Positions 1 through 64,000 of a DNA stretch of 64,000 nt are shown one piece after another. Numbering within the stretch: the stretch's first letter is position 1; each line of letters starts with the position of its first letter. Below the pieces are notes generated by a model. The model saw only the letters and a list, made by a program, of their open reading frames with translations. It searched no databases and was not told the DNA's origin. Position numbers and translations under genes: made by a program. The stretch is taken from the NCBI RefSeq assembly GCF_044324875.1, contig NZ_CP172185.1; one strand, given 5' to 3'. This stretch comes from Escherichia coli. GTDB taxonomy: Bacteria > Pseudomonadota > Gammaproteobacteria > Enterobacterales > Enterobacteriaceae.

Positions 1-830
1 CGGGAAGCCCTTTTACCGGCGAACGTACTTTACCGCCGGAAGTGATGGCCAATATCGAAGCGAAATATCATCTTAATGATCCGATCATGACACAGTATTT
101 CAGCTACCTGAAACAACTGGCGCATGGCGATTTCGGTCCATCGTTTAAATATAAAGATTATTCGGTCAACGACCTGGTTGCATCCAGTTTTCCCGTTTCT
201 GCCAAACTGGGAGCCGCAGCATTTTTCCTTGCGGTAATACTGGGTGTTAGTGCTGGCGTTATTGCAGCATTAAAACAAAACACCAAATGGGACTATACCG
301 TGATGGGGCTGGCAATGACCGGGGTTGTTATCCCCAGTTTTGTGGTTGCGCCATTATTAGTCATGATATTTGCGATCATTTTGCATTGGCTGCCGGGCGG
401 TGGCTGGAATGGTGGTGCGCTTAAATTCATGATACTGCCAATGGTGGCGTTGTCACTCGCCTATATCGCCAGTATTGCGCGTATTACCCGTGGCTCTATG
501 ATTGAAGTATTACACTCCAACTTTATTCGTACTGCCCGGGCGAAAGGGTTACCTATGCGGCGGATCATTTTACGCCACGCATTAAAACCTGCTCTGTTAC
601 CCGTGCTCTCCTATATGGGCCCTGCATTTGTCGGCATTATTACCGGTTCTATGGTCATCGAAACCATTTATGGTTTGCCGGGGATTGGGCAATTGTTCGT
701 TAATGGTGCATTGAACCGTGACTATTCCTTAGTGTTAAGCCTGACCATTCTGGTTGGCGCGTTAACCATTTTGTTTAATGCCATTGTCGATGTGCTATAT
801 GCGGTTATCGACCCGAAAATCCGTTACTGA
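1..830 (+). CDS. oppB: oligopeptide ABC transporter permease OppB (5' end cut by window edge)
   Basis: Frame is open from nt 3 to stop at 828-830; translation matches remembered OppB C-terminal two thirds; first gene of opp permease/ATPase run. Confidence 0.9.
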   Translation, partial: GSPFTGERTLPPEVMANIEAKYHLNDPIMTQYFSYLKQLAHGDFGPSFKYKDYSVNDLVASSFPVSAKLGAAAFFLAVILGVSAGVIAALKQNTKWDYTVMGLAMTGVVIPSFVVAPLLVMIFAIILHWLPGGGWNGGALKFMILPMVALSLAYIASIARITRGSMIEVLHSNFIRTARAKGLPMRRIILRHALKPALLPVLSYMGPAFVGIITGSMVIETIYGLPGIGQLFVNGALNRDYSLVLSLTILVGALTILFNAIVDVLYAVIDPKIRY

Positions 831-844
831 TACTGGAGCTCGCG

Positions 845-1753
845 ATGATGTTAAGTAAGAAAAACAGCGAGACGCTGGAAAATTTCAGTGAAAAGCTGGA
901 GGTCGAAGGGCGCAGCTTGTGGCAGGACGCACGTCGACGTTTTATGCATAACCGTGCGGCGGTTGCCAGTCTGATAGTGCTGGTGCTGATCGCGTTATTT
1001 GTCATCCTGGCACCGATGCTTTCGCAGTTTGCCTATGACGATACTGACTGGGCGATGATGTCCAGCGCCCCGGATATGGAGTCCGGTCACTACTTTGGAA
1101 CTGACTCATCCGGTCGCGATCTGCTTGTGCGCGTTGCGATTGGCGGGCGTATCTCACTCATGGTCGGTGTTGCTGCGGCACTGGTGGCAGTGGTCGTCGG
1201 GACACTTTACGGTTCGCTTTCCGGTTATCTGGGCGGTAAAGTGGATTCGGTAATGATGCGTCTGCTGGAAATCCTCAACTCCTTCCCATTCATGTTCTTC
1301 GTCATTTTGCTGGTGACCTTTTTCGGTCAAAACATCCTGCTGATTTTCGTGGCGATAGGCATGGTTTCCTGGCTGGATATGGCTCGTATTGTGCGTGGGC
1401 AAACCCTGAGTCTGAAGCGCAAAGAGTTTATTGAGGCGGCACAAGTTGGCGGTGTATCGACGTCGGGCATTGTTATTCGCCACATTGTGCCGAACGTACT
1501 CGGTGTGGTGGTGGTCTACGCATCACTTCTGGTGCCCAGCATGATCCTCTTTGAATCTTTCCTTAGCTTCCTGGGGTTGGGTACGCAAGAGCCGTTAAGC
1601 AGCTGGGGTGCATTGCTGAGTGATGGCGCGAACTCGATGGAAGTCTCTCCATGGTTATTGTTGTTCCCAGCGGGATTCCTCGTGGTGACGCTATTTTGTT
1701 TCAACTTTATCGGCGATGGCTTGCGTGATGCCCTCGACCCGAAAGATCGTTAA
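845..1753 (+). CDS. oppC: oligopeptide ABC transporter permease OppC
   Basis: 302-aa ORF, polytopic membrane protein, position between oppB and oppD. Confidence 0.93.
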   Translation: MMLSKKNSETLENFSEKLEVEGRSLWQDARRRFMHNRAAVASLIVLVLIALFVILAPMLSQFAYDDTDWAMMSSAPDMESGHYFGTDSSGRDLLVRVAIGGRISLMVGVAAALVAVVVGTLYGSLSGYLGGKVDSVMMRLLEILNSFPFMFFVILLVTFFGQNILLIFVAIGMVSWLDMARIVRGQTLSLKRKEFIEAAQVGGVSTSGIVIRHIVPNVLGVVVVYASLLVPSMILFESFLSFLGLGTQEPLSSWGALLSDGANSMEVSPWLLLFPAGFLVVTLFCFNFIGDGLRDALDPKDR

Positions 1754-1764
1754 GGAGTGCAGCC

Positions 1765-2778
1765 ATGAGCGTAATTGAAACTGCAACTGTGCCGCTCGCA
1801 CAACAACAGGCTGACGCACTGCTGAACGTGAAAGATTTGCGTGTCACCTTTAGTACCCCGGACGGCGACGTCACGGCGGTCAATGATTTGAATTTTTCCC
1901 TACGTGCCGGAGAAACGCTGGGCATTGTAGGTGAGTCTGGTTCGGGTAAATCGCAAACTGCATTTGCGTTGATGGGCCTGTTGGCTGCCAACGGACGTAT
2001 TGGCGGATCGGCAACCTTCAATGGGCGTGAAATCCTCAATTTGCCAGAGCATGAACTCAATAAACTGCGCGCTGAACAAATCTCAATGATTTTTCAGGAC
2101 CCAATGACTTCGTTGAATCCCTATATGCGTGTCGGTGAGCAGTTGATGGAAGTGCTGATGCTGCATAAGAACATGAGCAAAGCTGAGGCGTTTGAAGAGT
2201 CGGTGCGGATGCTCGATGCGGTAAAAATGCCGGAAGCACGTAAACGCATGAAAATGTACCCGCATGAATTTTCTGGTGGCATGCGTCAGCGAGTCATGAT
2301 TGCGATGGCATTGCTATGTCGACCTAAGCTGCTGATTGCGGATGAACCCACTACTGCGCTGGACGTCACCGTACAGGCGCAGATCATGACGCTATTAAAT
2401 GAACTGAAGCGGGAATTTAATACCGCCATCATTATGATCACCCACGATCTTGGCGTGGTGGCGGGGATCTGCGACAAAGTGCTGGTAATGTACGCCGGGC
2501 GCACGATGGAATATGGCAATGCGCGCGATGTCTTTTATCAACCCGTTCATCCTTATTCTATCGGTTTGCTCAACGCGGTGCCGCGTCTCGATGCGGAAGG
2601 TGAAACAATGTTGACCATCCCGGGTAATCCGCCAAACTTGCTGCGATTACCGAAAGGTTGCCCGTTCCAGCCACGTTGTCCACATGCGATGGAAATTTGT
2701 AGTAGCGCACCGCCGCTGGAAGAGTTTACGCCTGGCCGTCTGCGTGCTTGCTTTAAACCGGTGGAGGAACTGTTATGA
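1765..2778 (+). CDS. oppD: oligopeptide ABC transporter ATP-binding protein OppD
   Basis: 337 aa; Walker [12 protein letters not shown] signature FSGGMRQR, Walker B LLIADEPT; 4-nt overlap with oppF. Confidence 0.95.
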   Translation: MSVIETATVPLAQQQADALLNVKDLRVTFSTPDGDVTAVNDLNFSLRAGETLGIVGESGSGKSQTAFALMGLLAANGRIGGSATFNGREILNLPEHELNKLRAEQISMIFQDPMTSLNPYMRVGEQLMEVLMLHKNMSKAEAFEESVRMLDAVKMPEARKRMKMYPHEFSGGMRQRVMIAMALLCRPKLLIADEPTTALDVTVQAQIMTLLNELKREFNTAIIMITHDLGVVAGICDKVLVMYAGRTMEYGNARDVFYQPVHPYSIGLLNAVPRLDAEGETMLTIPGNPPNLLRLPKGCPFQPRCPHAMEICSSAPPLEEFTPGRLRACFKPVEELL

Positions 2779-3779
2779 ATGCTGTAACTGAAGGAAGAAA
2801 AGTCCTCCTTGAAATCGCCGATCTGAAAGTGCACTTTGAAATCAAAGATGGCAAACAGTGGTTCTGGCAACCGCCGAAAACGCTCAAAGCCGTCGATGGT
2901 GTCACTCTTCGCCTGTATGAAGGGGAAACATTAGGTGTGGTAGGGGAGTCGGGATGCGGTAAGTCCACCTTTGCTCGCGCCATCATCGGTTTGGTCAAGG
3001 CGACCGACGGTCATGTTGCCTGGTTAGGTAAAGAGTTGCTGGGCATGAAGCCCGATGAATGGCGTGCCGTTCGCAGTGATATTCAGATGATTTTCCAGGA
3101 TCCGTTGGCATCGCTAAACCCGCGTATGACCATCGGCGAGATTATCGCTGAACCGCTGCGTACCTATCATCCGAAAATGTCACGCCAGGAAGTTCGCGAG
3201 CGCGTGAAGGCGATGATGCTGAAAGTCGGGTTATTGCCTAACCTGATTAACCGCTATCCGCATGAGTTCTCTGGTGGGCAGTGCCAGCGTATCGGGATTG
3301 CTCGTGCTCTTATTCTTGAACCGAAGCTGATTATCTGTGATGAGCCGGTGTCGGCGCTGGACGTGTCAATTCAGGCGCAGGTGGTCAACCTGCTCCAGCA
3401 GCTGCAACGCGAGATGGGATTGTCATTAATTTTTATCGCTCACGACCTGGCCGTGGTAAAACACATTTCCGATCGTGTGCTGGTGATGTATCTCGGCCAT
3501 GCGGTAGAACTGGGGACCTATGATGAGGTCTACCACAATCCACTACATCCTTACACCAGGGCATTGATGTCGGCAGTCCCCATACCTGATCCGGATCTGG
3601 AGAAGAATAAAACCATCCAGTTACTGGAAGGGGAATTACCGTCGCCGATCAACCCGCCTTCCGGTTGTGTTTTCCGTACCCGTTGCCCGATTGCCGGTCC
3701 GGAGTGCGCCAAAACACGTCCTGTTCTGGAGGGGAGTTTCAGACACGCCGTTTCTTGCCTGAAAGTCGATCCGCTTTAA
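2775..3779 (+). CDS. oppF: oligopeptide ABC transporter ATP-binding protein OppF
   Basis: 334 aa; Walker A GESGCGKS, signature FSGGQCQR. Confidence 0.95.
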   Translation: MNAVTEGRKVLLEIADLKVHFEIKDGKQWFWQPPKTLKAVDGVTLRLYEGETLGVVGESGCGKSTFARAIIGLVKATDGHVAWLGKELLGMKPDEWRAVRSDIQMIFQDPLASLNPRMTIGEIIAEPLRTYHPKMSRQEVRERVKAMMLKVGLLPNLINRYPHEFSGGQCQRIGIARALILEPKLIICDEPVSALDVSIQAQVVNLLQQLQREMGLSLIFIAHDLAVVKHISDRVLVMYLGHAVELGTYDEVYHNPLHPYTRALMSAVPIPDPDLEKNKTIQLLEGELPSPINPPSGCVFRTRCPIAGPECAKTRPVLEGSFRHAVSCLKVDPL

Positions 3780-3831
3780 ACACAATAAGGGCTGACAGTT
3801 GTCAGCCCTTTTTCACGCCGAAAGTGATTAT

Positions 3832-5656
<1,825 letters not shown>

Positions 5657-5798
5657 AGATTAGAAATCCTTTTGAAAGCGCATTGTTATGAGTTTACGCA
5701 TATGGATTCATCTGGCAAATAAAAACGCGGGAAAAGCACTGGTCAGCGTCGGGGGCGGGGGTATAATGACCATTCTGTTATTGCATAGAGTAGTTAAC

Positions 5799-5972
5799 AT
5801 GAAGCGGAGTAGAACGGAAGTGGGGCGCTGGCGCATGCAGCGTCAGGCTAGCCGACGTAAATCGCGTTGGCTTGAGGGGCAGTCGCGCCGAAATATGCGT
5901 ATCCACAGCATCAGGAAGTGCATTCTAAACAAACAGCGTAACTCGTTATTGTTTGCGATCTACAATATCTAA
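5799..5972 (+). CDS. yciY: small arginine-rich protein (YciY-like, 57 aa)
   Basis: Internal ATG of ORF 5688-5972; translation MKRSRTEVGRWRMQ... matches my recollection of K-12 YciY; hairpin just downstream; weak SD. Confidence 0.45.
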   Translation: MKRSRTEVGRWRMQRQASRRKSRWLEGQSRRNMRIHSIRKCILNKQRNSLLFAIYNI

Positions 5973-5979
5973 ATGTACT

Positions 5980-5998
5980 GGGCACCATTGCGGTGCCC
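5980..5998. terminator. hairpin between convergent yciY and kch (GGGCACC-attgc-GGTGCCC)
   Basis: 7-bp perfect inverted repeat read directly; weak T tract. Confidence 0.4.
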
Positions 5999-6026
5999 AA
6001 TAAGTTTACTCTTCCGTCTTTAAACT

Positions 6027-7280
6027 CTATTTTTGCGCCGATTCTTTACTGTCAGCTTTCGTTTCTTGTTCATCGTTATCGCTGAAAATACCATGACCTG
6101 AGTTCAACAACATTGAAACGAGCATATCATTATTAATCTCTTCACCATTTAAAACTCGCGCCAGAATTTCGCTGCCAAACAGTTGCGGTGAGAGAATGAT
6201 ATCCGGATGTACCATCTTAATCTTATTCAGGTTTTTGCTATCACTGACGGCGAGAACTGTTTTGACATCACTGCTCATATCTTTTGCCGAGAGTACAACA
6301 AACGCGTTATCTGCATCGTTATCACTCAGCGCCAGAATGGCCCGGCAACGATCGATTCCCGCTTTCTTTAATACTGAACTGTCATTACTGTCACCGGGGA
6401 TAACATCAGCGTTATCGCCTAAGCGTTGCTCAAGTTGCTTGATATCATCTTCAGGCAAGTTGCTGATAACCGTTACGTTTTGTCCGCGTTGATTCAGTTG
6501 CAGGATCGTATTGATGGCGAGAATCGAATGTCCGCAAACAATAAAATGATCTTTACGATGCATTGTATGATTGTTTCCTTTTACAAGTTTGTTGAATCCC
6601 CCGCGGATAAGCGGACCAAAAATTGAGGTCATAGAGGTGGCAAAAACGGTAATGCCGGAAATAATGACCGAAATAGTGAACAATCGTGCTGATTCAGAAA
6701 CAGGGACAATATCGCCATAGCCGACGGTTGACATGGTTTCTATCGAAAAATAGAACGCGGTCATCAAACTTTCTATTCGCGGATTAAAACCTTCGCTTAA
6801 ATAAAGCGCACCGTAGGTGGAGTAAAACAGTAACGTCGTGAAACTAATAAATGCGAAAATTGTCCCGGCTGCGGCGCTACTGTGGGAGAAGTCTTTGCGC
6901 AGTATCAGCAAAAACACCAGCGTAAAAATGCAAAATCCAATACTAAATTTCAGCCAGGGATAAAAATGCAGGGTGTAAATTAGCGCTATCAACAACAAAA
7001 TGATACTGATTGCCCATGCGAGCTTTGCCCGGAACAGTAAGCCAATGGAGTTCAGGACAAGAAAGACGCCGAGCATAAATAGTGGGGCGTTTGCCAGCAA
7101 GGAGAGATCCAACTCTGAAAATGCTTTGATATGGAAAATATCAAGCAAATTGACCGACATACCATAGATTGTTTTAAAAATAAGCAATCCATTTAAAAAG
7201 ACGGCCAGCGCGAGAATGTCGTGCCGTAGGGTCACCCATAAATTTGTTGCTGTTTGTTTGAATGTAGCCCAGTGACTCAC
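6027..7280 (-). CDS. kch: voltage-gated K+ channel Kch
   Basis: TVGYGD selectivity filter plus RCK/TrkA-N domain; 417 aa if the GTG at 7280 (remembered K-12 start) is used, ORF extends to alternative GTG at 7298. Confidence 0.9.
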   Translation of the reverse strand: MSHWATFKQTATNLWVTLRHDILALAVFLNGLLIFKTIYGMSVNLLDIFHIKAFSELDLSLLANAPLFMLGVFLVLNSIGLLFRAKLAWAISIILLLIALIYTLHFYPWLKFSIGFCIFTLVFLLILRKDFSHSSAAAGTIFAFISFTTLLFYSTYGALYLSEGFNPRIESLMTAFYFSIETMSTVGYGDIVPVSESARLFTISVIISGITVFATSMTSIFGPLIRGGFNKLVKGNNHTMHRKDHFIVCGHSILAINTILQLNQRGQNVTVISNLPEDDIKQLEQRLGDNADVIPGDSNDSSVLKKAGIDRCRAILALSDNDADNAFVVLSAKDMSSDVKTVLAVSDSKNLNKIKMVHPDIILSPQLFGSEILARVLNGEEINNDMLVSMLLNSGHGIFSDNDEQETKADSKESAQK

Positions 7281-7537
7281 TGATACCTCTGTAACCACAA
7301 TTTTGTTTAATTATCTCAACGTGCACATTTTCTGAACATACATGCGGCACGTGAATGTGTTAAACAATAGTAGATGACTTTATCCGCAGTAATCAAAGGT
7401 TTTGAGTGAGCAACTCTGCGTCAGGAAAGGGCATTTTTCCTGAATATGCTCACATCATATAAAGAAATACAGATAAAGTTATTATCTGCTTGTGGGGGGG
7501 AATGCACTGACCGACCTATAAGGAAAGGCCAAACAAG

Positions 7538-7562
7538 AACACGGTTGCAAAAACCGTGCCCT
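7538..7562 (-). terminator. yciI intrinsic terminator
   Basis: On minus strand CACGGTT-tttgc-AACCGTG followed by TTCTTGTTT. Confidence 0.5.
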
Positions 7563-7580
7563 TAAATATTGAATCTCTAT

Positions 7581-7877
7581 TCAGAACACTTTCTTAAATG
7601 GTTTCACTGAAACGTGTTCATAGACTCCTGCCGCTACGTACGGGTCAGCATCGGCCCAGGCCTGAGCTGCTTCCAGCGATTCAAATTCAGCAATAACGGT
7701 TGAGCCAGTAAATCCCGCAGCCCCTGGATCGTTACTGTCTACCGCTGGCATTGGACCAGCTGTCAACAAACGACCTTCATCATGCAGTAACTGTAAACGT
7801 GCTAAATGTGCCGGACGAACGGAAAGGCGTTTTTCGAGGCTATCAGCTTTGTCTTGAGCGTAAATAACATACAACAC
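7581..7877 (-). CDS. yciI: YciI-like protein
   Basis: 98 aa from GTG start with AGGAG SD 4 nt upstream; matches remembered YciI. Confidence 0.85.
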
Positions 7878-8032
7878 GGGCACAACTCCTTGTTCGGGAA
7901 AGTTGTAAAGTACGTTATTTGAAAGGGCGAAGATCTGCAACGGAAAGATGATGACTTTGTTAAGACCATGCATAAAGTAAGGTCAATTACGCTAAAAATG
8001 ACATTTTCACTGATCCTGATCGTCTTGCCTTA

Positions 8033-8057
8033 TTGAATATGATTGCTATTTGCATTT
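8033..8057 (+). promoter_or_regulatory. tonB promoter region with Fur-box-like sequence
   Basis: TTGAATATGATTGCTATTTGCATTT lies 45-70 nt upstream of tonB ATG; tonB is a classical Fur target; match to the Fur consensus is partial. Confidence 0.4.
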
Positions 8058-8100
8058 AAAATCGAGGCCTGGTTTTTCTACTGAAATGATTATGACTTCA

Positions 8101-8826
8101 ATGACCCTTGATTTACCTCGCCGCTTCCCCTGGCCGACGTTACTTTCGGTCTGCATTCATGGTGCTGTTGTGGCGGGTCTGCTCTATACCTCGGTACATC
8201 AGGTTATTGAACTACCTGCGCCTGCGCAGCCAATTTCTGTCACGATGGTTGCGCCTGCGGATCTCGAACCGCCACAAGCCGTTCAGCCGCCACCGGAGCC
8301 GGTGGTAGAGCCAGAACCGGAACCTGAGCCGATCCCCGAACCGCCAAAAGAAGCACCGGTGGTCATTGAAAAGCCGAAGCCGAAGCCGAAACCTAAGCCA
8401 AAACCGAAGCCGGTGAAAAAGGTACAGGAGCAGCCAAAACGCGATGTCAAACCCGTAGAGTCGCGTCCGGCATCACCGTTTGAAAATACGGCACCCGCGC
8501 GCCCGACATCAAGTACGGCAACGGCTGCAACCAGCAAGCCGGTTACCAGTGTGGCTTCAGGACCACGCGCATTAAGCCGCAATCAGCCGCAGTATCCGGC
8601 ACGAGCACAGGCATTGCGCATTGAAGGGCAGGTTAAAGTTAAATTTGATGTCACGCCGGATGGTCGCGTGGATAACGTGCAAATCCTCTCAGCCAAGCCT
8701 GCGAACATGTTTGAGCGTGAGGTGAAAAATGCGATGCGCAGATGGCGTTATGAGCCGGGTAAGCCAGGCAGTGGGATTGTGGTGAATATCCTGTTTAAAA
8801 TTAACGGCACCACCGAAATTCAGTAA
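8101..8826 (+). CDS. tonB: energy transducer TonB
   Basis: Start [11 protein letters not shown]; (EP)n and (KP)n proline-rich linker; C-terminal TonB domain; 241 aa here versus 239 aa remembered for K-12. Confidence 0.93.
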
Positions 8827-8836
8827 GCAGAAAGTC

Positions 8837-8860
8837 AAAAGCCTCCGACCGGAGGCTTTT
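8837..8860. terminator. tonB/yciA bidirectional intrinsic terminator
   Basis: AAAAGCCTCCG-acc-GGAGGCTTTT perfect hairpin with A/T tracts on both sides between convergent genes. Confidence 0.85.
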
Positions 8861-8865
8861 GATTA

Positions 8866-9264
8866 TTACTCAACAGGTAAGGCGCGAGGTTTTCCTTCAG
8901 GATCAACCGCGACATACTTAAATAATGCTTCTGTCGCTTTATAGCGTTGCCCGATGGGTTCAGACGCGACTTTTTTCACCCACACTTCAATATTAATGCT
9001 GACCGATGTCGTCCCTTTCTGGACACAGCGTGCATAGCAGCACACCACATCGCCGACCGCAACCGGCCGTAAGAAAGTCATTCCTTCAACCCGCACAGTC
9101 ACGACGCGACCGTGGGCAATTTCTTTCGCCAGAATAGCGCCGCCAATATCCATTTGTGACATTAACCAACCACCAAAGATGTCACCATTGGCATTGGTAT
9201 CGGCGGGCATGGCTAAAGTACGTAAAACAAGATCGCCCTGAGGGACGTTATGTGTTGTAGACAT
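8866..9264 (-). CDS. yciA: acyl-CoA thioesterase YciA (hotdog fold)
   Basis: 132-aa ORF matches remembered YciA. Confidence 0.92.
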   Translation of the reverse strand: MSTTHNVPQGDLVLRTLAMPADTNANGDIFGGWLMSQMDIGGAILAKEIAHGRVVTVRVEGMTFLRPVAVGDVVCCYARCVQKGTTSVSINIEVWVKKVASEPIGQRYKATEALFKYVAVDPEGKPRALPVE

Positions 9265-9368
9265 GGTAAAACCGACTTAAAAGGAAAATCACAGGCGCGA
9301 TGCTACTATGATTTTCCTGAGGAGAACAGAGGAGATACAGCGCCAGCCCCGAAGGACTGGCAGTCTGG

Positions 9369-9908
9369 TTAGGATTTATCTTCCTGCGGCATGTGGCGGT
9401 AGATATAGATACCGCTTAACAATGTGAAGATTAAGGTAAGGGCGGTCAGGCCAAAGACTTTAAAGTTGACCCAAATATTTTGCGGCAGCCAGAATGCGAT
9501 GTAGATGTTTGCCAGACCGCAAAGGATAAAGAAAACAGCCCAGGCCAGATTCAGCTTCGACCATACCGGTTGCGGCAGCGTGAGTTCTTTACCCAGCATC
9601 CGCTGAATTAGCGGCTTTTTCATCACCCATTGGCTGACTAACAGGGCTCCCGCAAACAGAGCATAAATGACTGTAACCTTCCATTTAATAAACTCATCAT
9701 TGTGGAAGAACAGCGTCAAGCCACCGAAGACGACCACCAGAACAAAAGTGATCAGGGCCATCTTCTCAACCTTACGAAAGCGAACCCAGCTATATATAAG
9801 CACAATCGCCGTGGCGACGATCAGCGCCGCAGTAGCCGCATAGATGTCATAAATCTTGTAAAACGCGAAAAAGACAACCAGCGGTAAAAAATCAAGAAAC
9901 TGCTTCAT
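9369..9908 (-). CDS. yciB: inner membrane protein YciB (intracellular septation protein A family)
   Basis: 179-aa polytopic membrane ORF, conserved position. Confidence 0.9.
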
Positions 9909-9937
9909 TTTACGATTCCGTAATCAAATGCTTAAGG

Positions 9938-10681
9938 TTATTGGCGAATCAACATATACAGGCGGAACAGATAGATGAGCAGTACGGCTGAAATCAGGTT
10001 GCTCAAGGTGTTCGCCAGTACGGCACCAATTTCCGGGGTTAATGCGGCAAAAGAAGAGGCAAAAAGCAGCAACAGTGTCTTTGCCAGCAACCAGCTCAGT
10101 ACTGCGGGTGCCACCAGACGCATATTCGCCCAGGTCAGGCGCATGCTGCTTCGCATCGAGGCAAAAATGCCCATTTTGTCCTGTACCAACATCACCGGTG
10201 CCAGGGCCAATAAAATGGCCATGATAATTCCCGGAACGACCACCAGCATGATGCCAATCTGTACTAAAAGGGTAGTCAGAAAAATCAGAATAAATAACTT
10301 GGGCAATATCGGCGCACTGGCACCAATAGCTCGCAGCGCACTGACTCTCTGACCCGCAGACACCAGCTGGATAATTAATATTACGCCTCCGGCGAGAATG
10401 GCGTTACCGATTAATCCTGAAAAAGTGGACGCCGCTGAAGCCTGCAGCAAAATTTGTTGCTGTTCCGGTGACATATTCTGAACCAGGTCGAACAACCCAC
10501 TACTGCCGCTAACGGGCACGCCGTCATTGAGCTGCGCAAGCTGTGCATCACTGGGTGAGAAAACATGCCCTAACACCACTGTGATAAACGCACATAGCAA
10601 CGATACCAGCAGAATGGTCATAAATTGATTACGGAAGAAATTTCCGGTGTCACGGTATACGGACTGCGCCGTGATAGACAT
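9938..10681 (-). CDS. yciC: UPF0259 membrane protein YciC
   Basis: 247-aa polytopic membrane ORF, conserved position. Confidence 0.9.
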
Positions 10682-10875
10682 GCACTCTCCTTGAGTTTTA
10701 TGCAGGTGTTAATTAGCGGGCAATTGTACCCTGGTTAAGCCTCGGGTGGCAGCATCAGGTCTTGTATGGAAAAGCATATCTTTGTAAAGCGGAGGTAATT
10801 GCTGGCCTTCAGGCGTGGGCAAACCGCGGCAAGTGGCGAACGAGTTAATATTTGCGTAGCGAAAATATTTAAAAA

Positions 10876-10889
10876 TTGATTTAAATCAC
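10876..10889 (+). promoter_or_regulatory. FNR/CRP-family half-site pair TTGAT-ttaa-ATCAC upstream of ompW
   Basis: Close match to FNR consensus TTGAT-N4-ATCAA about 150 nt upstream of ompW ATG; ompW is known to be FNR-activated. Confidence 0.5.
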
Positions 10890-11037
10890 ATTAACCAGGA
10901 TTCTCAATGCAACTTCTAAATTAATCCAGATCAATAAATGGTGAATTATCATATGTAATGTGATCTATGTAGGATCATTTGTTACTCCAATGTAGGTATA
11001 TTCGTCACGTTTTTATAACCATAACGACGGAGCGGAT

Positions 11038-11676
11038 ATGAAAAAGTTAACAGTGGCGGCTTTGGCAGTAACAACTCTTCTCTCTGGCAGTGCCTATGCG
11101 CATGAAGCAGGCGAATTTTTTATGCGTGCAGGGTCTGCAACCGTACGTCCAACAGAAGGTGCTGGTGGTACGTTAGGAAGTCTGGGTGGATTCAGCGTGA
11201 CCAATAACACGCAACTGGGCCTGACGTTTACTTATATGGCGACCGATAACATTGGTGTGGAATTGCTGGCAGCGACGCCGTTCCGCCATAAAATCGGCAC
11301 CCGGGCGACCGGCGATATTGCAACCGTTCATCATCTGCCGCCAACACTGATGGCGCAGTGGTATTTTGGTGATGCCAGCAGCAAATTCCGTCCTTACGTT
11401 GGTGCAGGTATTAACTACACCACCTTCTTTGATAATGGATTTAACGATCATGGCAAAGAGGCGGGGCTTTCCGATCTCAGTCTGAAAGACTCCTGGGGAG
11501 CTGCCGGGCAGGTGGGGGTTGATTATCTGATTAACCGTGACTGGTTGGTTAACATGTCAGTCTGGTACATGGATATCGATACCACTGCCAATTATAAACT
11601 GGGCGGTGCACAGCAACACGATAGCGTACGCCTCGATCCGTGGGTGTTTATGTTCTCAGCAGGATATCGTTTTTAA
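11038..11676 (+). CDS. ompW: outer membrane protein W
   Basis: 212 aa; signal peptide MKKLTVAALAVTTLLSGSAYA; beta-barrel, C-terminal aromatic residue. Confidence 0.95.
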   Translation: MKKLTVAALAVTTLLSGSAYAHEAGEFFMRAGSATVRPTEGAGGTLGSLGGFSVTNNTQLGLTFTYMATDNIGVELLAATPFRHKIGTRATGDIATVHHLPPTLMAQWYFGDASSKFRPYVGAGINYTTFFDNGFNDHGKEAGLSDLSLKDSWGAAGQVGVDYLINRDWLVNMSVWYMDIDTTANYKLGGAQQHDSVRLDPWVFMFSAGYRF

Positions 11677-11690
11677 TTCCGCACAAAAAT

Positions 11691-11710
11691 GACCCCGTAA
11701 TTACGGGGTC
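11691..11710. terminator. ompW/yciE bidirectional terminator hairpin
   Basis: GACCCCGTAA-TTACGGGGTC perfect palindrome between convergent genes. Confidence 0.75.
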
Positions 11711-11734
11711 AATAAGGACATGGTATAAAGGGTA

Positions 11735-12241
11735 TTATTTCTTCGCTTCCACGCCATCAGTTTCAGAGCGAATTAAGAATTTCTCAGTTGTTTGCGGAAT
11801 ATGCTGAATTAGCCAGTCGGCCATGTGCTTTTCCTCATTTAAAATCGCTTCGATAATCGGAATTGAGGCTGTATCACCGGCATTTTTTGCTGCTGCTAAG
11901 AGTGAGGTATAACAGGCGATTTCAAATTGCTCGAAGACATATCCGCTAATAGAGCCTTTGACTATTTCATCAGAAGGGAATATACCACCGATTGACTGTC
12001 CAAGCGCAGCCATTTTACTCATGGAATCTTTAATGACTGAACGTGAAATGTCATTACGATCAAGAATAGTTTCCAGTTGAACAATCTGGTTTTTGGTTTC
12101 ACTAAGATGTTGTTCAATACGAGCGCGTAGTTCAGGATAATTATCTATACGACTGGCCATGGATTCAAGCATAGATTCGGCTTGCTTTTCCATTGCGTGG
12201 GCGTCACGTAACCAGTCATGATAATGTTCAATACGATTCAT
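11735..12241 (-). CDS. yciE: ferritin-like/DUF892 stress protein YciE
   Basis: 168-aa ORF matches remembered YciE. Confidence 0.9.
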   Translation of the reverse strand: MNRIEHYHDWLRDAHAMEKQAESMLESMASRIDNYPELRARIEQHLSETKNQIVQLETILDRNDISRSVIKDSMSKMAALGQSIGGIFPSDEIVKGSISGYVFEQFEIACYTSLLAAAKNAGDTASIPIIEAILNEEKHMADWLIQHIPQTTEKFLIRSETDGVEAKK

Positions 12242-12286
12242 GAAAATGTCCTCTTTATAAAATGACTAAAAGTTAAAGTTCATATT

Positions 12287-12787
12287 TCAGGCTTTATTTT
12301 CGGCTTTCTTATTTACGTTATTAAGGGCCAGATCAGTCAGTTTGATGTCTGTGGCCTTTTCTTCTTCCAAAGTTTCTTTCAGAAGCTTCGCTGCTTTACG
12401 GTAACCTAATTGTTCAGCCAGCGTCGCTAAGGTCCCGTAACTGGCGATCTCATAGTGCTCGACTTTCTGTGCAGCGGCAATTAGTGCGGCATCACGTACT
12501 TCGTTTTTCTCGGTGCTTTCGATGACCTCATTAGCTTCTTCAATGAGACCTTCCATTGCCACACATTTCATGCGCTTAATTTTCAGGTTCGATTCAGATT
12601 CCACAACTTGATCAATTCGTTCAATCTGTCCATGAGTTTCCTCGAGGTGCGCATGAAAAGCCTGACTTAATTTTTCATTTGATGTTGCTCTTGCGAGTTT
12701 TGCCAGTGCCCGGGTTAATTGTTTTTCTGCGCTGTAGGTATCTGAAAGCAGGTGAATAAATACATCTTCAATGGTCTTCATATTCAT
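12287..12787 (-). CDS. yciF: ferritin-like/DUF892 stress protein YciF
   Basis: ORF trimmed to MNMKTIEDVF (166 aa); paralogue of YciE. Confidence 0.88.
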   Translation of the reverse strand: MNMKTIEDVFIHLLSDTYSAEKQLTRALAKLARATSNEKLSQAFHAHLEETHGQIERIDQVVESESNLKIKRMKCVAMEGLIEEANEVIESTEKNEVRDAALIAAAQKVEHYEIASYGTLATLAEQLGYRKAAKLLKETLEEEKATDIKLTDLALNNVNKKAENKA

Positions 12788-12872
12788 ATTTTTCTCCAGT
12801 GAAATCACTGCGAGCCATACGGCCCGCAGATGCAATTATCTTTATCAGCTGATATTAATAATTAACGGTGAA

Positions 12873-13052
12873 TCAGGATTTTCCTGATTTATTACCACCG
12901 CTTTGTTGACCGCCTTTTTTACCCGCTTCGGATGCGCGTTGCGGATCATTTTTAAAATTACCGCCGCTATGCTGACCGCCTTTACGGCCTGCGTCGGATG
13001 CCTTCTCACGGTCTTCGGCGAAATTTCCTGAACCACCACGATGTTCGGCCAT
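12873..13052 (-). CDS. yciG: KGG-repeat general stress protein YciG
   Basis: 59 aa from ATG at 13052 with GGGAGA SD; two internal KGGQxSGGN repeats. Confidence 0.85.
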   Translation of the reverse strand: MAEHRGGSGNFAEDREKASDAGRKGGQHSGGNFKNDPQRASEAGKKGGQQSGGNKSGKS

Positions 13053-13400
13053 GTTATTTCTCCCGTTGCGTTGCATTGTTTCATTAATATGAGTGTTGTG
13101 TGTCGACACTCATTAAAATTAGTCGCTAATGAGAATTAGTCAAATTAAGCGTAACGAGAAGAAAATGGGAAAATATATTATGAGGAAAGTTCTTGATATA
13201 TTAACAATTGCCTGAGGAATAAGTGACTTAGAGAAAATTATTGATTTTACTGGTGTTATGTTGCGGGATTAATTTATTTGATTATATTACTGTTGGGCGG
13301 AAAAATGACGTAAGTTGACGTTCGACAGGGGTAAGCGAAACGGTAAAAAGATAAATATTAAATGAATTTAGGATTTTTCTGGCTTCGTTAAAGAAAGTTA

Positions 13401-13428
13401 AAATGCCGCCAGCGGAACTGGCGGCTGT
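13401..13428 (-). terminator. trp operon terminator (trp t)
   Basis: On minus strand CAGCCGCCAG-ttcc-GCTGGCGGC followed by ATTTT immediately after trpA stop. Confidence 0.85.
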
Positions 13429-13432
13429 GGGA

Positions 13433-14239
13433 TTAACTGCGCGTCGCCGCTTTCATCGGTTGTACAAAAACTTTCAGTGCCACCAGCATTTTCTCTGGCT
13501 CATTAATATGTTGCTCGATGATTTTAACAATGGCTGAACCTGAAATCGCGCCTGCAGCTCCTGCATCAATCGCTGCTTTGACCTGATCCGGGGCGGAAAT
13601 ACCAAATCCCTGCAATGGAGGTGCAGCGTTGTACTCTTTCAGCTTCGCAACCAGATGATCGAGGGGTAACGCGGCGCGGTTTTCTGCGCCGGTCACGCCC
13701 GCACGTGACAATAAATAGGTGTATCCACGACCGTAGGAGGCTATCTGGCGCAGCAAATCATCGTCGGCATTCGGCGGGCAAATAAAGATAGGTGCGACAT
13801 TATGACGCAACGCGGCCTGGCGGAAGGGAGCGGACTCTTCCACTGGCACATCGGCAACCAGCACCGAATCGACGCCGACTTTCTCGCACTGGGCATAAAA
13901 CTCATCAATGCCTTTGTTAAACACCAGGTTGGCATACATCAAAAGGCCGATGGGAATGGTCGGGTGCTTCTGGCGAATCAGTGCCAGCATCTCAAAGCAC
14001 TGTGCCGGGGTCACACCTGCCGCAAAGGCACGCAGTGTGGCGTTTTGAATCGTCGGGCCATCCGCCAGTGGGTCGGAGAAGGGGATACCTAACTCCAGCG
14101 CGTCAGCACCGGCTTCAATTAGCGTGTCGATAATTTTCAGCGACTGCTCAATGCCCGGATCACCGAGCGTGACGAAAGGAACGAATGCGCCTTCTTTGCG
14201 CTCCTTCAACTGGGCAAACAGAGATTCGTAGCGTTCCAT
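13433..14239 (-). CDS. trpA: tryptophan synthase alpha subunit
   Basis: 268 aa [12 protein letters not shown]...; 1-nt overlap with trpB. Confidence 0.97.
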
Positions 14240-15432
14240 CAGATTTCCCCTCGTGCTTTCAAAATATCGTGAACGGTGAAGATGTCTTTATCGCCGCGAC
14301 CGGAAAGGTTAACCACCAGTAGCTGCTCTTTTTCCGGGTTTTCGCGCATCATTTTCAGCGCATGGGCCAGGGCGTGGGAGGATTCTAGCGCCGGGATGAT
14401 CCCTTCGTGCAGGCACAGCGTTTTGAAGGCTTCCAGTGCTTCATCATCGGTAATTGACACGTAATCAGCGCGTCCAGTGCTGTTAAGATACGCGTGTTGT
14501 GGGCCGACAGACGGGAAATCCAGTCCGGCGGAGATGGAGTAAGATTCTTCAATCTGTCCGTCTTCGGTTTGCATCATCGGCGCTTTCATACCGAAATAGA
14601 TGCCCACGCGACCGTGTTTTAACGGTGCGCCGTGCTCGCCAGTTTCGATACCGTGACCGCCTGGTTCGACACCAATCAGGCCGACGTCGGTTTCGTTGAT
14701 AAAATCAGCAAACATGCCGATGGCATTCGAACCGCCGCCAACACAGGCGATAACCGCATCCGGCAGGCGACCTTCTCTTTCCAGAATCTGCGCTTTCGTT
14801 TCTTCGCCAATCATTCGCTGAAACTCACGCACAATGGTCGGGTAAGGATGCGGGCCAGCCGCGGTGCCCAGCATATAGTGCGCGGTTTCATAACTGCCGG
14901 ACCAGTCGCGTAGCGCCTCATTACAGGCATCTTTCAGCGTCGCGGAACCGCTATGCACCGGGATCACTTCCGCACCCATTAAGCGCATACGAAAAACGTT
15001 AGGCGACTGGCGCTCGACGTCTTTGGCACCCATATAAATGCGACATTTCAGGCCGAGCAGGGCGCTGGCAAGGGCCGACGCCACGCCATGCTGACCGGCT
15101 CCGGTTTCGGCGATGATTTCCGTTTTACCCATCCGCTTCGCCAGCAACGCCTGGCCGAGCACCTGGTTGGTTTTATGCGCGCCGCCGTGCAGCAAATCTT
15201 CGCGCTTCAGATACAGCGTGGTGTTCGTGCCAGCCGTAATGTTCTGGCATTTGGTCAGCGCGGTTGGACGCCCGGCATAGTTTTTCAGCAGGTCGTTGAA
15301 CTGAGCCTGAAATTCAGGATCTTTTTGCGCACTGACAAAAGCTTCTTCCAGCTGGCGCAGAGCAGGCATCAGGATTTGTGGCACGTACATGCCGCCAAAC
15401 TCACCAAAATAGGGGTTAAGTAATGTTGTCAT
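14239..15432 (-). CDS. trpB: tryptophan synthase beta subunit
   Basis: 397 aa; PLP-dependent fold, HGGAHKTN lysine motif. Confidence 0.97.
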
Positions 15433-15443
15433 TGTTCCTTTCC

Positions 15444-16805
15444 TTAATATGCGCGCAGCGTCTGGAAAACCGAGGCCAAAAGACGTGCGTCTTTGATGCC
15501 CGGTTGCGACTCTACAGCAGAATTAAAATCAAGTCCGGCGCAGCCGGTTTGTGCCGCTTCCACGCAGTTATCTGCGCCTAAGCCCCCCGCCAGCAGAACG
15601 TTGCAAAGCGATTGACCGTTTAACAGTGACCAGTCGAAACGTTGCCCGCTTCCACCCTGGCCGTTGTCTAAAACATATTTATCAACGTGCTGAAGCTCGC
15701 GGGCTGGCAGGGTTTCACCGACGCTTAATGCTTTCCAGATGGCAACGTTTTCAGGCAGCGCACCACGCAGCGTATCGATATACAGCTGATCTTCATTACC
15801 ATGCAGTTGCACTGCTGCCAGCGATAACACCTTAGCTTTGTCCACCACATCGGCAATATCGTGATTGCGGAACACGCCAACATACTGCAACGGTGCCGCA
15901 GCCATCACTTCCTGCGCCTGTTCAACGTTGACGCAACGCGGTGACGTCGCAACAAAAATCAACCCACCGTAAATTGCGCCCGCGTCATAAGCTGCTTTAG
16001 CATCTTGCCCACGCGTCAGGCCACATACTTTATTCTCACCCAGCAACACCCGGCGCACGGCGGCGTGCAAATCGTCATGGGCCATCAACGCCGAACCAAT
16101 CAGAAAACCGTTAGCGAAGTGGCTTAACTCGCGCACCTGAGCGTAAGTATTGATGCCGGATTCGCTGATTACCGTCACGTTGTGCCCCAGTTTCGGCGCA
16201 AGCTCGCGGGTACGGTTGAGATCAATCGACAAATCACGCAGATCGCGGTTGTTGATGCCAACGACCTTTGCCCCCAATGCAATGGCACGCTCCAGTTCCT
16301 CTTCATTACTGACTTCGGTCAGCACACCCATCTCCAGACTGTGGGCGACGGCGGCAAGCTGGCGATATTGTTCGTCATCAAGTACTGAAAGCATTAATAA
16401 GCAGGCATCGGCCTGGTAATAGCGCGCCAGATAGATCTGGTAAGGGTCGATTATGAAGTCTTTACATAAAATCGGCTGCGGGGCGATTTGACTGACGATG
16501 GGGAGGAAATCAAAGCTCCCCTGAAAATATTTCTCATCAGTCAGCACCGAAATTGCCGAAGCGTAATGTTTATAAATGGCGGCAATGCGTGCCGGATCGA
16601 AATCATCACGGATCACGCCTTTTGACGGCGACGCTTTTTTACACTCCAGAATAAACGCCGTGCGTGCGCCCTGAAGTGCATCATAAAAATGTCGCGTGCT
16701 CGGCTGAACCACATTCTGAAAACTGGCCAGCGGTTGCTGTTCTTTGCGGGTTTCTACCCAAATCGCCTTGTCTGCGACGATTTTCGCTAAAACGGTTTGC
16801 ATCAT
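15444..16805 (-). CDS. trpC: bifunctional indole-3-glycerol-phosphate synthase / phosphoribosylanthranilate isomerase
   Basis: 453-aa ORF in trp operon order. Confidence 0.97.
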
Positions 16806-18401
16806 TTACCCTCGTGCCGCCAGTGCGGTGACTCTGTCGTAAGCGGAACCACTGCGCAGTACCTCAAGAACGGTTTGCGCATTGGCTTGCAGATCTTCAT
16901 GGCCATGCAGGCGCATTAACATGGCGACATTCGCCGCGACGGCTGCTTCATGGGCGGCGTCGCCTTTACCTTGTAACAAGCGTGTTAAAATGTCACGGTT
17001 TTCTTCCGGTGTTCCGCCTGCCAGTTGCTCCTGGTGGTAGGGGGTCAGGCCAAAATCTTCAGCGGTCAATTGATAGCTCTTAATTTCGCCGTCATGCAGT
17101 TCGGCAACGATTGTCGGCGCGTGTAATGAAACTTCATCCATCCCGCCGCTGTGCACCACTGCCGCGCGTTGATACCCCAGCACGCGCAAGGTTTCGGCAA
17201 TCGGTAGCACCAGTTCCGGACTATAAACACCAATTAACGCCAGCGGCGGATGCGCCGGGTTAATCAATGGCCCCAGCACATTGAACAGGGTGCGGGTTTT
17301 CAGTTGCTGGCGAACCGGCATCGCGTGGCGGAATCCGGTGTGATATTTCGGCGCAAAGAGGAAACATACGCCTAACTCATCCAGCGCCTGGCGCGATTTA
17401 TCGGCGTTCATATCAAGATTAATACCGAATGCCGCCAGCAGATCCGACGAGCCGGATTTACTGGAGACGCTGCGGTTACCGTGTTTCGCCACTTTCAGCC
17501 CACAGGCCGCGGCGACAAACGCACTGGCGGTAGAAATATTGATGCTGTTGCTGCCGTCACCGCCAGTACCGACGATATCAGCAAACAGATAATCCGGGCG
17601 CGGGAACGGCGCTGCGTTTTCCAGTAGCGCGGTTGCTGCCCCGGCGATCTCGTTCGGGTGCTCACCGCGAATTTTCATGCTCACCAGCGCCGCCGCCAGT
17701 TGTTCCGGCTTCAGCTCGCCACGCACCACCGCTGAAAACAGCTGGTGACTTTCTTGTTGGCTAAGCGTCTGCGCCTGATACAGTTTTTCCAGAATCGGTT
17801 GCAGCGTGTTAGTCGGTTCCAGTTTCTGCTGCGCCCAGGCCAATGTTTGTTCCAGCAGGCGAGCGCCCTGGGTAGTAAGAATGGATTCCGGATGGAACTG
17901 GAATCCACAAACGCGATCTGCATCGTGACGCACCGCCATCACCATGCCATTAAAATGGGCGTTGATGGTTAAACCGGCCGGAATGTTACTGCCAACCAGC
18001 GAGTGATAACGCGCCACTGGCAGCGGGTTTGTTAATCCGGCAAACATCGCCTGACCGTCATGTTCAATGCTGGAGGCTTTACCGTGAAGAATTTCGCCCG
18101 CCTGACCGACATACCCCCCATAAGCTTCGACAATCGCCTGATGACCGAGGCAAATGCCAATAATTGGCAGCTTGCCGCGCAGGCGGGTGAGGAGTTCCGG
18201 CATACAACCGGCTTCGCTTGGCACACCGGGGCCAGGAGAAAGCATCAGCACCGGATTGCTCATTGTCGCCAGGCGTTCAATTAAGGTCTGCGCCGGAATA
18301 TGGTTGCGGTAAATCACCACGTTATGACCATTGCTGCGCAACTGATCTGCCAGGTTGTAAGTAAAAGAGTCGATATTATCGAGCAGCAGAATGTCAGCCA
18401 T
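16806..18401 (-). CDS. trpD: anthranilate synthase component II / anthranilate phosphoribosyltransferase
   Basis: 531-aa fusion of glutamine amidotransferase (GICLGHQ) and PRT domains. Confidence 0.97.
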
Positions 18402-19963
18402 CAGAAAGTCTCCTGTGCATGGTGCGCGGTGGCGATAGCGCGCAGTACAGCGCGGGCTTTATTTCGGGTTTCGTCGGCTTCCGACTGCGGAACAGAATCA
18501 AGGACTACGCCAGCACCGGCTTGCACGGTGGCGATACCGTTTTCCACCAGCGCCGAGCGGATCACAATGCAGGTGTCGAGATCGCCATGCGCGGTGAAAT
18601 AACCTACCGCGCCGCCGTAGCTGCCGCGGCGACGACCTTCCGCCTCGGCAATTAACTGCATAGCGCGTACTTTCGGTGCACCGCTTAACGTCCCCATATT
18701 CATACAGGCGCGGTAAGCGTGCAGGGCGTCGAGATCGTGGCGCAGCTCACCGACCACGCGGGAGACCAGGTGCATCACGTAAGAGTAACGGTCAACTTTG
18801 GTGAGATCGGCGACGTAGCGGCTGCCGGGGGTGCAAATGCGCGCCAGGTCATTACGGGCGAGATCCACCAGCATCAGATGTTCAGAAAGCTCTTTATGAT
18901 CGGTACGCATTTCCAGTTCGATGCGGCTGTCGAGGTCTCTGTCCAGCGAGCCATCGGCGCGACGACCGCGCGGGCGTGTTCCGGCAATCGGGTAGATCTC
19001 AATCTGGCGGCTGGTGGCGTCATACTTGAGCGAACTTTCCGGCGACGCGCCAAACAGGGTGAAATCATTATCCTGCATAAAAAACATGTACGGGCTGGGA
19101 TTACTCTTTTTCAGCACGTAATAGGCCGCCAGCGGTGACGGGCAGGGCAGAGAGAAACGGCGAGATGGTACGACCTGGAAAATTTCTCCGGCGCGAATCG
19201 CTTTTTGCAACAAACGCACTACGCCACCGAACTCTTCATCGCTCTGGTTACATTCACAACGCATATGCGGCACGGAAACCACCGGCAGCGGTGGCGCGGT
19301 TTCAGTCAGTTGCTGGCGAAGATCGTTCAGGCGAGCAGTGAGACGTTGTTTTTCTTCTTCATTCGGAGCAAACAGACTGGCCTGAATGCGGGTGCTTTTT
19401 TTCTGATGGTCAATCACCATCAGCGTTTCAGCGAGATAAAAACAGAAATCAGGGCAGTTATTTTCCGCTGACAGTTGCGGTAAATCTTCAAACCCCACCA
19501 CAAGGTCATAAGAGAACAGGCCGCCGAAGAACATTGCTTCTCGTTCTTCCTTCGGTACATGCAACAGATTCTGTAATAAGCGGAAAGCGTCAAAAACCGA
19601 AAGGGAGCATAAGCGGGCGTCTTCATCCAGCAGTGGACTGACAGGGGGGAAGCGCAGCACACGGCAGTTTGGTGATTGTTCATTTTCCACACCCGCAGGC
19701 AGGGCGTTATCCAGTAGTGCCAGCAGGGCTTCACCATTGCCGGAAAGTGCCTGAATTGTGACCGTGTCACCTAATGCTGTAATGCGCAGCGCACTGTCTA
19801 CCAGCAGCAGGCTTTTTAAATCATCTTTGCTGTCGATATCTGCGGATTCCAGCAGCAGCGTTGCTGGACGATTCCCACACAACTGGTGAAAAAGCGCAGT
19901 CGGGTTGTCGCGATAAGCGCCTTCGCAGGTTAGCAGTTCAAGAGTCGGTTTTTGTGTTTGCAT
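18401..19963 (-). CDS. trpE: anthranilate synthase component I
   Basis: 520-aa [28 protein letters not shown]... Confidence 0.97.
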
Positions 19964-19984
19964 TGTTATTCTCTAATTTTGTTC

Positions 19985-20012
19985 AAAAAAAAGCCCGCTC
20001 ATTAGGCGGGCT
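19985..20012 (-). terminator. trp attenuator (3:4 terminator hairpin + U tract)
   Basis: Minus strand reads AGCCCGCCTAATGAGCGGGCTTTTTTTT between trpL and trpE. Confidence 0.9.
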
Positions 20013-20054
20013 GGGTATCTGATTGCTTTACGCATGGTGAATACACTGCCCGTT

Positions 20055-20099
20055 TCAGGAAGTGCGCCACCAACCTTTCAGTACGAAAATTGCTTTCAT
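20055..20099 (-). CDS. trpL: trp operon leader peptide (14 aa, tandem Trp codons)
   Basis: ATG AAA GCA ATT TTC GTA CTG AAA GGT TGG TGG CGC ACT TCC TGA read on minus strand. Confidence 0.93.
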
Positions 20100-20119
20100 T
20101 GTCGATACCCTTTTTACGT

Positions 20120-20162
20120 GAACTTGCGTACTAGTTAACTAGTTCGATGATTAATTGTCAAC
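20120..20162 (-). promoter_or_regulatory. trp promoter and TrpR operator
   Basis: Minus strand TTGACA-attaatcatcgaactag-TTAACT with operator palindrome CGAACTAGTTAACTAGTACG overlapping the -10. Confidence 0.9.
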
Positions 20163-20236
20163 AGCTCATTTCAGAATATTTGCCAGAACCGTTATGATGT
20201 CGGCGCAAAAAACATTATCCAGAACGGGAGTGCGCC

Positions 20237-21118
20237 TTGAGCGACACGAATTACGCAGTGATTTACGACCTGCACAGCCATACCACAGCTTCCGATGGCT
20301 GCCTGACGCCAGAAGCATTGGTGCACCGTGCAGTCGAGATGCGCGTCGGCACCCTGGCGATCACCGACCATGACACCACAGCTGCAATCGCGCCAGCAAG
20401 AGAGGAAATTTCACGTTCGGGACTGGCGCTGAATCTTATTCCCGGCGTGGAAATTTCCACGGTCTGGGAAAATCATGAAATTCATATTGTCGGGCTGAAT
20501 ATTGATATTACTCATCCGCTAATGTGTGAGTTCCTCGCGCAGCAGACAGAACGGCGCAATCAGCGGGCGCAGCTGATTGCCGAAAGACTTGAAAAAGCGC
20601 AAATACCAGGTGCGCTGGAAGGCGCGCAACGACTGGCGCAGGGCGGTGCGGTGACGCGCGGTCATTTTGCGCGTTTCCTTGTGGAGTGCGGCAAAGCCAG
20701 TTCAATGGCGGATGTCTTTAAAAAATATCTGGCGCGCGGGAAAACCGGATACGTTCCGCCACAGTGGTGTACAATAGAACAAGCTATTGATGTCATTCAT
20801 CATTCTGGCGGTAAGGCGGTGCTAGCTCATCCTGGGCGGTACAATCTTAGTGCTAAATGGCTGAAAAGATTGGTTGCGCATTTTGCTGAACACCACGGCG
20901 ACGCGATGGAAGTCGCGCAGTGCCAGCAATCGCCCAATGAACGCACCCAGCTGGCGACACTTGCGCGTCAGCATCATTTATGGGCATCACAAGGATCTGA
21001 TTTTCATCAGCCATGCCCGTGGATCGAACTGGGTCGTAAACTCTGGCTGCCCGCAGGCGTTGAAGGCGTCTGGCAGCTATGGGAACAGCCGCAGAACACC
21101 ACAGAGAGGGAATTATGA
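20237..21118 (+). CDS. yciV: PHP-domain 5'-3' exoribonuclease (RNase AM; YciV/TrpH)
   Basis: 293 aa from TTG start; HSHT...DG and ITDHD PHP motifs. Confidence 0.9.
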   Translation: MSDTNYAVIYDLHSHTTASDGCLTPEALVHRAVEMRVGTLAITDHDTTAAIAPAREEISRSGLALNLIPGVEISTVWENHEIHIVGLNIDITHPLMCEFLAQQTERRNQRAQLIAERLEKAQIPGALEGAQRLAQGGAVTRGHFARFLVECGKASSMADVFKKYLARGKTGYVPPQWCTIEQAIDVIHHSGGKAVLAHPGRYNLSAKWLKRLVAHFAEHHGDAMEVAQCQQSPNERTQLATLARQHHLWASQGSDFHQPCPWIELGRKLWLPAGVEGVWQLWEQPQNTTEREL

Positions 21119-21735
21119 GCCAGTTTTTTTATATTCATCCTGATAATCCGCAGCAACGTCTGATCAACCAAGCGGTGGAGATCGTGCGTAAAGGCGGGGT
21201 GATTGTTTATCCAACCGATTCCGGCTATGCGCTCGGCTGTAAAATTGAAGATAAAAACGCCATGGAGCGTATTTGTCGAATTCGCCAGCTGCCGGACGGT
21301 CACAACTTTACCCTGATGTGTCGCGATCTTTCTGAGCTCTCGACCTATTCATTCGTGGATAACGTTGCGTTTCGTTTGATGAAAAACAACACGCCGGGCA
21401 ACTACACCTTCATCCTGAAAGGGACGAAGGAGGTGCCACGCCGTCTGTTGCAGGAAAAACGCAAAACCATCGGTATGCGTGTGCCTTCTAACCCGATTGC
21501 GCAGGCGTTGCTTGAAGCACTGGGCGAACCGATGCTTTCCACTTCGCTAATGCTGCCAGGCAGCGAATTTACCGAATCCGATCCGGAAGAAATTAAAGAC
21601 CGTCTGGAAAAACAGGTGGACTTGATTATTCACGGCGGCTATCTCGGGCAGAAACCAACAACGGTTATTGATCTTACTGATGATACGCCGGTCGTGGTGC
21701 GTGAAGGCGTAGGTGATGTGAAGCCTTTCTTATAA
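21115..21735 (+). CDS. yciO: Sua5/YrdC-family protein YciO
   Basis: 206 aa from ATG at 21115 (ATGA overlap with yciV stop); matches remembered YciO. Confidence 0.88.
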   Translation: MSQFFYIHPDNPQQRLINQAVEIVRKGGVIVYPTDSGYALGCKIEDKNAMERICRIRQLPDGHNFTLMCRDLSELSTYSFVDNVAFRLMKNNTPGNYTFILKGTKEVPRRLLQEKRKTIGMRVPSNPIAQALLEALGEPMLSTSLMLPGSEFTESDPEEIKDRLEKQVDLIIHGGYLGQKPTTVIDLTDDTPVVVREGVGDVKPFL

Positions 21736-21762
21736 CAAATTGCGTTCCACGGATGGAAGACT

Positions 21763-23658
21763 ATGGCAGGGATATATCGCTGCATTTTGCTGTTGATAGT
21801 TGGGCTTTTTTTCTCTTCGTTGAGTTATCCGAAAAACACGGAGATCCCTTTTTATGAAGAAGGGATCTCGCTCTTTGATGTTGAAGCCACTCTGCAACCG
21901 GATGGGGTGCTCGACATCAAAGAAAATATTCATTTTCAGGCGCGAAATCAGCAGATTAAGCACGGATTTTATCGTGATTTACCACGACTCTGGATGCAGC
22001 CTGATGGGGACGCTGCACTGCTGAACTATCATATTGTTGGCGTCACCCGTGATGGTATTCCTGAACCCTGGCATCTTGACTGGCATATCGGGTTAATGAG
22101 TATTGTCGTGGGCGATAAACAACGTTTCTTGCCTCAAGGCGACTATCATTATCAAATTCATTATCAGGTTAAAAATGCTTTCCTGCGTGAGGGAGATTCA
22201 GATCTGTTAATCTGGAACGTGACTGGTAACCACTGGCCGTTTGAAATCTATAAGACCCGATTTTCACTCAAGTTCCCTGATATCGCGGGTAATCCATTTA
22301 GCGAAATCGATCTCTTTACTGGAGAAGAGGGCGACACATATCGAAATGGCCGCATCCTTGAGGACGGAAGAATTGAATCCCGCGATCCGTTTTATCGTGA
22401 AGATTTCACGGTACTCTACCGCTGGCCTCACGCTTTACTTAGCAATGCCCCGGCTCCACAAACGACGAATATTTTCAGCCATCTTCTTTTACCCTCCACG
22501 TCATCGTTGTTAATTTGGTTTCCGTGTCTATTCCTGGTTTGTGGATGGTTATATCTCTGGAAGCGCAGGCCGCAATTTACGCCGGTAGATGTGATTGAAA
22601 CCGATGTCATTCCGCCAGATTACACGCCCGGCATGTTACGTCTCGATGCGAAGCTGGTTTACGACGATAAAGGTTTTTGTGCCGATATCGTAAATCTGAT
22701 TGTGAAAGGCAAAATTCATCTGAAAGATCAGTATGACAAGAACCAGCAAATCCTGATTCGTGTTAATGAAGGCGCGACCAGAAATAATGCGGTATTACTG
22801 CCCGCAGAGAAGTTATTACTGGAAGCGTTATTTCGTAAAGGCGATAAGGTCGTTCTTACGGGGAGACGCAACAGAGTCTTACGCAGTGCATTTTTACGGA
22901 TGCAGAAATTTTATCTGCCGCGTAAAAAGTCTTCGTTTTACCGGCCTGATACGTTTTTGCAATGGGGCGGAATGGCGATATTGGCGGTCATTCTCTATGG
23001 TAACCTGAGTCCCGTAGGTTGGGCAGGAATGAGTCTGGTTGGCGATATGTTTATTATGATCTGCTGGCTTCTTCCTTTTTTATTTTGTTCCCTTGAGCTT
23101 TTGTTTGCCCGCGATGATGACAAGCCTTGCGTTAATCGTGTAATCATCACTTTGTTTTTACCGCTGATTTGTTCAGGCGTGGCCTTTTACTCTCTCTATA
23201 TCAATGTCGGAGATGTATTCTTTTACTGGTATATGCCAGCGGGTTATTTTAGCGCTGTTTTCCTGACCGGTTATCTCACTGGCATAGGGTATATTTTTCT
23301 GCCAAAGTTTACCCAAACTGGGCAGCAACGTTATGCCCACGGTGAAGCTATCGTTAACTATCTTGCGGGTAAAGAGGCAGCAACACACAGTGGGCGGCGG
23401 CGGAAAGGGGAAACACGGAAACTGGATTACGCGTTGTTAGGTTGGGCGGTCTCGGCAAACCTTGGCAGAGAATGGGCAGCACGTATCACCCCATCACTCA
23501 CAGCGGCTGTTCGCGCCCCGGAAATTGCCCGTAGTGGCGTTTTGTTCTCATTACAGATGCACCTGAGTCTGGGGGCCAATACCAGTTTGTTGGGGCGAAG
23601 TTATTCCGGTGGTGGTGCTGGCGGCGGGGCGGGTGGCGGAGGCGGTGGTGGCTGGTAA
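21763..23658 (+). CDS. yciQ: DUF2207 family membrane protein YciQ
   Basis: 631 aa with N-terminal signal/TM, central TM cluster and Gly-rich C-terminal tail. Confidence 0.88.
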   Translation: MAGIYRCILLLIVGLFFSSLSYPKNTEIPFYEEGISLFDVEATLQPDGVLDIKENIHFQARNQQIKHGFYRDLPRLWMQPDGDAALLNYHIVGVTRDGIPEPWHLDWHIGLMSIVVGDKQRFLPQGDYHYQIHYQVKNAFLREGDSDLLIWNVTGNHWPFEIYKTRFSLKFPDIAGNPFSEIDLFTGEEGDTYRNGRILEDGRIESRDPFYREDFTVLYRWPHALLSNAPAPQTTNIFSHLLLPSTSSLLIWFPCLFLVCGWLYLWKRRPQFTPVDVIETDVIPPDYTPGMLRLDAKLVYDDKGFCADIVNLIVKGKIHLKDQYDKNQQILIRVNEGATRNNAVLLPAEKLLLEALFRKGDKVVLTGRRNRVLRSAFLRMQKFYLPRKKSSFYRPDTFLQWGGMAILAVILYGNLSPVGWAGMSLVGDMFIMICWLLPFLFCSLELLFARDDDKPCVNRVIITLFLPLICSGVAFYSLYINVGDVFFYWYMPAGYFSAVFLTGYLTGIGYIFLPKFTQTGQQRYAHGEAIVNYLAGKEAATHSGRRRKGETRKLDYALLGWAVSANLGREWAARITPSLTAAVRAPEIARSGVLFSLQMHLSLGANTSLLGRSYSGGGAGGGAGGGGGGGW

Positions 23659-23868
23659 TTAAGCTGATGTTAATCGAAACAAGCTTTAACCATAAAGATA
23701 GTGTAGTATGTTGCGCCTCAAAGCCAGGCCGATAAACGTCGAGTCGTTTACTTAAGGCCTGAAGAGTTCAAACAGACTTTACTATCAGTGAGTCAGATGT
23801 AAGTTCTGACTCACTGTTGCACAAAAGCATATCAGACGCCTGGGAAGGCGACACCAAAAGGAAGCTCT

Positions 23869-24744
23869 ATGAGCGAAAAGCTACAGAAAGTGCTGGCGCG
23901 TGCCGGCCACGGCTCTCGCCGTGAAATCGAATCTATTATTGAAGCCGGTCGTGTGAGTGTTGATGGCAAAATTGCTAAACTCGGCGATCGCGTTGAAATT
24001 ACCCCTGGATTGAAAATCCGTATCGATGGTCACCTGATTTCGGTACGTGAGTCCGCTGAACAAATTTGTCGCGTTCTGGCCTATTACAAACCGGAAGGTG
24101 AGTTGTGTACCCGTAACGATCCGGAAGGGCGTCCAACGGTGTTTGACCGTCTGCCAAAGCTGCGTGGCGCACGCTGGATTGCCGTGGGTCGCCTGGACGT
24201 TAATACCTGTGGTCTGCTGCTGTTCACTACCGACGGTGAACTGGCAAACCGTTTAATGCATCCAAGCCGTGAAGTTGAACGTGAATATGCCGTGCGTGTA
24301 TTTGGTCAGGTTGACGACGCGAAACTGCGTGATTTGAGTCGTGGCGTGCAGCTGGAAGATGGTCCGGCAGCCTTTAAAACCATCAAGTTCAGCGGCGGCG
24401 AAGGGATCAACCAGTGGTACAACGTAACTCTGACCGAAGGCCGTAACCGTGAAGTTCGTCGTCTTTGGGAAGCGGTTGGTGTGCAGGTAAGCCGCCTGAT
24501 CCGTGTTCGTTACGGTGATATCCCACTGCCGAAAGGTCTGCCACGCGGTGGCTGGACGGAGCTGGACCTCGCCCAGACTAACTATCTACGCGAACTGGTG
24601 GAGCTACCGCCAGAAACCAGCTCTAAAGTCGCTGTAGAAAAAGACCGTCGTCGTATGAAGGCGAATCAGATTCGTCGAGCGGTTAAGCGTCACAGTCAGG
24701 TGAGCGGCGGTCGTCGTTCTGGTGGACGTAATAATAACGGTTAA
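23869..24744 (+). CDS. rluB: 23S rRNA pseudouridine synthase B
   Basis: 291 aa; S4 domain plus RsuA-family catalytic core, Arg/Gly-rich C-terminus. Confidence 0.93.
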
Positions 24745-24763
24745 TTTAAGATAAGTATAAAAT

Positions 24764-24787
24764 AAAGGCCCTGCGGGGCCTTTTCTT
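24764..24787 (+). terminator. rluB intrinsic terminator
   Basis: AGGCCC-tgcg-GGGCCT hairpin followed by TTTTCTT 20 nt after rluB stop. Confidence 0.75.
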
Positions 24788-24913
24788 CATTTGAAGCATG
24801 ATAAATAGTCGCAGTATTTTAATTTAATTTCATACTTGCTTATGAATAATACCCGGAAATAGCCACATTACTATTTAATTATCTGAGATAAACTCAACGT
24901 CAAGAGGTGGGTT

Positions 24914-25936
24914 ATGATTAGATATAGTGGAATATTTCTATCGCTGTTAATGCTTTCAGGTTGTGCAACTGAAGCATTGAAAAACGAACAAGCTGAAACT
25001 GTTATTACTGCGGGTAACAAAGCAGTAGCGGCGAATGCAAGTTTCTTTAAACAATACTATGCTTCTCGTGAAAACTTCCTTGTTAATTTTTATGCGACTA
25101 ATCCGGATTGTGCACCTCGACCAGATTATGAGGTAGTTATTGAAAACAGTACCAGTGATGAGTCATTATGTCAGCAACCTGGAGATAAGCACAAAAAATC
25201 TCAAGAAGATCTTTTTATTACAAAGATAGTCGCTACTGAAAAAGAAAGATTGCTGGCTTCTATGGAAATCATTAGCAGTATGAGTTCTTATGTCGAACTT
25301 TTGAATGAGGATTTAGATGTTAAAGACAGCAAACAGTTCATATTGCTTAAACAAGCTCTGGATCACGCGAATAATGCGGGGGCACTTCTGGGCATCAATG
25401 ATGGTGGAACATTAACAAAATCTGCAGCAGCGGTTAAAGATTTAGTGGTTTATTTCAATGGGTTGTATAATACAAGGGTAAGCGCAGGGAATATAGGTAG
25501 TACGGTAAATAATCATTGGCAAAGAATAAAAAATGATCTAACTGATATACGAAACGATATCGCGACAAAAGGTAAACAAACTGGAAGAAATACCTTTGCG
25601 ACGGTACATAATAATCTCGTTTATTACAATGCCTCCTTAAAAAAAGGAGGAGGTAATGAATTTAAGACATTGAAGAGCAGACAAGAATTCCTGGCTGCGA
25701 TTATCAGTATTAATGAAACACGTCTTCGTGCAGCAGATCCAGCTATTCCAGCAATACAAGCACTGAACTCATTTCTTGACGAGGGGAATCACCTTAAGGA
25801 TTTATACACTAATAAAATACGCACAGCGGCTGAACAAAAAAGGCTAAATGAAATATTACGCGCACAGGTCATTAGTGGGTTAAAGGCGTCTGAGGGGCTG
25901 GCAAAACTACTTATTGCCAGCGGAATAATGTTATAG
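24914..25936 (+). CDS. predicted lipoprotein of unknown function (340 aa; AT-rich accessory gene absent from K-12 order)
   Basis: SD AAGAGGTG 6 nt before ATG; signal peptide MIRYSGIFLSLLMLSGC with lipobox L-S-G-C, +2 Ala; AT-rich codon usage; no family recognised. Confidence 0.75.
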   Translation: MIRYSGIFLSLLMLSGCATEALKNEQAETVITAGNKAVAANASFFKQYYASRENFLVNFYATNPDCAPRPDYEVVIENSTSDESLCQQPGDKHKKSQEDLFITKIVATEKERLLASMEIISSMSSYVELLNEDLDVKDSKQFILLKQALDHANNAGALLGINDGGTLTKSAAAVKDLVVYFNGLYNTRVSAGNIGSTVNNHWQRIKNDLTDIRNDIATKGKQTGRNTFATVHNNLVYYNASLKKGGGNEFKTLKSRQEFLAAIISINETRLRAADPAIPAIQALNSFLDEGNHLKDLYTNKIRTAAEQKRLNEILRAQVISGLKASEGLAKLLIASGIML

Positions 25937-25948
25937 GAGGGGCTTTTT

Positions 25949-26257
25949 ATGAACGATGTACAAAACCGTAGAATATTGGCATTACTTGATATGCTGTATA
26001 ATACTCTGGGCAACAAAACCACATGCAAGGTTTGTCATAAATATTTTATCCTTATCCTCACGGTGATGAACAATCTGACGATTAACTACGGTACTGAAAC
26101 TTCGCCAGAGTTAAGCGGAATCAGTTATGAAGATGCCAATGCGTTAATTACTGAACTGATATTATTTATTGAAGATGTTGACGCTGAGAATCATGAAGCA
26201 TATCCGGGACATTTGAATGAGATTAAACGGATTCTGAGTTTTGCTATTGCCGCTTGA
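25949..26257 (+). CDS. small hypothetical protein (102 aa) co-transcribed with upstream lipoprotein
   Basis: SD TAGGAGG overlaps stop of upstream ORF, ATG 12 nt downstream; no signal peptide; CKVCH motif, acidic C-terminal half; AT-rich. Confidence 0.65.
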   Translation: MNDVQNRRILALLDMLYNTLGNKTTCKVCHKYFILILTVMNNLTINYGTETSPELSGISYEDANALITELILFIEDVDAENHEAYPGHLNEIKRILSFAIAA

Positions 26258-26271
26258 ATATAATTATGATT

Positions 26272-26306
26272 AAAGCACCTCAAGAGGCGATCTTTTGAGG
26301 TGCTTT
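26272..26306. terminator. perfect 12-bp stem hairpin abutting btuR stop (bidirectional terminator candidate)
   Basis: AAAGCACCTCAA-gaggcgatctt-TTGAGGTGCTTT read directly; lies between the small ORF and convergent btuR. Confidence 0.65.
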
Positions 26307-26309
26307 CAC

Positions 26310-26900
26310 TTAATAATCAATCCCTATTTGCGCCTTAACACCGGCATCAAACGCATGTTTGATGGGGCGCAGCTCACTTACCGTATCCGCCAATTCAAGA
26401 ATATCCCGATGACAACCACGACCCGTGATAATCACCGTCTGTTGATGTGGACGTTCATTTAACGCCTGCACCACTTCTTCCAGTGGCAAATAGTCATACG
26501 CCACCATATACGTCAGTTCATCGAGCAAAACCATATCCAGTGAAGGATTGGCAAGCATCCGCTTTGCATGTTGCCAGACTTCGCGACAGGCGGCGGTATC
26601 AGACTCGCGGTTTTGTGTATCCCAGGTAAAGCCCGTTGCCATCACCTGAAATTCAACGCCGTGTGGTTCCAGCAGATTTCGTTCGCCATTAGGCCAGGTG
26701 CCTTTAATAAACTGCACGACGCCCACTTTTTTTCCGTGACCAACTGCGCGTGTTGCCGTACCAAATGCCGCGGTGGTTTTGCCTTTTCCATTGCCGGTAA
26801 AGACGATGATAATACCGCGTTCATCCTGGGCCTGGGCCACACGAGCATCGACTTTTTCTTTCACTCGCTGCTGACGCTGTTGGTAGCGTTCATCACTCAT
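26310..26900 (-). CDS. btuR: cob(I)alamin/cobinamide ATP:corrinoid adenosyltransferase
   Basis: 196 aa; P-loop GNGKGKTTAAFG; 4-nt overlap with yciK. Confidence 0.93.
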   Translation of the reverse strand: MSDERYQQRQQRVKEKVDARVAQAQDERGIIIVFTGNGKGKTTAAFGTATRAVGHGKKVGVVQFIKGTWPNGERNLLEPHGVEFQVMATGFTWDTQNRESDTAACREVWQHAKRMLANPSLDMVLLDELTYMVAYDYLPLEEVVQALNERPHQQTVIITGRGCHRDILELADTVSELRPIKHAFDAGVKAQIGIDY

Positions 26901-27655
26901 TGGGAAATTCCTGGTTTACGGCCCGGTTGGGCGTCAAAGGTCATGCCGGTTTTACGGCGGCTGTCATCACCCATCAGCCAGAGGTAGAGCGGCATGATAT
27001 CAGCGGGTGTTTTAAGTTTCTGTGGATCTTCGGTCGGGAAGGCGCTGGCACGCATTGCGGTGCGCGTACCGCCTGGGTTAATGCAGTTGACGCGCAGGCG
27101 CTGCTGATATTCATCGGCCAGTACCTGCATCATCCCTTCGGTGGCAAATTTCGACGCTGCATATGCGCCCCAGTTTGCACGCCCCTGACGTCCAACGCTT
27201 GATGAAGTAAAGACCAGTGAACCCGCGTCCGATTTGAGTAATAAAGGAAGCAGTGCCTGGGTGAGCATAAAGGTAGCATTAACGTTGACCTGCATGACGT
27301 CCTGCCAGACCTGCGGATTTTGTTCGCTCATTGGGCAAACATCGCCGAGCAATCCGGCATTATGCAAAACACCATCCAGACGCGGATAATTAACGGCAAT
27401 GCGCTGCGCCAGTTGTTGGCAATCTTCGGACGTGCAGGTCAGCAAATCGAGAATAAACCACTGTGGCTGACGCCCAGTTTCTTCGTTTATGTGGCTGGCT
27501 ACCTGACGTAATTTTTCTTCATTACGGCCTAACAGAATCACTGTCGCACCATAGCGTGCATACGTCATCGCGGCTTCACGGCCAATACCATCGCTGGCTC
27601 CCGTCACCAGGATAATGCGATCATTGAGTAAATCTTGTTTTGGCTGGTAATGCAT
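26897..27655 (-). CDS. yciK: SDR-family oxidoreductase YciK
   Basis: 252 aa; Rossmann motif TGASDGIG and YxxxK active site. Confidence 0.9.
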   Translation of the reverse strand: MHYQPKQDLLNDRIILVTGASDGIGREAAMTYARYGATVILLGRNEEKLRQVASHINEETGRQPQWFILDLLTCTSEDCQQLAQRIAVNYPRLDGVLHNAGLLGDVCPMSEQNPQVWQDVMQVNVNATFMLTQALLPLLLKSDAGSLVFTSSSVGRQGRANWGAYAASKFATEGMMQVLADEYQQRLRVNCINPGGTRTAMRASAFPTEDPQKLKTPADIMPLYLWLMGDDSRRKTGMTFDAQPGRKPGISQ

Positions 27656-27874
27656 GGCTACTCCTCAACGACGTTGTCTGTCGCGCTGCCAGTGTACTTT
27701 ATGACTTTGGGGCTTTATGCCTGAAACAGAAGGGCATTTCAATCAGCCTGGGGCGATAACACCGCAAAATGGATACTTTGTCATACTTTCGCTGCAATAA
27801 CATCTCTGCGAGACGGCTTAACATGCCTGTTGTAAACTGTCAGCCAAAGCGTTGTTTAACCAAGGTGGGGACTC

Positions 27875-28924
27875 GTGGAATTGTTGTCTGAATATGGTTT
27901 GTTTTTGGCGAAAATCGTTACCGTTGTGCTAGCGATTGCGGCGATTGCCGCCATTATTGTCAATGTTGCTCAACGTAATAAACGCCAGCGTGGCGAGTTA
28001 CGGGTCAACAATCTCAGCGAACAGTATAAGGAGATGAAAGAAGAACTGGCCGCGGCGCTGATGGACTCACATCAGCAAAAACAGTGGCACAAAGCGCAGA
28101 AGAAAAAGCACAAGCAAGAAGCGAAAGCAGCAAAAGCGAAAGCCAAACTGGGCGAGGTGGCAACTGACAGTAAACCTCGCGTCTGGGTGCTGGATTTTAA
28201 AGGCAGCATGGACGCCCATGAAGTGAACTCGCTACGTGAAGAGATAACGGCGGTACTCGCAGCATTCAAACCGCAGGATCAGGTTGTGCTACGTCTGGAA
28301 AGCCCTGGTGGCATGGTGCATGGTTACGGGCTGGCGGCTTCGCAGCTGCAGCGTCTGCGTGATAAAAACATTCCTTTAACTGTTACGGTAGACAAAGTCG
28401 CTGCCAGTGGCGGTTACATGATGGCCTGTGTGGCAGACAAAATTGTTTCCGCACCGTTTGCTATTGTGGGTTCCATTGGGGTGGTGGCGCAAATGCCCAA
28501 CTTTAACCGCTTCCTGAAAAGCAAAGATATTGATATCGAACTGCACACCGCCGGGCAGTATAAGCGCACGCTGACCTTGCTGGGTGAAAATACCGAAGAA
28601 GGGCGGGAGAAATTCCGCGAAGAGCTGAACGAAACGCATCAGTTATTTAAAGATTTTGTGAAGCGTATGCGTCCGTCTCTGGATATTGATCAGGTGGCAA
28701 CGGGTGAACACTGGTACGGACAACAGGCGGTAGAGAAAGGCCTGGTTGATGAAATCAACACCAGTGATGAAGTTATTCTTAGCCTGATGGAAGGCCGTGA
28801 AGTGGTCAATGTACGCTATATGCAGCGTAAACGACTCATTGACCGATTCACCGGCAGCGCGGCAGAGAGCGCCGATCGATTGTTGCTACGCTGGTGGCAG
28901 CGGGGTCAAAAGCCATTGATGTAA
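27875..28924 (+). CDS. sohB: S49-family periplasmic protease SohB
   Basis: 349 aa from GTG start; N-terminal TM helix then ClpP/SppA-like fold. Confidence 0.9.
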   Translation: MELLSEYGLFLAKIVTVVLAIAAIAAIIVNVAQRNKRQRGELRVNNLSEQYKEMKEELAAALMDSHQQKQWHKAQKKKHKQEAKAAKAKAKLGEVATDSKPRVWVLDFKGSMDAHEVNSLREEITAVLAAFKPQDQVVLRLESPGGMVHGYGLAASQLQRLRDKNIPLTVTVDKVAASGGYMMACVADKIVSAPFAIVGSIGVVAQMPNFNRFLKSKDIDIELHTAGQYKRTLTLLGENTEEGREKFREELNETHQLFKDFVKRMRPSLDIDQVATGEHWYGQQAVEKGLVDEINTSDEVILSLMEGREVVNVRYMQRKRLIDRFTGSAAESADRLLLRWWQRGQKPLM

Positions 28925-28959
28925 AAGACAAACGCGAGGCTAAGACCTCGCGTTTTGCT

Positions 28960-29211
28960 TTAATCAACCAGGTGATATTTTTCTGAAAGCACATGGGCCA
29001 GGTGTTTGAACATATTAAACACCGCGGTGCTTTTGGCTGTTGGCAATCCTTGTTCATCTAAAAAGTAGTCGCCGGTAAATACCAGCACGCCATTACGCTG
29101 CGTGACGCCGGTGGCTTCAATCCCTGCGAGCGTATCCTCATGCTCACGAATGATTTTGTTGGCCTCTTTCAACAGCGTTTCGCGGTCGATGGGTTGTGTC
29201 TCTTTGTTCAT
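28960..29211 (-). CDS. yciN: DUF2498 protein YciN
   Basis: 83-aa ORF in conserved position upstream of topA. Confidence 0.88.
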
Positions 29212-29590
29212 TATTTACTCCTTAAACAAGGACATTAGTCTACGCCAGGCATGGCTTGCAGACAAATATACCACGCTGGTGGCAAGAGCGCCTTACTGGC
29301 AACTTTGGATTTTGCATGCTAATAAAGTTGCGTATCGGATTTTATCAGGTACAGTGTGACGCTTTCGTCAATCTGGCAATAGATTTGCTTGACATTCGAC
29401 CAAAATTCCGTCGTGCTATAGCGCCTGTAGGCCAAGACCTGTTAACTCAGTCACCTGAATTTTCGTGAACAGAGTCACGACAAGGGGTTGATATCCGCAG
29501 AGAGCGAGTCCATATCGGTAACTCGTTGCCAGTGGAAGGTTTATCAACGTGCGACGCATTCCTGGAAGAATCAAATTAGGTAAGGTGAAT

Positions 29591-32188
29591 ATGGGTAAAG
29601 CTCTTGTCATCGTTGAGTCCCCGGCAAAAGCCAAAACGATCAACAAGTATCTGGGTAGTGACTACGTGGTGAAATCCAGCGTCGGTCACATCCGCGATTT
29701 GCCGACCAGTGGCTCAGCTGCCAAAAAGAGTGCCGACTCTACCTCCACCAAGACGGCTAAAAAGCCTAAAAAGGATGAACGTGGCGCTCTCGTCAACCGT
29801 ATGGGGGTTGACCCGTGGCACAATTGGGAGGCGCACTATGAAGTGTTGCCTGGTAAAGAGAAGGTCGTCTCTGAACTGAAACAACTGGCTGAAAAAGCCG
29901 ACCACATCTATCTCGCAACCGACCTTGACCGCGAAGGGGAAGCCATTGCATGGCACCTGCGGGAAGTGATTGGTGGTGATGATGCGCGCTATAGCCGAGT
30001 GGTGTTTAACGAAATTACTAAAAACGCGATCCGCCAGGCATTTAACAAACCAGGTGAGCTGAATATTGATCGTGTTAATGCCCAGCAGGCGCGTCGCTTT
30101 ATGGACCGCGTGGTGGGGTATATGGTTTCGCCGCTGCTGTGGAAAAAGATCGCTCGTGGTCTGTCTGCCGGTCGTGTGCAGTCGGTGGCGGTCCGCCTGG
30201 TGGTCGAGCGTGAGCGTGAAATTAAAGCGTTCGTACCGGAAGAGTTCTGGGAAGTCGATGCCAGCACGACCACGCCATCTGGTGATGCGTTGGCGTTGCA
30301 GGTGACTCATCAGAACGACAAACCGTTCCGCCCGGTCAACAAAGAACAAACTCAGGCTGCGGTAAGTCTGCTGGAAAAAGCGCGCTACAGCGTGCTGGAA
30401 CGTGAAGACAAACCGACAACCAGTAAACCTGGCGCTCCTTTTATTACCTCTACGCTGCAACAAGCTGCCAGCACCCGTCTTGGTTTTGGCGTGAAAAAAA
30501 CCATGATGATGGCGCAGCGTTTGTATGAAGCTGGCTATATAACATACATGCGTACCGACTCCACCAACCTGAGTCAGGACGCGGTAAATATGGTTCGCGG
30601 TTATATCAGCGATAATTTTGGTAAGAAATATCTGCCGGAAAGTCCGAATCAGTACGCCAGCAAAGAAAACTCACAGGAAGCGCACGAAGCGATTCGTCCT
30701 TCTGACGTCAATGTGATGGCGGAATCGCTGAAGGATATGGAAGCAGATGCGCAGAAACTGTACCAGTTAATCTGGCGTCAGTTCGTTGCCTGCCAGATGA
30801 CCCCAGCGAAATATGACTCTACGACGCTGACCGTTGGTGCGGGCGATTTCCGCCTGAAAGCACGCGGTCGTATTTTGCGCTTTGATGGCTGGACGAAAGT
30901 GATGCCTGCGCTGCGTAAAGGCGATGAAGATCGTATCTTACCGGCAGTCGATAAAGGCGATGCTTTAACACTCGTTGAACTGACACCAGCCCAGCACTTT
31001 ACCAAGCCGCCAGCGCGTTTCAGTGAAGCATCGTTGGTTAAAGAGCTGGAAAAACGCGGCATCGGTCGTCCGTCTACCTATGCGTCGATCATTTCGACCA
31101 TTCAGGATCGTGGCTATGTGCGAGTAGAAAATCGTCGTTTCTACGCGGAAAAAATGGGTGAAATTGTCACCGATCGCCTGGAAGAAAATTTCCGTGAGTT
31201 AATGAACTACGACTTTACCGCGCAGATGGAAAACAGCCTCGACCAGGTGGCAAATCACGAAGCAGAGTGGAAAGCTGTACTGGATCACTTCTTCTCGGAT
31301 TTCACCCAGCAGTTAGATAAAGCGGAAAAAGATCCGGAAGAGGGGGGGATGCGCCCGAACCAGATGGTTCTGACCAGCATCGACTGCCCGACCTGTGGTC
31401 GCAAAATGGGTATTCGCACAGCGAGCACCGGGGTATTCCTTGGCTGTTCCGGCTACGCTCTGCCACCGAAAGAGCGTTGCAAAACCACCATCAACCTGGT
31501 GCCGGAAAACGAAGTGCTGAACGTGCTGGAAGGTGAAGACGCTGAAACCAACGCGCTGCGCGCAAAACGTCGTTGCCCGAAATGCGGCACGGCGATGGAC
31601 AGCTATCTCATCGATCCGAAACGTAAGTTGCATGTCTGTGGTAATAACCCAACCTGCGACGGTTACGAGATCGAAGAGGGCGAATTCCGCATTAAAGGTT
31701 ATGACGGCCCGATCGTTGAGTGTGAAAAATGTGGCTCTGAAATGCACCTGAAAATGGGGCGTTTCGGTAAATACATGGCCTGCACCAACGAAGAGTGTAA
31801 AAACACACGTAAGATTTTACGTAACGGCGAAGTGGCACCACCGAAAGAAGATCCGGTGCCATTACCTGAGTTGCCGTGCGAAAAATCAGATGCTTATTTC
31901 GTGCTGCGTGACGGTGCTGCCGGTGTGTTCCTGGCGGCCAATACCTTCCCGAAATCGCGTGAAACACGTGCGCCACTGGTGGAAGAGCTTTATCGCTTCC
32001 GCGACCGTCTGCCGGAAAAACTGCGTTATCTGGCCGATGCGCCACAGCAGGATCCGGAAGGTAATAAGACCATGGTTCGCTTTAGCCGTAAAACCAAACA
32101 GCAATATGTCTCTTCGGAAAAAGACGGAAAGGCGACTGGCTGGTCAGCATTTTATGTTGATGGCAAATGGGTTGAAGGAAAAAAATAA
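29591..32188 (+). CDS. topA: DNA topoisomerase I
   Basis: 865 aa from ATG with AAGGTGA SD; TOPRIM start [17 protein letters not shown]; C-terminal zinc-ribbon CxxC repeats. Confidence 0.96.
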
Positions 32189-32374
32189 CCTTTAATTCTG
32201 TCAGGTTTTTATAAACAAAGGGTCGCGAAAGCGGCCCTTTTTTATTGCATATTATTTTTTCTTCACACCTATACACTAAGGCTATAAATGATATAGTGGT
32301 TATAGTTAGCACCTTTTTTATTATTAAATCGTATTAGTCACGCCGCCTGGTGTGACGAAAAAACGATGTTCTGA

Positions 32375-33373
<999 letters not shown>

Positions 33374-33389
33374 TTTCTTGCGTTATTTT

Positions 33390-33417
33390 CGGCACCTTTT
33401 ATGTAGCGAAGGTGCCG
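33390..33417 (+). terminator. hairpin downstream of cysB
   Basis: CGGCACCTT-ttatgtagcg-AAGGTGCCG 9-bp stem; weak T tract. Confidence 0.45.
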
Positions 33418-33691
33418 GAATATATTCTCTTTTGTTGCTTATTTGTATACCGTGCACAATATTTTTATCCCTCATATTTATAGGGTAAATTACCTGTAAA
33501 GTAGTGTCTAATTACCCGCCTCGCAAACTCCAGTTTTCAAATATCTATTTCAGGTCAAAAGATTGAATTATTCACTGGAGACGATTCGTAAATTCGCTGG
33601 ATTTTTGACTAAAGTTTCTTTAGGATTTGTCTCATCGTATGATTAATTACACCAATCGTTCAACGTCTTGCTGATAAGTGATGCCGATTAT

Positions 33692-33832
33692 ATGAGGTTA
33701 GCAATGCCTTCTGGAAATCAGGAACCCCGCCGGGACCCTGAATTAAAACGCAAAGCCTGGCTGGCGGTATTTCTTGGTTCTGCTCTTTTCTGGGTGGTTG
33801 TCGCACTGCTGATTTGGAAAGTGTGGGGATAA
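33692..33832 (+). CDS. ymiA: small membrane protein YmiA (46 aa)
   Basis: MRLAMPSGNQEPRRDPELKRKAWLAVFLGSALFWVVVALLIWKVWG read from sequence; single TM helix; matches remembered YmiA. Confidence 0.7.
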   Translation: MRLAMPSGNQEPRRDPELKRKAWLAVFLGSALFWVVVALLIWKVWG

Positions 33833-33834
33833 CT

Positions 33835-34002
33835 ATGGTCGGTCAGGAGCAACTGGAGTCGTCACCATTATGTCAGCAAAGTGATGATGAACCAGAAACG
33901 AAACGGGAATGTTCCGTCGTTATTCCAGACGACTGGCAACTAACATCGCAGCAGCAAGCCTTTATAGAACTGTTTGCTGAAGATGATCAGCCGAAACAAT
34001 AA
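33835..34002 (+). CDS. yciX: small acidic protein YciX (55 aa)
   Basis: ATG 2 nt after ymiA stop (GGATAACTATG); translation MVGQEQLESSPLCQQSDDEPE... Confidence 0.7.
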   Translation: MVGQEQLESSPLCQQSDDEPETKRECSVVIPDDWQLTSQQQAFIELFAEDDQPKQ

Positions 34003-34115
34003 TTATCATCATTCTTATTACCCATTTTTAATGAATTAAAGGGCTTTTAATACACCGCAGCAATAACAGGTTGAGTTATCTCAACACAAAGTAATAACCG
34101 TTAAAGGTGTAGCCT

Positions 34116-34211
34116 ATGATCAACACAAATATGAAATATTGGTCCTGGATGGGCGCATTTTCTCTGTCGATGCTCTTCTGGGCCGAACTCCTCTGGATCA
34201 TTACTCACTGA
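34116..34211 (+). CDS. candidate 31-aa hydrophobic small protein (possibly the K-12 small protein in the yciX-acnA gap)
   Basis: SD AAAGGTG 6 nt before ATG; MINTNMKYWSWMGAFSLSMLFWAELLWIITH; intrinsic terminator 8 nt after stop. Confidence 0.45.
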   Translation: MINTNMKYWSWMGAFSLSMLFWAELLWIITH

Positions 34212-34218
34212 TCCCTGA

Positions 34219-34239
34219 CCCCGCTGCGGCGGGGTTTTC
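34219..34239 (+). terminator. intrinsic terminator after small ORF
   Basis: CCCCGC-tgcg-GCGGGG followed by TTTTC. Confidence 0.7.
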
Positions 34240-34374
34240 ATTTGCTTTGCCACAAGGTTTCTCCTCTTTTATCAATTTGGGTTGTTATCAAATCGTTACG
34301 CGATGTTTGTGTTATCTTTAATATTCACCCTGAAGAGAATCAGGGCTTCGCAACCCTGTCATTAAGGAGGAGCT

Positions 34375-37050
34375 ATGTCGTCAACCCTACGAGAAGCCAG
34401 TAAGGACACGTTGCAGGCCAAAGATAAAACTTACCACTACTACAGCCTGCCGCTTGCTGCCAAATCACTGGGCGATATCACCCGTTTGCCTAAGTCACTC
34501 AAAGTTTTGCTCGAAAACCTGCTGCGCTGGCAGGATGGTAACTCGGTTACCGAAGAGGATATCTACGCGCTGGCGGGATGGCTGAAAAATGCCCATGCTG
34601 ACCGTGAAATTGCCTACCGCCCGGCAAGGGTGCTGATGCAGGACTTTACCGGCGTACCTGCCGTTGTTGATCTCGCTGCAATGCGCGAAGCGGTTAAACG
34701 CCTCGGCGGCGATACTGCAAAGGTTAACCCGCTCTCACCGGTCGACCTGGTCATTGACCACTCGGTGACCGTCGATCGTTTTGGTGATGATGAGGCATTT
34801 GAAGAAAACGTACGCCTGGAAATGGAGCGCAACCACGAACGTTATGTGTTCCTGAAATGGGGAAAGCAAGCGTTCAGTCGGTTTAGCGTCGTGCCGCCAG
34901 GCACAGGCATTTGCCATCAGGTTAACCTCGAATATCTCGGCAAAGCAGTGTGGAGCGAATTGCAGGACGGTGAATGGATTGCTTATCCGGATACACTCGT
35001 TGGTACTGACTCGCACACCACCATGATCAACGGCCTTGGCGTGCTGGGGTGGGGCGTTGGTGGGATCGAAGCCGAAGCCGCAATGTTAGGACAGCCGGTT
35101 TCCATGCTTATCCCGGACGTAGTGGGCTTTAAACTCACCGGAAAATTACGTGAAGGTATTACCGCCACAGACCTGGTTCTCACCGTTACCCAAATGCTGC
35201 GCAAACATGGCGTGGTGGGGAAATTCGTCGAATTTTATGGTGATGGGCTGGATTCACTACCGTTGGCGGATCGCGCCACCATTGCCAATATGTCGCCAGA
35301 ATATGGTGCCACCTGTGGCTTCTTCCCAATCGATGCTGTCACCCTCGATTACATGCGTTTAAGCGGGCGCAGCGAAGATCAGGTCGAGTTGGTCGAAAAA
35401 TATGCCAAAGCGCAGGGCATGTGGCGTAACCCGGGCGATGAACCGATTTTTACCAGTACGTTAGAACTGGATATGAATGACGTTGAAGCGAGCCTGGCAG
35501 GGCCAAAACGCCCACAGGATCGCGTTGCACTGCCCGATGTACCAAAAGCATTTGCCGCCAGTAACGAACTGGAAGTAAATGCCACGCATAAAGATCGCCA
35601 GCCGGTCGATTATGTTATGAACGGACATCAGTATCGGTTACCTGATGGCGCGGTGGTCATTGCTGCGATAACGTCGTGCACCAACACCTCTAACCCAAGT
35701 GTGCTGATGGCCGCAGGTTTGCTGGCGAAAAAAGCTGTAACTCTGGGCCTCAAGCGGCAACCGTGGGTCAAAGCGTCGCTGGCACCGGGTTCGAAAGTCG
35801 TTTCTGATTATCTGGCAAAAGCGAAATTGACACCGTATCTCGACGAACTGGGGTTTAACCTTGTGGGATATGGTTGTACCACCTGTATTGGTAACTCTGG
35901 GCCGCTGCCCGATCCTATCGAAACGGCAATCAAAAAAGGCGATTTAACCGTCGGTGCAGTGCTGTCCGGCAACCGTAACTTTGAAGGCCGTATCCATCCG
36001 CTGGTTAAAACCAACTGGCTGGCCTCGCCGCCGCTGGTGGTTGCCTATGCGCTGGCGGGAAATATGAATATCAACCTCGCATCTGAGCCTATCGGCCATG
36101 ATCGCAAAGGCGATCCGGTATATATGAAAGATATCTGGCCATCGGCACAAGAAATTGCCCGTGCGGTAGAACAAGTCTCCACAGAAATGTTCCGTAAAGA
36201 GTACGCAGAAGTTTTTGAAGGCACAGCAGAGTGGAAGGAAATTAACGTCGCACGATCCGATACCTACGGTTGGCAGGAGGATTCAACCTATATTCGCTTA
36301 TCGCCTTTCTTTGATGAAATGCAGGCAACACCAGCACCTGTGGAAGATATTCACTGTGCGCGGATCCTCGCAATGCTTGGGGATTCAGTCACCACTGACC
36401 ATATCTCTCCGGCGGGCAGTATTAAGCCCGACAGCCCAGCGGGTCGATATCTACAAGGCCGGGGTGTTGAGCGAAAAGACTTTAACTCCTACGGTTCGCG
36501 GCGTGGTAACCATGAAGTGATGATGCGCGGCACCTTCGCCAATATTCGCATCCGTAATGAAATGGTGCCTGGCGTTGAAGGGGGGATGACGCGGCATTTA
36601 CCTGACAGCGACGTAGTCTCTATTTATGATGCCGCGATGCGCTATAAGCAGGAGCAAACGCCGCTGGCGGTGATTGCCGGGAAAGAGTATGGATCAGGCT
36701 CCAGCCGTGACTGGGCGGCAAAAGGTCCGCGTCTACTTGGTATTCGTGTTGTGATTGCCGAATCGTTTGAACGAATTCACCGCTCGAATTTAATTGGCAT
36801 GGGCATCCTGCCGCTAGAATTTCCGCAAGGCGTGACGCGTAAAACGTTAGGGCTAATCGGGGAAGAGAAGATTGATATTGTCGATCTGCAAAGTCTACAA
36901 CCCGGCGCGACGGTTCCGGTGACGTTTACGCGCGCGGATGGTAGCCAGGAAGTCGTACCCTGCCGTTGTCGTATCGACACCGCGACGGAGTTGACCTACT
37001 ACCAGAACGACGGCATTTTGCATTATGTCATTCGTAATATGTTGAAGTAA
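34375..37050 (+). CDS. acnA: aconitate hydratase A
   Basis: 891 aa; Fe-S cluster cysteines in aconitase family context. Confidence 0.97.
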
Positions 37051-37055
37051 CGAGT

Positions 37056-37092
37056 ATTTGCTTGCCGGTTATTTTGCTTCCGGCAAGCAAAT
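37056..37092. terminator. acnA/ribA bidirectional terminator hairpin
   Basis: ATTTGCTTGCCGG-ttattttgcttc-CGGCAAGCAAAT long perfect stem between convergent genes. Confidence 0.8.
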
Positions 37093-37113
37093 GAATTACA
37101 CAATGCAAGAGGG

Positions 37114-37704
37114 TTATTTGTTCAGCAAATGACCCATTTTCTCGGCTTTGGTATCGAGATAATGTTCGTTATTGGGGTTACGACCTACAATCAACGGTAC
37201 GCGTTCAACAATATTAATCCCTGCTTCGGTCAGAATTTCGACTTTTTTTGGGTTGTTGGTTAACAAGCGGACTTCATTGACGCCAAGGAGTTTGAACATA
37301 TCAGCGCAAAGAGTGAAGTCGCGCTCATCAGCGGCGAAGCCTAACTGGTGGTTAGCCTCTACAGTATCGTAACCTTGATCCTGCAGTGCATAAGCGCGGA
37401 TTTTATTCAGCAGACCAATGTTACGACCTTCCTGACGGTGATACAGCAAAATACCACGGCCTTCTTCGGCAATTTGCGTCAGTGCCGCTTCGAGCTGGAA
37501 GCCACAATCGCAGCGCAAGCTGAACAGGGCGTCACCGGTCAGACATTCGGAATGGACGCGCGCAAGTACCGGGGTATGCCCGGAAATATCGCCATAGACT
37601 AGCGCGACATGATCGTGTCCGGTTGCCAGTTCTTCAAATCCCACCATCAGGAAATCGCCCCATGGGGTTGGCAGTTTGGCTTCTGCCACACGTTTAAGCT
37701 GCAT
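37114..37704 (-). CDS. ribA: GTP cyclohydrolase II
   Basis: 196 aa from [16 protein letters not shown]; zinc-site CxxC ([14 protein letters not shown]). Confidence 0.95.
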
Positions 37705-37873
37705 GAAATTCTCCAGATAATGCTGGTTCTGTATTGGCTTATTTTGCCATAACGAGAAGGGGTTCACCTAATCACGACGCGTCGATCGTTCACGGAATGG
37801 CACAAATCTGTCAATTTTTCCTGGAACTGGCATTTTCAGTTATGATTGTGGGACTTATCAAAAAGGAGAGGCC

Positions 37874-38638
37874 ATGCGTTCGATTGCCAGACGTACCGCA
37901 GTGGGAGCTGCACTATTGCTTGTTATGCCAGTAGCCGTATGGATTTCTGGCTGGCGTTGGCAACCTGGAGAACAAAGTTGGCTACTAAAAGCGGCTTTTT
38001 GGGTTACTGAAACTGTCACCCAGCCCTGGGGCGTCATTACACATTTGATTTTATTCGGTTGGTTTCTCTGGTGTCTGCGTTTTCGCATTAAGGCTGCCAT
38101 TATGTTATTTGCCATTCTGGCGGCGGCAATTCTTGTGGGACAAGGCGTTAAATCCTGGATCAAAGGCAAAGTCCAGGAACCACGACCTTTTGTTATCTGG
38201 CTGGAAAAAACACATCATATTCCGGTTGATGAGTTCTACACTTTAAAGCGAGCAGAACGCGGAAATCTAGTGAAAGAACAGTTGGCTGAAGAGAAAAATA
38301 TCCCACAATATTTGCGTTCACACTGGCAGAAAGAGACGGGGTTTGCCTTTCCTTCCGGTCACACGATGTTTGCTGCCAGTTGGGCGCTGCTGGCCGTTGG
38401 TTTGCTGTGGCCGCGTCGGCGAACGTTAACCATTGCTATCTTGTTGGTCTGGGCAACGGGAGTCATGGGAAGCCGCCTGCTGCTCGGGATGCATTGGCCA
38501 CGCGATCTGGTGGTAGCTACGTTGATTTCGTGGGCGCTGGTGGCGGTGGCAACGTGGCTTGCGCAACAAATTTGTGGGCCATTAACACCACCTGCGGAAG
38601 AAAATCGCGACATTGCACAACGAGAACAAGAAAGTTAA
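37874..38638 (+). CDS. pgpB: phosphatidylglycerophosphatase B
   Basis: 254 aa; PAP2 motifs (KxxxxxxRP; PSGH; SRLLLGMHWPRD). Confidence 0.95.
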   Translation: MRSIARRTAVGAALLLVMPVAVWISGWRWQPGEQSWLLKAAFWVTETVTQPWGVITHLILFGWFLWCLRFRIKAAIMLFAILAAAILVGQGVKSWIKGKVQEPRPFVIWLEKTHHIPVDEFYTLKRAERGNLVKEQLAEEKNIPQYLRSHWQKETGFAFPSGHTMFAASWALLAVGLLWPRRRTLTIAILLVWATGVMGSRLLLGMHWPRDLVVATLISWALVAVATWLAQQICGPLTPPAEENRDIAQREQES

Positions 38639-38786
38639 CGCTGGTTGATTTTCCGAATTTAGCCCTTAAATCATCAACAATGCGCGTGGATGCCATTTCG
38701 CAGACGGCGCGAAAATGGTACTTTAAAGGGCTATTGCGGTAAGTTGACCATAATTTATTCGCTCTAACCACATAACGGGAAGTAAT

Positions 38787-39095
38787 GTGAAATATTTACT
38801 CATTTTCTTACTGGTGTTAGCGATCTTCGTGATTTCGGTCACGTTAGGTGCGCAGAACGATCAACAGGTGACGTTTAATTATCTGTTAGCGCAAGGGGAG
38901 TACCGTATTTCCACATTGCTGGCGGTATTGTTTGCTGCGGGGTTTGCTATCGGTTGGCTGATTTGCGGTCTGTTCTGGCTGCGAGTTCGTGTTTCCCTGG
39001 CGCGCGCTGAACGTAAAATAAAGCGACTGGAAAACCAGCTTTCACCCGCGACTGACGTGGCTGTAGCGCCGCATTCGTCAGCGGCGAAGGAATAA
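38787..39095 (+). CDS. lapA: LPS assembly protein LapA (YciS)
   Basis: 102 aa from GTG start; two TM helices; immediately upstream of lapB. Confidence 0.9.
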   Translation: MKYLLIFLLVLAIFVISVTLGAQNDQQVTFNYLLAQGEYRISTLLAVLFAAGFAIGWLICGLFWLRVRVSLARAERKIKRLENQLSPATDVAVAPHSSAAKE

Positions 39096-39101
39096 CTTTC
39101 T

Positions 39102-40271
39102 ATGCTGGAGTTGTTGTTTCTGCTTTTGCCTGTAGCCGCTGCCTATGGCTGGTATATGGGCCGCAGAAGTGCGCAACAAAACAAGCAAGATGAAGCCAAC
39201 CGCTTGTCGCGTGATTACGTAGCGGGGGTTAACTTCCTGCTTAGTAATCAACAGGATAAAGCGGTAGACCTGTTTCTCGATATGCTTAAAGAGGATACGG
39301 GTACCGTTGAAGCCCACCTTACGCTCGGAAACCTGTTCCGTTCGCGTGGCGAAGTTGATCGCGCTATTCGCATCCATCAGACCCTAATGGAAAGCGCCTC
39401 GCTGACCTATGAACAGCGTCTGTTGGCGATTCAACAATTGGGGCGTGATTACATGGCCGCCGGGTTATACGACCGCGCGGAAGACATGTTCAATCAGCTG
39501 ACCGATGAAACTGACTTCCGCATTGGCGCGCTGCAACAGTTGCTACAAATCTACCAGGCTACCAGCGAGTGGCAGAAAGCAATTGATGTTGCCGAACGCC
39601 TGGTGAAGCTGGGTAAAGATAAACAGCGCGTCGAAATTGCCCATTTCTACTGTGAGTTAGCCCTGCAGCATATGGCCAGCGACGATCTCGATCGTGCCAT
39701 GACCTTGCTAAAAAAAGGGGCTGCGGCAGATAAAAACAGCGCCCGCGTATCCATCATGATGGGACGCGTGTTTATGGCGAAAGGAGAATACGCCAAAGCC
39801 GTCGAAAGTCTGCAACGCGTGATATCCCAGGACAGAGAACTGGTCAGCGAAACGCTGGAAATGTTGCAAACCTGCTATCAGCAGTTGGGTAAAACTGCCG
39901 AATGGGCAGAATTCCTGCAGCGCGCGGTGGAAGAGAACACCGGTGCCGATGCTGAACTAATGCTTGCGGACATCATCGAAGCACGCGACGGTAGTGAGGC
40001 CGCACAGGTCTATATTACGCGTCAGCTTCAGCGTCATCCGACCATGCGTGTGTTCCATAAGCTAATGGATTACCACTTAAATGAAGCGGAAGAAGGGCGT
40101 GCCAAAGAGAGTCTGATGGTGCTGCGTGACATGGTTGGCGAGAAGGTGCGTAGTAAGCCTCGTTATCGCTGCCAGAAATGTGGTTTTACCGCATACACCC
40201 TCTACTGGCATTGTCCGTCTTGTCGGGCCTGGTCAACCATTAAACCGATTCGCGGTCTTGATGGCCTGTAA
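39102..40271 (+). CDS. lapB: LPS assembly protein LapB (YciM), TPR + rubredoxin-like
   Basis: 389 aa; N-terminal TM, TPR repeats, C-terminal CQKCGF...HCPSC metal site. Confidence 0.95.
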   Translation: MLELLFLLLPVAAAYGWYMGRRSAQQNKQDEANRLSRDYVAGVNFLLSNQQDKAVDLFLDMLKEDTGTVEAHLTLGNLFRSRGEVDRAIRIHQTLMESASLTYEQRLLAIQQLGRDYMAAGLYDRAEDMFNQLTDETDFRIGALQQLLQIYQATSEWQKAIDVAERLVKLGKDKQRVEIAHFYCELALQHMASDDLDRAMTLLKKGAAADKNSARVSIMMGRVFMAKGEYAKAVESLQRVISQDRELVSETLEMLQTCYQQLGKTAEWAEFLQRAVEENTGADAELMLADIIEARDGSEAAQVYITRQLQRHPTMRVFHKLMDYHLNEAEEGRAKESLMVLRDMVGEKVRSKPRYRCQKCGFTAYTLYWHCPSCRAWSTIKPIRGLDGL

Positions 40272-40462
40272 TTTTTAAAAAAATCCGACTTTAGTTACAA
40301 CATACTAATTGTTGATGTTCCATTATGCTCCGGTAACTCAGGCGCAGAAAAGCCTGCCAGGGGAGAAATCGCAACTGTTAATTTTTTATTTCCACGGGTA
40401 GAATGCTCGCCGTTTACCTGTTTCGCGCCACTTCCGGTGCCCATCATCAAGAAGGTCTGGTC

Positions 40463-41200
40463 ATGACGTTAACTGCTTCATCTTCTTCCCGCGCTGTTAC
40501 GAATTCTCCTGTGGTTGTTGCCCTTGATTATCATAATCGTGATGCCGCGCTGGCCTTTGTCGACAAGATCGACCCACGCGATTGTCGTCTGAAAGTCGGC
40601 AAAGAGATGTTTACGCTGTTTGGACCTCAATTTGTACGCGAACTTCAACAGCGTGGTTTTGATATCTTCCTCGACCTGAAATTTCACGATATTCCCAACA
40701 CTGCAGCGCACGCTGTCGCTGCTGCAGCTGACTTAGGCGTGTGGATGGTGAATGTTCACGCCTCCGGTGGGGCGCGTATGATGACCGCAGCGCGTGAGGC
40801 ACTGGTTCCGTTTGGCAAAGATGCACCGCTTTTGATTGCTGTGACAGTGTTGACCAGCATGGAAGCCAGCGACCTGGCCGATCTTGGCGTGACACTGTCA
40901 CCTGCAGATTATGCAGAACGTCTGGCGGCACTGACGCAAAAATGTGGCCTTGATGGTGTGGTGTGTTCTGCTCAGGAAGCTGTGCGCTTTAAACAGGTAT
41001 TCGGTCAGGAGTTCAAACTGGTTACACCGGGCATTCGTCCGCAGGGGAGTGAAGCAGGTGACCAGCGCCGCATTATGACGCCAGAACAGGCGTTGGCGGC
41101 TGGTGTTGATTATATGGTGATTGGTCGCCCGGTAACGCAATCGGTAGATCCAGCGCAGACGCTGAAAGCGATCAACGCCTCTTTACAGCGGAGTGCATGA
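40463..41200 (+). CDS. pyrF: orotidine-5'-phosphate decarboxylase
   Basis: 245 aa from [12 protein letters not shown]; DxKxxD active-site motif ([12 protein letters not shown]). Confidence 0.95.
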
Positions 41201-41526
41201 TGAGTGATTCCAACAGCCGTCTGGTCTACTCAACAGAAACCGGGCGTATTGATGAGCCCAAAGCGGCCCCAGTACGCCCTAAAGGCGATGGTGTGGTGCG
41301 TATTCAGCGTCAGACCAGTGGACGTAAAGGTAAGGGCGTTTGCTTGATTACCGGTGTCGATCTCGATGATGCCGAACTGACAAAACTGGCAGCGGAACTG
41401 AAGAAAAAATGCGGCTGCGGCGGGGCAGTTAAAGATGGAATTATTGAAATCCAGGGCGATAAGCGTGATTTATTAAAATCACTGCTTGAAGCGAAAGGGA
41501 TGAAGGTAAAACTCGCAGGCGGTTAA
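41200..41526 (+). CDS. yciH: SUI1/eIF1-like translation factor YciH
   Basis: 108 aa; ATG overlaps pyrF stop (ATGATGA). Confidence 0.9.
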   Translation: MSDSNSRLVYSTETGRIDEPKAAPVRPKGDGVVRIQRQTSGRKGKGVCLITGVDLDDAELTKLAAELKKKCGCGGAVKDGIIEIQGDKRDLLKSLLEAKGMKVKLAGG

Positions 41527-41651
41527 CATAAAAAGCCACGGATATATCCGTGGCTTTCGAATATTTTACTGTGTGTATTATTCAGTTATTTCGTACTGAA
41601 CAAAATCAAGCGTATTATAATTGCGAGTCGATAATCGACATTTATTTACGA

Positions 41652-41870
41652 TTATTTACCGACCTGGTGACCAATAACACCACCGACGGCTGCACCACCT
41701 AATGTACCCAGCGTACTGCCATCGGTCAGTACTGCACCGCCTAATGCCCCTGCACCCGCGCCGATTGCGGTGTTGCGATCCCGTTTAGACCAGTTAGAAC
41801 AGGCACTCAGAGACATTGCCAGGGTAATTGCCAGAACAGCCGCGGTCATTTTTTTGCTCGTTACAAACAT
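41652..41870 (-). CDS. osmB: osmotically inducible lipoprotein OsmB
   Basis: 72 aa; lipobox LSAC; Gly/Ala-rich mature part. Confidence 0.93.
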   Translation of the reverse strand: MFVTSKKMTAAVLAITLAMSLSACSNWSKRDRNTAIGAGAGALGGAVLTDGSTLGTLGGAAVGGVIGHQVGK

Positions 41871-42138
41871 AATACTCTCTCCTGAATTTATGATTCACGG
41901 AAGTAAGCTCTCTATAACTATAATAGCTAAGAATAAGCCTGGTGAAATTATTCCGTGAAATCCGCTCGCGCGCAGGGTTATATCACGCAGGTGATAATGA
42001 CTTCCTGTTATATCGCTGATAATAATTTTATATCTTGAGAGTGTTAATAACAGGTAAATAGTCTTAATTATCAACCAGGAATCATCTTAGAGCGGATGAT
42101 TTGCCAAAGTGCAAATCATCCATAGAGGAGGGAAATGG

Positions 42139-42888
42139 TTAAATGTCAACGACGTGAACGGTGAGTTTACTGTGCTCAAGATGCATCAGATCGCTGGCGC
42201 GTATTTTCGAATCGGTAATCACGCGATTGAATCGCTCAACGGGACCGATGGAGTATGAATGTACAGCACCAAATTTCGAGCTGTCAGTCAGGACTATCGC
42301 TTCGCACTCTTTTTCCAGCACGGCATTGACCACATCGGTACGCATCATATCGCGACCGGTGAATCCAGTTTCAGGTTGCCAACCATCAATACCAATAAAT
42401 GCTTTGCTGAAATGCACCTGTTGGATGCACTGGCGTGTCAAAGGGCCAACCATACTTTCGCTTTTTTTCTGGTACACGCCACCGAGCAAAATAACTTCAC
42501 AAGGCGCGTCTTTCAGCAAATGCGCGATGTAGCTGCTGACCGTGATGATCGTGACATTTTTCTTCTGCTCGCCCAGAGTCCGGGCGAGCAGGGCATTGCT
42601 GCTGCCATTTTCGATAAAGATGGTTTCGCCCGGTTGAACCAGTGACGCGGCAAACTCGGCGAGTTCACGCTTCAGCGTATAGTTGCTCATCATACGAGTT
42701 TCGACGTCATCACTATCAAGCGATACTGCAAAGCCATGTGCACGGCGGAGGTAACTCAGTTTTTCGAGGGTGTTGAGATCCTGGCGAATGGTAACTTCAG
42801 AAACTCCAGTGGCTTTTGCCAGATCGGTTACGCTAACCTGACCCTGGTCAATGACCATCTGTAGAATAGTTTGTTGTCGGGAATTCAT
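42139..42888 (-). CDS. yciT: DeoR-family transcriptional regulator YciT
   Basis: 249 aa; N-terminal HTH, C-terminal sugar-phosphate-binding domain. Confidence 0.9.
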
Positions 42889-42977
42889 CGCTGTAATTCT
42901 TATAACGTTATAATACTAAATAAAAAAATACTGACGCGCCGGGCATCCTCAAATAGGAAAACCTGAAGGCACGATTG

Positions 42978-43151
42978 TTAAATCTCCCACGGTGCCTTCG
43001 GGATGTCTGGCGTAGATTCAGCAACCTGGCGCAAGAGTTCTGCTTTAAGTATCTCGAGATTATGGATCGCAGAGTGGTAATCGCCTGCCACAAGGATATC
43101 TAACACAATATCAATACGTTCGGCAACGCGCTGGGCATCAAATTCAGACAT
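42978..43151 (-). CDS. yciZ: UPF0509 small protein YciZ
   Basis: 57 aa from internal ATG ([16 protein letters not shown]...). Confidence 0.8.
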
Positions 43152-43297
43152 CAAGGACATCCTTATAGCAAAAGGGGAAAATGAATAATGCAAAAATTGC
43201 CGCTAAAAGAGAAGTGTTTAACAGCAACGGCTAATTATCATCCGGGAATACGATATATAATTACGGAATATAGCGCTAAGTATATATATTCATCTAC

Positions 43298-45283
43298 TTA
43301 TGCGCGCTTCAGATAGCGTTTATACCAACGTTCGAAGGCGACGGCGGGCATCGGTTTGGCAAACAAAAATCCTTGCCGCTCATTGATCCCGTTCTTGGTT
43401 AAAAAAGCATCTTCCTTTTTACTCTCCACTCCTTCAGCGATCACCTGAAGATTCAATGCCTGGGCCACAGCGACGATCGCCCGGACCAGCGACTGTGAGA
43501 CAGGTTGTTTGTGAATATCTCGAACAAAAACCTGGTCAAGTTTAATCGCATCGATCGGAAAGCGCGCCAGTTGCGAAAGTGAAGAGTAGCCGGTACCAAA
43601 ATCGTCCAGATGCACTTGCGCACCTAGTTGGCTAAATTGTTGAATAACAGAAAGTGCCAGTTCATCATTCTCAATCAGGCAGCTCTCCGTCAGTTCAACA
43701 TCAATAGGGCAGTATTCAAAATTGAGTTCCTGGAGAACCTGTTTCAGGGCGGTGAAAATGGTTTGATCGGCGAGCTGACGTGCAGAAATGTTTACCGCCA
43801 CTCGCAGGTTAATACCTTTATCCCGCCACTTTGCCACCTGGCGTACGACATCGAGAATCACCCAACGGCCTAAAGGCACAATTAGCCCTGACTCTTCGGC
43901 GTAGGAAATGAAGTCCAACGGTGGAATCAACCCACGTTCAGGTGACTGCCAACGTACTAGTGCTTCCAGACTGCGCACTTCGCCACGCCAGGTGATTTTC
44001 GGTTGATAGTGAATAACCAACTGATCGTTTTCCAGTGCTTTACGCAAGTTGGTATCCAGCCAGAGATATTCAAATACCCGCTGATTCATTTCTGGAGTAA
44101 AAACGCAAAATTGTCCTCGTCCGCCTTCCTTCGCTGTGTACATTGCTGTGTCGGCGTGACGAATAATAGCCGCGCTGTCCGAACCATGTTCGGGAGAGAG
44201 TGAAATACCCACTGAACAGCTGGTATAAACTTCAATTAAACCAATGCGGAAGGGGAGTCGTAAGCGAGTCAAAATTCGTGATGCCATTGCTTCCAGCGCG
44301 CTTTGTGAGGTATTGGATGCCAGTACCAGAAACTCATCGCCACCTGGACGCGCCAACACCTGATCATGTTCGAGACAGCTTAAAATGGCCAATGACACGT
44401 CGCGTAATAGCTGGTCACCAAACAAATGCCCATAAGCGTCGTTGACCTTTTTAAAATTATCCAAATCAAGATACACAACCCCAACTTTATTGTTATCTGC
44501 CTGATTAATGGCGTGATCGATTAACTCCTGCATTGCGTTACGATTCGGCAGTCCGGTGATACTGTCGGTATTTGCCAGAATACGCAGTCGCTCCTGAGCG
44601 CGGCGCTCTTCGGTAATGTCGGTGCCGGAACAGATTAAAAAAATCTCGTTCTTGCCACTGCCGCTGTGGACAAATTTATTGCGAAACAGAAACAGCCGCT
44701 GGCCTTTACGTGTTGGTATCCACAGTTCGACTTCATATGAATTGCCGCTTCGAAAAAATACACGGTTATTGCGCCTGGATGCCGCAGCTTCACGACGGCT
44801 CATAAACAGTTTAAACACGCTTTGCCCAATGACGTCATGTTCTTTCAACCCTGTGTAATCTTCACATAACCGATTGAAGCGTTGGATATTCCCCCGGCTG
44901 TCGAGAATCACTATTGCGGAATGTGCTTCAGAAACTACCTGCTCAGCAAAGGAAAGCCCGTGTGATAAATCACGAGCAACTGCTGGTGTGTCATGCCATG
45001 CAGACGCGTTGCCAGCCCATTCCCGTTTATTGATTTTTCGTCCTACCAGATGCACAGAAAGATCACTTTCATCGACGGTCAGACTCATCATCAGGCTGGA
45101 GGTGATGACCGTCATTTCCCTGATGCGAGCAGCCTGTTCGGCAGATAACTGCAACGTACGTTCAGGTTCTGTGGTTTCGGTGGTAGAAAAGCGCAAAACA
45201 TCGCTGCTTTCCGTTAACCGCCAGTATGGATTGTGCGATCCGAGAAAGTTGTACAACGTTGTGGACTCCCTAACGGTTTTCAT
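43298..45283 (-). CDS. pdeR: c-di-GMP phosphodiesterase PdeR (Gmr/YciR), PAS-GGDEF-EAL
   Basis: 661 aa; GGDEF motif (RPGGDEFLV) and EAL motif (EALVRW) read in translation. Confidence 0.95.
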   Translation of the reverse strand: MKTVRESTTLYNFLGSHNPYWRLTESSDVLRFSTTETTEPERTLQLSAEQAARIREMTVITSSLMMSLTVDESDLSVHLVGRKINKREWAGNASAWHDTPAVARDLSHGLSFAEQVVSEAHSAIVILDSRGNIQRFNRLCEDYTGLKEHDVIGQSVFKLFMSRREAAASRRNNRVFFRSGNSYEVELWIPTRKGQRLFLFRNKFVHSGSGKNEIFLICSGTDITEERRAQERLRILANTDSITGLPNRNAMQELIDHAINQADNNKVGVVYLDLDNFKKVNDAYGHLFGDQLLRDVSLAILSCLEHDQVLARPGGDEFLVLASNTSQSALEAMASRILTRLRLPFRIGLIEVYTSCSVGISLSPEHGSDSAAIIRHADTAMYTAKEGGRGQFCVFTPEMNQRVFEYLWLDTNLRKALENDQLVIHYQPKITWRGEVRSLEALVRWQSPERGLIPPLDFISYAEESGLIVPLGRWVILDVVRQVAKWRDKGINLRVAVNISARQLADQTIFTALKQVLQELNFEYCPIDVELTESCLIENDELALSVIQQFSQLGAQVHLDDFGTGYSSLSQLARFPIDAIKLDQVFVRDIHKQPVSQSLVRAIVAVAQALNLQVIAEGVESKKEDAFLTKNGINERQGFLFAKPMPAVAFERWYKRYLKRA

Positions 45284-45517
45284 GATGCATATCCTCCGGT
45301 TAACAGCGGAGTCCGCGGTTAAATAAAAGGAACAACATGACTTACATGAAATTAACGGCGGCTAAACGCATTGTTTTTTTTATATATTTATTTGTAATCC
45401 AGTTTTGGAAAAACGCCAGTTTTCAAACGAAAGTCAGTTAAAAATCTGCCGGGATATGACGAAGGTGGAGCGGGGAAATAAACGGCCCATTCATGAGGAA
45501 TGGGCCGTGAAAGGAGA

Positions 45518-47452
45518 TTACGCGACCGGGCGCGCAATAATGCTGCGGGTTTCCATGCGGACTTCGGCAATGGTGACGTCAATAACGTCAGTCACTTTGT
45601 AAGCCGTTTCACCTTTAATTTGTACAGTGCCGTTTTCCTGGCTGCAAACCAGTTCATCGCGCACAGCGTGTAAGAAAGGTGCCGGAATAAAGGCAATAGC
45701 GCCGTTATCAACCAAACGCACACGCATGCCGCCACGGCTGATATCGACAATTTCCGCCGCGAAACGGGTGTCAGTCCCGGCTTTGTCTTTCAGGAAGCGT
45801 GCGTATAACCAGTCGCCAACATCACGTTCTGCCATTCGGTTGAGACGGCGACGCTCGGCCATTTGGACAGTGATTTCATCCTGCGGACGCGTCGCAGTTT
45901 CGCCTTTGATAACCGCTTTCAGCAGACGGTGGTTGATCATGTCGCCATATTTACGGATCGGCGAAGTCCAGGTGGCGTATGCCTCCAGACCGAGGCCAAA
46001 GTGAGGACCGGGTTCAGTGCTAATTTCAGCAAATGACTGGAAGCGACGAATGCGGCTGTCGAGGAAACCAGTTGGTTGCGCATCCAGTTCACGACGCAGT
46101 TTGCAGAAACCGTCCAGCGTGAGCACTTCTTCGGCATCGACATGCAGACCGTGGGTTTTCAGCAACGCTGCCAGCGCGTCGGCATTCGCCGGATCAAAGC
46201 CCATATGCACGTTATAGATGCCAAAACCGAGCTTATCGCGCAGTACGCGGGCCGCACAAATGTTAGCGGCAATCATCGCTTCTTCGACGATACGATTGGC
46301 AATGCGACGAGGCTCGGCGACGATATCCAGCACTTCACCTTTTTCACCGAGAATAAAGCGGTAATCCGGGCGATCTTTAAATACCAGTGCGTGGTTATGA
46401 CGCCACTCGCCGCGGCGTTGGCAAATTTGCGCTAACAAACGGACTTGTTCGGCAATTGCTTCACTTTCAGGCTGCCAGTCACCGGTATTTTCCAGCCAGT
46501 CAGAGACCTGGTCATACACCAGCTTCGCTTTGGATTCGATGGTGGCGGCAAAGAATTCGATATTATCTTCAATGGTGCCATCAGCGGAGAGCGTCATGCG
46601 GCATGCCAGTACCGGGCGGACTTCATTGGCGCGCAGTGAGCAGAGATCGTCAGAAAGCTCGCGAGGCAGCATAGGGATGTTGAAGCCAGGCAGATAGTTG
46701 GTGAATGCGCGAATTTTCGCGGCTTTGTCCAGCTTGCTGCCTTCAGCAATCCACGCGGTTGGATCGGCAATCGCCACAATCAGCTGAAGTTTGTCATCCG
46801 GCAACGCCTTAGCGAAAAGGGCGTCATCCATATCTTCTGTGCTGGCACTGTCGATGGTGACAAAATCCAGCGCGGTCAGATCTTCACGAACCAGACCTTC
46901 ATCGAGCATTTCGGTAGCGACGCCGTCTGGTGCTTCTTTTTCCAGATTATGGCGCGCAAGGGTAACCCACCACGGTACAAAGTGATCGTCACCAAAAGTG
47001 ATGTATTGTGTCAGTTCAGCATAGAAAGAACGATCGCCTTTCAGCGGATGACGGCGCATTTCGGCAACCGCCCAGTCGCCTTCTTTAAACTCGTGGTTCA
47101 GGCCACGGGCTGCGCGGCAAGGAATGGCGTCTTTTAAGAGTGGATGATCAGGAACGATGGCCAGACGGTCATTTTTGCCCTGAACTTTACCCACGAAACG
47201 AGTCAGAAACGGTTCAACCAGTTCTTCTGGCTCTGCGGATTCACGTTCTTTTTCACTGTGGATAACCGCGATAATTCGGTCGCCATGCATGACTTTTTTC
47301 ATCTGCGGCGGCGGAATGAAATAACTTTTTTGCGCGTCGACTTCCAGGAAGCCAAAGCCTTTTTCTGTGGCTTTTACCACCCCTTCAGCGCGTGGCGTCT
47401 GGGAATGCAGTTGCTGTTTAAGCTGCGCTAGCAGCGGGTTGTCCTGAAACAT
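45518..47452 (-). CDS. rnb: exoribonuclease II
   Basis: 644 aa; RNB catalytic domain with C-terminal S1 domain. Confidence 0.96.
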
Positions 47453-47519
47453 AATTGTCTATTTTGGTGGCCATTAGAGCGGCTGACAGTTTTACGCGAA
47501 TCTGTCTGACGCGGCAAGG

Positions 47520-48647
47520 TTAATATGTCTCACCCAACGCGATTTTTAAGCGATTTATCCAGCCACACAGCCCGCTCCATACCAGCAGATTAATAATCTG
47601 CGTTGATGATTTTTCGTGTTCGAGTAATGGGCTGAACTGGGCGGCGCTAAAGCGATCGGGTGCTCGGGTCAGCCATTGTATCGCCTGAACGGTAGCGCGC
47701 TCAACAGAATGACGGTCAGCCCATTGGTTAATTTCATTTTCGCCCTTGCGCAGAAGGGCGCTGATTTTTTTATATTCATTTGATGAATCCATACAGATGG
47801 CAAAACAAGCAGGACTGCCATTTATCCGCGCGCATAACAACGCCGCAAGCTGATTATCCGGCTGTGTATTGACCCGTGTGCTGTTTAGCAACTTTTCGAG
47901 AAGGGAAAGTGAAATAGGGTGGAGAGAGAGTGTTTCGGCCAGTTGGCAAAGTTCTGCAGTTGAACTTTTTGTGTGCTCTTCAGGTAGTTTTTCCACCTCA
48001 TAGCTGCTTCGCCAGCGTATTGACTCATCAGCAAACAGTGACGCGTCGGCATAGTTTTGTATCTCCAGACCGGGTAACCAGCGTACCGGATGCCCGAGAT
48101 AAGCCTGAAATGTCGCAATGGTCCGCGCCTGAAAGCCAATAAAACCAATGATTTGATTAATGATCACACAGTCCCAGACAGTAAGACCGACGTCATTCAG
48201 ATGCTGGCGCGATCGGTTGTCGATAATAGAAGGCGAGCTAGCCAGTTGGCGGGCATATTGCGTGATTTGTGCTAACCGATGATTACTTTCCCTGGAGGAA
48301 TCAGGCCCGGGGAGCGGCGTAAGTCGCGCCGAATAGTAGTTACATAACCGCTGGACGCCGCAAACCTGAGCAACCGTCAGGGCCGTCGACAAGCGTTCAT
48401 AAGCGGTGAAGGTCTGTGAACGGGTCACGGTAAGCTGGTCAGGGAACAACTCCACTGCAAGAACGCGCGCAGGGACCAGCCATGAAAGGAAGGGTGACAG
48501 CGTTTCTTCATCAAGGATCACGTCGAGCAGAAAGGGATCGCTGACCTTTGCGGCTTCCGGGACCAGAGGCAGAACGTCATATTCCGCAGTACTGGATTGC
48601 GTTTCATGATACCAGTGGCTTTTGCCGGTGATGTGGCGTTGTTCCAT
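47520..48647 (-). CDS. yciW: CMD/AhpD-like protein YciW
   Basis: 375 aa from ATG at 48647 with AGGAG SD; ORF continues upstream to 48725 as an alternative start. Confidence 0.85.
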
Positions 48648-48790
48648 GGGCGCTCCTTGGTCGTAAAGGAAATCGTTATCCTGACGCAAGGCGGGAAGGG
48701 GAGAAAGACGGATCGGCGATAACAAATATCAGAAAGGTATAACAGAGATAACGGGCGGCAGAACGCCGCCCGTCTTGACCAACAGAACGA

Positions 48791-49579
48791 TTATTTCAGT
48801 TCGAGTTCGTTCATTGCAGCGATGCTGAAACCGCCGTCAACGTGGACCACTTCACCGGAGATACCGGCAGAGAGATCGGAGCACAGGAATGCCGCAGAGT
48901 TACCCACATCTTCAATGGTAACGGTACGGCGAATCGGGGTAACGGCTTCGCAATGAGCCAGCATTTTGCGGAAGTCTTTGATACCGGAAGCCGCCAGAGT
49001 ACGGATCGGACCCGCAGAGATGGCGTTAACACGCACACCTTCCGGACCCATCGCGTTCGCCATATAGCGCACGTTTGCTTCCAGAGACGCTTTTGCCAGA
49101 CCCATAACGTTGTAGTTCGGGATAGCGCGCTCAGCGCCAAGGTAGGAAAGGGTCAGCAGGGCAGAACCCGGATTCAGCATGGAGCGGCAAGCTTTTGCCA
49201 TTGCAACGAAGCTGTAGGAGCTGATGTCGTGAGCAATTTTGAAGCCTTCACGGGTAACGGCGTTAACATAGTCACCATCCAGCTGATCGCCAGGTGCAAA
49301 ACCAATAGAGTGTACGAAACCGTCAAATTTCGGCCAAACTTTCGCCAGTTCAGCGAACATGGTGTCGATGCTGGCATCTTCGGCAACATCGCACTGCAGA
49401 ACGATGTCAGAACCCAATTGAGCGGCAAATTCTTCTACGCGGCCTTTCAGTTTGTCGTTCTGGTAGGTGAATGCCAGTTCAGCTCCTTCGCGGTGCATCG
49501 CCTGAGCGATACCGTAGGCGATGGACAGTTTGCTGGCAACACCGGTTACCAGAATGCGCTTACCGGAAAGAAAACCCAT
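48791..49579 (-). CDS. fabI: enoyl-[acyl-carrier-protein] reductase (NADH)
   Basis: 262 aa [26 protein letters not shown]... Confidence 0.97.
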
Positions 49580-49743
49580 AGCTTTAATCCTTATTGTTGA
49601 TGCTTGTTGTGCCTGAAAATCAGGCGATTCGTCGTTTTAGTAAACAGTACGAACAGATAAACGGTTATTATAATCAACCTGGCTGTGGGTGGCTATAGTT
49701 GCCAGGTCCGACCGGAGCAGGGTGCGGGCAGGGTGGGCGCTTT

Positions 49744-50000
49744 TCCCCTCACCCTAACCCTCTCCCCAGAGGGGCGAGGGGACCGTATTGTGCAAATATT
49801 GTCACCCCAGCAACAAACAGGCTTATACAGCCCCCTAACCCTTTCAGGGCGATGGCTGGGGTGAGAGTGAATGGTGGTTCAGACCTTGCCGAATATTCTT
49901 CATCATCCGCCTCCATGTTTTCACCACAACAGCTATTCGGCTCGGTCGGCCCCCTCGCCCTTTCAGGGAGAGGGTTGGGGTGAGGGTGACAGGCGGTTCA
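49744..50000. repeat. cluster of three GC-rich imperfect-palindrome repeat units (copies at ~49744-49785, ~49831-49882, ~49950-50000)
   Basis: Shared core CCCCCT(a/c)(a/g)CCCTTTCAGGG(c/a)GA(t/g)GG(c/t)TGGGGTGAG(a/g)GTGA; copy 1 inverted relative to copies 2-3; each self-complementary. Confidence 0.75.
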
Positions 50001-50325
50001 GTTCCTGCAGAATAATCTCCAGCACCGCCTCCTCATTACAATCAATCTCGTTATTCCAGAAACGCAGCACGGTCCAGCCCTGCGACTCAAGCCAGCTAGT
50101 GCGCCTGGAATCATAGGCAACTGCCAAATCATGCTGCCCACCATCCAGCTCAACTACTACACGCGCCGAGCAGCAAGCAAAATCGAGAATGTAGCTCCCC
50201 ACCGGATGTTGACGGCGAAATTTGAAATCACCAAAACGTCGGCTGCGAAGATATCGCCAGAGCTTTCGTTCCTGCGAAGTGAGATTGCGTCTTAAATCAC
50301 GCGCATTTGATTTTATTTTATCCAT
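49963..50325 (-). CDS. ycjD: DUF559 (Vsr-like endonuclease fold) protein YcjD
   Basis: 120 aa from second ATG (MDKIKSNARDL...); 3' end of ORF runs into GC-rich repeat copy 3. Confidence 0.8.
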   Translation of the reverse strand: MDKIKSNARDLRRNLTSQERKLWRYLRSRRFGDFKFRRQHPVGSYILDFACCSARVVVELDGGQHDLAVAYDSRRTSWLESQGWTVLRFWNNEIDCNEEAVLEIILQELNRLSPSPQPSP

Positions 50326-50395
50326 CACCTCATTCTGACAAGATTTAATCTCTTGTCAGAATGAGGTGAATAATCTGGAAGGAGGATTCAGAAAA

Positions 50396-51202
50396 TTAAC
50401 GATCTTTACGCCACGCATCCGCCGTCAATGCCTCGCCAAAATGACCGGCAATAAGCCGTTTGGTGAGTTCATGCAGCGGCGATGCCAGCACATCGGCGGT
50501 GCTGCCTCGCTCGACAACCTCGCCCTGATGCATCACCAGCACCTGGTCGCTAATATGCTTCATCATTCCGATATGCTGGGTGACATAAATATACGAAATG
50601 CCCTGTTTTTCCTGTAACTCCAGCATCAGATTAATCAACTGCGAACGCATCGACATATCCAGTGAGGCGAGGGCTTCATCGGCAATAATGACTTTTGGGC
50701 GCAATATCAGCGCGCGCGCCAGCCCCAGACGCTGTTTTTGCCCGGGTGCCAACATATGCGGATAGTAACTGACGTGATCCGGTAGCAGCCCAACCATACG
50801 CATCGTTTCAATAATCTGTTTGCGACGCTGTTCCGGTTCCAGATCGGTGTTCAGACGCAGTGGAAAATCCAGTATTTGCGAGATACGTTGACGGGGATTC
50901 AACGATGTCGAAGGATCCTGAAAAATCATGCGAATACGCTGACTACGGAAGGAATAATCGCCAAAATGCAGCGGATGATCGTCAATCAATAACTCGCCGC
51001 TGGTAGGTTCTATCATTCCCGCCAGCATTTTTGCCAGCGTGGATTTACCCGAACCATTCTCGCCAATAATCGCCAGTGTCTGGCCTTCACGTAGCGTAAA
51101 GCTCAAGGGTTTTACCGCTTCTACGGTCTGACGACGAAACCAACCGGTCCGGTAGCGGAACGTTTTACTTAAATTACGCACTTCAAGCAGCGTTTCGATC
51201 AT
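50396..51202 (-). CDS. sapF: peptide/putrescine ABC transporter ATP-binding protein SapF
   Basis: 268 aa; Walker A GENGSGKS, signature LAPGQKQR. Confidence 0.95.
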   Translation of the reverse strand: MIETLLEVRNLSKTFRYRTGWFRRQTVEAVKPLSFTLREGQTLAIIGENGSGKSTLAKMLAGMIEPTSGELLIDDHPLHFGDYSFRSQRIRMIFQDPSTSLNPRQRISQILDFPLRLNTDLEPEQRRKQIIETMRMVGLLPDHVSYYPHMLAPGQKQRLGLARALILRPKVIIADEALASLDMSMRSQLINLMLELQEKQGISYIYVTQHIGMMKHISDQVLVMHQGEVVERGSTADVLASPLHELTKRLIAGHFGEALTADAWRKDR

Positions 51203-51203
51203 C

Positions 51204-52196
51204 TCACTCTTTCTCCATGTTCAGCGGGAAATGACAGGCATAGAGATGATTTTTCGCCCCCGTCAAACGTGGCGTCACAATGCATTCTCGTTGTGCATAC
51301 GGGCAACGCGGCCCCAGACGACACCCAATCGGTAACTGTTCCAGCAGTGGGATAGCGCCGGGCAGCGTATTGAGGCGACTTTTATGCGGCATCGCGCTGC
51401 CGAAGTCTGGTATCGCGCGGATCAGCGCCTGGGTATAAGGATGATGTGGCATCGTCACCAACTCCTTACTCGGCGCGGTTTCCACCGTTTGACCGCAGTA
51501 AAGCACGTTAATTTTATCCGCCCATTGGCTAAGCATTTGTAAGTCATGGCTGATAAGCAAAATAGTGGTATTGCTGTTTTGGTTGAGACGCGTCAGGAGG
51601 CGAAAGATTTGCGCCTGGGTTGTTGGCTCCATTGAGTTTGTCGGTTCGTCAGCAATCAGCAGACGCGGTTGATTCGCCAGTGCAATGGCTATCATCACTT
51701 TCTGACATTCACCTTCGGTCAACTCATAGGGAAAACTGCGCATCGCATCTTTGTGATCTTTAATCCCCACGCGGTGCAGCAGTTCAATGGCACGGCGTTT
51801 GCGCCAGCCAAAACGCTGCCACCAACGGCCTTTATAGGTCCAGGCTGGGATGTTTTGCATCAACTGGCGACCCACTCGTTCTGAAGGATCAAGACACGAC
51901 TGCGGTTCCTGGAAAATCATCGACACGTTGTGACCAACCAGCTTGCGCCGTTCGCGTGCGGAGAGACGCAGCAAATCGATATCATCAAAACGCATACGAT
52001 CAGCTGTAACACGCCAGTTATCTTTATTCACCCCACAAATTGCTTTCGCAATCAAACTTTTGCCGGAACCGGATTCGCCAACAAGACCGCGGATTTCACC
52101 TTCGGTTAAGGTCATACTTACGCGGTCGACGGCTTTAACCCACTCATCACCGGTTTTAAATTCAATGGTCAGGTTACGAATATCGAGTAATGGCAT
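51204..52196 (-). CDS. sapD: ABC transporter ATP-binding protein SapD
   Basis: 330 aa; Walker A GESGSGKS. Confidence 0.95.
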
Positions 52197-53086
52197 TATT
52201 CCACCCCCGCAATAATTGCACGACGGACACCGTCGCCAAGGAGGTTAACCAACAGCACGCTAATCATAATTGCCGCACCTGGCAGCATGACAGTCCACGG
52301 AGCGACATAAATCAGTTCCAGCGCATCACCGAGCATCGCTCCCCATTCAGGTGAGGGGAGTTGTGCGCCGAGATCGAGAAAGCCCAGCGCGGCGATATCG
52401 AGAATTGCCATCGACAGTGCGCGGGTGATCTCGGTGACCAGCCCGGCGGTGATGTTTGGCATCACAGCAAACCAGAGAATATTCAGCGTTGATGCGCCAT
52501 CCAGACGGGCGGCGATAACGTACTCTTTTTCCAGTTCGTCATGCACCATGCTGTAAATCGAACGTACCATACGAGGCAGCAGCGCCAGCCAGACGGCAAA
52601 CATGGCGTGAGACAAACTCGGCCCGGCAAACGCTACAACGATAATTGCCAGCAGTAGGGAAGGGATCGCCAGTAAGGTATCCAGAATATGGTTAAGCACC
52701 GCTGAGCGTAGGCCGTGCGTCGCCCCGGCGAAGGTGCCCAGTATCAGGCCGCAGATCGTCGCGGCAAGCGTCACCACAAATGCGCCGCCTACGGTTGGCG
52801 CAGCTCCGCTCAGTAAACGGCTTAAAACATCGCGTCCGAGGTCGTCAGTCCCAAGGAAGAAAGAAACTTCGCCATAGCGCGACCATGACGGCGGCAATAA
52901 TTGATAACCGAGAAATTGCTGATCGATGCCGTAAGGCGCAAACCAGCCGCCAAAAATACACAGTACAGCCAGCCCCGCGCAGCCGTACAGGCCGACCATC
53001 GCAGAGGCGTCACTATAAAATTTGCGCCAGGCGGTACGCAGCGTGCCCGGCGGGCGCTTTTCGCTGTATACGCTATCGTAAGGCAT
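52196..53086 (-). CDS. sapC: ABC transporter permease SapC
   Basis: 296-aa membrane ORF; 14-nt overlap with sapB. Confidence 0.93.
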
Positions 53087-54038
53087 ACCATTCCTTATGT
53101 TTCAGAGGGTTAGCCATGGCACCCAAAATATCAGAAATCACGTTAACAATAATGACCAGTGAGCCACACACCATCACTCCGGCGGAAATGGCTGCGTAAT
53201 CCTGCTGGCGGATAGCGTTAATTAACCAGCGCCCTAAACCCGGCCAGCTAAAAACCATTTCGGTGATCATCGCCAGCGTCAGCATGGTAGAAAACTGTAA
53301 GCCCAGGCGAGGAATAACCGGAGGTAACGCGTTATGCAGAACGTGGCGACGCAAAATAGTAAAGCGCGACAAACCGCGGGTCGCCGCTGCTTTAACATAG
53401 TTCTGGTCATACACTTCGATAGTGCTAATACGCATCAGTCGGATCACTTCAGTTGTTGGCGCAACCGACAGGGTGATCACGGGCAATATCATATGGCGGA
53501 TTGCGCTCATGACCATTTCATCCCGCCATGGTGAGTCCGAAAGCCAGGCATCAATCAACGCAAAACCGGTAATCGGTTTCACTTCGTAGAGCAGATCGAA
53601 ACGTCCTGAAACGGGCAACCAACCTAGCGTGAGTGAACAAAACAGCGTCAACAGAAGCGCCAGCCAGAACACCGGGATTGAAAAGCCCAGTAAGGCGATG
53701 GCGTTGATCAAGTTATCCTGCCACTTATGGCGCGTAATCCCGGCAATCATCCCCACGGGGATGCCAACAATCAGCGCAAAACCGAAGGCGAGGATGCACA
53801 GTTCCATCGTCGCCGGGAAGACCTCTTTTAACTGTTCGGCAATCGGTTGACCGTTAATGCTGGAAACACCAAAATCCCAGTGGATCAGGCCATTAAACCA
53901 GAACACCCAGGCATTCCACAGTGACGCGCCTTGTAACGGCGCATGTGGGGTGAAATAGCTCAAGCTGAAGCCAACAAAGGTCAGCAGGAACAAGGTGACA
54001 ATCAATAACAAAATGCGGCGTAAGGTGAAGATAATCAT
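53073..54038 (-). CDS. sapB: ABC transporter permease SapB
   Basis: 321-aa membrane ORF; 4-nt overlap with sapA. Confidence 0.93.
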
Positions 54039-55678
54039 GGTTTTTTCACCTCATCCTGTTTCTCGCGATACACCCCAGCAAAGGAGGCGTTACCAAACGG
54101 ACTAAGTACCAGACCTTTGATATCGTACCGATAGGCCTGCAAGCGCAATGACGACGCCAGCGGCAGAATGGGTAATTCCTGCGCCAGAATACTCTGCGCT
54201 TCGTCATAGGCTTCAATACGCGCCGCCAGCTGCTGCGAGGAGAGCGCCTTACGCAACACGCTGTCGAATTTCGGATCGCACCAGTGGGCGAGGTTGGTCT
54301 GCGAATGAATTGCCGCGCAGCTCAGTAACGGACGGAAGAAACTGTCCGGGTCGTTACTGTCAGTCGCCCAACCGGATAACGTCAGATCATGGCTCATATC
54401 CATCAACCGCGCCTCCTGAAAGCGACCTTCTACCGGCACAATCACCACTTTTACGCCAACCTGCGCCATATCCGCCTGAATCAGTTCGGCGGTTTTCAGT
54501 GGACTGGGGTTCCACGCCTGCGAACGTGTTGGCACCCACAGTTTCAGCGTTAAGTTTTCCAGCCCCAACGCCTTCAACTGTTCGCGCGATTTCGCCGGAT
54601 TGTATTCAGTAATTTTAGCCTCGTTGTCATAGGCCCACGAGGCGCGCGGTAAAATAGAGGCCGCCGTTTCAGCCGTACCATAATAGATGGATTGCATCAG
54701 GCGCTGGTTATTAATCGCCAGTGCCAGCGCATGGCGGACAGCGGGATTATTTAGTGGCGGTTTGGCGGTGTTAAATGCCAGATAGGCGACGTTCATCCCA
54801 GGACGCAGCGTTAAACGCAAGCGTGGGTCGTCACGCAAAATGGATAGCTGACTGGCAGCAGGCCAGGCCAGAACGTCGCACTCTCCGGTCAGGAGTTTCG
54901 ACAGACGTCCGGTACCGCCGGAGCCTAAATCCACCACCACCTGCGGCATTAACGGTTTGCCGCGCCAGAAGTCATCATGACGTTGTAGGCGAATAAATTG
55001 CCCGGCGCGGTATTCCGACAACTGATACGGTCCAGTGCCGACCGGCTGACGGTCGAGTTGTTCCTGACGATCTTCTTTCTCTAACTTCCCGGCATATTCT
55101 GCCGACATGACCGATGCATAATGGGTCGCCAGGTGCCACAAAAAAGAAGCATCCGGCTGGGCGAGTCGGAACTCAACCGTATGATTATCCAGTTTGCGGA
55201 CGCTTTTCACGTTATCGGCAAATTGCAGGCTGTCGAAGTAGGGGAAGTTGCTGCCGTTGACGTTATGCCACGGGTTGTTGCGGTCAAAAATTCGCTGGAA
55301 GGTAAACACCACATCGTCGGCATTCATTTTACGAGTGGGAGTAAACCAGTCGGTTTTTTGAAACGGAACATCGCGACGCAGGTGGAAGCGATAGGTCGCG
55401 CCGTTATCGAGAACTTCCCAGCTTTCGGCAAGTTCCGGCATCAGGCGATAGGTATAGGGATCGACATCCAGCAGTCGATCATAAAACTGGGCGGCAAGGG
55501 TATCGACAATTAACCCACTGCTCGCTTTGGATGGGTTAAAGGTGTTGACTTGCCCGCTGACGCAATAGACAAAACCGCTGTCGCGGATATCAGCATGCGG
55601 GGGGGATTCAGGCGCGGCGATTGCCTGACCACTCACAAGTCCAGCAATCACCAAAAGAGACGATAATACCTGGCGCAT
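54035..55678 (-). CDS. sapA: ABC transporter periplasmic substrate-binding protein SapA
   Basis: 547 aa; signal peptide [21 protein letters not shown]. Confidence 0.95.
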
Positions 55679-55990
55679 AATATTAATGGATTTTATGTAA
55701 AGAGGCTATCTTACTAATATTTAATGACATTTGCCATTACCGTTTGTGTTCAGGGGTCGTAATGAGGGCCGTGTGGTTGGTCGTTGAACAGGTGACGTCG
55801 CCATCTGTTCAACATTCGTACCCGTGATTTCTCTATAACTATAACTCACAGAACAACTTAGCGAGGAGCAGAGCGGTACGATCGTGAGAAACCCATTAAA
55901 GCACGCTGCAGTGCGTGTCATTTTTAGCCGGATGCGGCGTGAACGCTTTATCCGGGCAACGATACTGACCGAGCGTCTGCAATGAAATAA

Positions 55991-56236
55991 TTACTCATTA
56001 CCCCATTGATTCAAAAACTCTGCGATCTCATCAATGCGTACGGGATTAATCCCCGCTTCAGCAGCCATTTCATGTTGGGCTTCTTCGCTGATCTCTTCAT
56101 TGTTCATCAAACGGGTGAGCAGTAACTGGAAGTAGTGGGCCAGCGGTGTGCGTTCAGCGTCTGCGACAGGCTCTGCGCATTCGGTCGCGTACTCATCGGC
56201 AATATCAAAATATTTTAGCGGGATATCGTGGTTCAT
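55991..56236 (-). CDS. ymjA: DUF2543 protein YmjA
   Basis: 81-aa acidic ORF in conserved position. Confidence 0.85.
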
Positions 56237-56369
56237 TATTTGCCCTTGGGGTTAATGCGCTAAGCATAAGGGCGGATGATAGCACTCGTGATCCGGGTCA
56301 TACATCTTTTTATAGTTAATGGCGCGGTGCATTACCCTCAGGCAGGATAATGCGCCGCGCATCCGACTA

Positions 56370-57755
56370 TTACGTTTCGCTCACCGGCGCTCTGTCACCA
56401 TCATACAACGGCACTTTGCGATAGCGGCGGATCAGATACCACAAATATGCGCCGCCTAACGAAGCCCATACCAGACCGAGTGTCAGTGACGTTGACTCGA
56501 GGTTAACCCACAGCACACCCACCGTCAGCGCGCCAACCAGCGGCATCAGCAAATAGTGGAAGTGATCCTTCCAGCTTTTATTCATTCCTTTACGCCGCCA
56601 GAAATGATTAAACACCGACAGATTTACGAAGGTAAATGCCACCAGAGCACCGAAGTTAATCAATGCTGTCGCGGTGACTAAATCAAAGAACAGCGCTGAC
56701 AACGCGACAATCCCGACCATAATGACGTTCAGTGCCGGAGTCCGCCATTTCGGGTGCACATAGCCAAACACGCGCTCCGGAAACACATTGTCACGCCCCA
56801 TCACATACAGCAGACGCGACACGCTGGCGTGCGACGCCAGGCCAGACGCTAACGTGTTCACAAACGTGGTACAGAGGAAAATCGACTGGAAGAGCTTGCC
56901 GCCGACGTATAGCGCAATTTCAGGCAGTGCGGCGTCCGGGTCTTTAAAGCGGCTGATATCGGGAAAGAACAGCTGCATAAAGAACGACGCAGCGATAAAG
57001 ATAACGCCGCCGTATACCGCCGTCAGGAAGATGGCTTTCGGGATCACGCGTGCGGCGTACGGCGTCTCTTCCGAAAGCGTGGTCACCGCATCGAAACCGA
57101 GGAAGGAGAAACAGACAATCGTCGCCCCGGTAATAATCGGGATCAGGTGCGCGTTCTCGCTGATAAACGGCTGAAGTGACCAGACGGTGCCAACGCCTTC
57201 TCCTTTATGCAGTCCCTGAACCACCAGGAAGATAAACACCACCATGATGGAGATTTGCACCAGTACAAACAGGGTATTGAAGTTAGCAACCAGGTTGACG
57301 CTCTTCAGATTCGCGGCGGTTAAAATGGCGACGAAGGTTACCACCCACACCCACGGCGGCACTTCCGGGAAGAGGGCGGAGAGATAGATTTTCGCCAATA
57401 AAACGTTGATCATTGGCAAAAAGAGATAATCCAGCAGCGATGACCAGCCGACCATAAATCCGACGTGCGGGTTAATCGACTTTTGCGCGTAGGTATAGGC
57501 CGAACCGGCTTCCGGAAACTGGCGAACCAGTTTGCCGTAGCTGATAGCGGTAAACAGCACGCCCGCCAGCGCCAGCAAATAGGACGCCGGAACGTGACCG
57601 TCGCTAATGCCGGAGACAATACCAAAAGTATCAAATACGGTCATCGGCGTGAGATAGGCCAGACCCATCATCACCACCTGCCACAATTTCAGTGATTTTC
57701 GCAGACGGGTTTTGCCAGATTGCGCAGCAATAGTTAGTGGTGAATTAATAGCCAT
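56370..57755 (-). CDS. puuP: putrescine importer PuuP (APC family)
   Basis: 461 aa from [15 protein letters not shown]; 12-TM amino-acid/polyamine permease. Confidence 0.93.
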
Positions 57756-58057
57756 AATTGCTGCCTCCCCTGCGTAATAAGGTTTGCGGTCGTGTCGACC
57801 TGAAATCAAACCTGTTTAGCAAGGGAAGCAAAGGGGGCGGAGTCCAGTCAGTAGCAGGAGGGGCGCATACGCAGCCTCCCTCGCCATGCGGGGATTTAAT
57901 CATCGGCATCATCTCATTTCCTCGTCACAGTCTTAATCGTTAACGGAAGCCCGTTGCCGCCTGCGCTCCATAACGCGACATCCGGAAAATGTCTGGATTA
58001 CCAGCAAATGTCAGGCCTGGCTCCGCTCAGGCCGATGAAACAACCCCGCAAGGGGTA

Positions 58058-59476
58058 TTACGCGTTTTTCAACATCCACTCAATTTCTGTTTCTGTGATG
58101 AGGCGCTCAAACTGCAACAGCTCATCATTTTTACAGGCGTGATAGACATGGCAGAAGCGTTCGCCTAAATAGCGGCGCAGGTGATCATTCTCGATAAACT
58201 CACCCAGGGCATCGCTCTGGCGAATCGGGAAGGGTAAGCCTTCCTGTTCCAGCCCGTTACCTTCGACTTCTTCCTGTAATGGCAGTTCGTTATCAAGGCC
58301 ATGCAAAATACCGGCAAAAATCGCCGCCATCACCAGATACGGGTTGGCATCGGCACCCGCCACGCGATATTCCACGCGGTGATTATGGCGATCGCCGCAG
58401 GGAATACGCAGGGCGACGGTGCGGTTGTTATGGCCCCACGACGCCTGCGTCGGTACATACATCCCCGGCTGGAAGCGGCGATACGAGTTCACGTTTGGTG
58501 CCAGCAACGCCATTGATGACGGCATCAGATCGATCATTCCGGCGAGCATTTTTTTCAGCAGCGGCGAATCTTCGCCTTCCGCGTCAGAAAGCACGTTCTC
58601 GCCACGATTATTTTGCATACTGATATGGATATGCATCCCGCTGCCCGCGTGCTCTTCATACGGCTTCGCCATAAAAGTGGCGTGCATCTTATGCTTTTCT
58701 GCCATCAGACGCACCAGGCGTTTTAGTGCCAGCGCATCATCGCAAGCTTCCAGCACGTTATCGGTATGGTAAAGATTGATTTCAAACTGACCTGGCGAGG
58801 CCTCGGCGACCGCGCCATCTGCCGGAATCAGCTGTAACTGCGCCAGCTCATCAATATCATTGAGCACGTCGGCGAAGTGGTTGAGGTTATCAACGGAGTA
58901 AACCTGGCTTTGTGTATTGCGGTCATCGGTGCCGGGCGCGCAGGGCGGTTGCAGATATCCTTCAGCGTCGCGCTGGCGATCCAGTAAATAGAACTCCAGC
59001 TCTACCGCTACGACCGGGAACAATCCGCGCTGGCGCAGCTGCTGCCACAGGCGGTTAAGAACGTTCCGCGGCTCAACGTCAAAGGGAGCGCCATCTTCAT
59101 CGACCATGGTCAGGAGCATCTGACCGATAAACTCTGGATCGGCGGCAGAAGGGGTTAAGGAACCGAGAACAGGAACACAGGTACGATCCGGCTCGCCCAT
59201 TTCCTGACCCAGGCCCGCTTCTTCTACTACGTTGCCCAGAATATCCATTGCAAACACCGAGGCCGGGAAATAACACCCTTTCTCGAGCTTCTTCAGGCTT
59301 GAAACAGGAATACGTTTTCCACGGAAGCAACCATTCAAATCGGTAAGTAAAACATCAACATATTGCGTATTCGGGTAGCGCTCCAGGTAGCGTTTCACTT
59401 CCTGCGTAAAGGCGCTACCCCGCCTCTCTTCTGACTGCTGAACAAAGTTCTCTACTTCAACGATATTGGTTTCCAT
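58058..59476 (-). CDS. puuA: gamma-glutamylputrescine synthetase
   Basis: 472 aa from METNIVEVENF; glutamine-synthetase fold. Confidence 0.95.
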   Translation of the reverse strand: METNIVEVENFVQQSEERRGSAFTQEVKRYLERYPNTQYVDVLLTDLNGCFRGKRIPVSSLKKLEKGCYFPASVFAMDILGNVVEEAGLGQEMGEPDRTCVPVLGSLTPSAADPEFIGQMLLTMVDEDGAPFDVEPRNVLNRLWQQLRQRGLFPVVAVELEFYLLDRQRDAEGYLQPPCAPGTDDRNTQSQVYSVDNLNHFADVLNDIDELAQLQLIPADGAVAEASPGQFEINLYHTDNVLEACDDALALKRLVRLMAEKHKMHATFMAKPYEEHAGSGMHIHISMQNNRGENVLSDAEGEDSPLLKKMLAGMIDLMPSSMALLAPNVNSYRRFQPGMYVPTQASWGHNNRTVALRIPCGDRHNHRVEYRVAGADANPYLVMAAIFAGILHGLDNELPLQEEVEGNGLEQEGLPFPIRQSDALGEFIENDHLRRYLGERFCHVYHACKNDELLQFERLITETEIEWMLKNA

Positions 59477-59519
59477 GATTCTTCGCCTTTGGTTTGTTTT
59501 CCGCTCGTTATCAAAGCGT

Positions 59520-59534
59520 AAAATATAATGACCA
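59520..59534. promoter_or_regulatory. PuuR-operator-like motif in puuA-puuD divergent region
   Basis: AAAATATAATGACCA resembles the 15-bp PuuR recognition sequence as I recall it (AAAATATAATGAACA). Confidence 0.35.
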
Positions 59535-59687
59535 CCATTCGAATCTGTATGCAAACTAAATGTTTGTCAAATGTTAAATTGAGTTTGCAAAAATGAAAAC
59601 CCACTGCTAGATTGAAAAAATATTGAACATAAAGGTCATTTAAAGCGCAGTAATGGCGATAATTTAGTCCACTTTGTGAGATTGAGC

Positions 59688-60452
59688 ATGGAAAATATAA
59701 TGAACAATCCGGTTATCGGTGTCGTAATGTGCAGGAACAGGCTTAAGGGTCATGCGACCCAGACTCTGCAAGAAAAGTACCTGAATGCCATCATCCACGC
59801 AGGCGGCTTGCCAATTGCGCTACCACATGCGCTGGCGGAACCGTCGTTACTTGAACAACTTTTGCCGAAACTCGATGGTATTTATCTTCCTGGTAGTCCC
59901 AGCAATGTGCAGCCGCACCTATATGGTGAAAACGGCGATGAGCCTGACGCCGATCCCGGGCGTGATCTTCTGAGCATGGCGTTAATTAATGCCGCACTCG
60001 AAAGGCGCATCCCCATTTTCGCCATCTGCCGGGGTTTACAGGAACTGGTGGTGGCAACCGGTGGTTCGTTGCATCGCAAGCTGTGCGAACAGCCTGAATT
60101 GCTGGAACATCGGGAAGATCCCGAACTGCCGGTGGAGCAGCAATATGCGCCGTCGCATGAAGTTCAGGTTGAAGAGGGGGGATTACTGTCTGCGTTGTTA
60201 CCTGAATGTAGCAACTTTTGGGTAAACTCTCTGCATGGACAAGGGGCGAAGGTCGTTAGCCCACGGTTGCGTGTTGAAGCTCGCTCGCCGGATGGCTTAG
60301 TTGAGGCGGTTAGCGTCATCAATCATCCTTTTGCGCTGGGCGTACAGTGGCACCCGGAATGGAACAGTAGCGAGTACGCGCTTTCGCGTATATTGTTCGA
60401 GGGCTTTATCACCGCTTGTCAGCACCATATCGCTGAAAAACAGCGACTCTGA
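59688..60452 (+). CDS. puuD: gamma-glutamyl-gamma-aminobutyrate hydrolase
   Basis: 254 aa from MENIMNNPVIGVV; class I glutamine amidotransferase, catalytic Cys in AICRG. Confidence 0.93.
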   Translation: MENIMNNPVIGVVMCRNRLKGHATQTLQEKYLNAIIHAGGLPIALPHALAEPSLLEQLLPKLDGIYLPGSPSNVQPHLYGENGDEPDADPGRDLLSMALINAALERRIPIFAICRGLQELVVATGGSLHRKLCEQPELLEHREDPELPVEQQYAPSHEVQVEEGGLLSALLPECSNFWVNSLHGQGAKVVSPRLRVEARSPDGLVEAVSVINHPFALGVQWHPEWNSSEYALSRILFEGFITACQHHIAEKQRL

Positions 60453-60478
60453 CCACTACAGTTTAAGGAAATGCAAAT

Positions 60479-61036
60479 ATGAGTGATGAGGGACTGGCGC
60501 CAGGAAAACGCTTGTCGGAAATCCGCCAGCAGCAGGGGCTTTCACAACGTCGTGCCGCCGAACTCTCCGGGCTGACTCACAGTGCTATCAGTACGATAGA
60601 ACAAGATAAAGTCAGCCCTGCCATCAGTACGCTGCAAAAGCTGCTGAAGGTGTATGGTCTGTCACTCTCGGAATTCTTTTCCGAGCCGGAAAAACCTGAT
60701 GAGCCGCAGGTCGTCATTAATCAGGACGACTTAATTGAGATGGGCAGTCAGGGTGTGTCAATGAAGCTGGTTCATAACGGTAACCCGAATCGCACGCTGG
60801 CGATGATCTTTGAAACGTACCAGCCGGGCACAACCACTGGGGAAAGAATTAAGCATCAGGGTGAGGAAATAGGCACTGTACTGGAAGGTGAAATTGTTCT
60901 GACGATTAATGGTCAGGATTACCACCTCGTCGCGGGGCAAAGTTATGCCATTAATACCGGCATCCCGCACAGTTTCAGTAATACGTCGGCAGGTATTTGC
61001 CGAATTATCAGCGCCCATACGCCCACCACGTTTTAA
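60479..61036 (+). CDS. puuR: HTH-XRE/cupin repressor PuuR
   Basis: 185 aa; N-terminal HTH (LSQRRAAELSGLTHSAISTIEQ), C-terminal cupin. Confidence 0.93.
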   Translation: MSDEGLAPGKRLSEIRQQQGLSQRRAAELSGLTHSAISTIEQDKVSPAISTLQKLLKVYGLSLSEFFSEPEKPDEPQVVINQDDLIEMGSQGVSMKLVHNGNPNRTLAMIFETYQPGTTTGERIKHQGEEIGTVLEGEIVLTINGQDYHLVAGQSYAINTGIPHSFSNTSAGICRIISAHTPTTF

Positions 61037-61185
61037 TCTTTTTGTTCTGTAAGCCGGGTAAGCGCAATGCGCCCGGCAATCTATAAAGAATGTCGCCAGA
61101 AATAAACGGGCATACGGCCCGGGGATCTCTGCGCCCTGACGTTCACAAACTGCATATATCTGATAGACGTGAAACAGGAGTCATA

Positions 61186-62673
61186 ATGAATTTTCATCAT
61201 CTGGCTTACTGGCAGGATAAAGCGTTAAGTCTCGCCATTGAAACCCGCTTATTTATTAACGGTGAATATACTGCTGCGGCGGAAAATGAAACTTTTGAAA
61301 CCGTTGATCCGGTCACCCAGGCACCGCTGGCGAAAATTGCCCGCGGCAAGAGCGTCGATATCGACCGTGCAGTGAGCGCAGCACGCGGCGTATTTGAACG
61401 CGGCGACTGGTCACTCTCTTCTCCGGCTAAACGTAAAGCGGTACTGAATAAACTCGCCGATTTAATGGAAGCCAACGCCGAAGAGCTGGCACTGCTGGAA
61501 ACGCTCGACACCGGCAAACCGATTCGTCACAGTCTGCGTGATGATATTCCCGGCGCGGCGCGCGCCATTCGCTGGTACGCCGAAGCGATCGACAAAGTGT
61601 ATGGCGAAGTGGCGACCACCAGTAGCCATGAGCTGGCGATGATCGTGCGTGAACCGGTCGGCGTGATTGCCGCCATCGTGCCGTGGAACTTCCCGCTGCT
61701 GCTGACTTGCTGGAAACTCGGCCCGGCGCTGGCGGCGGGAAACAGCGTGATTCTAAAACCGTCTGAAAAATCACCGCTCAGTGCGATTCGTCTCGCCGGG
61801 CTGGCTAAAGAGGCAGGCTTGCCGGATGGTGTGTTGAACGTGGTGACGGGTTTTGGTCATGAAGCGGGGCAGGCGCTGTCGCGTCATAACGATATCGATG
61901 CCATCGCCTTTACTGGCTCAACCCGCACCGGGAAACAGCTGCTGAAAGATGCAGGCGACAGCAACATGAAACGCGTCTGGCTGGAAGCGGGCGGCAAAAG
62001 CGCCAACATCGTTTTCGCCGACTGCCCGGATTTGCAACAGGCGGCAAGCGCCACCGCCGCAGGCATTTTCTACAACCAGGGCCAGGTGTGTATCGCCGGA
62101 ACGCGTTTGTTGCTAGAAGAGAGCATCGCCGATGAATTCTTAGCCCTGTTAAAACAGCAGGCGCAAAACTGGCAGCCGGGCCATCCACTTGATCCCGCAA
62201 CCACCATGGGCACCTTAATCGACTGCGCCCACGCCGACTCGGTGCATAGCTTTATTCAGGAAGGCGAAAGCAAAGGGCAACTGCTGCTGGATGGCCGTAA
62301 CGCCGAGCTGGCTGCCGCCATCGGCCCGACGATCTTTGTGGATGTAGACCCGAATGCGTCCTTAAGCCGCGAAGAGATTTTCGGTCCGGTGCTGGTGGTC
62401 ACGCGTTTCACATCAGAAGAACAGGCGCTACAGCTTGCCAACGACAGCCAGTACGGACTTGGCGCGGCGGTATGGACGCGCGACCTCTCCCGCGCGCACC
62501 GCATGAGTCGCCGCCTGAAAGCCGGCTCCGTCTTCGTCAATAACTACAACGACGGCGATATGACCGTGCCGTTTGGCGGCTATAAGCAGAGCGGCAACGG
62601 GCGCGACAAATCCCTGCATGCCCTTGAAAAATTCACCGAACTGAAAACCATCTGGATAAGCCTGGAGGCCTGA
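61186..62673 (+). CDS. puuC: gamma-glutamyl-gamma-aminobutyraldehyde dehydrogenase
   Basis: 495 aa from ATG with AGGAG SD; aldehyde dehydrogenase catalytic Cys (GQVCIAG) and Glu (LEAGGKS). Confidence 0.93.
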   Translation: MNFHHLAYWQDKALSLAIETRLFINGEYTAAAENETFETVDPVTQAPLAKIARGKSVDIDRAVSAARGVFERGDWSLSSPAKRKAVLNKLADLMEANAEELALLETLDTGKPIRHSLRDDIPGAARAIRWYAEAIDKVYGEVATTSSHELAMIVREPVGVIAAIVPWNFPLLLTCWKLGPALAAGNSVILKPSEKSPLSAIRLAGLAKEAGLPDGVLNVVTGFGHEAGQALSRHNDIDAIAFTGSTRTGKQLLKDAGDSNMKRVWLEAGGKSANIVFADCPDLQQAASATAAGIFYNQGQVCIAGTRLLLEESIADEFLALLKQQAQNWQPGHPLDPATTMGTLIDCAHADSVHSFIQEGESKGQLLLDGRNAELAAAIGPTIFVDVDPNASLSREEIFGPVLVVTRFTSEEQALQLANDSQYGLGAAVWTRDLSRAHRMSRRLKAGSVFVNNYNDGDMTVPFGGYKQSGNGRDKSLHALEKFTELKTIWISLEA

Positions 62674-62674
62674 A

Positions 62675-63955
62675 ATGACCGAACATACCAGCAGTTACTA
62701 CGCCGCCAGTGCGAATAAATACGCGCCATTCGACACGCTGAATGAGTCGATTTCCTGCGACGTTTGCGTGGTCGGTGGCGGCTATACCGGGCTGTCTTCC
62801 GCGCTGCATCTGGCGGAAGCGGGCTTTGACGTGGTGGTTCTTGAAGCCTCACGCATCGGCTTCGGCGCAAGCGGACGCAACGGCGGGCAGCTTGTGAACT
62901 CCTACAGCCGCGACATCGACGTCATTGAAAAAAGCTACGGCATGGACACCGCCCGTATGCTCGGCAGCATGATGTTCGAAGGCGGCGAGATCATCCGCGA
63001 ACGTATCAAACGTTATCAGATTGACTGCGACTACCGCCCCGGCGGCCTGTTTGTGGCGATGAATGATAAACAGCTCGCGACTCTGGAAGAGCAGAAAGAG
63101 AACTGGGAACGCTACGGCAATAAACAGCTGGAGCTGCTGGACGCCAACGCTATTCGCCGCGAGGTCGCCAGCGATCGCTACACTGGTGCGCTTCTGGATC
63201 ACAGCGGTGGGCATATTCACCCGCTAAACCTCGCCATTGGTGAAGCCGATGCCATCCGCCTGAACGGCGGGCGCGTGTATGAGCTTTCCGCCGTGACGCA
63301 GATCCAGCACACCACGCCAGCCGTGGTGCGGACTGCCAATGGTCAGGTGACGGCGAAGTATGTGATTGTCGCCGGGAATGCGTATCTGGGCGATAAAGTA
63401 GAGCCGGAACTAGCGAAACGCAGCATGCCGTGCGGCACGCAGGTGATCACCACCGAGCGGCTGTCGGAAGATTTAGCCCGTTCGCTGATCCCGAAAAACT
63501 ACTGCGTGGAAGACTGTAACTATCTGCTTGATTACTACCGTCTTACCGCCGATAACCGCCTGTTGTACGGCGGCGGCGTGGTCTACGGCGCGCGCGACCC
63601 GGATGACGTTGAGCGCCTTGTGGTGCCGAAACTGCTGAAAACCTTCCCGCAGCTGAAGGGCGTGAAAATTGATTACCGCTGGACGGGCAACTTCCTGCTG
63701 ACCTTGTCGCGCATGCCGCAGTTCGGTCGCCTTGATACCAACATCTATTACATGCAGGGTTACAGCGGCCACGGCGTCACCTGTACCCATCTTGCCGGGC
63801 GTTTGATTGCCGAACTGCTGCGCGGCGACGCCGAACGTTTCGATGCCTTCGCCAATCTGCCGCATTACCCGTTCCCCGGCGGGCGCACGCTGCGCGTGCC
63901 ATTTACCGCGATGGGCGCGGCTTATTACAGCCTGCGCGATCGTCTGGGCGTTTAA
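62675..63955 (+). CDS. puuB: gamma-glutamylputrescine oxidase (FAD)
   Basis: 426 aa; FAD-binding GxGxxG (VVGGGYTGLSSA). Confidence 0.93.
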   Translation: MTEHTSSYYAASANKYAPFDTLNESISCDVCVVGGGYTGLSSALHLAEAGFDVVVLEASRIGFGASGRNGGQLVNSYSRDIDVIEKSYGMDTARMLGSMMFEGGEIIRERIKRYQIDCDYRPGGLFVAMNDKQLATLEEQKENWERYGNKQLELLDANAIRREVASDRYTGALLDHSGGHIHPLNLAIGEADAIRLNGGRVYELSAVTQIQHTTPAVVRTANGQVTAKYVIVAGNAYLGDKVEPELAKRSMPCGTQVITTERLSEDLARSLIPKNYCVEDCNYLLDYYRLTADNRLLYGGGVVYGARDPDDVERLVVPKLLKTFPQLKGVKIDYRWTGNFLLTLSRMPQFGRLDTNIYYMQGYSGHGVTCTHLAGRLIAELLRGDAERFDAFANLPHYPFPGGRTLRVPFTAMGAAYYSLRDRLGV

Positions 63956-63992
63956 TTTCCGATTAACAGTGAAGAGTCAAAAGGTGTGAAAC

Positions 63993-64000
63993 ATGAGCAA
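63993..64000 (+). CDS. puuE: 4-aminobutyrate aminotransferase PuuE (first 8 nt only; cut by window edge)
   Basis: ATGAGCAA begins where puuE is expected after puuB; identity rests on synteny. Confidence 0.5.

Follow-up and report, generated by a model that had tools for sequence, protein, structure and literature searches.

What does the 57-codon open reading frame between cls and kch encode, does it form a gene of its own, and what could its product do? We addressed these questions in a stretch of Escherichia coli chromosomal DNA of 64,000 nucleotides (contig NZ_CP172185.1), which we call the window. A preliminary description, made from the letters alone, had picked out the frame as arginine-rich and YciY-like, and RefSeq agrees: it has 'yciY: YciY family protein' (WP_001309467.1) at exactly the same coordinates (locus 3200-3373, corresponding to 5799-5972 of the window; Table 1). 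The product, MKRSRTEVGRWRMQRQASRRKSRWLEGQSRRNMRIHSIRKCILNKQRNSLLFAIYNI (57 residues), matched the NCBIfam model NF033701 with 109.8 bits and E = 5.1e-32 (curated cutoff of 30 bits), with residues 1-55 falling on profile positions 1-55 of 56, and it has the length and start of the family (∼56-59 aa, an MK/RRSR start and the core EVxRWRMxRQ...RWLExQSRR). A homology search had been proposed as a check, and besides this match it returned homologues throughout Enterobacterales. When compared with the supplementary tables of two papers, the amino-acid sequence proved identical to that of K-12 YciY (b4595, YP_001165316.1), and the DNA differed from K-12 by one synonymous base. The K-12 gene lies between the same two neighbours, begins at the same codon and is equally long; there is no substantive difference between the two copies. 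The copy in the window is the O157:H7-type allele, and positions 5600-6100 are 100% identical to many O157:H7 genomes. The flanking genes in the ORF list and in RefSeq are cls and kch, as described, and the Arg/Lys content, put beforehand at about 30%, is 29.8% (13 Arg and 4 Lys). The precomputed annotations of every YciY homologue carry PF26518 (YciY); our search of Pfam-A, in a copy that apparently predates PF26518 or was built without it, matched YciY to no family.

An ORF of this size is unremarkable alone: a six-frame count gives 45 ORFs of ≥30 aa that overlap this 4.5-kb region. What goes beyond chance is the family match (E = 5e-32) together with the coding-type substitution pattern across genera (see below). 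We conclude that the frame is the already known E. coli gene yciY, the type gene of its family, and that the preliminary description had come upon a small gene whose annotation is correct and which experiments have validated. As an explanation of the locus as a whole, a known stand-alone gene for a small basic protein (K-12 b4595) has, in our estimate, a probability of about 0.9. As a discovery it carries little weight: practically all E. coli genomes have yciY annotated, it has NCBIfam and Pfam models of its own, and its start has been verified experimentally.

Table 1. Features of the yciY locus, in window coordinates
Feature	Position	Strand	Details
yciU	3832-4161	-	annotated as acidic HI1450-family dsDNA-mimic protein
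cls	4196-5656	-	divergent from yciY
In-frame upstream extension of the yciY frame	5688-5798	+	37 codons; outside the yciY gene; spans the region of the divergent cls and yciY promoters, plus the yciY leader
cls promoter-like site	5691-5718	-	-35 TTGCCA 5718-5713, 16-nt spacer, -10 TAAACT 5696-5691; 9/12 consensus matches
yciY promoter, sigma-70-type (predicted)	5740-5767	+	-35 TGGTCA 5740-5745, 16-nt G-rich spacer, -10 TATAAT 5762-5767; 10/12 consensus matches
Weak Shine-Dalgarno GAG	5788-5790	+	8 nt before ATG; read from sequence
yciY CDS	5799-5972	+	ATG start, 57 codons + TAA; RefSeq CDS WP_001309467.1; NF033701 match
G+C-rich hairpin	5970-6008		arms 5970-5986 and 5992-6008; core stem 5979-5986/5992-5999 (8 bp), loop ATTGC
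kch	6027-7280	-	convergent with yciY

How widely is the family distributed? A word-indexed protein search returned 128 YciY clusters, and an exhaustive HMM scan of 1.84 billion representatives returned 38 proteins, all of them short and YciY-like except for one repetitive insect protein. The named members come from Enterobacteriaceae, Yersiniaceae (Rouxiella), Pectobacteriaceae (Brenneria, Pectobacterium, Symbiopectobacterium), Morganellaceae (Morganella, Providencia) and Erwiniaceae (Erwinia). Judged by this distribution, the YciY family is old and specific to Enterobacterales, with no detectable relatives among larger proteins. The insect protein, an 819-aa sequence from the leafhopper Homalodisca vitripennis (P0146), matches the profile in five short stretches and is probably low-complexity noise. 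A partial 'YciY family protein' labelled Listeria monocytogenes (P0043) lies on a 252-bp contig and is probably contamination.

We asked whether yciY has the signals of a separate transcription unit. In its predicted promoter, TATAATG is invariant in the eight aligned genera. A wider set of 11 genera comprises those of the substitution analysis (see below) with Morganella, a Pectobacteriaceae member and Erwinia added, and 10 of the 11 retain a recognisable TATAAT; the TGGT of the -35 hexamer is conserved within Enterobacteriaceae. Transcription would start near 5774 and give a leader of ∼25 nt. The Shine-Dalgarno sequence had been called weak, and it consists of just a GAG; GAG or GGA is kept at the same distance from the ATG in the 8-genus alignment. 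On the opposite strand, GAGT(T/G)TACGC and TCTGGCAAA, the reverse complements of the -10 and -35 elements of the cls promoter-like site, are conserved across genera, and this site probably functions as the cls promoter. The two promoter-like sites stand back to back, with their -35 hexamers separated by the 21 bp of 5719-5739. Such tight divergent promoters may couple the transcription of cls and yciY, and may be a reason why the pair is never separated. Directly downstream of the yciY -10 element (5768-5775 in the window, and its counterparts elsewhere), most genera have a G+C-rich discriminator, e.g. GGCGCTTC, GTGCGCTC, GACGCGTC and GTTCGCGC; that of E. coli is weaker (GACCATTC). A G+C-rich discriminator is typical of promoters under negative ppGpp/DksA control.

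The hairpin that had been noticed directly downstream of yciY is an inverted repeat with 17-nt arms of 82% complementarity. Its minimum free energy is -17.5 kcal/mol on the plus strand and -19.9 kcal/mol on the minus strand (z = -4.2 on both strands), and none of 200 shuffled sequences folded as well. A hairpin of the form GGGCACC(N4-6)GGTGCCC is found 3' of yciY in seven Enterobacteriaceae genera, whatever the next gene, with the compensatory version AGGCACC/GGTGCCT in Enterobacter and K. oxytoca. It is probably a bidirectional terminator for the convergent genes yciY and kch. A terminator scan did not call the hairpin at 5970-6008, because in E. coli the T-run is missing and the U-tract is poor. 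Enterobacter and K. oxytoca have an A-T pair at the base of the stem, where E. coli, Salmonella, Citrobacter, Cronobacter and Cedecea have G-C. The Enterobacter stem lies between an A-run on its 5' side and a T-run on its 3' side, the layout of classic bidirectional terminators; the T-run has degenerated in E. coli. The start of kch is called differently by the mechanical ORF list (GTG at 7298, 423 aa; 6027-7298 on the minus strand) and by RefSeq (7280, 417 aa).

With these elements, yciY would be monocistronic, transcribed rightward from its own sigma-70 promoter back to back with the cls promoter, translated from the ATG at 5799 by way of the weak GAG, and terminated at the conserved hairpin that it has in common with the convergent kch. 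That yciY, with this identity, promoter, start and end, is a stand-alone unit is in our view almost certain. The locus does not resemble a leader peptide or an upstream ORF: kch is convergent, a hairpin follows the stop codon, and the downstream neighbours vary among genera.

Is the protein made? Ribosome profiling or tagging had been suggested as a check, and both have been published for the identical protein of K-12, so the evidence here comes from the literature on K-12 and not from the strain of the window. A chromosomal yciY-Venus translational fusion fluoresces and was the positive control for fluorescence in one study (Nakahigashi 2016, PMC4909307), which also reports an initiation peak from tetracycline-inhibited ribosome profiling (TetRP); we consider this peak below together with the start codon. 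In the data of Schumacher 2023 (PMC10746267, Table S3), ribosome footprints on yciY amounted to 50-84 RPKM at pH 7.6, 79-112 RPKM at pH 5.8 and 166-229 RPKM at pH 4.4, and the mRNA to 104-176, 454-687 and 445-787 RPKM, respectively. The mRNA thus increased ∼4-fold at low pH, with a translation efficiency of 0.2-0.5 (Schumacher 2023, PMC10746267). These values indicate that yciY is translated and acid-induced, mainly at the RNA level. The preliminary description had named a missing translation signal as one finding that would speak against the gene; the TetRP peak, the Venus fusion and the Ribo-seq coverage all provide such a signal. Five of the 13 Arg codons, as read from the sequence, are rare ones (CGA twice, CGG, AGA and AGG). 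Taken together, the rare Arg codons, the weak Shine-Dalgarno sequence and the low translation efficiency suggest a low-abundance factor and argue against an abundant, stoichiometric ribosomal protein.

What kind of protein is YciY? It has a mass of 7.1 kDa, a pI of 12.0 and a net charge of +15, with only two acidic residues. AlphaFold2, supplied with a 26-sequence alignment, predicted a single continuous helix from residue 5 to residue 56 (mean pLDDT 89), although for a short basic peptide such a model may reflect mere helical propensity. Residues 1-40 (SRxEVxRWRMxRQ...RWLExQSRR) are almost invariant across Enterobacterales, and the conservation, which extends to two Trp, a large number of Arg and Gln/Ser, covers every face of the helix. 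The residues S4, E7, V8, R10, W11, R12, M13, R15, Q16, Q28, S29, R30, I35 and R39 are invariant in the alignments; the last 17 residues vary, yet stay hydrophobic. The highest hydrophobic moment of any 18-residue segment was 0.35, compared to a mean of 0.43 ± 0.09 for shuffled sequences, 81% of which were at least as amphipathic. In addition, the helical-wheel resultants (0.28 for Arg/Lys and 0.15 for hydrophobic residues) showed that both classes are spread around the helix. The hydrophobic-moment test led us to reject an amphipathic helix that lies on the membrane surface or binds lipid. No transmembrane segment of ∼20 residues, of the kind found in small hydrophobic membrane proteins and type I toxins, was present (GRAVY -1.14; no 18-residue window above 0.56 on the Fauchere-Pliska scale), nor was a metal-binding motif, and the single Cys is not invariant in the family alignment. 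YciY is therefore predicted to be cytoplasmic, probably all-helical, and neither inserted in the membrane nor amphipathic. It is unusual in kind, with one predicted helix, a charge of +15, conservation across the whole order and a fixed place beside cls.

We compared YciY with known families by sequence, profile and structure, and none of these searches gave significant similarity to any RNA-binding or ribosomal family. No helix-turn-helix or other DNA-binding domain or fold was detected with the local Pfam, the PDB search and Foldseek, and PHROGs and PADLOC contained no match. The Foldseek search of the single-helix model against the PDB returned 0 matches, a result that is uninformative for a single helix. 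In the PDB sequence search the only hits were to mammalian mitochondrial uS14m (E = 0.16-5), with no bacterial uS14 chain among them. The likeness, WRMLRxxxRRK...RIxSLRK, is local to the N-terminal helical region of uS14, extends over ∼30 residues and is not significant. Pfam Ribosomal_S14 did not match YciY at E ≤ 1, and hhalign against E. coli uS14 gave a probability of 0.14%. With E = 0.16 at best and 0.14% in the profile comparison, we rejected a relationship to uS14 and regard the likeness as a resemblance in composition. In the searchable literature, we found no experiment on the function, binding partners or localisation of YciY and no role assigned to it. The name yciY is absent from the supplements of a Salmonella small-protein census and of a paper on stationary-phase ribosome composition, and papers on clsA promoters and minor sigma factors contain nothing on yciY.

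The simplest reading of a helix that is conserved on all sides, lacks a core and carries a charge of +15 is that a polyanionic partner surrounds it. In such a mechanism YciY would bind a structured RNA, either rRNA or one particular transcript, or some other polyanion, and its Arg/Trp/Gln-rich helix would fold on this partner. The protein would act as a low-abundance factor, modestly expressed and more so at acidic pH, and its C-terminal tail, which is variable and hydrophobic, would make a second contact or mediate self-association. An association with RNA or the ribosome, which the preliminary description had considered typical of so basic a composition, is plausible from that composition and from the predicted non-amphipathic basic helix. 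By analogy with known systems we favour the Arg-rich helix that binds structured RNA or another polyanion, but only tentatively, at somewhat less than even odds.

The closest analogues of such a helix are the ARM RNA-binding helices of lambda N and HIV-1 Rev, which are likewise short, basic and made up largely of Arg, Gln and Trp; every face carries basic residues, and a hydrophobic core is lacking. ARM peptides fold upon binding to an RNA hairpin or groove. The likeness is one of composition, as there is no sequence homology to YciY; moreover, an ARM is a motif inside a larger protein, whereas YciY is a free-standing protein of 57 residues with a variable hydrophobic tail. YciY can also be compared with stress-responsive small proteins that were missed by early annotation. 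Like them, it is encoded by a short conserved ORF between other genes, which has a promoter and a terminator of its own, and it was later validated by tagging and profiling. However, most characterised small proteins of that kind are hydrophobic single-pass membrane proteins, and YciY is hydrophilic (GRAVY -1.14).

Besides the lack of similarity to RNA-binding families, one further observation speaks against binding to RNA or a polyanion: the one constant genomic partner of yciY is cls/yciU and not a translation or RNA gene. The divergent order yciU-cls <-> yciY was found in 11 of 11 genera from five families, with a cls-yciY spacer of 140-250 bp. Both outer flanks of this triad vary, so that yciU and cls are the only constant neighbours of yciY. 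Downstream, the neighbour differs at least seven times and can be kch, yciI, an OYE-type oxidoreductase gene, a YnfU-like gene, a chemoreceptor gene, a Rce1-like gene or an unknown gene.

YciY might then be tied to its neighbours, either by regulating cls at the shared promoter region or by binding the anionic lipids linked to ClsA (cardiolipin, phosphatidylglycerol). The constancy of the divergent arrangement, set against the repeated changes downstream, and the closeness of the two -35 hexamers are consistent with this possibility, and Arg/Trp-rich peptides are known to bind to anionic membranes. However, YciY has no amphipathic face (its hydrophobic moment of 0.35 is below that of the shuffled sequences, and the hydrophobic resultant is 0.15), and a helix on a lipid surface would not need conservation at the level of identity on all its faces. 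Regulation of cls finds no counterpart in a DNA-binding fold detectable by Pfam, PDB or Foldseek. Furthermore, the adjacency has a passive explanation, as any break in a 140-bp spacer that holds two promoters would damage both genes. We therefore consider a tie to cls or its lipids unlikely.

Could YciY instead bind DNA, or a protein that imitates it? As a small nucleoid-associated or otherwise DNA-binding basic protein, or as the basic partner of the acidic dsDNA mimic YciU, it would have the appropriate charge (+15) and pI (12). Moreover, yciU belongs to the conserved triad in all 11 genera, and a DNA mimic would be a natural ligand for a nucleic-acid-binding helix. The searches described above, however, detected no helix-turn-helix or other DNA-binding domain, and the YciU family is understood to be much wider than the YciY family, so YciU does not need YciY. 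We regard these possibilities as improbable, slightly more so than a tie to cls. The constant proximity of a strongly acidic DNA mimic to a predicted helix that is strongly basic may be suggestive.

The reverse question is whether the protein matters at all: the conserved unit could be an RNA (an sRNA, or the mRNA as a regulator), with the ORF incidental or secondary as in a dual-function RNA. The short transcript that we infer (∼230 nt), with its own promoter and a strong, conserved hairpin, resembles many sRNAs, and the low translation efficiency would fit as well. We examined the type of substitution in residues 1-41, which are conserved, using orthologous DNA from Citrobacter, Salmonella, Enterobacter, Klebsiella, Cronobacter, Cedecea and Rouxiella. 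Synonymous sites in yciY were near saturation (pS 0.4-0.9), while pN was 0.03-0.2 among Enterobacteriaceae and reached 0.29 versus Rouxiella. Where it could be estimated, dN/dS was 0.03-0.18 (0.01-0.06 in the neighbouring cls). Among the 11 genera, the mean pairwise differences at codon positions 1, 2 and 3 were 0.235, 0.199 and 0.537, and the yciY frame was the only frame without stops in all of them (five Enterobacterales families). Synonymous sites near saturation combined with nearly invariant amino acids mean that the protein is constrained, and not the sequence or structure of the RNA. In addition, translation has been demonstrated for K-12 YciY, and a search of positions 5400-6300 with Rfam 15 gave no relevant match (a chance hit to CRISPR-DR35 inside kch had E = 0.7 and 19.3 bits, compared to a gathering threshold of 35). 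An RNA as the conserved unit is thus very improbable, though the transcript might have a secondary role as an RNA.

Conservation within the species points in the same direction. At least 80% of the yciY coding sequence is present in at least 5421 of 5426 complete E. coli genomes. At ≥99% identity we counted 5377 records for the coding sequence and only 4398 for the surrounding 501 bp, which indicates that the coding sequence is more conserved than its surroundings. In a sample of 60 records taken evenly across the ranking of 5423 E. coli records, an intact yciY was annotated in 59. A frame disrupted in close relatives, which had been named as another finding that would speak against the gene, is therefore not the rule: yciY is intact in the 11 genera and in these 59 records. 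Published experiments, the substitution pattern and the population data are three independent lines of evidence, and together they establish yciY as a real protein-coding gene under constraint at the protein level.

The only disruption in the sample of 60 was found in E. coli C3728, a clinical isolate (NZ_CP196347.1; locus 2501-3374), where an IS1A inserted after codon 40 truncates yciY; the gene must be dispensable at least there. Twelve to thirteen 'plasmid' records also carry a cls-yciY-kch segment. None of them is mobilizable, and their lengths lie between 150 kb and 4.9 Mb. We rejected a spread of yciY on plasmids, as these records are mislabelled chromosomes or chromosomal fragments.

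Which ATG starts the protein? As the preliminary description had stated, the mechanical six-frame ORF reaches an upstream ATG at 5688, which gives 94 aa. In an alignment of upstream-extended homologues, amino-acid conservation began sharply at Met38 of the 94-aa form, i.e. at Met1 of the 57-aa form; it was essentially absent upstream of this residue and near-complete downstream of it. A conserved 'RVV' in the untranslated upstream frame reflects the conserved Shine-Dalgarno block of the DNA. In K-12, the TetRP initiation peak lies on the internal yciY ATG (coordinate 1306812; Nakahigashi 2016, PMC4909307). A 94-residue product from the ATG at 5688 would have the open frame in its favour, and many automatic gene callers do call it (93-96 aa versions in E. 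coli, Klebsiella, Trabulsiella and metagenomes), but we rejected it as having next to no chance, because the extension is unconserved at the amino-acid level and shorter or missing in several genera, the ATG at 5688 adjoins the cls -10 element upstream of the conserved yciY promoter, and both the TetRP peak and the NCBIfam model begin at the internal Met. The preference for the internal ATG at 5799 expressed beforehand agrees with the onset of conservation and with the published peak, and it is effectively settled that the 57-codon start is the real start of yciY.

The analysis narrows the options for YciY to a protein that is cytoplasmic by prediction, constrained as a protein and not as an RNA, and acid-induced. 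Gene order also allows YciY to be viewed, in place of a generic RNA binder, as the third member of a yciU-cls-yciY module, in which it would be a ligand of YciU or would act on the divergent promoter or on anionic lipids. This is an improbable proposal, derived from the presence of the triad in 11 of 11 genera, the repeated rearrangement of the other flank and the rise in yciY mRNA at low pH. If it were true, the module would link cardiolipin synthesis to acid or envelope stress.

Follow-up and report, generated by a model that had tools for sequence, protein, structure and literature searches.

The tonB gene of this Escherichia coli strain encodes a protein that is longer than K-12 TonB by exactly one additional Lys-Pro unit in its proline-rich linker: alignments of both DNA and protein contain a single 6-nt indel, AAGCCG, and no other length difference. 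K-12 MG1655 tonB (b1252, NP_415768.1; 1311089–1311808) is 720 nt long and encodes 239 aa, the length that the first-pass annotation had given. That annotation had proposed one extra Lys-Pro unit arising by replication slippage, and had allowed that the K-12 repeat number might turn out to be identical and the K-12 length that it gave wrong. The pairwise alignment shows that the repeat numbers differ: K-12 has two copies of AAGCCG followed by the same four units, making six Lys-Pro units, and the gene described here has seven. We consider it very likely that the whole account is correct, i.e. that the extra AAGCCG was made by slippage, is nearly neutral, and was acquired in this strain by descent or recombination. 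The observation is real and was correctly interpreted. It is also ordinary, being a polymorphism of a known kind.

The tonB gene and its proline-rich linker

TonB is anchored in the inner membrane and carries the proton motive force's energy from ExbB-ExbD to transporters in the outer membrane. Within the 64,000-nt stretch of DNA that was analyzed (“the window”), positions 8101–8826 are TonB by all of the sequence features that we tested (Table 1). The length of 241 aa, counted in the first-pass annotation from the MTLDL start, is borne out. A mechanical list of ORFs prolongs the reading frame upstream to a TTG at 8050; the RefSeq start is the ATG, and in strain 7/2 an identical 726-nt sequence is annotated as tonB with the same start and end (WP_001306569.1). 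The protein matches TonB_N (PF16031; 130.2 bits, Pfam cutoff 33) at residues 33–159, covering the full profile from 1 to 138, and TonB_C (PF03544; 71.9 bits, Pfam gathering cutoff 24.6) at residues 162–232. Residues 1–50 are identical to those of K-12 TonB, and the invariant columns of the alignment include S16, H20, L27 and S31, the face of the N-terminal signal-anchor helix that is required for coupling to ExbB/ExbD.

Table 1. Positions of tonB, its linker repeats and neighboring features in the window
Feature	Positions	Strand	Details
tonB CDS	8101–8826	+	726 nt, 241 aa plus stop; ATG at 8101 (MTLDL...), stop at 8824–8826
Glu-Pro ×4 tract, residues 70–77	8308–8331	+	GAGCCA GAACCG GAACCT GAGCCG
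Related X-Pro codons flanking the Glu-Pro tract	8296–8301; 8332–8346		E66-P67; I-P-E-P-P
Lys-Pro ×7 tract, residues 91–104	8371–8412	+	AAGCCG ×3, AAACCT, AAGCCA, AAACCG, AAGCCG
Perfect AAGCCG ×3 run	8371–8388	+	Contains the extra unit; ×2 in K-12, ×1 in alleles with five Lys-Pro units
Antisense shadow ORF	8283–8582	-	99 aa, TTG start, 27% Gly, GF/GS runs
yciI ORF	7581–7877	opposite to tonB	Upstream of tonB; from ORF list
Promoter-like site	8033–8062	+	TTGAAT-18-TAAAAT, upstream of tonB; consensus match only
GC-rich hairpin, 12-bp stem	8835–8862		Between convergent tonB and yciA; terminator-like
yciA ORF	8866–9264	convergent with tonB	Downstream of tonB; from ORF list

The gene order yciI-tonB-yciA matches that of K-12 and strain 7/2, in both of which the wider order is opp-cls-kch-yciI-tonB-yciABC-ompW-yciEFG-trp. 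The number of promoter-like sites such as that upstream of tonB (one found, 0.8 expected in shuffled sequence) is not significant alone; its position would fit the tonB promoter and Fur-operator region. The hairpin downstream of tonB was flagged by a terminator scan on the minus strand only, and presumably corresponds to the tonB/P14 terminator, described as bidirectional (Postle & Good 1985). At 10709–10798 of the window, between yciC and ompW, a YkgJ-family cysteine-cluster pseudogene is reduced to 90 nt and lacks its N-terminus; it was placed using the RefSeq annotation of strain 7/2, where the sequence is identical. In E. coli MS 115-1, a recombinase-family pseudogene stands in place of yciI, directly upstream of a tonB gene that is of K-12 type with seven Lys-Pro units, which suggests an insertion or rearrangement beside the tonB promoter region.

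That TonB has an X-Pro linker was recognized decades ago. As read from its codons, the repetitive part of the gene encodes this proline-rich periplasmic linker, in which the Glu-Pro segment is acidic and the Lys-Pro segment basic. The first-pass annotation had described both segments as near-perfect tandem hexamers at the level of DNA, and this applies to one of them. Tandem Repeats Finder (TRF) detects the Lys-Pro tract with a period of 6 (7.0 copies, 80% matches, score 56) and also with a period of 12 (score 63). The 18-mer formed by three perfect copies of AAGCCG occurs once in the window and in none of 100 shuffled sequences; this run has the sequence of a slippage-prone core. For the Glu-Pro tract, TRF made no call at a score of 30 or more. 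The Glu-Pro units differ at wobble positions, such that the repeat exists in the peptide only (GARCCN ×4), and the tract is the same, with no length variation, in all 14 alleles compared. The repeat region had been placed at 8307–8412; the end is right, and the first tandem Glu-Pro codon begins one base later, at 8308.

Natural alleles also carry point changes within the Lys-Pro tract: KL, KS, RP, LK and SK dipeptides, an inserted T, and a change of K to N in strain PS10-3. Hence, strict alternation of Lys and Pro is not inviolable.

The repeats have a counterpart on the opposite strand. The Gly-rich antisense ORF that was reported across the linker exists, with the length, start codon and composition listed in Table 1, and it is a shadow ORF, as the first-pass annotation had supposed in calling it spurious. 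It is rich in Gly because, on the complementary strand, codons for Lys-Pro become Gly-Phe and those for Glu-Pro become Gly-Ser; its composition simply complements the X-Pro codons. That the frame is open for 94–99 codons in 14 of 14 alleles is what might be said for a real Gly-rich protein overlapping tonB, an idea to which we give almost no credence. The TTG start (8580–8582) is found in the window only, where it results from a synonymous CGC codon at Arg160, and TTA takes its place in the 13 remaining alleles. The 30 nt upstream show no evident sequence resembling a Shine-Dalgarno site, the translation has no Pfam match, and RefSeq annotates no CDS there. Moreover, shadow ORFs are frequent: 36 of the 111 ORFs of at least 90 aa in the window are likewise nested within a longer ORF on the opposite strand. 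Synonymous and non-synonymous SNPs discriminate weakly here, since third codon positions coincide in the tonB and antisense frames.

Repeat number across E. coli and Shigella

The survey of repeat number that the first-pass annotation had suggested shows seven units in about 2% of genomes, with six units predominant. We compared a 100-nt probe centered on the tract (8342–8441) with 5,426 complete E. coli genomes and obtained matches in 5,423 records, representing 5,422 of the 5,426 genomes. Identity was at least 95%, corresponding to the seven-unit length, for 125 records, 90–95% for 4,734, and 80–90% for 564; only the first of these classes is counted cleanly, as the 3-nt deletion and SNPs of B2-type strains straddle the 90% boundary. 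At a stringent E-value, 112 records have the seven-unit tract. Seven units are thus present in ~112–125 genomes (~2% of 5,426), and nearly all others have six. Six units is the common state and probably also the ancestral one; the frequency and distribution of the alleles point to a change from six to seven.

The remaining length classes were taken from 60 records spread evenly over the matches, a sample that rare alleles could escape. Two have seven Lys-Pro units, 45 have six, 12 have six together with a separate 3-nt deletion, and one has five. The corresponding subject spans are 100 nt (n = 2), 94 nt (n = 45; in six of them the alignment began at query position 3 and covered 92 nt), 91 nt (n = 12) and one partial match. 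Sequences fetched to represent the 91-nt class, those of clone D i14 and Z247 among them, have six Lys-Pro units and lack Q109, giving a protein of 238 aa. In L1PEag1, the partial match, five units are combined with the same Q109 deletion, giving 236 aa. This deletion is a second length polymorphism, non-repetitive and located just past the Lys-Pro tract: the three bases at 8425–8427 (ACA, Gln109) are missing in about one-fifth of the sampled E. coli, strains of B2 type that include clone D i14 and Z247.

Synthetic probes extended the series in both directions. A probe with a single AAGCCG, equivalent to five Lys-Pro units, identified two genomes, CAU16175 and PEC240, such that at least three E. 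coli genomes among the 5,426 have five units. With a probe carrying four copies of AAGCCG, equivalent to eight units, no match was found among the 5,426 genomes at E ≤ 1e-34; this probe also missed the seven-unit genomes that served as an internal control, and the result therefore excludes only near-exact alleles with four copies of AAGCCG, while eight units of other composition could escape it. We also looked up exact protein sequences of the window TonB with the number of Lys-Pro units varied from four to nine, counting positives only because the same look-up implausibly gave K-12 TonB and the unaltered window protein as absent. Reduced to four units, the protein is the TonB of Shigella flexneri, found in 173 contigs, and versions with five units are present in E. 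coli and S. sonnei. At the level of DNA, the S. flexneri allele has a 12-nt deletion (AAGCCGAAACCT) within the tract.

Thirteen of 5,429 tonB matches are in records labeled as plasmids, including one seven-unit allele. Possible explanations are F-prime-like elements, chromids or replicons with a wrong label.

Origin of the seventh unit

We fetched eight seven-unit alleles from genomes that, judged by size or host, probably belong to different lineages, and compared every variable site. The seven-unit tract occurs on at least six different tonB SNP haplotypes. In LHM10-1, VE-T9, CP52E and MS 115-1 (WP_024198338.1), tonB has no SNPs relative to K-12 and differs by the extra hexamer only. CFS3313, PS10-3, 2021CK-01784 and EC556 represent further distinct seven-unit haplotypes, with 6–13 substitutions between one another and relative to the window. 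Since one seven-unit haplotype equals K-12 at every other site, the expansion has recurred. Contraction provides a similar pair: the five-unit allele of L1PEag1 and the six-unit allele of Z247 have no SNPs between them. Single-unit gains and losses always lie in the leading perfect copies of AAGCCG, of which there are one, two or three, and the natural alleles with four, five, six and seven units differ by 6 or 12 nt, all within the tract. The locus thus has the properties of an in-frame VNTR, namely perfect head-to-tail units at the indel, alleles that differ by whole units, and the same change on several haplotypes.

Together, the perfect run, the series from four to seven units, the haplotypes and the zero-SNP pairs make replication slippage, the mechanism named in the first-pass annotation, the best explanation. 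On this sequence evidence, the length variant is common and recurrent, and most likely arose by slipped-strand mispairing in both directions. Mispairing during replication would add or remove whole in-frame AAGCCG units, and repetition of such gains and losses in E. coli and Shigella would yield the alleles with four, five, six and seven units. The same products, and the presence of the tract on several haplotypes, could also come from unequal recombination or from short-tract conversion between alleles. We also considered a phase-variable contingency locus, in which repeat number would turn expression on or off through frameshift or promoter spacing, and rejected it: the unit is 6 nt long, and all alleles seen are in frame with full-length TonB.

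Could the seven-unit tract instead have arisen once, with homologous recombination or gene conversion then carrying it from lineage to lineage? Recombination does move this locus, as described below for the window, and a strong signal of recombination has been described for tonB in Klebsiella (PMC2656620). Nonetheless, we consider a single origin improbable. Four seven-unit genomes have no SNPs relative to K-12 across 720 nt, so transfer would have required a conversion tract confined within ~110 nt on either side of the repeat. In addition, contractions to five and four units occurred on separate backgrounds, and the tract is therefore unstable both ways.

Recurrent slippage would account for the origin of the allele in the species; the history of the copy in this strain is a separate matter. 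At least 40 complete genomes, most of them from human clinical isolates, have a tonB that is 100% identical to that of the window. Over the first 24 kb of the window, identity to the best-matching complete genomes is only 99.0%. Positions 1–16926 differ from strain 7/2 by 115 mismatches in 16.9 kb, only one of which lies between ~7.8 and 12.5 kb; divergence is ~1–2% on the side of opp-cls-kch as well as on that of yciF-trpA. The nearly identical block, ~4.7 kb long, consists of tonB-yciA-yciB-yciC-ompW. A single mismatch in the block, as against 1–2% in the flanks, indicates an ordinary recombination mosaic. The seven-unit allele was probably inherited in this strain, or imported with the ~4.7-kb segment, rather than formed de novo. 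The tonB-yciABC-ompW segment would be common to a group of ~100 sequenced clinical isolates.

The same identity bears on whether the extra hexamer is an artefact of sequencing or assembly. Some assemblers miscount short tandem repeats, but nothing about the window points specifically to such an error, and we regard an artefact as extremely unlikely. The 726-nt gene is identical in those 40 or more independent complete genomes, which come from different laboratories and countries, and the seven-unit tract is found in at least 112 records. Furthermore, the reading frame is kept, and errors of one hexamer unit are atypical.

Linker length and comparison with other tonB alleles

What would one additional Lys-Pro unit mean for TonB? 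The Glu-Pro and Lys-Pro stretches of the linker are described as polyproline-II rods able to span the periplasm (PMC10771500; PMC9022066). With the standard polyproline-II rise of ~3.1 Å per residue assumed, the extra dipeptide would add ~0.6 nm. Deletion of the linker diminishes function by shortening the reach of TonB across the periplasm (PMC10666116). However, the proline-rich motif as a whole is not needed for energy transduction (PMC9022066), and function is sustained when the linker is replaced by a disordered or TolA-derived sequence (PMC10666116; PMC11658791). By analogy with the deletion experiments described in reviews, the extra unit is predicted to be neutral or close to neutral. 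Given that changes much larger than a single dipeptide are tolerated in the linker, the variant carries little biological weight.

An alternative explanation is that Lys-Pro copy number is under selection as a “length and charge dial”, in the manner of an in-frame contingency locus. Selection would then tune the reach of TonB, the hairpin or charge balance between the Glu-Pro and Lys-Pro segments, the fit to envelope geometry, or sensitivity to TonB-dependent colicins and phages, and lineages such as S. flexneri (four units) or the multidrug-resistant clinical group (seven units) would adjust TonB through recurrent slippage. Length variation is indeed recurrent and restricted to the linker, lineages are fixed at different lengths (four units in the 173 S. 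flexneri contigs, seven in the clinical group of ~100 genomes), and the effect of linker deletion on reach fits the idea. We nevertheless think selection very unlikely. The range is narrow, from four to seven units, with six in ~97%; the motif is dispensable and its replacements work; and hitch-hiking explains fixation within clones equally well.

In practical terms, the result is of modest use. The tonB length differences among E. coli strains are real polymorphisms in repeat units and not errors of annotation or assembly. The tract is homoplastic and hence unsuitable for inferring phylogeny, and typing schemes based on alleles can be disturbed by it. The natural allelic series of four to seven units could be used to relate linker length to Ton function.

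The 241-aa allele is already in public databases: the identical protein is RefSeq WP_001306569.1, from strain 7/2 and related clinical isolates, with 100% identity over tonB in both DNA and protein. Strain 7/2 and the window do not differ in tonB itself; they differ in the flanks outside ~7.8–12.5 kb. K-12 TonB is 99% identical as a protein and has the same neighbors, and its Glu-Pro segment, anchor residues and C-terminal domain are identical to those of the window. In contrast, besides the repeat number, the two genes are distinguished by 11 SNPs, of which nine are synonymous third-position changes and two are non-synonymous (in the window, A51 for T and P135 for L). Other E. coli and Shigella alleles differ in the same tract: four Lys-Pro units give 235 aa in S. 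flexneri, five give 237 aa, and six give 239 aa, or, with the Q109 deletion, 236 aa for five units and 238 aa for six in B2-type strains. The window allele has the highest copy number met in this survey. In-frame length polymorphism affects the same gene in another genus: natural isolates of Klebsiella pneumoniae have tonB insertions and deletions of two and four codons (PMC2656620), and 28 of 176 Klebsiella tonB alleles used in MLST have indels (PMC3299796).

What the first reader, a model, noticed from the sequence alone, without database searches (positions are those of the whole stretch)
10876..10889. FNR-type site TTGAT-N4-ATCAC in the long yciC-ompW intergenic region
The 356-bp AT-rich region upstream of ompW contains TTGATTTAAATCAC, a near-consensus FNR/CRP-family palindrome, consistent with the known anaerobic activation of ompW. 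It lies about 150 nt upstream of the ATG, so it may be a distal site, with additional sites closer to the promoter that I did not resolve.
Basis: partly seen in the sequence, partly recalled or inferred. Interest (0 to 1): 0.2.

Follow-up and report, generated by a model that had tools for sequence, protein, structure and literature searches.

The report
Known upstream FNR site of ompW
The 14-base palindrome is the already published oxygen-regulator (FNR) binding site centred 126.5 bases upstream of the E. coli ompW transcription start; it is real, but it dampens ompW expression rather than switching it on.

Summary
The window is E. coli (tonB-yciABC / ompW / yciEFG-trpA). TTGATTTAAATCAC sits exactly at 10876-10889. 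It is letter for letter the FNR site "centred at -126.5" of the ompW promoter. That site lies under a ChIP-seq peak (Myers 2013) and was confirmed by EMSA and mutagenesis (Xiao 2016). It is reported to be in RegulonDB.

A weight matrix I built from 61 other ChIP-bound FNR sites ranks it first in the 64-kb window, at 17.9 bits.

Published genetics reverse the implied sign. The -81.5 site activates. Mutating or deleting the -126.5 site raises anaerobic expression 2-3 fold, so it down-modulates and gives a microaerobic expression peak.

New here, and minor:
- Across 80 Enterobacteriaceae species the -81.5 site is nearly universal (76/80).
- A full -126.5 site occurs in only 15/80 (E. coli, a sister Escherichia clade, and Citrobacter species, mostly freundii-group), always 45 bp upstream.
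- Its left half, AAAATTGAY, is kept in 72/80.
- Both sites are invariant in 8 diverse E. coli sequences.

Verdict: observation confirmed, already known, low interest.

The parts
10876..10889 (.). Distal FNR site TTGATTTAAATCAC, centred at -126.5 from the ompW transcription start. This is the finding. It is the down-modulating site.
   Evidence: The sequence is at these coordinates. The identical 14-mer is published as the -126.5 FNR site, with EMSA and mutagenesis. It appears in Myers Table S6 with PatSer score 15.03, under a ChIP peak. It is the top PWM score in the window. It is invariant in 8 diverse E. coli sequences.
10921..10934 (.). Proximal FNR site TTAATCCAGATCAA, centred at -81.5. 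This is the activating site.
   Evidence: Searches give the coordinates. One search reports EMSA and a roughly 3-fold loss of anaerobic expression when the site is mutated. One search gives PatSer 14.30. It is the second-best PWM hit in the window. It reaches at least 11.7 bits in 76 of 80 Enterobacteriaceae species. The FNR ChIP-seq summit, K-12 1311935 = window 10929, falls inside it (for the coordinate offset).
10959..10974 (+). CRP site TGTGATCTATGTAGGA, centred at -42.5.
   Evidence: Exact match and position. Published EMSA is cAMP-dependent, and deleting TGTGA abolishes induction on galactose. The site is strongly conserved across species.
10983..10998 (+). NarL site TACTCCAATGTAGGTA, centred at -18.5. 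It mediates nitrate repression.
   Evidence: Exact match and position. Published EMSA with phospho-NarL and mutagenesis.
10997..11002 (+). Probable -10 hexamer TATATT (-12 to -7).
   Evidence: Inferred from its position relative to the mapped start site at 11009. The block is conserved across species. The consensus promoter scan did not call it, because no -35 match is present, as expected for an activator-dependent promoter.
11001..11021 (-). ArcA site TGGTTATAAAAACGTGACGAA (-8 to +13).
   Evidence: Park et al. 2013 supplementary tables give K-12 coordinates 1312007-1312027, minus strand. The sequence was verified in the window.
11009..11009 (+). ompW transcription start, a G 29 nt upstream of the ATG.
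   Evidence: Published 5' RLM-RACE. The base at 11009 is G and the distance to the ATG is 29. With this origin all four published site centres reproduce exactly.
11038..11676 (+). ompW coding sequence, 212 aa. This is the regulated gene.
   Evidence: ORF list. RefSeq annotation of near-identical E. coli genomes.

Best explanation
The element is the upstream of two FNR sites in the E. coli ompW promoter, centred at -126.5.

When oxygen falls, dimeric [4Fe-4S] FNR binds TTAATCCAGATCAA at -81.5. It raises transcription from the sigma-70 promoter (start at window 11009), partly by countering H-NS, and it works together with CRP at -42.5. A second FNR dimer binds the finding's site, 45 bp further upstream, and reduces that activation. 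As a result ompW peaks during the aerobic-to-anaerobic transition and then settles lower. ArcA (-8 to +13) and NarL (-18.5) add further repression.

Shown in published work: FNR binds both sites independently in EMSA, and the sign of each site's effect is known from mutagenesis.

Inferred: how the upstream dimer lowers expression. My preferred reading is anti-activation. The -126.5 dimer has no effect unless the -81.5 dimer is activating. It most likely disturbs the productive contact between the -81.5 FNR and RNA polymerase (alpha-CTD), or the path of the upstream DNA. This would resemble the upstream FNR site of yfiD (grcA). It is not classical promoter occlusion.
For: - Exact sequence and position. 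All four published site centres (-126.5, -81.5, -42.5, -18.5) reproduce from the start site at 11009.
- Published binding and function: two EMSA shifts, each lost on mutating one site and both lost in the double mutant. The m-81.5 mutant is about 3-fold down. The m-126.5 mutant is about 2-fold up and the deletion about 3-fold up. The double mutant equals m-81.5 alone.
- Time course: expression peaks at 10 min and then declines. Deleting the -126.5 site abolishes the decline.
- In vivo: there is an FNR ChIP peak at yciC/ompW in all data sets, and ompW is classed as FNR-repressed.
- PWM: this is the best site in the 64 kb, and PatSer gives 15.03.
- Selection: the site is invariant in 8 E. coli sequences that span 91.6-100% identity over the region while the flanks vary.
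- Spacing: where a full site exists, it is kept exactly 45 bp from the proximal site (15 species).
- An independent phylogenetic-footprinting paper assigns FNR to both peaks and notes that the sites are in RegulonDB.
Against: - The mechanism of down-modulation has not been demonstrated.
- The proposed order of occupancy (-81.5 first, -126.5 only at higher FNR) rests on epistasis, which any anti-activator would give. It also runs against the PWM, which predicts the distal site to be the stronger one: 17.9 against 14.8 bits here, and 15.03 against 14.30 in PatSer.
- The ChIP-seq summit lies over the proximal site. In vivo occupancy of the distal site specifically is therefore not resolved by ChIP.
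- The deletion gives more derepression than the point mutant. It also shifts upstream DNA by 14 bp, so part of the effect could come from phasing or from H-NS and ArcA rather than from FNR.
- A full distal site is absent from 65 of 80 related species, including E. albertii and the two Salmonella subspecies sampled. The function is therefore not general.
Confidence: 0.85

Rival explanations
1. The site is a distal activating FNR site that adds to anaerobic induction of ompW. This is the reading implied by the first reader.
For: ompW is induced anaerobically in an FNR-dependent way. The site is a strong FNR match upstream of the promoter.
Against: Mutating or deleting it increases anaerobic expression 2-3 fold. 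Activation is lost when only the -81.5 site is mutated. -126.5 lies well outside the -41.5 and -61.5 positions at which most FNR-regulated promoters carry their sites. Myers files ompW as FNR-repressed.
Confidence: 0.04
2. The match is a chance occurrence in AT-rich DNA and the site has no function of its own. The ChIP signal and the regulation would then come from the -81.5 site.
For: Consensus matches with up to 1 mismatch are as frequent as chance in the window. The identical 14-mer inside marB is not bound in vivo. The ChIP summit lies on the proximal site. The right half-site is not conserved outside a few lineages.
Against: EMSA shows a second shift that depends on this sequence. Mutating it changes expression. 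It is the top PWM score in the window, and two such sites in 356 bp have P of about 5e-5. It is invariant within E. coli while neighbouring bases vary. The 45-bp spacing is exact in every species that has a full site.
Confidence: 0.03
3. The site belongs, or once belonged, to the divergent transcription unit: the YkgJ-family gene that sits between yciC and ompW in many relatives, or yciC itself. On this reading its effect on ompW is secondary.
For: The left half, AAAATTGAY, is conserved in 72 of 80 species. In the 31 aligned species with an intact gene it lies roughly 80 bp upstream of a conserved -35/-10-like pair for the divergent YkgJ-family gene. E. coli keeps a remnant of that gene and of its promoter-like region.
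Against: In E. coli the divergent gene is a 30-codon pseudogene fragment. yciC is absent from the FNR-dependent expression table. Of the 32 species with the intact gene, 29 lack a full FNR palindrome there. The site's effect on ompW is measured directly. No convincing class II promoter geometry exists on either strand (and my reading of the sequence).
Confidence: 0.05
4. The site is a hybrid FNR/CRP target. Its right half, TCACA, is a perfect CRP half-site, so cAMP-CRP can also occupy -126.5 and compete or cooperate with FNR. This is not exclusive of the main explanation.
For: The 22-mer at 10872-10893 is the best match to the CRP 22-bp consensus in the whole window, at 17/22. The next best is 15/22, and the verified CRP site at -42.5 scores 14/22. 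The published CRP EMSA fragment (-120 to -3) did not include this site.
Against: The left half has T instead of the G that, from my knowledge of the literature, discriminates CRP sites from FNR sites. The FNR and CRP consensus sequences overlap heavily, so a high count is expected for any good FNR site. Destroying the -42.5 site alone removes the galactose effect. The TCACA half occurs in only two of the sampled species, E. coli and Escherichia sp. E1V33. I found no ChIP data for CRP at ompW.
Confidence: 0.1

Closest known systems
FNR site at -126.5 of the E. coli K-12 ompW promoter (Myers et al. 2013; Xiao et al. 2016; RegulonDB as reported by the 2026 footprinting paper)
   Same: The 14-mer is identical, the distance to the start site and ATG is identical, and the neighbouring -81.5, CRP, NarL and ArcA sites are identical. 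This is the same element in another E. coli strain.
   Different: Nothing differs in the site itself. The window strain differs from a K-12-like strain at four positions of the 241-bp upstream region, none of them in a mapped site.
yfiD (grcA) promoter with tandem FNR sites (-40.5 activating, -93.5 down-regulating). The positions and roles are from my own knowledge of Marshall et al. 2001, which was not retrievable here.
   Same: There are two FNR sites. The upstream one lowers activation by the downstream one, and expression is maximal in microaerobiosis. The strong yfiD site, TTGATTTAAATCAA, differs from the ompW distal site by one base, and the two yfiD sites appear in Myers Table S6 53 bp apart.
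   Different: In yfiD the activating site is at the class II position and the spacing is 53 bp, about 5 helical turns and so on the same face. In ompW the activating site is at -81.5 and the spacing is 45 bp, about 4.3 turns and roughly 100 degrees out of phase. ompW also needs CRP at -42.5.
cydAB and focA-pflB promoters with multiple FNR sites
   Same: Xiao et al. cite them as the precedents. FNR binds several sites with opposite effects, regulation is shared with ArcA and H-NS, and expression is maximal in microaerobiosis.
   Different: These are multi-promoter regions, and the FNR sites lie at other positions (cydAB at -53.5 in Myers Table 1). ompW has a single mapped start site.
Canonical class I and class II FNR-activated promoters (sites at -61.5 or -41.5)
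   Same: The recognition sequence and the same protein.
   Different: The position, -126.5, is far upstream of any activating position, and the effect is negative.

Membership tests
FNR binding site (E. coli FNR regulon) | Match to the inverted repeat TTGAT-N4-ATCAA, with a PWM score in the range of sites bound in vivo | tested here: met
   It matches 9 of 10 consensus positions. It scores 17.9 bits on a PWM built from 61 other ChIP-bound sites, whose own scores range from 11.7 to 21.0 with a median of 15.4. It is the top hit in the 64 kb. Published PatSer score is 15.03.
FNR binding site (E. coli FNR regulon) | Location in a promoter region, at a defined distance from a mapped transcription start | tested here: met
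   The centre, 10882.5, is at -126.5 from the RACE-mapped start at 11009.
FNR binding site (E. coli FNR regulon) | Physical binding by FNR in vitro and in vivo | not testable with these tools
   Published work covers this. EMSA with FNR-D154A loses one shift when this site is mutated. [quoted passage not shown] Caveat: the ChIP summit sits on the -81.5 site, 46 bp away, so ChIP alone does not resolve the two sites.
FNR binding site (E. coli FNR regulon) | Expression of the target changes in an FNR-dependent way when the site is altered | not testable with these tools
   Published: m-126.5 is about 2-fold up and the deletion about 3-fold up under anaerobiosis, and the post-shift decline in expression is lost.
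FNR binding site (E. coli FNR regulon) | Evolutionary conservation of the site | tested here: inconclusive
   It is invariant in 8 diverse E. coli sequences. A full site of at least 11.7 bits is present in only 15 of 80 Enterobacteriaceae species, while the left half TTGAY is kept in 72 of 80.
Class I / class II FNR activation site | Site centred near -41.5 (class II) or near -61.5 and helical repeats of it (class I), with a positive effect | tested here: not met
   The position is -126.5 and the published effect is negative. The neighbouring -81.5 site is the activating one.
Tandem-FNR 'microaerobic peak' promoter architecture (yfiD-like) | Two FNR sites, with the upstream site lowering activation by the downstream site | tested here: met
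   Two high-scoring sites lie 45 bp apart. Their opposite signs and the epistasis come from the literature. The spacing and the position of the activating site differ from yfiD, so this is a resemblance in logic rather than an identical architecture.
CRP binding site | TGTGA-N6-TCACA with the discriminating G in each half, and cAMP-dependent binding | tested here: inconclusive
   It matches 17 of 22 positions of the 22-bp consensus, the best in the window, with a perfect right half TCACA but a left half ATTGA. Binding has not been tested, because the published EMSA fragment excluded the site.

The most novel reading that the evidence does not exclude
The complete -126.5 palindrome is a recent, lineage-restricted addition. 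An ancestral FNR-type half-site with an A-tract (AAAATTGAY) is kept 43-46 bp upstream of the universal -81.5 site throughout Enterobacteriaceae. It lies in a control region shared with a divergent YkgJ-family gene. It was completed into a full FNR site only in E. coli, a sister Escherichia clade and a group of Citrobacter species (mostly freundii-group). If so, FNR-mediated damping of ompW, and hence the microaerobic expression pulse, is specific to those lineages. Salmonella, E. albertii, Klebsiella and Enterobacter would show plain FNR activation. The conserved half-site would have some other role, still unknown.
Probability: 0.35. Interest if true: 0.3.

Novelty: already known. Interest (0 to 1): 0.08.

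Why it matters
For the scan it matters mainly as a calibration point. A reader without tools correctly picked out a genuine, experimentally validated transcription-factor site from raw sequence and correctly guessed that a second site lay closer to the promoter. Biologically the element is part of one of the best-annotated E. coli promoters and adds nothing new.

Two modest points go beyond the literature I could read.
1. Sequence predicts the 'second-occupied' distal site to be at least as strong as the 'first-occupied' proximal one. The published sequential-occupancy model therefore needs a direct affinity measurement.
2. A full distal site is confined to a few lineages, while its left half is deeply conserved. 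That gives a natural experiment for how a simple activated promoter acquires pulse-type control.

Tried and rejected
1. Bare consensus count. Four hits with up to 1 mismatch against 2.8 expected is not significant on its own, so I replaced it with a PWM built from published ChIP-bound sites.

2. Sigma-70 consensus scan of 10600-11100. It found only one weak minus-strand candidate (10752-10723) and did not call the real ompW promoter. It is uninformative for an activator-dependent promoter.

3. Second ompW promoter or divergent class II promoter driven from this site. I read the sequence at +/-41.5 from the site centre. No acceptable -10 exists on the + strand, and only TATTAA at about -44 on the minus strand. 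RACE found a single ompW start. Rejected.

4. Loss of the divergent YkgJ-family gene linked to gain of the distal site. A full site occurs with the gene intact (3 of 32), with a fragment (12 of 37) and never with the gene absent (0 of 11). There is no clear association. Rejected as an explanation.

5. ArcA overlapping the distal site. The published ArcA site is at -8 to +13, not here. Rejected.

6. CRP in vivo binding data at ompW. Two literature searches found nothing usable.

7. The yfiD tandem-site paper was not retrievable. The comparison with yfiD therefore rests partly on my own knowledge, plus the two yfiD sites listed in Myers Table S6.

Full report
**What the window is**

The ORFs around the finding are tonB, yciA, yciB and yciC (9938-10681, minus strand), then ompW (11038-11676, plus strand), then yciE, yciF, yciG and trpA. 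An 801-bp query across the site matches 5,422 of 5,426 complete E. coli genomes at 95% identity or more. There the flanking genes are annotated yciC and ompW. The window is therefore an E. coli chromosome, close to but not identical with K-12.

**Checking the observation**

TTGATTTAAATCAC is at 10876-10889 exactly as stated. The intergenic region is 356 bp with 39.9% GC against 50.4% for the window, and its ompW-proximal 197 bp have 31% GC. The site centre is 155.5 nt upstream of the ATG.

A consensus search with up to one mismatch finds four sites in the window, against 2.8 expected from shuffles. The bare match is therefore not remarkable. However, two of the four lie in this one promoter: the finding, and TTAATCCAGATCAA at 10921-10934, 45 bp downstream.

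I built a position weight matrix from the 61 FNR sites that Myers et al. list as lying under ChIP-seq peaks, leaving out the two ompW sites.
- The finding scores 17.9 bits. That is the best in the 64 kb and above the 75th percentile of the training sites.
- The second ompW site scores 14.8 bits and ranks second.
- Random sequences of window size and composition contain 0.04 sites as good as the first.
- Two sites of at least 14.76 bits within 356 bp of local composition occur with P of about 5e-5.

**What it is**

Xiao et al. 2016 (PMC4886647) print this very 14-mer as the FNR site "centred at -126.5" of the ompW promoter, and TTAATCCAGATCAA as the site at -81.5. Their 5' RACE start site is a G 29 nt upstream of the ATG, which is window 11009.

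With that origin, the four published sites fall at exactly the published centres:

| Site | Published centre | Window coordinates |
|---|---|---|
| FNR distal | -126.5 | 10876-10889 |
| FNR proximal | -81.5 | 10921-10934 |
| CRP (TGTGATCTATGTAGGA) | -42.5 | 10959-10974 |
| NarL (TACTCCAATGTAGGTA) | -18.5 | 10983-10998 |

The ArcA site of Park et al. 2013 (TGGTTATAAAAACGTGACGAA, -8 to +13) maps to 11001-11021 on the minus strand.

Myers et al. 2013 (PMC3688515) list both ompW FNR sites in their genome-wide PatSer scan, with scores 15.03 and 14.30, both under a ChIP-seq peak. [quoted passage not shown] It recovers FNR for both peaks and refers to RegulonDB entries for the sites.

**How it works**

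Published evidence:
- FNR-D154A gives two shifted complexes on the promoter fragment. Mutating either site removes one, and mutating both removes all binding.
- In lacZ fusions, mutating the -81.5 site drops anaerobic expression about 3-fold, to the aerobic or fnr-deletion level.
- Mutating the -126.5 site raises expression about 2-fold, and deleting it about 3-fold.
- The double construct behaves like m-81.5 alone.
- After a shift to anaerobiosis, expression peaks at about 10 min and then declines. Without the -126.5 site it rises higher and stays up.
- H-NS represses aerobically, ArcA represses in an FNR-dependent way, CRP activates from -42.5, and NarL represses from -18.5.

The finding's site is therefore a negative, modulating FNR site, not the activating one.

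The mechanism of the damping is not established. I favour anti-activation of the -81.5 dimer, through interference with alpha-CTD contacts or with the upstream DNA path, as I recall for the upstream site of yfiD. The reason is that the site has no effect unless -81.5 is functional, and it lies far from the core promoter. This step is inference.

**Caveats I would attach to the published model**

1. The proposed order of occupancy is proximal first, distal only at higher FNR. It is deduced from epistasis, which any anti-activator would show. By sequence the distal site is the better one in both my PWM and PatSer.

2. The K-12 to window offset is 1,301,006, verified with the ArcA site sequence. 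With it, the FNR ChIP-seq summit (1,311,935) maps to window 10929. That is inside the proximal site and 46 bp from the distal centre. ChIP therefore does not by itself show occupancy of the distal site. Myers' assignment to -126.5 coincides with the better PatSer score of the two sites.

3. The 14-bp deletion also changes helical phasing.

**Evidence from related sequences**

One scan with OmpW returned the ompW locus of 80 species representatives of Enterobacteriaceae, with OmpW identity of 77-99%.

- The proximal site is present at the same distance from the ATG, at or above the lowest training-site score, in 76 of 80 species.
- The distal position reaches that score in only 15 of 80. These are E. 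coli, Escherichia sp. E1V33, and Citrobacter species mostly of the freundii group (C. youngae, C. werkmanii, C. portucalensis and unnamed isolates). The sequences there are TTGATCTGAATTAA or TTGATCTGTATCAG, always exactly 45 bp upstream of the proximal site.
- E. albertii, the two Salmonella subspecies sampled, Klebsiella, Enterobacter, Kosakonia and others lack a full site.
- The left half with its A-tract, AAAATTGA(T/C), is retained in 72 of 80 species, 43-46 bp upstream of the proximal site. The column-wise conservation profile shows it as sharply as the proximal FNR and CRP sites.

[quoted passage not shown] It adds that a half-site persists.

Within E. coli I compared the window with seven other E. 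coli sequences. Six were chosen to span 91.6-100% identity over 10850-10945, and the seventh is strain E69 from the species scan. All eight carry both FNR sites unchanged, while bases just upstream of the distal site and between the two sites vary.

**Rivals considered**

- Activating distal site. This is contradicted by the mutagenesis.
- Chance match without function. This is contradicted by EMSA, the mutant phenotypes, the PWM rank and within-species invariance.
- Element of the divergent transcription unit.
  - For: many relatives carry an intact 134-aa YkgJ-family gene between yciC and ompW, transcribed away from ompW. Upstream of it is a conserved promoter-like pair, and the half-site lies roughly 80 bp upstream of that.
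  - Against: E. coli has only a 30-codon remnant, and yciC is not FNR-responsive. Of the 32 species with the intact gene, 29 lack the full palindrome.
- Hybrid FNR/CRP site. The 22-mer is the best CRP-consensus match in the window, 17/22 against 14/22 for the verified CRP site. Its right half is a perfect TCACA, and the published CRP EMSA fragment excluded it. Against this, the left half lacks the discriminating G, and the -42.5 site accounts for the CRP effect. This reading is not excluded but is unlikely to be important.

**Comparison with what is known, and verdict**

This is not merely like a known element. It is the known element: the -126.5 FNR site of ompW, in another E. coli strain.

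Its logic resembles the tandem FNR sites of yfiD, and the multi-site cydAB and focA-pflB promoters that Xiao et al. cite. The differences are in spacing (45 bp, about 4.3 turns) and in having the activating site at -81.5 above a CRP site.

Novelty: already known. Interest is low. The first reader's observation is confirmed. Its identification as a distal FNR site with a closer partner is right. Its implied role in activation is the wrong sign.

Noticed in passing
window 10709-10798 (minus strand); loci L015, L017, L048, L058 and others at about 815-1230: The 'intergenic' region holds the last 30 codons of a YkgJ-family cysteine-cluster gene, which PGAP calls a pseudogene. The full 134-aa gene lies between yciC and ompW, divergent from ompW. 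It is intact in 32 of 80 Enterobacteriaceae species, reduced to a similar C-terminal stub (from residue about 105-109) in 37 of 80 across several genera, and absent in 11. E. coli seems to keep the gene's -35-like block fused almost directly to codon ~105.
   Followed up: partly
window 10872-10880, and the orthologous position in L002-L081: The left half of the distal site plus its A-tract (AAAATTGAY) is conserved in 72 of 80 species, even where the right half is unrecognisable. What the half-site does in those species is unexplained.
   Followed up: partly
window 10872-10893: The distal FNR site is also the best match to the 22-bp CRP consensus in the whole window (17/22). Its right half is a perfect CRP half-site, TCACA. 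CRP binding here appears never to have been tested.
   Followed up: partly
window 10890-10904 (ACATTAACCAGGATT): A block immediately downstream of the distal site is invariant in the E. coli sequences compared. It is shared (TAACCAGGATT) with Citrobacter, Salmonella and Intestinirhabdus but not with other genera. None of the sources I read assigns it a factor.
   Followed up: no
window 34071-34084: The third-best FNR PWM hit, TTGAGTTATCTCAA, is the acnA-upstream site that Myers et al. list as not bound in vivo (H-NS region). Its offset to K-12 coordinates differs by 1,526 bp from that of the ompW sites. The window strain therefore carries about 1.5 kb extra between ompW and acnA relative to MG1655.
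   Followed up: no
window 21376-21389 and 16368-16381: Two further 9/10 matches to the FNR consensus, TTGATGAAAAACAA (14.2 bits) and TTGTTCGTCATCAA (11.6 bits). I did not examine their gene context or whether they lie in promoters.
   Followed up: no
E. coli genome collection: The ompW region has 13 matches on records labelled as plasmids. In strain C311 ompW is annotated as a pseudogene with an internal stop.
   Followed up: no

Follow-up and report, generated by a model that had tools for sequence, protein, structure and literature searches.

The region in front of yciG in Escherichia coli carries a perfect inverted repeat, which raises the question of whether the repeat controls the gene, as an operator or as a structure of the 5' untranslated region, or whether it arises by chance from the promoter sequence on which it lies. 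Both functions had been proposed in a first-pass annotation of the DNA studied here, a window of 64,000 nucleotides of E. coli (NCBI RefSeq assembly GCF_044324875.1, contig NZ_CP172185.1); the window is the whole stretch that was analysed, and all positions below refer to it. We consider it fairly likely that the locus holds a known gene with its sigma-S promoter and that the palindrome is a fortuitous by-product, not a regulatory element. The gene, its KGG repeats, the sigma-S promoter, the H-NS silencing and the transcription start of yciG are all already published. That the palindrome lacks a function is what we infer as most likely from the repeat anatomy, promoter conservation, folding energies and polymorphisms determined here, together with start sites from published data.

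The yciG locus

The open reading frame list, a BLAST comparison with complete E. coli genomes and the RefSeq annotation identified the content of the window as the trpA-yciGFE-ompW region of E. coli. ompW lies on the plus strand (11038-11676), and the minus strand carries yciE (11735-12241), yciF (12287-12787), yciG (12873-13052) and trpA (13433-14239); adding 1302983 to a window coordinate gives the position in NC_000913.3. Based on the open reading frame list, RefSeq and Pfam, yciG is the first gene of yciGFE and encodes a KGG-repeat hydrophilin of 59 amino acids (plus stop). Two coding substitutions are the sole differences between the window and K-12 over the stretch that runs from the yciG promoter through the gene, and a 56-nt segment containing the palindrome is identical. 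The yciGFE operon is described in the literature as RpoS (sigma-S)-dependent and silenced by H-NS/StpA. The trpA-yciG spacer (380 nt) has a GC content of 31-32%, compared with ~55% in the trp genes, and this low value fits the published silencing of the locus. Its upstream boundary is the intrinsic terminator hairpin of the trp operon (13405-13425, minus strand), which the terminator scan identified by nine pairs, seven of them G-C, followed by a T-run. The yciG promoter was reportedly studied in Robbe-Saule 2001 and Beraud 2010, and Beraud et al. 2010 are said to have footprinted YncC/McbR on it. McbR/YncC is also reported in the literature as an activator or anti-silencer at yciG.

KGG repeats of YciG and the overlapping reading frame

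The YciG protein of the window is identical to RefSeq WP_000807651.1, which occurs in many strains, and RefSeq annotates yciG with 180 bp in K-12 as well as in other strains. Its start, MAEHRGGSGNF, is kept in most of the 19 Enterobacteriaceae orthologues (among the matches listed), with close variants in the rest. When compared with the Pfam KGG profile PF10685 (22 residues; gathering score 20.4 bits), YciG matched in two stretches with 64.8 bits (E 7.9e-18). YciG thus belongs itself, and with no difference, to the KGG-repeat general stress proteins of PF10685, which include YciG, YmdF, Salmonella STM14_1829 and the Bacillus GsiB-like hydrophilins and appear in RefSeq as the 'con-10 family'; like the family it is small, rich in Gly, Lys, Ser and Asn and, according to the literature, RpoS-dependent. 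Its K-12 paralogue YmdF shares 87% identity with it.

The repeat unit of YciG is 22 amino acids (66 nt) long and is present in two full KGG copies and a partial N-terminal one, all on the minus strand. Unit 1 (ASDAGRKGGQHSGGNFKNDPQR, amino acids 18-39, 12936-13001) was delimited from its DNA repeat copy and the Pfam stretch, and unit 2 (ASEAGKKGGQQSGGNKSGKS, amino acids 40-59, 12876-12935) from the second DNA repeat copy; the partial copy (EHRGGSGNFAEDREK, 13002-13046) was recognized from a three-copy family of DNA repeats with spacings of 66 and 72 nt, in which the third occurrence of a 14-nt core lies another 72 nt upstream. The direct repeat itself pairs 12957-13001 with 12891-12935 over 45 nt at 80% identity, with starts 66 nt apart, and is the coding image of the 22-aa protein repeat. 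This bears out the earlier description of a KGG protein repeat mirrored as a DNA direct repeat. The two copies described at that time are also present, with the corrections that their unit measures 22 and not ~19 residues and that an additional partial copy precedes them.

An open reading frame of 79 codons overlaps yciG in an alternative frame (12845-13084, minus strand, from the open reading frame list); it had been judged spurious and ascribed to the repeat. We uphold the judgement and reject the frame as a real overlapping gene: its 79-aa product gave no match in a Pfam scan, its ATG at 13084 is not conserved (the orthologues have upstream stops or no ATG), and no Shine-Dalgarno sequence was found before that ATG. 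The frame is stop-free within the yciG coding sequence in the window and in 17 of the 19 orthologues (among the matches listed), and the third frame contains 5-12 stops. The reason lies in the protein: a stop in the alternative frame can arise only where a yciG codon has T as its second base, and Leu, Ile, Val and internal Met are all missing from YciG. Because amino-acid composition accounts for the missing stops, the open frame is not evidence of coding, and composition, not the repeat itself, is its cause.

Promoter and transcription start

Upstream sequences were collected from 19 Enterobacteriaceae genomes found via YciF, among the matches listed, in which Escherichia is represented by E. 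coli alone. In the window, a -35 element TTGACT (13138-13143) is followed by the -10 element C-TAATTT with -13C and then TAA (13116-13122), both on the minus strand. The arrangement TTGAC(T/G), exactly 16 nt, C-TA(N3)T, usually then TAA, was found in the window and in 17 of the 19 orthologues (among the matches listed), with TTGATC as the -35 element in one species. The extended -10 with -13C is a signature of sigma-S promoters. Like other sigma-S promoters of E. coli and Salmonella, that of yciG has the -13C -10 and the downstream TAA, starts mapped 7-9 nt downstream, and an upstream region that is AT-rich and silenced by H-NS; the palindrome is merely superimposed at -6 to +19.

Two published start sites (13107-13109, minus strand) fall inside the left arm of the inverted repeat. 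For E. coli K-12, Table S1 of Kim et al. 2012 gives a yciG start at 1314114 (NC_000913.2) with 2 reads and a 5'UTR of 55 nt; the accompanying string, which ends in ...TAATGAGTG, places it at G13107, the 9th nt after the -10 element. The count of 2 reads is low because yciG is poorly expressed in K-12. For S. Typhimurium SL1344, Ramachandran et al. 2014 report a primary start at 1782354 with a 5'UTR of 57 nt (dRNA-seq, late stationary phase), which is the 7th nt after TAATTT, directly before GTGTCGACAC, and is equivalent to G13109 in the window. The reads at this Salmonella start halve (330 vs 168) in a comparison that, judging by the topic of the paper, may involve a ppGpp-deficient strain. 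The start-site sets of Peano 2015, ROSE and Wong 2017 contained no yciG entry.

The promoter scan also returned a sigma-70-like promoter at 13204-13177, which we rejected as the main promoter: its -10 differs in K-12 (CAAAAT), one such site was found against 1.6 expected by chance, and the conserved promoter further downstream accounts for both mapped starts. Control by Fur was likewise set aside, having been merely speculated for katN in one review.

From these starts, the yciG mRNA begins GU(GU)CGACACACAACACUCAU and contains at most 2-4 nt of the left arm of the inverted repeat. Further downstream, the leader contains a pentanucleotide repeat, (GCAAC)x2 (13065-13074, minus strand), with a copy number that varies among strains (2 in the window, 4 in one of L105-L114 and 6 in strain PD23). 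Directly after it follows the Shine-Dalgarno sequence GGGAG (13060-13064, minus strand, read from the sequence), 7 nt before the ATG at 13052, within a block, GGAGAAATAAYATG, that is kept in Salmonella, Kosakonia and Phytobacter. On this reading the E. coli yciG leader is an unstructured, CA-rich stretch leading into a good Shine-Dalgarno site.

The inverted repeat overlies the transcription start

The inverted repeat, ATGAGTGT-N9-ACACTCAT, occupies 13089-13113 on the minus strand (left arm 13113-13106, spacer 13105-13097, right arm 13096-13089), and a perfect 10-bp palindrome, GTGTCGACAC (13100-13109), is nested in it as an initial transcribed block common to E. coli and Salmonella. The first-pass annotation was right about the inverted repeat and its 9-nt spacer; its coordinates, 13088-13111, differ by 1-2 nt and are corrected here. 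Its placement of the repeat just upstream of the start codon does not hold, as the repeat sits at the downstream edge of the promoter and across the transcription start, at a distance of 37-61 nt from the yciG ATG (13052); counted from the transcription start, it covers about -6 to +19 (or -4 to +21). The position of the start with respect to the palindrome had been singled out at that time, along with conservation of the repeat, as informative; the published starts lie inside the left arm, neither upstream nor downstream of the palindrome, and the outer arms are unconserved in Salmonella and other genera.

The repeat is within what chance would give. Among dinucleotide shuffles of the 380-nt intergenic region, 13.75% contained a perfect 8-nt inverted repeat with a spacer of 3-20 nt, and 43% contained a 10-bp palindrome.

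When the upstream regions of E. coli and Salmonella were compared, identity was 59% over ~250 nt, and conservation was concentrated in the -35, the -10, GTGTCGACAC, the block with the Shine-Dalgarno sequence and, further upstream, a (T/G)AATATAT element. The inner GTGTCGACAC is present in each of the 12 Salmonella sequences compared, none of which has the outer arms; these arms are also absent from 15 sequences of other genera, and the other genera keep CGACA alone and not the 10-bp palindrome. An island of conservation in an otherwise diverged alignment fits some constraint at +1 to +10. It lends an operator a low probability, and a conserved core promoter whose first transcribed bases are constrained would explain it equally well. 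The palindrome most likely results from a conserved core promoter and initial transcribed block (GTGTCGACAC) joined by a chance complement downstream.

Within E. coli, the intact palindrome (as a 33-mer) is the majority allele, being found in 4310 of the 4722 complete genomes with the 56-mer locus. G13107A, which disrupts both palindromes, occurs throughout the O157:H7 lineage (301 genomes), and G13111A and C13091T each change one arm in single E. coli strains. No compensating change was seen for any of the three. Taken together, these observations suggest that the palindrome is probably non-functional.

Is the palindrome an operator?

Among the alternatives, it is unlikely that the inner palindrome GTGTCGACAC serves as an operator over +1 to +10. 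In favour of this proposal, repressor sites typically occupy such a position, E. coli and 12 Salmonella sequences share an identical 10-mer between diverging flanks, and GT-N2-AC cores are found in operators of GntR/FadR-type regulators, a type to which McbR/YncC, acting on the yciG promoter, belongs. The yciG dyad also resembles the palindromic operators of GntR/FadR-type and other dimeric helix-turn-helix repressors in being perfect and in overlapping +1, but it differs from them: the outer arms are unconserved, O157:H7 has a disrupted inner palindrome and the other genera have none. The 301 genomes of the O157:H7 lineage carry GTATCGACAC instead, the other genera have only CGACA, and the chance of a 10-bp palindrome in shuffled intergenic regions (43%) also argues against an operator. 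Moreover, the McbR-repressed mcbA promoter contains no similar sequence, and an activator or anti-silencer role of McbR at yciG is ill-suited to a site over +1.

No palindrome-like dyad was found in the regions upstream of ymdF or of mcbA, and the comparison with ymdF, which had been recommended earlier, thus revealed no palindrome in common; in the 64-kb window, one other match to the palindrome was found at one mismatch, which is the chance level. The mcbA promoter and the region upstream of the yciG -35 (13204-13195) do share an ATATAT-type element, which agrees with the McbR ChIP-seq motif reported in the literature and with the reported activator or anti-silencer role of McbR at yciG. The palindrome is probably not a McbR/YncC site, given that mcbA has no dyad and shares the ATATAT-type element upstream of the yciG -35 instead. 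Overall, the earlier operator proposal finds no support beyond the conservation of GTGTCGACAC with Salmonella, the outer arms being unconserved.

A predicted leader hairpin in other Enterobacteriaceae

The leaders of other genera, predicted by taking the sequence from 7 nt after the -10 element, behave differently from that of E. coli when folded. In 15 other orthologues (among the matches listed) the predicted leader contains a strong hairpin, with folding energies between -7 and -12 kcal/mol and a location near +9 to +40; another 12 distinct leaders, taken from NCBI genomes, behave likewise. Two types were distinguished. Type A, CUGAACGACAAC-[GGAUACG...CGUAUCY]-CCUGACAUAAAC, occurs in Klebsiella, Enterobacter, Citrobacter, Lelliottia and Leclercia, with a stem variant (GAUGCG...UGCAUC) in Pseudocitrobacter; type B, GACGACAU...AUGUCGUU or GGCGACACU...AGUGUCGUU, occurs in Kosakonia and Phytobacter.

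In the type A alignment, 88.8% of cells pair, and sliding the partner by 1-3 columns lowers this share to 31-52%. Changes on both sides are seen in five of the 10 pairs, a count reached by only 7 of 500 shuffles. Several substitutions lead to G-U pairs and the loop varies from ~7 to 14 nt, and these features favour an RNA stem over a DNA operator with fixed spacing. Covariation of the type A stem is suggestive, not proven, as there is little variation in the six core pairs and the number of sequences is low. A scan of the yciG leaders of five other species against Rfam returned no match. The E. coli yciG leader contains no such hairpin; that of Salmonella has a weak hairpin of 4-5 bp only, itself polymorphic, and both leaders are 8-15 nt shorter.

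It is possible, if on balance doubtful, that an unannotated and lineage-variable RNA stem-loop ~10-40 nt from the 5' end acts as an element of post-transcriptional control or stabilisation in this family, and that the E. coli palindrome and GTGTCGACAC represent its rearranged remnant or a replacement operator. The narrower proposal that the palindrome is what evolution has left of this leader hairpin, rearranged so that both arm-like sequences survive and no longer work as RNA, seems to us rather improbable. The leaders of Kosakonia and Phytobacter fold as GGCGACACU...AGUGUCGUU or GACGACAU...AUGUCGUU; the 3' arm of Kosakonia, AAGTGTCG, has a similar counterpart in E. coli, GAGTGTCG, and its 5' arm equals E. 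coli CGACAC. This likeness with the order of the arms swapped weakly suggests a hairpin remnant. The sequence after the hairpin, TAAYTGAAACAA...GGAGAAATA, also aligns between Kosakonia/Phytobacter and E. coli, and a leader shortened by 8-15 nt in E. coli and Salmonella would be consistent with rearrangement. However, the matches are 6-8 nt long in AT/CA-rich sequence and come from a sample without intermediate forms, and the alignment is ambiguous, with MAFFT placing the arms differently in two alignments (A3 and A4). The remnant proposal concerns origin only and is compatible with our preferred explanation of the present state, a fortuitous palindrome over a sigma-S promoter.

Does the E. coli palindrome act as RNA?

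An isolated RNA of the 33-nt hairpin folds with -8.9 kcal/mol (z -3.6), and the full 8-bp stem requires a 5' end at or upstream of 13113. Transcripts from 13107-13109 begin within the left arm (13113-13106), and the yciG mRNA therefore cannot fold into the 8-bp hairpin. This was reflected in the folding of leaders on the minus strand from successive 5' ends: -1.0 kcal/mol (z +1.41) from 13107, -3.7 (z +0.91) from 13109, -6.9 (z -0.78) from 13111 and -8.6 (z -1.11) from 13113, and 188 of 200 shuffles folded as well as or better than the leader from 13107. The earlier suggestion of a 5'-UTR structure therefore fails, as the two arms are not both in the transcript, the leaders from the mapped starts have positive z-scores and no compensatory pairing was seen.

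A stem of this kind could still matter if yciG transcription started at heterogeneous positions: transcripts from 13111-13113 would bear a 5' stem of 6-8 bp that guards the mRNA from 5'-end-dependent decay in stationary phase, in the manner of ompA. We regard this as improbable to a considerable degree. In its favour, the E. coli start is supported by 2 reads only; a start 2-4 nt upstream would give a hairpin of 4-6 bp, with the energies from 13111 and 13113 listed above; the isolated hairpin has its low z-score; and in most other Enterobacteriaceae the first part of the yciG leader contains a strong hairpin. Nonetheless, bases that the stem needs are located upstream of both published starts (13107 and the position equivalent to 13109), a distance of 7 nt past the conserved -10 predicts a start at 13109, the single-arm polymorphisms are uncompensated, and a stem of this kind is missing from Salmonella, which shares the promoter and the start. 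The DNA could encode a stable 8-bp stem at the junction of promoter and leader comparable to the 5' stabilising stem-loops of the ompA type; in contrast to those, yciG transcripts from the mapped starts have lost 4-6 nt of the 5' arm, and covariation is absent.

At the palindrome there is no intrinsic terminator, the stem being followed by ATATTAATG with no T-run, and the sole match of the terminator scan was the trp terminator; an Rfam scan of 12200-13500 returned no match, save a sub-threshold sroD over the trp terminator. It is very improbable that the palindrome serves trp read-through transcripts, either by forming a structure at their 3' end or by promoting pausing or termination in a second, Rho-dependent trp terminator region: the repeat does lie ~290-315 nt downstream of the trp intrinsic terminator on the same strand, read-through transcripts would contain both arms and a Rho-dependent site, trp t', is reportedly situated roughly 250 bp beyond trp t, but no T-run follows the stem, the terminator scan has no match here, and the repeat is unconserved in Salmonella despite the same trpA-yciG arrangement.

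Implications for annotation and for the RpoS regulon

For E. coli the significance of the palindrome is small, since it adds no demonstrable layer of control to a published sigma-S promoter. The inverted repeat at 13089-13113 is better not annotated as an operator or leader structure, and both the older 78-codon frame with a GTG start (13109) and the 79-codon overlapping open reading frame are best left unannotated. The covarying hairpin in the yciG leader of other Enterobacteriaceae, a suggestive case that has been lost or reshaped in E. coli and Salmonella, would be relevant to the post-transcriptional control of genes of the RpoS regulon.

Leader structure across genera

Strong stem-loops are predicted in the yciG leaders (5'UTRs) of Klebsiella, Enterobacter, Citrobacter, Lelliottia, Leclercia, Pseudocitrobacter, Kosakonia, and Phytobacter. 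In the sequences compared from other genomes, these leaders are at 2653-2727 (L005), 2649-2724 (L007), 2650-2725 (L009), and 2643-2718 (L017), and at about 225-303 in L115-L130. The stem-loops carry compensatory and G-U changes as well as loops of variable length, and they were matched by no Rfam family. In the type A form (Klebsiella, Enterobacter, Citrobacter, Lelliottia, and Leclercia), conserved blocks lie on either side of the stem-loop, namely CUGAACGACAAC and CCUGACAUAAAC. The E. coli leader, on the other hand, is without the stem-loop that is present in these genera.

In the minimum-energy fold of Klebsiella (L116 and L118 leaders; L005 2659-2727), the 3' arm of the hairpin, CGUAUCUU, is predicted to be able to pair with the Shine-Dalgarno region AGAGGUAUG instead. 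This modelled pairing hints that the Klebsiella leader may adopt two mutually exclusive structures; the alternative pairing was not seen in Enterobacter or Citrobacter.

Variation in the E. coli leader and upstream region

Directly upstream of the yciG Shine-Dalgarno, the window contains a pentanucleotide repeat, (GCAAC)x2, at 13065-13074. The repeat has grown to four copies in a single E. coli genome (one of L105-L114) and to six in strain PD23 (L083), making the leader longer by 10 and 20 nt, respectively. A G to A substitution at window position 13107 (K-12 NC_000913.3 1316090) was detected in the O157:H7 lineage (301 complete genomes), where it changes GTGTCGACAC to GTATCGACAC and falls precisely on the start site mapped in K-12.

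Between E. coli strains, the intergenic region varies most at 13160-13215, which precedes the start site by 50-105 nt. Within this stretch the sequence TTAATATATC (13204-13195) resembles AAAATATATCG, located in the mcbA promoter, and GAATATAT of Salmonella. We consider it a candidate McbR/YncC or H-NS element. An Rfam match to sroD at 13400-13454 was sub-threshold (E 0.16; 21.9 bits, where the gathering score is 50) and overlaps the trp terminator hairpin; it was taken as chance.

Reading frames at yciG

Inside the yciG CDS, the +1 frame (12876-13052) contains no stops, both in the window and in 17 of the 19 orthologues, only because the encoded protein has no Leu, Ile, Val, or internal Met. 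This is a clean case of a compositional pseudo-ORF. An in-frame GTG at 13109, which opens a 78-aa ORF in the mechanical list, occupies the same position as the transcription start and therefore cannot be the start codon of the mapped mRNA. The 59-aa RefSeq model of yciG is supported.

Insertions and variable presence of the locus

Several E. coli strains were observed to carry IS1 elements between trpA and yciG (window about 13091-13430; L084 749-1446; hits H1 and H2). With the IS1 of strain 600055, native sequence restarts at the equivalent of 13091, within the right arm of the palindrome that overlaps the yciG transcription start, and the yciG promoter is absent. In strain 90-3040, ompW is truncated and yciF is a pseudogene.

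Among 5426 complete E. coli genomes, about 700 had no match to window 12700-13450, and the window itself was matched at 99.2% at best. The presence of the locus is variable, which agrees with published rearrangements and horizontal transfer of yciGFE. Three tRNA genes, not trpA, precede the yciG operon in Klebsiella oxytoca (L005 2045-2280), so the operon occupies differing chromosomal contexts across genera.

Follow-up and report, generated by a model that had tools for sequence, protein, structure and literature searches.

The segment at positions 19985–20162 of the 64,000-nucleotide stretch of Escherichia coli DNA analyzed here (hereafter, the window) can be regarded, with very little room for doubt, as the chromosomal trp promoter-operator-leader-attenuator of E. 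coli, controlling trpEDCBA at both initiation and elongation. The whole element is already known and fully explained, and it reveals nothing new about the biology of attenuation. Its significance in this context is that a lineage diverged by about 2% from strain K-12 still keeps the canonical trp control region unchanged, and that the region is useful as an anchor that establishes both strand and gene order for the window. A preliminary description of this DNA had proposed a full promoter, operator, leader, and attenuator on the minus strand between these positions, and each of the elements that it listed was recovered in place.

The promoter reads on the minus strand. A −35 hexamer with the perfect consensus TTGACA, read directly from the sequence, occupies positions 20156–20161, one base downstream of the edge of the region (20162), and the −10 hexamer, TTAACT, which is conserved across genera, lies at 20133–20138. 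They are separated by 17 nt, and both the hexamers and their spacing are the same as in K-12. The −10 hexamer is located inside a palindrome, CGAACTAGTTAACTAGTACG (20127–20146, positions −21 to −2), in which 18 of the 20 positions are self-complementary, the central 14 bp form a perfect palindrome, and the ACTAG half-sites are present. The operator 18-mer occurs a single time in the window, where 0.02 matches with up to three mismatches would be expected. Based on the established knowledge of K-12, this palindrome would be the TrpR binding site. The transcription start was placed by identity with K-12 at the A of AAGTTCACG (20125, minus strand), a position that rests on the published K-12 start site; the distance from this predicted +1 to the trpE ATG is 162 nt.

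The trp promoter was missed by a generic sigma-70 scan of the window, whose rule requires a −10 hexamer with at least four of six matches and an A at position 2; TTAACT and TATAAT agree at no more than three of six positions. This reflects a limit of the scan and not of the promoter; the missed call was rejected as counter-evidence, given that the sequence is that of the experimentally defined K-12 promoter.

Downstream of the start site, a Shine-Dalgarno sequence, AAGGG (20108–20112, minus strand), is read 8 nt before the ATG of trpL. This gene spans 20055–20099 on the minus strand (+27 to +71), from the ATG at 20099 to the TGA at 20055, and comprises 14 sense codons plus the stop codon. Codons 10 and 11 are the tandem Trp codons TGG-TGG (20067–20072; +54 to +59), which constitute the sensing site. 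trpL is a translatable short ORF with a ribosome-binding site and a Trp pair near its end. In the RefSeq annotation, the identical sequence is labeled 'trpL: trp operon leader peptide' and 'Trp leader region'.

The remainder of the leader contains the segments of the attenuator, all on the minus strand. In the minimum-energy fold, segment 1 (20056–20072; +54 to +70) makes up the 5′ side of the 1:2 pause or anti-antiterminator hairpin. Segment 2 (20035–20052; +74 to +91) can pair with either segment 1 or segment 3, and segment 3 (20005–20019; +107 to +121) is the partner of segment 2 in the antiterminator or of segment 4 in the terminator. The 3:4 intrinsic terminator hairpin, AGCCCGCCTAATGAGCGGGCT (19992–20012; +114 to +134), was identified both by a terminator scan and from the Rfam structure; according to the scan, its stem has seven pairs, six of them G-C, and is followed by a T run. 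This run, T8 (19985–19992; +134 to +141), is the attenuator release site, and its first T doubles as the last paired base of the stem. When the whole window was scanned with Rfam, the Trp_leader family (RF00513) matched at 20078–19985 on the minus strand over model positions 1–100 of 100, with 93.1 bits (gathering score 41) and E = 1.1e-18; it was the sole leader family found in the window.

The 141-nt leader folds at −46.9 kcal/mol, compared with −33.5 ± 3.6 kcal/mol for shuffled sequences (z = −3.7), and none of 200 shuffles folded as well. In isolation, the 1:2, 2:3, and 3:4 hairpins reached −17.5, −15.6, and −14.0 kcal/mol, respectively. The CGGGC sequence at +74 to +78 has two alternative partners, +67 to +70 in the 1:2 hairpin or the GCCCG at +115 to +119 in the 2:3 hairpin, and this same GCCCG is also part of the 5′ arm of the terminator. 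In constrained folds, the 1:2, 2:3, and 3:4 alternatives were mutually exclusive by virtue of shared nucleotides and dependent on the position of the ribosome, which is a thermodynamic prediction only. When the unmasked transcript was allowed to grow, 1:2 was predicted to form first and 3:4 next. Masking nucleotides 1–71, as if the ribosome had stalled on the tandem Trp codons, made 2:3 the minimum-energy state at transcript lengths of 119–132, while masking nucleotides 1–84, corresponding to a ribosome at the stop codon, made 1:2 and 2:3 impossible and left 3:4 as the only hairpin that forms. The attenuation logic was thus reproduced in both the constrained and the growing-transcript folds, and the three outcomes are the textbook ones.

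The equilibrium fold of the full leader with segment 1 masked did not yield the 2:3 pairing, which was obtained in the growing-transcript folds. With segment 1 masked in the full 141-nt leader, the terminator was favored at equilibrium (−20.3 kcal/mol versus −16.4 kcal/mol with 2:3 forced), and 2:3 was overtaken by 3:4 only once the complete segment 4 had emerged. Since the terminator wins at equilibrium under this condition, antitermination would have to be kinetic; the folding model predicts that it operates by kinetic pre-emption and not by equilibrium preference, which agrees with the classical model.

From these elements, control of trpEDCBA would be exerted at two levels; in K-12, about 70-fold control is expected from repression and 8–10-fold from attenuation. 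At initiation, tryptophan-bound TrpR would occupy the operator over the −10 hexamer and block the sigma-70 promoter. At elongation, the 141-nt leader would direct the synthesis of a 14-residue peptide with an adjacent pair of Trp codons. When charged tRNA-Trp is plentiful, the ribosome would reach the UGA and cover segment 2, allowing the GC-rich 3:4 hairpin to form before U8, and the RNA polymerase would terminate. When charged tRNA-Trp is scarce, the ribosome would stall on UGG-UGG, covering segment 1, so that 2:3 could pair once segment 3 emerges, pre-empt the terminator, and permit readthrough into trpE. In a transcript that is not translated, both 1:2 and 3:4 would form, and termination is expected. 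Knowledge of K-12 is the basis on which TrpR binding, the start of transcription, pausing at 1:2, and the response in vivo are proposed; likewise, we infer tryptophan-dependent termination versus readthrough from the identity with the characterized K-12 element. The trpR gene is absent from the 64-kb window; in K-12, trpR sits far from the trp locus.

The surroundings of the region are those of the chromosomal operon. The T run ends 21 nt before the ATG of trpE, the first structural gene (520 aa; 18401–19963, minus strand, ATG at 19963), which is collinear with K-12. The products TrpE, D, C, B, and A have the K-12 lengths of 520, 531, 453, 397, and 268 aa, and their genes are intact. On the other side, upstream of trp, the plus strand carries rnm (RNase AM, formerly trpH), with its TTG start at 20237, followed by yciO and yciQ. 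Positions 19941–20253 of the window (313 bp) are 100% identical to K-12 MG1655 (NC_000913.3). On the rnm side, the identity stops at a single base in the 5′ end of the gene (20254); on the trpE side, it stops at 19940, and the trpE changes from there downstream are of the synonymous type. With respect to the K-12 trp control region (trpL, b1265), we found no difference in the element, its distance to trpE, the operon, or the neighboring genes. Alignment to the K-12 leader revealed no substitutions in the Trp codons or in the terminator stem. The characterization of the region as textbook and intact was borne out by the base-for-base identity with K-12, the Rfam match, the RefSeq annotation of trpL, and the intact trpEDCBA downstream; its use as a strand anchor also held, given that trp reads from the minus strand and has the orientation seen in K-12.

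The entire window is collinear with K-12 1,302,990–1,365,557 (oppB to puuB), with 97.5–98.1% identity and 1,379 differences. The 313-bp block is only about the fifteenth longest block free of differences in the window; the conservation of the control region with respect to K-12 is strong, not exceptional.

The 178-bp region was present in 5,421 of 5,426 complete E. coli genomes, 4,985 of which carried it with at least 99% identity. The exact allele found here is the commonest one in E. coli, with a frequency of roughly 55–60% in a spread sample of 40 genomes. In five variant E. coli genomes that we inspected, the changes were located in the −35/−10 spacer, in the operator, at +14, and in trpL codon 9. 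The codon 9 variant is GGT to GCT, which replaces Gly by Ala (G9A), and the point changes in the operator are ACT to ACC in Z142-6 and A to G in 2014C-3599. No changes were detected in these five genomes between +54 and +141. At every site that varies among them, the window has the canonical version. Natural variation in E. coli, as sampled by these five genomes, hits the promoter and the operator and spares the attenuator. In one of the five, E. coli Z1323HEC0477 (locus L051, 31–216), the trp operator contains a tandem duplication of 8 bp, AACTAGTT, and the same duplication is present in Citrobacter amalonaticus (L021), which is unrelated to this E. coli strain. The duplication generates an extended operator and a second −10-like TTAACT.

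Only a few bases separate the allele in the window from the leaders of E. albertii, E. whittamii, and Escherichia sp. MOD1; Shigella was not in the collection searched. As judged from these sequences, the leader alone would fix the strand and the genus Escherichia, not the species. Thus, of the species assignment that the preliminary description had drawn from this region, the genus stands on the leader itself, whereas the species, with near relatives only a few bases away, needs the collinearity of the 64 kb. The assignment to E. coli is made because the whole window is collinear with K-12 at 97.5–98% identity. When 24 kb (positions 8000–32000) were compared with the 5,426 complete E. coli genomes, the best match was strain MEW (ivory gull), at 99.0%, and only three complete E. 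coli records reached 99% over this length. Because of this, the source is an E. coli lineage that is uncommon among complete genomes.

To compare the leader with that of other bacteria, an exact 18-mer from segment 1 was searched in contigs representing one genome per species, which yielded 42 loci. Twelve of them, in unrelated taxa (Streptomyces, Myxococcus, MAGs), were chance matches and were discarded; about nine such matches were expected, as estimated from the pattern length and the collection size. The other 30 belong to the Enterobacterales and include Citrobacter, Enterobacter, Leclercia, Pectobacterium, Erwinia, and Affinibrenneria, as well as a MAG labeled Raoultella, E. albertii, E. 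whittamii, and Escherichia sp. All 30 leaders have a GC hairpin with a T run. In all of them the ORF ends in GWWRTS, which is so by construction given that the 18-mer encodes these residues; for the same reason, having been used for the selection, segment 1 is invariant in this set.

Among the 24 distinct leaders, the inner 1:2 helix was paired in 97% of cases, 3:4 in 93%, and 2:3 in 87%; in slid controls, in which the partners were shifted by one to three columns, pairing was 25–49% overall and 25–38% for 2:3. The outer six pairs of 1:2 (+54–59 with +86–91) held in just 51% of the cells. Covariation was weak, with changes on both sides in only two or three pairs, because the helices are nearly invariant. 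The maintenance of the helices across these leaders therefore represents conservation more than covariation. Upstream, the alignment of 19 Enterobacterales promoters showed that TTGAC, the first five bases of the −35 hexamer, is conserved, and that AACTAGTTAACTAGTACG is likewise retained in genera as far apart as Escherichia, Pectobacterium, and Erwinia, with divergence in the spacer and in the bases upstream. This pattern is a footprint of the −35 hexamer and of the operator with its −10.

The Enterobacterales leaders therefore share with the window the tandem Trp codons, the inner 1:2 helix, the CGGGC/GCCCG core of 2:3, the GCCCGC...GCGGGC terminator with its T run, and the AACTAGTTAACTAGTACG operator. 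They differ from it in the N-terminal part and the length of the peptide (14–23 aa), in the spacer between segments 2 and 3, and in the terminator loop. In Pectobacterium and Affinibrenneria the leader peptide runs past RTS, and in C. amalonaticus half of the operator is duplicated.

Other amino acid biosynthetic operons of E. coli are governed in a comparable manner. In the his, leu, thr, ilv, and pheA leaders, a short ORF with many cognate codons is combined with alternative hairpins and an intrinsic terminator. These attenuators use the same mechanism as the trp leader; in contrast to it, they have other regulatory codons and no TrpR-type operator. A more distant parallel is trpL of Sinorhizobium meliloti, a ribosome-dependent trp attenuator from which an RNA, rnTrpL, is released that has trans-acting targets (PMC12612679). 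Its differences from the window are considerable: S. meliloti has no TrpR, its trp genes form three separate operons, the released RNA measures 110 nt, and the targets are others. Furthermore, S. meliloti trpL has no sequence relationship to the element in the window.

This parallel bears on a possible additional role of the leader, which is not a true rival of its function in cis. As stated in a 2025 review (PMC12612679) that cites Li et al. 2021, the terminated 140-nt leader of E. coli is an Hfq-dependent rnTrpL that acts on the dnaA, sanA, and mhpC mRNAs. If the leader RNA of about 140 nt also worked in trans as this Hfq-dependent sRNA in the source strain, trpL would be a dual-function RNA, and its pairing with other transcripts would link the status of tryptophan or of translation to other pathways. 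The leader in the window is the K-12 leader, so any such activity would carry over, and the absence of changes between +54 and +141 in the five variant genomes is also in line with it. However, the conservation of this interval is equally explained by the three overlapping helices and the coding sequence. Weighing these points, we lean somewhat against the additional role, while considering it a serious possibility.

A second proposal concerns the intergenic region upstream of trp. A plus-strand sigma-70-like site, with TTCAGA and TATGAT separated by 17 nt, is located at 20170–20198, back to back with the trp −35 hexamer, with 38 nt between its end and the TTG start of rnm (20237). This site may be the divergent rnm promoter. 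The 313-bp block identical to K-12 also spans this site and the TTG start. It could be imagined that the two divergent promoters are coupled, such that TrpR or RNA polymerase at the trp promoter tunes rnm-yciO-yciQ and the trans role of the leader RNA adds constraint on +54 to +141; we regard this combined scheme as improbable.

Returning to the control of trpEDCBA by the promoter-operator-leader-attenuator, the element could look intact and nevertheless be decoupled in this strain, either by the loss of TrpR or by an altered behavior of tRNA-Trp or the ribosome. The lineage is poorly represented among complete genomes, as reflected in its best 24-kb match of 99.0%, and trpR lies outside the window, both of which would leave room for such a scenario. 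In contrast, the 313 bp carry not a single substitution although the background divergence is about 2.2%, and all five trp genes are intact, which argues for continuing purifying selection on a working system and makes decoupling very improbable. An engineered or plasmid-borne trp promoter cassette, of the kind used in expression vectors, is the least credible origin, practically negligible: although plasmids account for 6 of the 5,428 matches in E. coli assemblies, all 64 kb of the window follow the order of the K-12 chromosome, the region lies between rnm-yciO-yciQ on its upstream side and trpEDCBA on its downstream side, and no vector sequence flanks it, so a plasmid or vector origin was rejected on chromosomal synteny.

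Some other features of the window, apart from the trp region, were recorded during the comparison with K-12. Between rluB and btuR, there is a 1,564-bp insertion with respect to K-12 (24746–26309) of low GC content (36–39%). It contains two plus-strand ORFs, one at 24914–25936 encoding 340 aa with a lipoprotein-like N-terminus that ends in LSGC, and a second at 25949–26257 encoding 102 aa; neither had a match in Pfam, PADLOC, or NCBIfam searches. The insertion is present at full length in 216 of the 5,426 complete E. coli genomes, in which its genes are annotated as hypothetical proteins. In the cysB-acnA spacer, a full-length Rfam match to the enterobacterial sRNA STnc180 was found on the plus strand (34043–34245; 201.8 bits versus a gathering score of 50). 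It overlaps ymiC, an annotated gene for a small protein, and corresponds to K-12 1,335,500–1,335,702. At about 61082–61085, the window lacks approximately 120 bp of the K-12 puuR-puuC spacer (1,362,518–1,362,638), a stretch that is probably a repetitive extragenic element present only in K-12. Finally, of the aligned blocks without any difference from K-12, the longest in the window spans 1,001 bp (28973–29973; K-12 about 1,330,430–1,331,430) and includes yciN and the start of topA; it could result from strong constraint or from recent recombination.

Follow-up and report, generated by a model that had tools for sequence, protein, structure and literature searches.

Superinfection exclusion by lipoproteins is known from Cor (phi80, N15 and HK022), Llp (T5) and Ltp (S. 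thermophilus TP-J34), all of them encoded by phages. Cor and Llp are much smaller than the 340-aa lipoprotein described here, and Ltp is helical, as is predicted for it. Among bacterial defence systems, such as those modelled in PADLOC-DB v2, which include the PD-systems of the E. coli pangenome, one PD-system has been described as a lipoprotein (Vassallo et al. 2022, bioRxiv 10.1101/2022.05.12.491691). A third term of comparison is given by polymorphic envelope loci of E. coli under long-term balancing selection, such as the O-antigen, fliC and variable outer membrane protein loci.

Here we analyse a two-gene cassette lying between rluB and cobO (btuR) in a 64,000-nucleotide stretch of Escherichia coli contig NZ_CP172185.1 (assembly GCF_044324875.1), hereafter the window. 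Like Cor, Llp and Ltp, the cassette encodes a predicted lipid-anchored envelope protein with no enzymatic domain, whose variability would be expected if its target were a phage protein or receptor; one distant homologue is moreover an AT-rich moron among the tail genes of a P2-like prophage. It differs from these proteins in having no sequence or profile similarity to them (PHROGs, Pfam, PDB), in being chromosomal at a core locus in Escherichia and absent from sequenced phages, and in that its lipoprotein is always accompanied by a small second gene. With the PADLOC systems it shares the small operon, the patchy occurrence among strains and the low GC content, and distant relatives adjoin Hachiman, PDC-S15 and putAbiC or, in one case, occupy a P2 accessory slot. 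However, no PADLOC model matches it significantly, and the E. coli copy lies outside defence islands and mobile genetic elements. The balanced loci resemble it in their deep discrete classes at a fixed locus, as well as in mosaic breakpoints, raised linked diversity (here in cobO) and classes that extend across Escherichia species, whereas a null allele at 77%, a size of 1.5 kb and a near-invariant 5' third and putative promoter set the cassette apart.

A two-gene cassette fills the rluB-cobO junction

The gap between rluB and cobO is filled exactly by positions 24745-26309 of the window (1565 bp), with both junctions flush with the stop codons of the flanking genes (Table 1). A preliminary description, made from the letters alone, had noted at this place an AT-rich segment missing from K-12, with two same-strand ORFs of 340 and 102 aa set 12 nt apart, each behind a Shine-Dalgarno sequence, and our analysis confirms these features. 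The insert has a GC content of 37.3%, compared with 50.4% for the whole window and 50-54% for the flanks, and GC3 is 0.29 in ORF A and 0.37 in ORF B versus 0.47-0.54 in yciQ, rluB, cobO, yciK and sohB. In the K-12 derivative ER1821R, only a 39-bp hairpin spacer, unrelated to the insert ends, separates the stop codons of rluB and cobO.

Table 1. Positions of the cassette, its flanking genes and its sequence elements in the window
Feature	Position	Strand	Remarks
rluB	23869..24744	+	left flank, core gene; ORF and RefSeq annotation of identical or related records
rluB terminator hairpin AAAGGCCCTGCGGGGCCTTT with T-run	24764..24783	+	terminator scan; occupied allele only
Conserved non-coding upstream region	24784..24913	+	putative promoter/5' UTR
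Invariant block TAGTCGCAG	24806-24814		upstream region
Invariant block TTCATACTTG	24829-24838		upstream region
Shine-Dalgarno AAGAGGTGGG of ORF A	24902-24911		invariant block
ORF A, 340-aa lipoprotein precursor (predicted)	24914-25936	+	signal peptide and lipobox LSGC
Conserved 5' segment, ORF A codons 1-72	24914..25128	+	signal peptide, lipobox, long N-terminal helix
ORF A lipobox Cys17	24962-24964		Ala at +2
ORF A conserved Cys66	25109-25111		
Hypervariable central region of ORF A	25129..25850	+	sets allele class; class A in the window
ORF A conserved Cys86	25169-25171		
Shine-Dalgarno AGGAGGGG of ORF B	25935-25942		overlaps ORF A stop
ORF B, 102-aa acidic protein (net -6)	25949-26257	+	no signal peptide or TM segment
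Bidirectional terminator hairpin	26272..26306	.	common to ORF B and convergent cobO; 15-nt arms, 93% complementary
cobO/btuR	26310..26900	-	right flank; stop at 26310; annotation; raised diversity tied to allele classes

The absence of mobility functions, also noted in that description, was borne out by our scans: there is no integrase or transposase ORF between rluB and cobO, no tRNA within +/-10 kb (15000-36000) and no flanking direct repeat around the insert, and inverted repeats are confined to the two terminator hairpins. The cassette of the window thus lacks the features by which genomic islands and integrative elements are recognised (integrase or transposase, tRNA, att-type repeats), and it is non-mobile in Escherichia.

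The 169 bp that precede ORF A (24745-24913) are strongly conserved, with 95-98% identity over all Escherichia alleles including that of E. albertii, a species with only 88% identity in rluB. The blocks in this region are kept in Citrobacter, and so is the rluB terminator hairpin of the occupied allele, which differs from the K-12 hairpin; the hairpin shared by ORF B and cobO is conserved among the other alleles. Because a scan for the sigma-70 consensus gave no match in the upstream region, we infer the promoter rather than recognise it; a search of the same region against Rfam returned nothing above threshold.

Three allele classes and an empty allele

The cassette is present in 1234 of 5426 complete E. 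coli genomes (22.7%), always between rluB and cobO, and its alleles fall into three discrete classes, found in 776, 425 and 33 genomes; that of the window is the rare one. Megablast with its hypervariable region retrieved 33 genomes only. The commonest class is found in extraintestinal pathogenic (ExPEC) strains such as 536, while the site is empty in the B2 strain 83972. The empty allele, with a frequency of 77%, consists of the same 39 bp in the four strains examined, which have differing backgrounds. Matches to plasmids proved to be mis-assigned pieces of chromosome, and an apparent fourth allele at 32.6% identity, CP054249.1, reflects frameshifts in a poor-quality assembly of this locus.

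Divergence between classes is concentrated in the central part of the lipoprotein gene, where 35-40% of nucleotides differ and synonymous sites are saturated. Codons 1-72 of ORF A retain 93-100% nucleotide identity between classes (pS 0.10-0.21, pN 0.01), and the hypervariable region, which begins within the Cys66-Cys86 loop, falls to 40-78% in 60-nt windows (pS 0.56-0.79, pN 0.22-0.50). Between classes, pS is 0.56-0.82 (saturated) versus 0.07-0.09 in rluB, and dN 0.2-0.4 versus 0.015, a roughly 20-fold higher protein divergence. Both ORFs are intact and under purifying selection: dN/dS ranges from 0.02 to 0.55 and stays below 1 in every segment, with its maximum (0.27-0.55) at codons 73-110. 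We considered positive selection, but these data do not support it, the synonymous sites moreover being saturated. The polymorphism also marks its surroundings, with mosaic recombination breakpoints at the locus and an identity between haplotypes of 91-96% for cobO versus 97-99% for rluB and yciK.

The same gene pair occupies the rluB-cobO gap in E. albertii, E. whittamii and Citrobacter. Class C alleles of E. coli and E. albertii, and class B alleles of E. coli and E. whittamii, have diverged about as much as the flanking genes. Since divergence within a class is about that of the flanks between species, the polymorphism is old and maintained rather than the product of a recent insertion. Taken together, the sequence comparisons indicate that the cassette is an old trans-species balanced polymorphism comprising three classes and an empty allele. 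The preliminary description had taken the segment for strain-specific, horizontally acquired cargo, a view that has to be revised given this distribution. The pair is neither shared by K-12 and nearly all E. coli nor homologous to a housekeeping family, the two outcomes that had been named beforehand as counting against that description.

The two proteins

ORF A begins with MIRYSGIFLSLLMLSGC followed by ATEA, which fits the pattern of bacterial outer membrane lipoproteins (lipobox [LVI][ASTVI][GAS]C, no Asp at +2), so that its earlier designation as a lipoprotein stands. All 29 relatives share a lipobox-type Cys, and nearly all of them combine the lipobox with an outer membrane-type +2 residue; Asp at +2 is absent in all 24 members with a matched lipobox pattern. 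The product is predicted to be lipidated and, having no Asp at +2, probably goes to the outer membrane. Counted from the lipid-bearing Cys, the first loop Cys lies at a constant distance, exactly 49 residues, in every one of the 29 sequences, and the second Cys follows 18-26 residues later. The protein is predicted to be all-helical; its structure model is unreliable (pLDDT 43).

The product of ORF B is predicted to be a small, acidic, cytoplasmic protein, translationally coupled to gene A, and it is modelled with confidence as a four-helix bundle. Four of its residues (C26, C29, H30 and H88) do not vary within the Escherichia/Citrobacter clade. The first three form a CxxCH motif (C26-K-V-C29-H30), for which we considered a c-type cytochrome; this was rejected given the lack of a signal peptide or TM segment, and the motif is lacking in the Buttiauxella partner.

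A rare family with distant relatives in defence and mobile contexts

A profile search of 1.84 billion proteins (representatives) returned 55 relatives. The family is rare, two-gene and previously undescribed: a literature search by RefSeq accessions, flanking gene names and lipoprotein defence systems, the DefensePredictor supplements included, found no description of the locus. In seven of eight distinct distant contexts the lipoprotein is followed within 1-25 nt by an ORF of 96-107 aa. Comparison of these small partners did not support their homology to one another or to ORF B (hhalign probability 0.1%), and phmmer placed them in two separate clusters; therefore, we claim conservation of partner size and position only.

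The cassette of Escherichia and Citrobacter has core flanks, with no defence genes or mobile elements alongside. The distant relatives share 15-25% identity, and among them just four contexts are long enough to judge; in this small sample, all four co-locate with known defence genes or mobile elements. The Buttiauxella homologue lies in a P2-like prophage between gpS and gpV, the slot held by orf30 in P2 itself, and has 33-40% GC compared with 56-60% in the gpR/gpS and gpV/gpW ORFs around it. It is thus an AT-rich insert between genes S and V, as P2-like morons are, which the cassette of the window is not. The Klebsiella relative adjoins Hachiman HamA/HamB and an integrase, that of Raoultella lies in an element with integrases, AlpA, putAbiC, HicB and PDC-S15, and that of Methylomonas in an island with VapBC, Fic and a Y1 transposase. 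Distant relatives thus occur in environmental taxa, represented by Methylomonas and by high-GC metagenome contigs.

Neither protein had been assigned to a recognisable family in that description, and no Pfam, NCBIfam, PADLOC or PHROG family claims them: these databases gave chance-level matches only, for the pair as well as for ten distant relatives. No PADLOC-DB v2.0.0 family matched ORF A or ORF B at E<=1, and the ten relatives gave three partial matches to PADLOC at the level of chance (E 0.003-0.02, 13-15 bits). The best PHROG for ORF A, phrog_890 'lipoprotein', matched at the level of the signal peptide (E 0.16, residues 8-31), and profile searches of the PDB with alignments A1, A2 and A3 returned coiled-coil noise (for example PRC1 and an XRCC4-myosin chimera) at E-values of at least 0.025. 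The cassette was not found by tblastn over 50,697 phage genomes (INPHARED) or in the IMG/VR viral collection. A type II toxin-antitoxin was rejected, as neither Pfam nor NCBIfam recognises a toxin or antitoxin domain and the larger protein is predicted to be exported.

Discussion

We suggest, tentatively and at somewhat below an even chance, that the cassette acts in envelope-level phage exclusion or defence. In the proposed mechanism, gene A would supply a helix of constant length between the lipid anchor and a hypervariable loop closed by a disulfide, with a variable helical body beyond the loop, and the lipoprotein would keep out phages or another invading agent from its place in the envelope. 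The variable part may bind a phage or envelope component, the allele classes may be specificity variants held by frequency-dependent selection, and the empty allele may be an escape from the cost of the cassette; the small partner might be a regulator, chaperone or effector. This kind of function has a precedent, since a lipoprotein has been reported as a defence gene of E. coli (Vassallo et al., bioRxiv 10.1101/2022.05.12.491691). An anti-phage or superinfection-exclusion role had been raised from the outset, and what it has gained is circumstantial: remote homologues with the same two-gene layout lie in the prophage and island contexts described above. Those prophage and defence-island contexts belong, however, to relatives of 15-25% identity. 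The lack of homology to known families of defence, exclusion, toxin or immunity proteins, and of any copy in the phage genomes and IMG/VR, weighs against exclusion. A further difficulty is the two-gene logic, since a cytoplasmic partner cannot directly touch a periplasmic lipoprotein.

Pressure from host immunity or from bacteriocins would account just as well for the allelic diversity of an envelope protein. The protein might thus be a surface antigen or host-interaction lipoprotein (serum resistance, adhesion, immune evasion) comparable to lambda Bor/Iss or plasmid TraT, with classes held by host immune or niche selection. The outer membrane-type lipoprotein with its hypervariable disulfide loop and long-lived classes, the presence of the commonest class in ExPEC strains and the one distant homologue in a prophage moron slot, where conversion genes of the Bor/Lom sort are also housed, all speak for such a role. 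We nevertheless regard it as unlikely: no similarity to Bor, Iss, TraT or any adhesin family was seen, the neighbours of the distant relatives are defence and toxin-antitoxin rather than virulence genes, host immunity is irrelevant in the environmental taxa, and strain 83972, of B2, has the empty allele. Pressure from bacteriocins or other periplasm-acting interbacterial toxins (T6SS, CDI) would make the cassette an orphan immunity module whose variable region tracks toxin variants. Immunity to such effectors is commonly conferred by periplasmic or outer membrane lipoproteins, which suits ORF A, and toxin-immunity coevolution fits both the classes and the presence/absence polymorphism. Yet neither the window nor the related loci have a toxin gene, an Rhs, VgrG or CdiA remnant or an immunity array nearby, 340 aa is large for an immunity protein, no known immunity family matches and a conserved cytoplasmic partner would be unexpected, all of which makes this reading improbable.

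The partner invites a different comparison, as the best natural structural matches of its bundle are the MLKL, HeLo and CC-R death domains. In a two-component abortive-infection or toxin-antitoxin-like system, the bundle would disrupt the membrane in the manner of MLKL, HeLo or CC domains, while the lipoprotein senses an envelope breach or restrains the effector. We consider this very unlikely. Fold searches with the confident model found no specific relative (Foldseek E-values of at least 0.16, these matches included), sequence identity to the MLKL 4HB, plant CC/CC-R and fungal HeLo domains is 8-13%, designed bundles score equally, and the likeness is at fold level only, with no sensor or kinase domain attached. 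More speculative still, and hard to credit at present, is an outside-in immune module in which the hypervariable disulfide loop and helical body of the outer membrane lipoprotein would detect, in the periplasm, phage tail or ejection proteins or an envelope breach, the ORF B bundle would serve as cytoplasmic executioner or switch, and the classes would be recognition specificities older than the Escherichia species. An accessory envelope housekeeping or stress function outside any conflict, lost in most lineages, would account for the fixed site amid core genes without mobility genes, the conserved upstream region and the purifying selection; it is nonetheless a doubtful explanation, given the 20-fold protein divergence relative to rluB (dN 0.2-0.4 versus 0.015), deep discrete classes that are atypical of such genes, a family as rare as 55 matches in 1.84 billion representatives, and distant members on mobile elements. 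Finally, the low GC and GC3 and the absence from K-12 might suggest a recent strain-specific insertion of non-functional or selfish DNA. This reading, to which we attach almost no weight, is already contradicted by the 1234 genomes and three other species that have the cassette at this very site, with a divergence like that of the flanks, and by intact ORFs with dN/dS of 0.02-0.55; nor is there an integrase, repeat or tRNA.

If phage exclusion is indeed the function, the cassette would represent a new family of envelope-acting defence in roughly a quarter of E. coli, among them ExPEC lineages such as that of strain 536, and one that current defence finders miss, since no model matches it and it does not lie in a defence island. 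The three classes would in that case represent natural variants in specificity, relevant to the prediction of host range in phage therapy. Whatever the function, the locus offers a compact and clean trans-species balanced polymorphism with a null allele at a bacterial core-genome site, well suited to the study of how balanced polymorphisms persist.

Anatomy of the rluB–cobO locus

The 1565 bp separating rluB from cobO (btuR) have a GC content of 37.3%, versus 50.4% for the whole window, and the GC3 of the lipoprotein gene (ORF A, 0.29) and of the small-protein gene (ORF B, 0.37) lies below that of five neighbouring genes (0.47–0.54). The preliminary description of an AT-rich stretch of ∼1.5 kb is thus borne out, as are its two ORFs 12 nt apart, each with a strong Shine-Dalgarno; that of ORF B overlaps the stop codon of ORF A. 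We found no inverted repeats at the cassette locus other than the two terminators, and, in agreement with the same description, no tRNA, no flanking repeat and no gene for an integrase or transposase. The absence of the gene pair from K-12 also holds: in a K-12 derivative, the same two stop codons are separated by just a 39-bp hairpin spacer, which shows no similarity to the cassette ends.

Features of the rluB–cobO locus and of related loci
Feature	Sequence	Position	Remark
yciQ	window	21763-23658	DUF2207 protein YciQ
rluB C-terminus	window	24735-24744	compared with the loci L030/L031
rluB	window	end at 24744	left flank
Upstream region	window	24745-24913	169 bp
rluB terminator	window	24764-24783	inverted repeat
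ORF A	window	24914-25936 (+)	340 aa
Lipid Cys to second loop Cys	window	24962-25171	
Variable region	window	25129 to about 25850	
ORF B	window	25949-26257 (+)	102 aa
Bidirectional terminator	window	26272-26306	inverted repeat
cobO (btuR)	window	26310-26900	stop at 26310; convergent to rluB
Partner gene	L017 (metagenomic relative)	2171-2980	269 aa
72-aa ORF	L021 (Klebsiella/Raoultella cassette)	9533-9751	
72-aa ORF	L022 (Klebsiella/Raoultella cassette)	315-533	
72-aa ORF	L023 (Klebsiella variicola island)	9434-9652	
Unannotated gene	L023 (Klebsiella variicola island)	5656-7917 (−)	753 aa

Among E. coli strains, rluB shows a 3-nt length polymorphism (one AAT codon directly before the stop), which accounts for empty-site matches of either 772 or 775 bp. 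YciQ carries a long Gly-rich tail at its C-terminus (…GGGAGGGAGGGGGGGW), and the GC content of its gene falls to 43–46% across much of its length, below its neighbours.

Distribution and allele classes in E. coli

The cassette occurs in 1234 of 5426 complete E. coli genomes (22.7%), and the flanks in 5422. Its position is without exception between rluB and cobO, and its two genes are annotated as encoding hypothetical proteins. Megablast searches queried with the central segment of three representative ORF A sequences divided the carriers into three discrete classes: C (strain 536; 776 genomes), B (strain CT30; 425) and A (this window; 33), which sum to exactly 1234. An identical 39-bp spacer occurs in the four empty-site strains that we compared, of differing backgrounds (K-12, TW10690, 2010C-3142 and the B2 strain 83972), so that there is effectively one empty allele among them. 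Presence varies inside phylogroup B2, as strain 536 carries the cassette and 83972 lacks it. Three E. coli "plasmid" records in PLSDB (CP054249.1, CP054253.1 and NZ_CP134663.1) were discarded as chromosomal trp–rluB–cobO region; the apparent 32.6% identity of CP054249.1 (locus L018) is an assembly artefact, because the record is full of frameshifts, with rluB, cobO and the lipoprotein gene all broken.

Sliding comparison between classes revealed a sharp mosaic. From rluB through the upstream region to about nt 215 of ORF A, identity is 93–100%; it drops to 40–78% in the variable region. Over the final ∼90 nt of ORF A and over ORF B, classes A and B are 92–98% identical, versus about 70% to class C. 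Class A therefore has its 3′ module in common with class B but a different central region, which implies recombination. By the Nei-Gojobori method, pS between classes is saturated in the variable parts (0.56–0.82), whereas for rluB it is 0.07–0.09 among E. coli strains and 0.52 when E. coli is compared with Citrobacter; cassette pN between classes is 0.17–0.50. The dN/dS ratio is below 1 in all segments, peaking at 0.27–0.55 in codons 73–110. These sequence comparisons indicate old alleles under purifying selection, rather than recent positive selection. The neighbouring, linked cobO is unusually diverse, being 91–96% identical between haplotypes (rluB and yciK, 97–99%), a divergence of 4–9% between strains of different allele classes (rluB/yciK, 1–3%), and its most distinct haplotype is linked to class B. 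This diversity looks like that expected beside a long-maintained polymorphism, or else like co-imported recombination tracts.

Trans-species polymorphism

Among 100,044 species representatives, the gene pair was detected in E. whittamii and E. albertii, and Citrobacter sp. ANG330 and a related Citrobacter-like contig carry it between rluB and cobO, with protein identity of 52–53%. Class C sequences of E. coli and E. albertii are 81% identical in the variable region and 86% in ORF B (rluB, 88.5%; cobO, 86.5%), and class B sequences of E. coli and E. whittamii 93.7% and 92.6% (rluB, 94.6%; cobO, 92.0%), whereas different classes are just 60–65% identical in the variable region. Between species, divergence within each class is therefore similar to that of its core flanks. 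Such a pattern is consistent with allele classes older than the species splits, that is, a trans-species polymorphism, but not with recent transfer. The strain-specific, horizontally acquired cargo initially suspected is contradicted by this flank-like divergence, by occupancy of one site in 1234 genomes and by presence in three other taxa; purifying selection, together with the first two, also contradicts a recent selfish insertion.

The upstream region is 95–98% identical across all Escherichia, including E. albertii, for which rluB reaches just 88%, and invariant blocks (TAGTCGCAG, TTCATACTTG, ATTAC and the Shine-Dalgarno) are kept out to Citrobacter. A consensus sigma-70 scan called no promoter there and Rfam gave no match; the region probably acts as a promoter or operator under constraint.

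The two proteins and their wider family

ORF A has a typical lipoprotein signal (…LLMLSGC followed by ATEA), no predicted TM segment and an all-helical structure model. The +2 rule governs lipoprotein sorting, and, with Ala at +2, Lol-dependent sorting to the outer membrane is expected. The lipid Cys, two more Cys and one Tyr are invariant in a 29-member family alignment. From the lipid Cys to the first loop Cys there are exactly 49 residues in 29/29 members, despite 15–25% overall identity, and the second loop Cys follows 18–26 residues later. This spacing suggests an N-terminal helix of fixed length leading to a disulfide-closed loop, where variability starts. ORF B is acidic (net −6), with no predicted signal peptide or TM segment, and is confidently modelled as a four-helix bundle (pLDDT 90); C26, C29, H30 and H88 are invariant in its close clade.

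An exhaustive profile search over 1.84 billion cluster representatives matched 55 proteins, about 30 of them full-length relatives (324–357 aa, 15–25% identity). In seven of eight distinct, readable distant contexts, an ORF of 96–107 aa begins 1–25 nt after the lipoprotein gene; the eighth (L017, 64% GC) has a longer partner with an Ala-rich N-terminal part and a multi-TM C-terminus of three or four predicted helices. In Buttiauxella, the partner is a recognisable relative of ORF B, at 26% identity; the others form a second sequence cluster, for which hhalign gave no link to ORF B. Family-wide, conservation of the partner thus appears limited to size and position.

Long contigs are available for four distant contexts, and all of these are mobile or defence-associated. 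In Buttiauxella agrestis, the cassette (33–40% GC) belongs to a P2-like prophage (56–60% GC), where it separates gpR/gpS from gpV/gpW and takes up the slot of the non-essential orf30 of P2; an accessory/defence hotspot inside P2 tail genes has been reported (2026 preprint). The Klebsiella variicola cassette directly adjoins Hachiman (HamA/HamB, PADLOC E 1e-135 and 1e-278) and an integrase, the Raoultella element has two integrases, AlpA, putAbiC, HicB, an IS and a PDC-S15 candidate, and in Methylomonas the cassette sits among VapBC, Fic, a Y1 transposase and a MazG_C protein. The cassette was not found in 50,697 sequenced phages nor in IMG/VR. About 250–350 bp ahead of the Klebsiella/Raoultella cassettes lies a conserved 72-aa ORF (MSTEVIKSQVVGINAV…), with no counterpart in the window, which may be a third component or regulator. 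The K. variicola island also encodes a protein of 753 aa that matches no Pfam family or PADLOC model.

Possible function

Beyond the anatomy, population distribution, mosaic classes, purifying selection, cross-genus synteny and flank-like divergence observed directly, we infer that the two genes form an envelope module of the conflict type. The lipid-anchored, disulfide-stabilised variable protein would act at the envelope level to exclude phages. We tentatively favour such exclusion as the best fit, because the protein is variable and lipid-anchored, evolves fast (cassette proteins change about 20 times faster than rluB) and has long-lived alleles alongside a null, and because distant relatives occupy prophage accessory slots and defence islands. 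The defence contexts come from a handful of remote homologues; the evolutionary signature is striking. A role as surface antigen or in host interaction seems unlikely. Orphan immunity to periplasm-acting toxins is less probable again, followed closely by an envelope function outside any conflict. We regard as very improbable an Abi/TA-like system in which the small bundle of ORF B would be the effector. Why a lipoprotein that is exported should be paired with a protein of the cytoplasm is the chief puzzle for interpretation.

By function, the nearest kinds are the superinfection-exclusion lipoproteins Cor, Llp and Ltp and the lipoprotein defence gene of Vassallo et al. (bioRxiv 10.1101/2022.05.12.491691). 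Profile search placed the cassette in none of these families, and a literature search found no description of the locus. We regard the cassette as a new, uncharacterised family, which most probably falls within a known functional kind, and the hypothesis that it excludes phages is easy to test.
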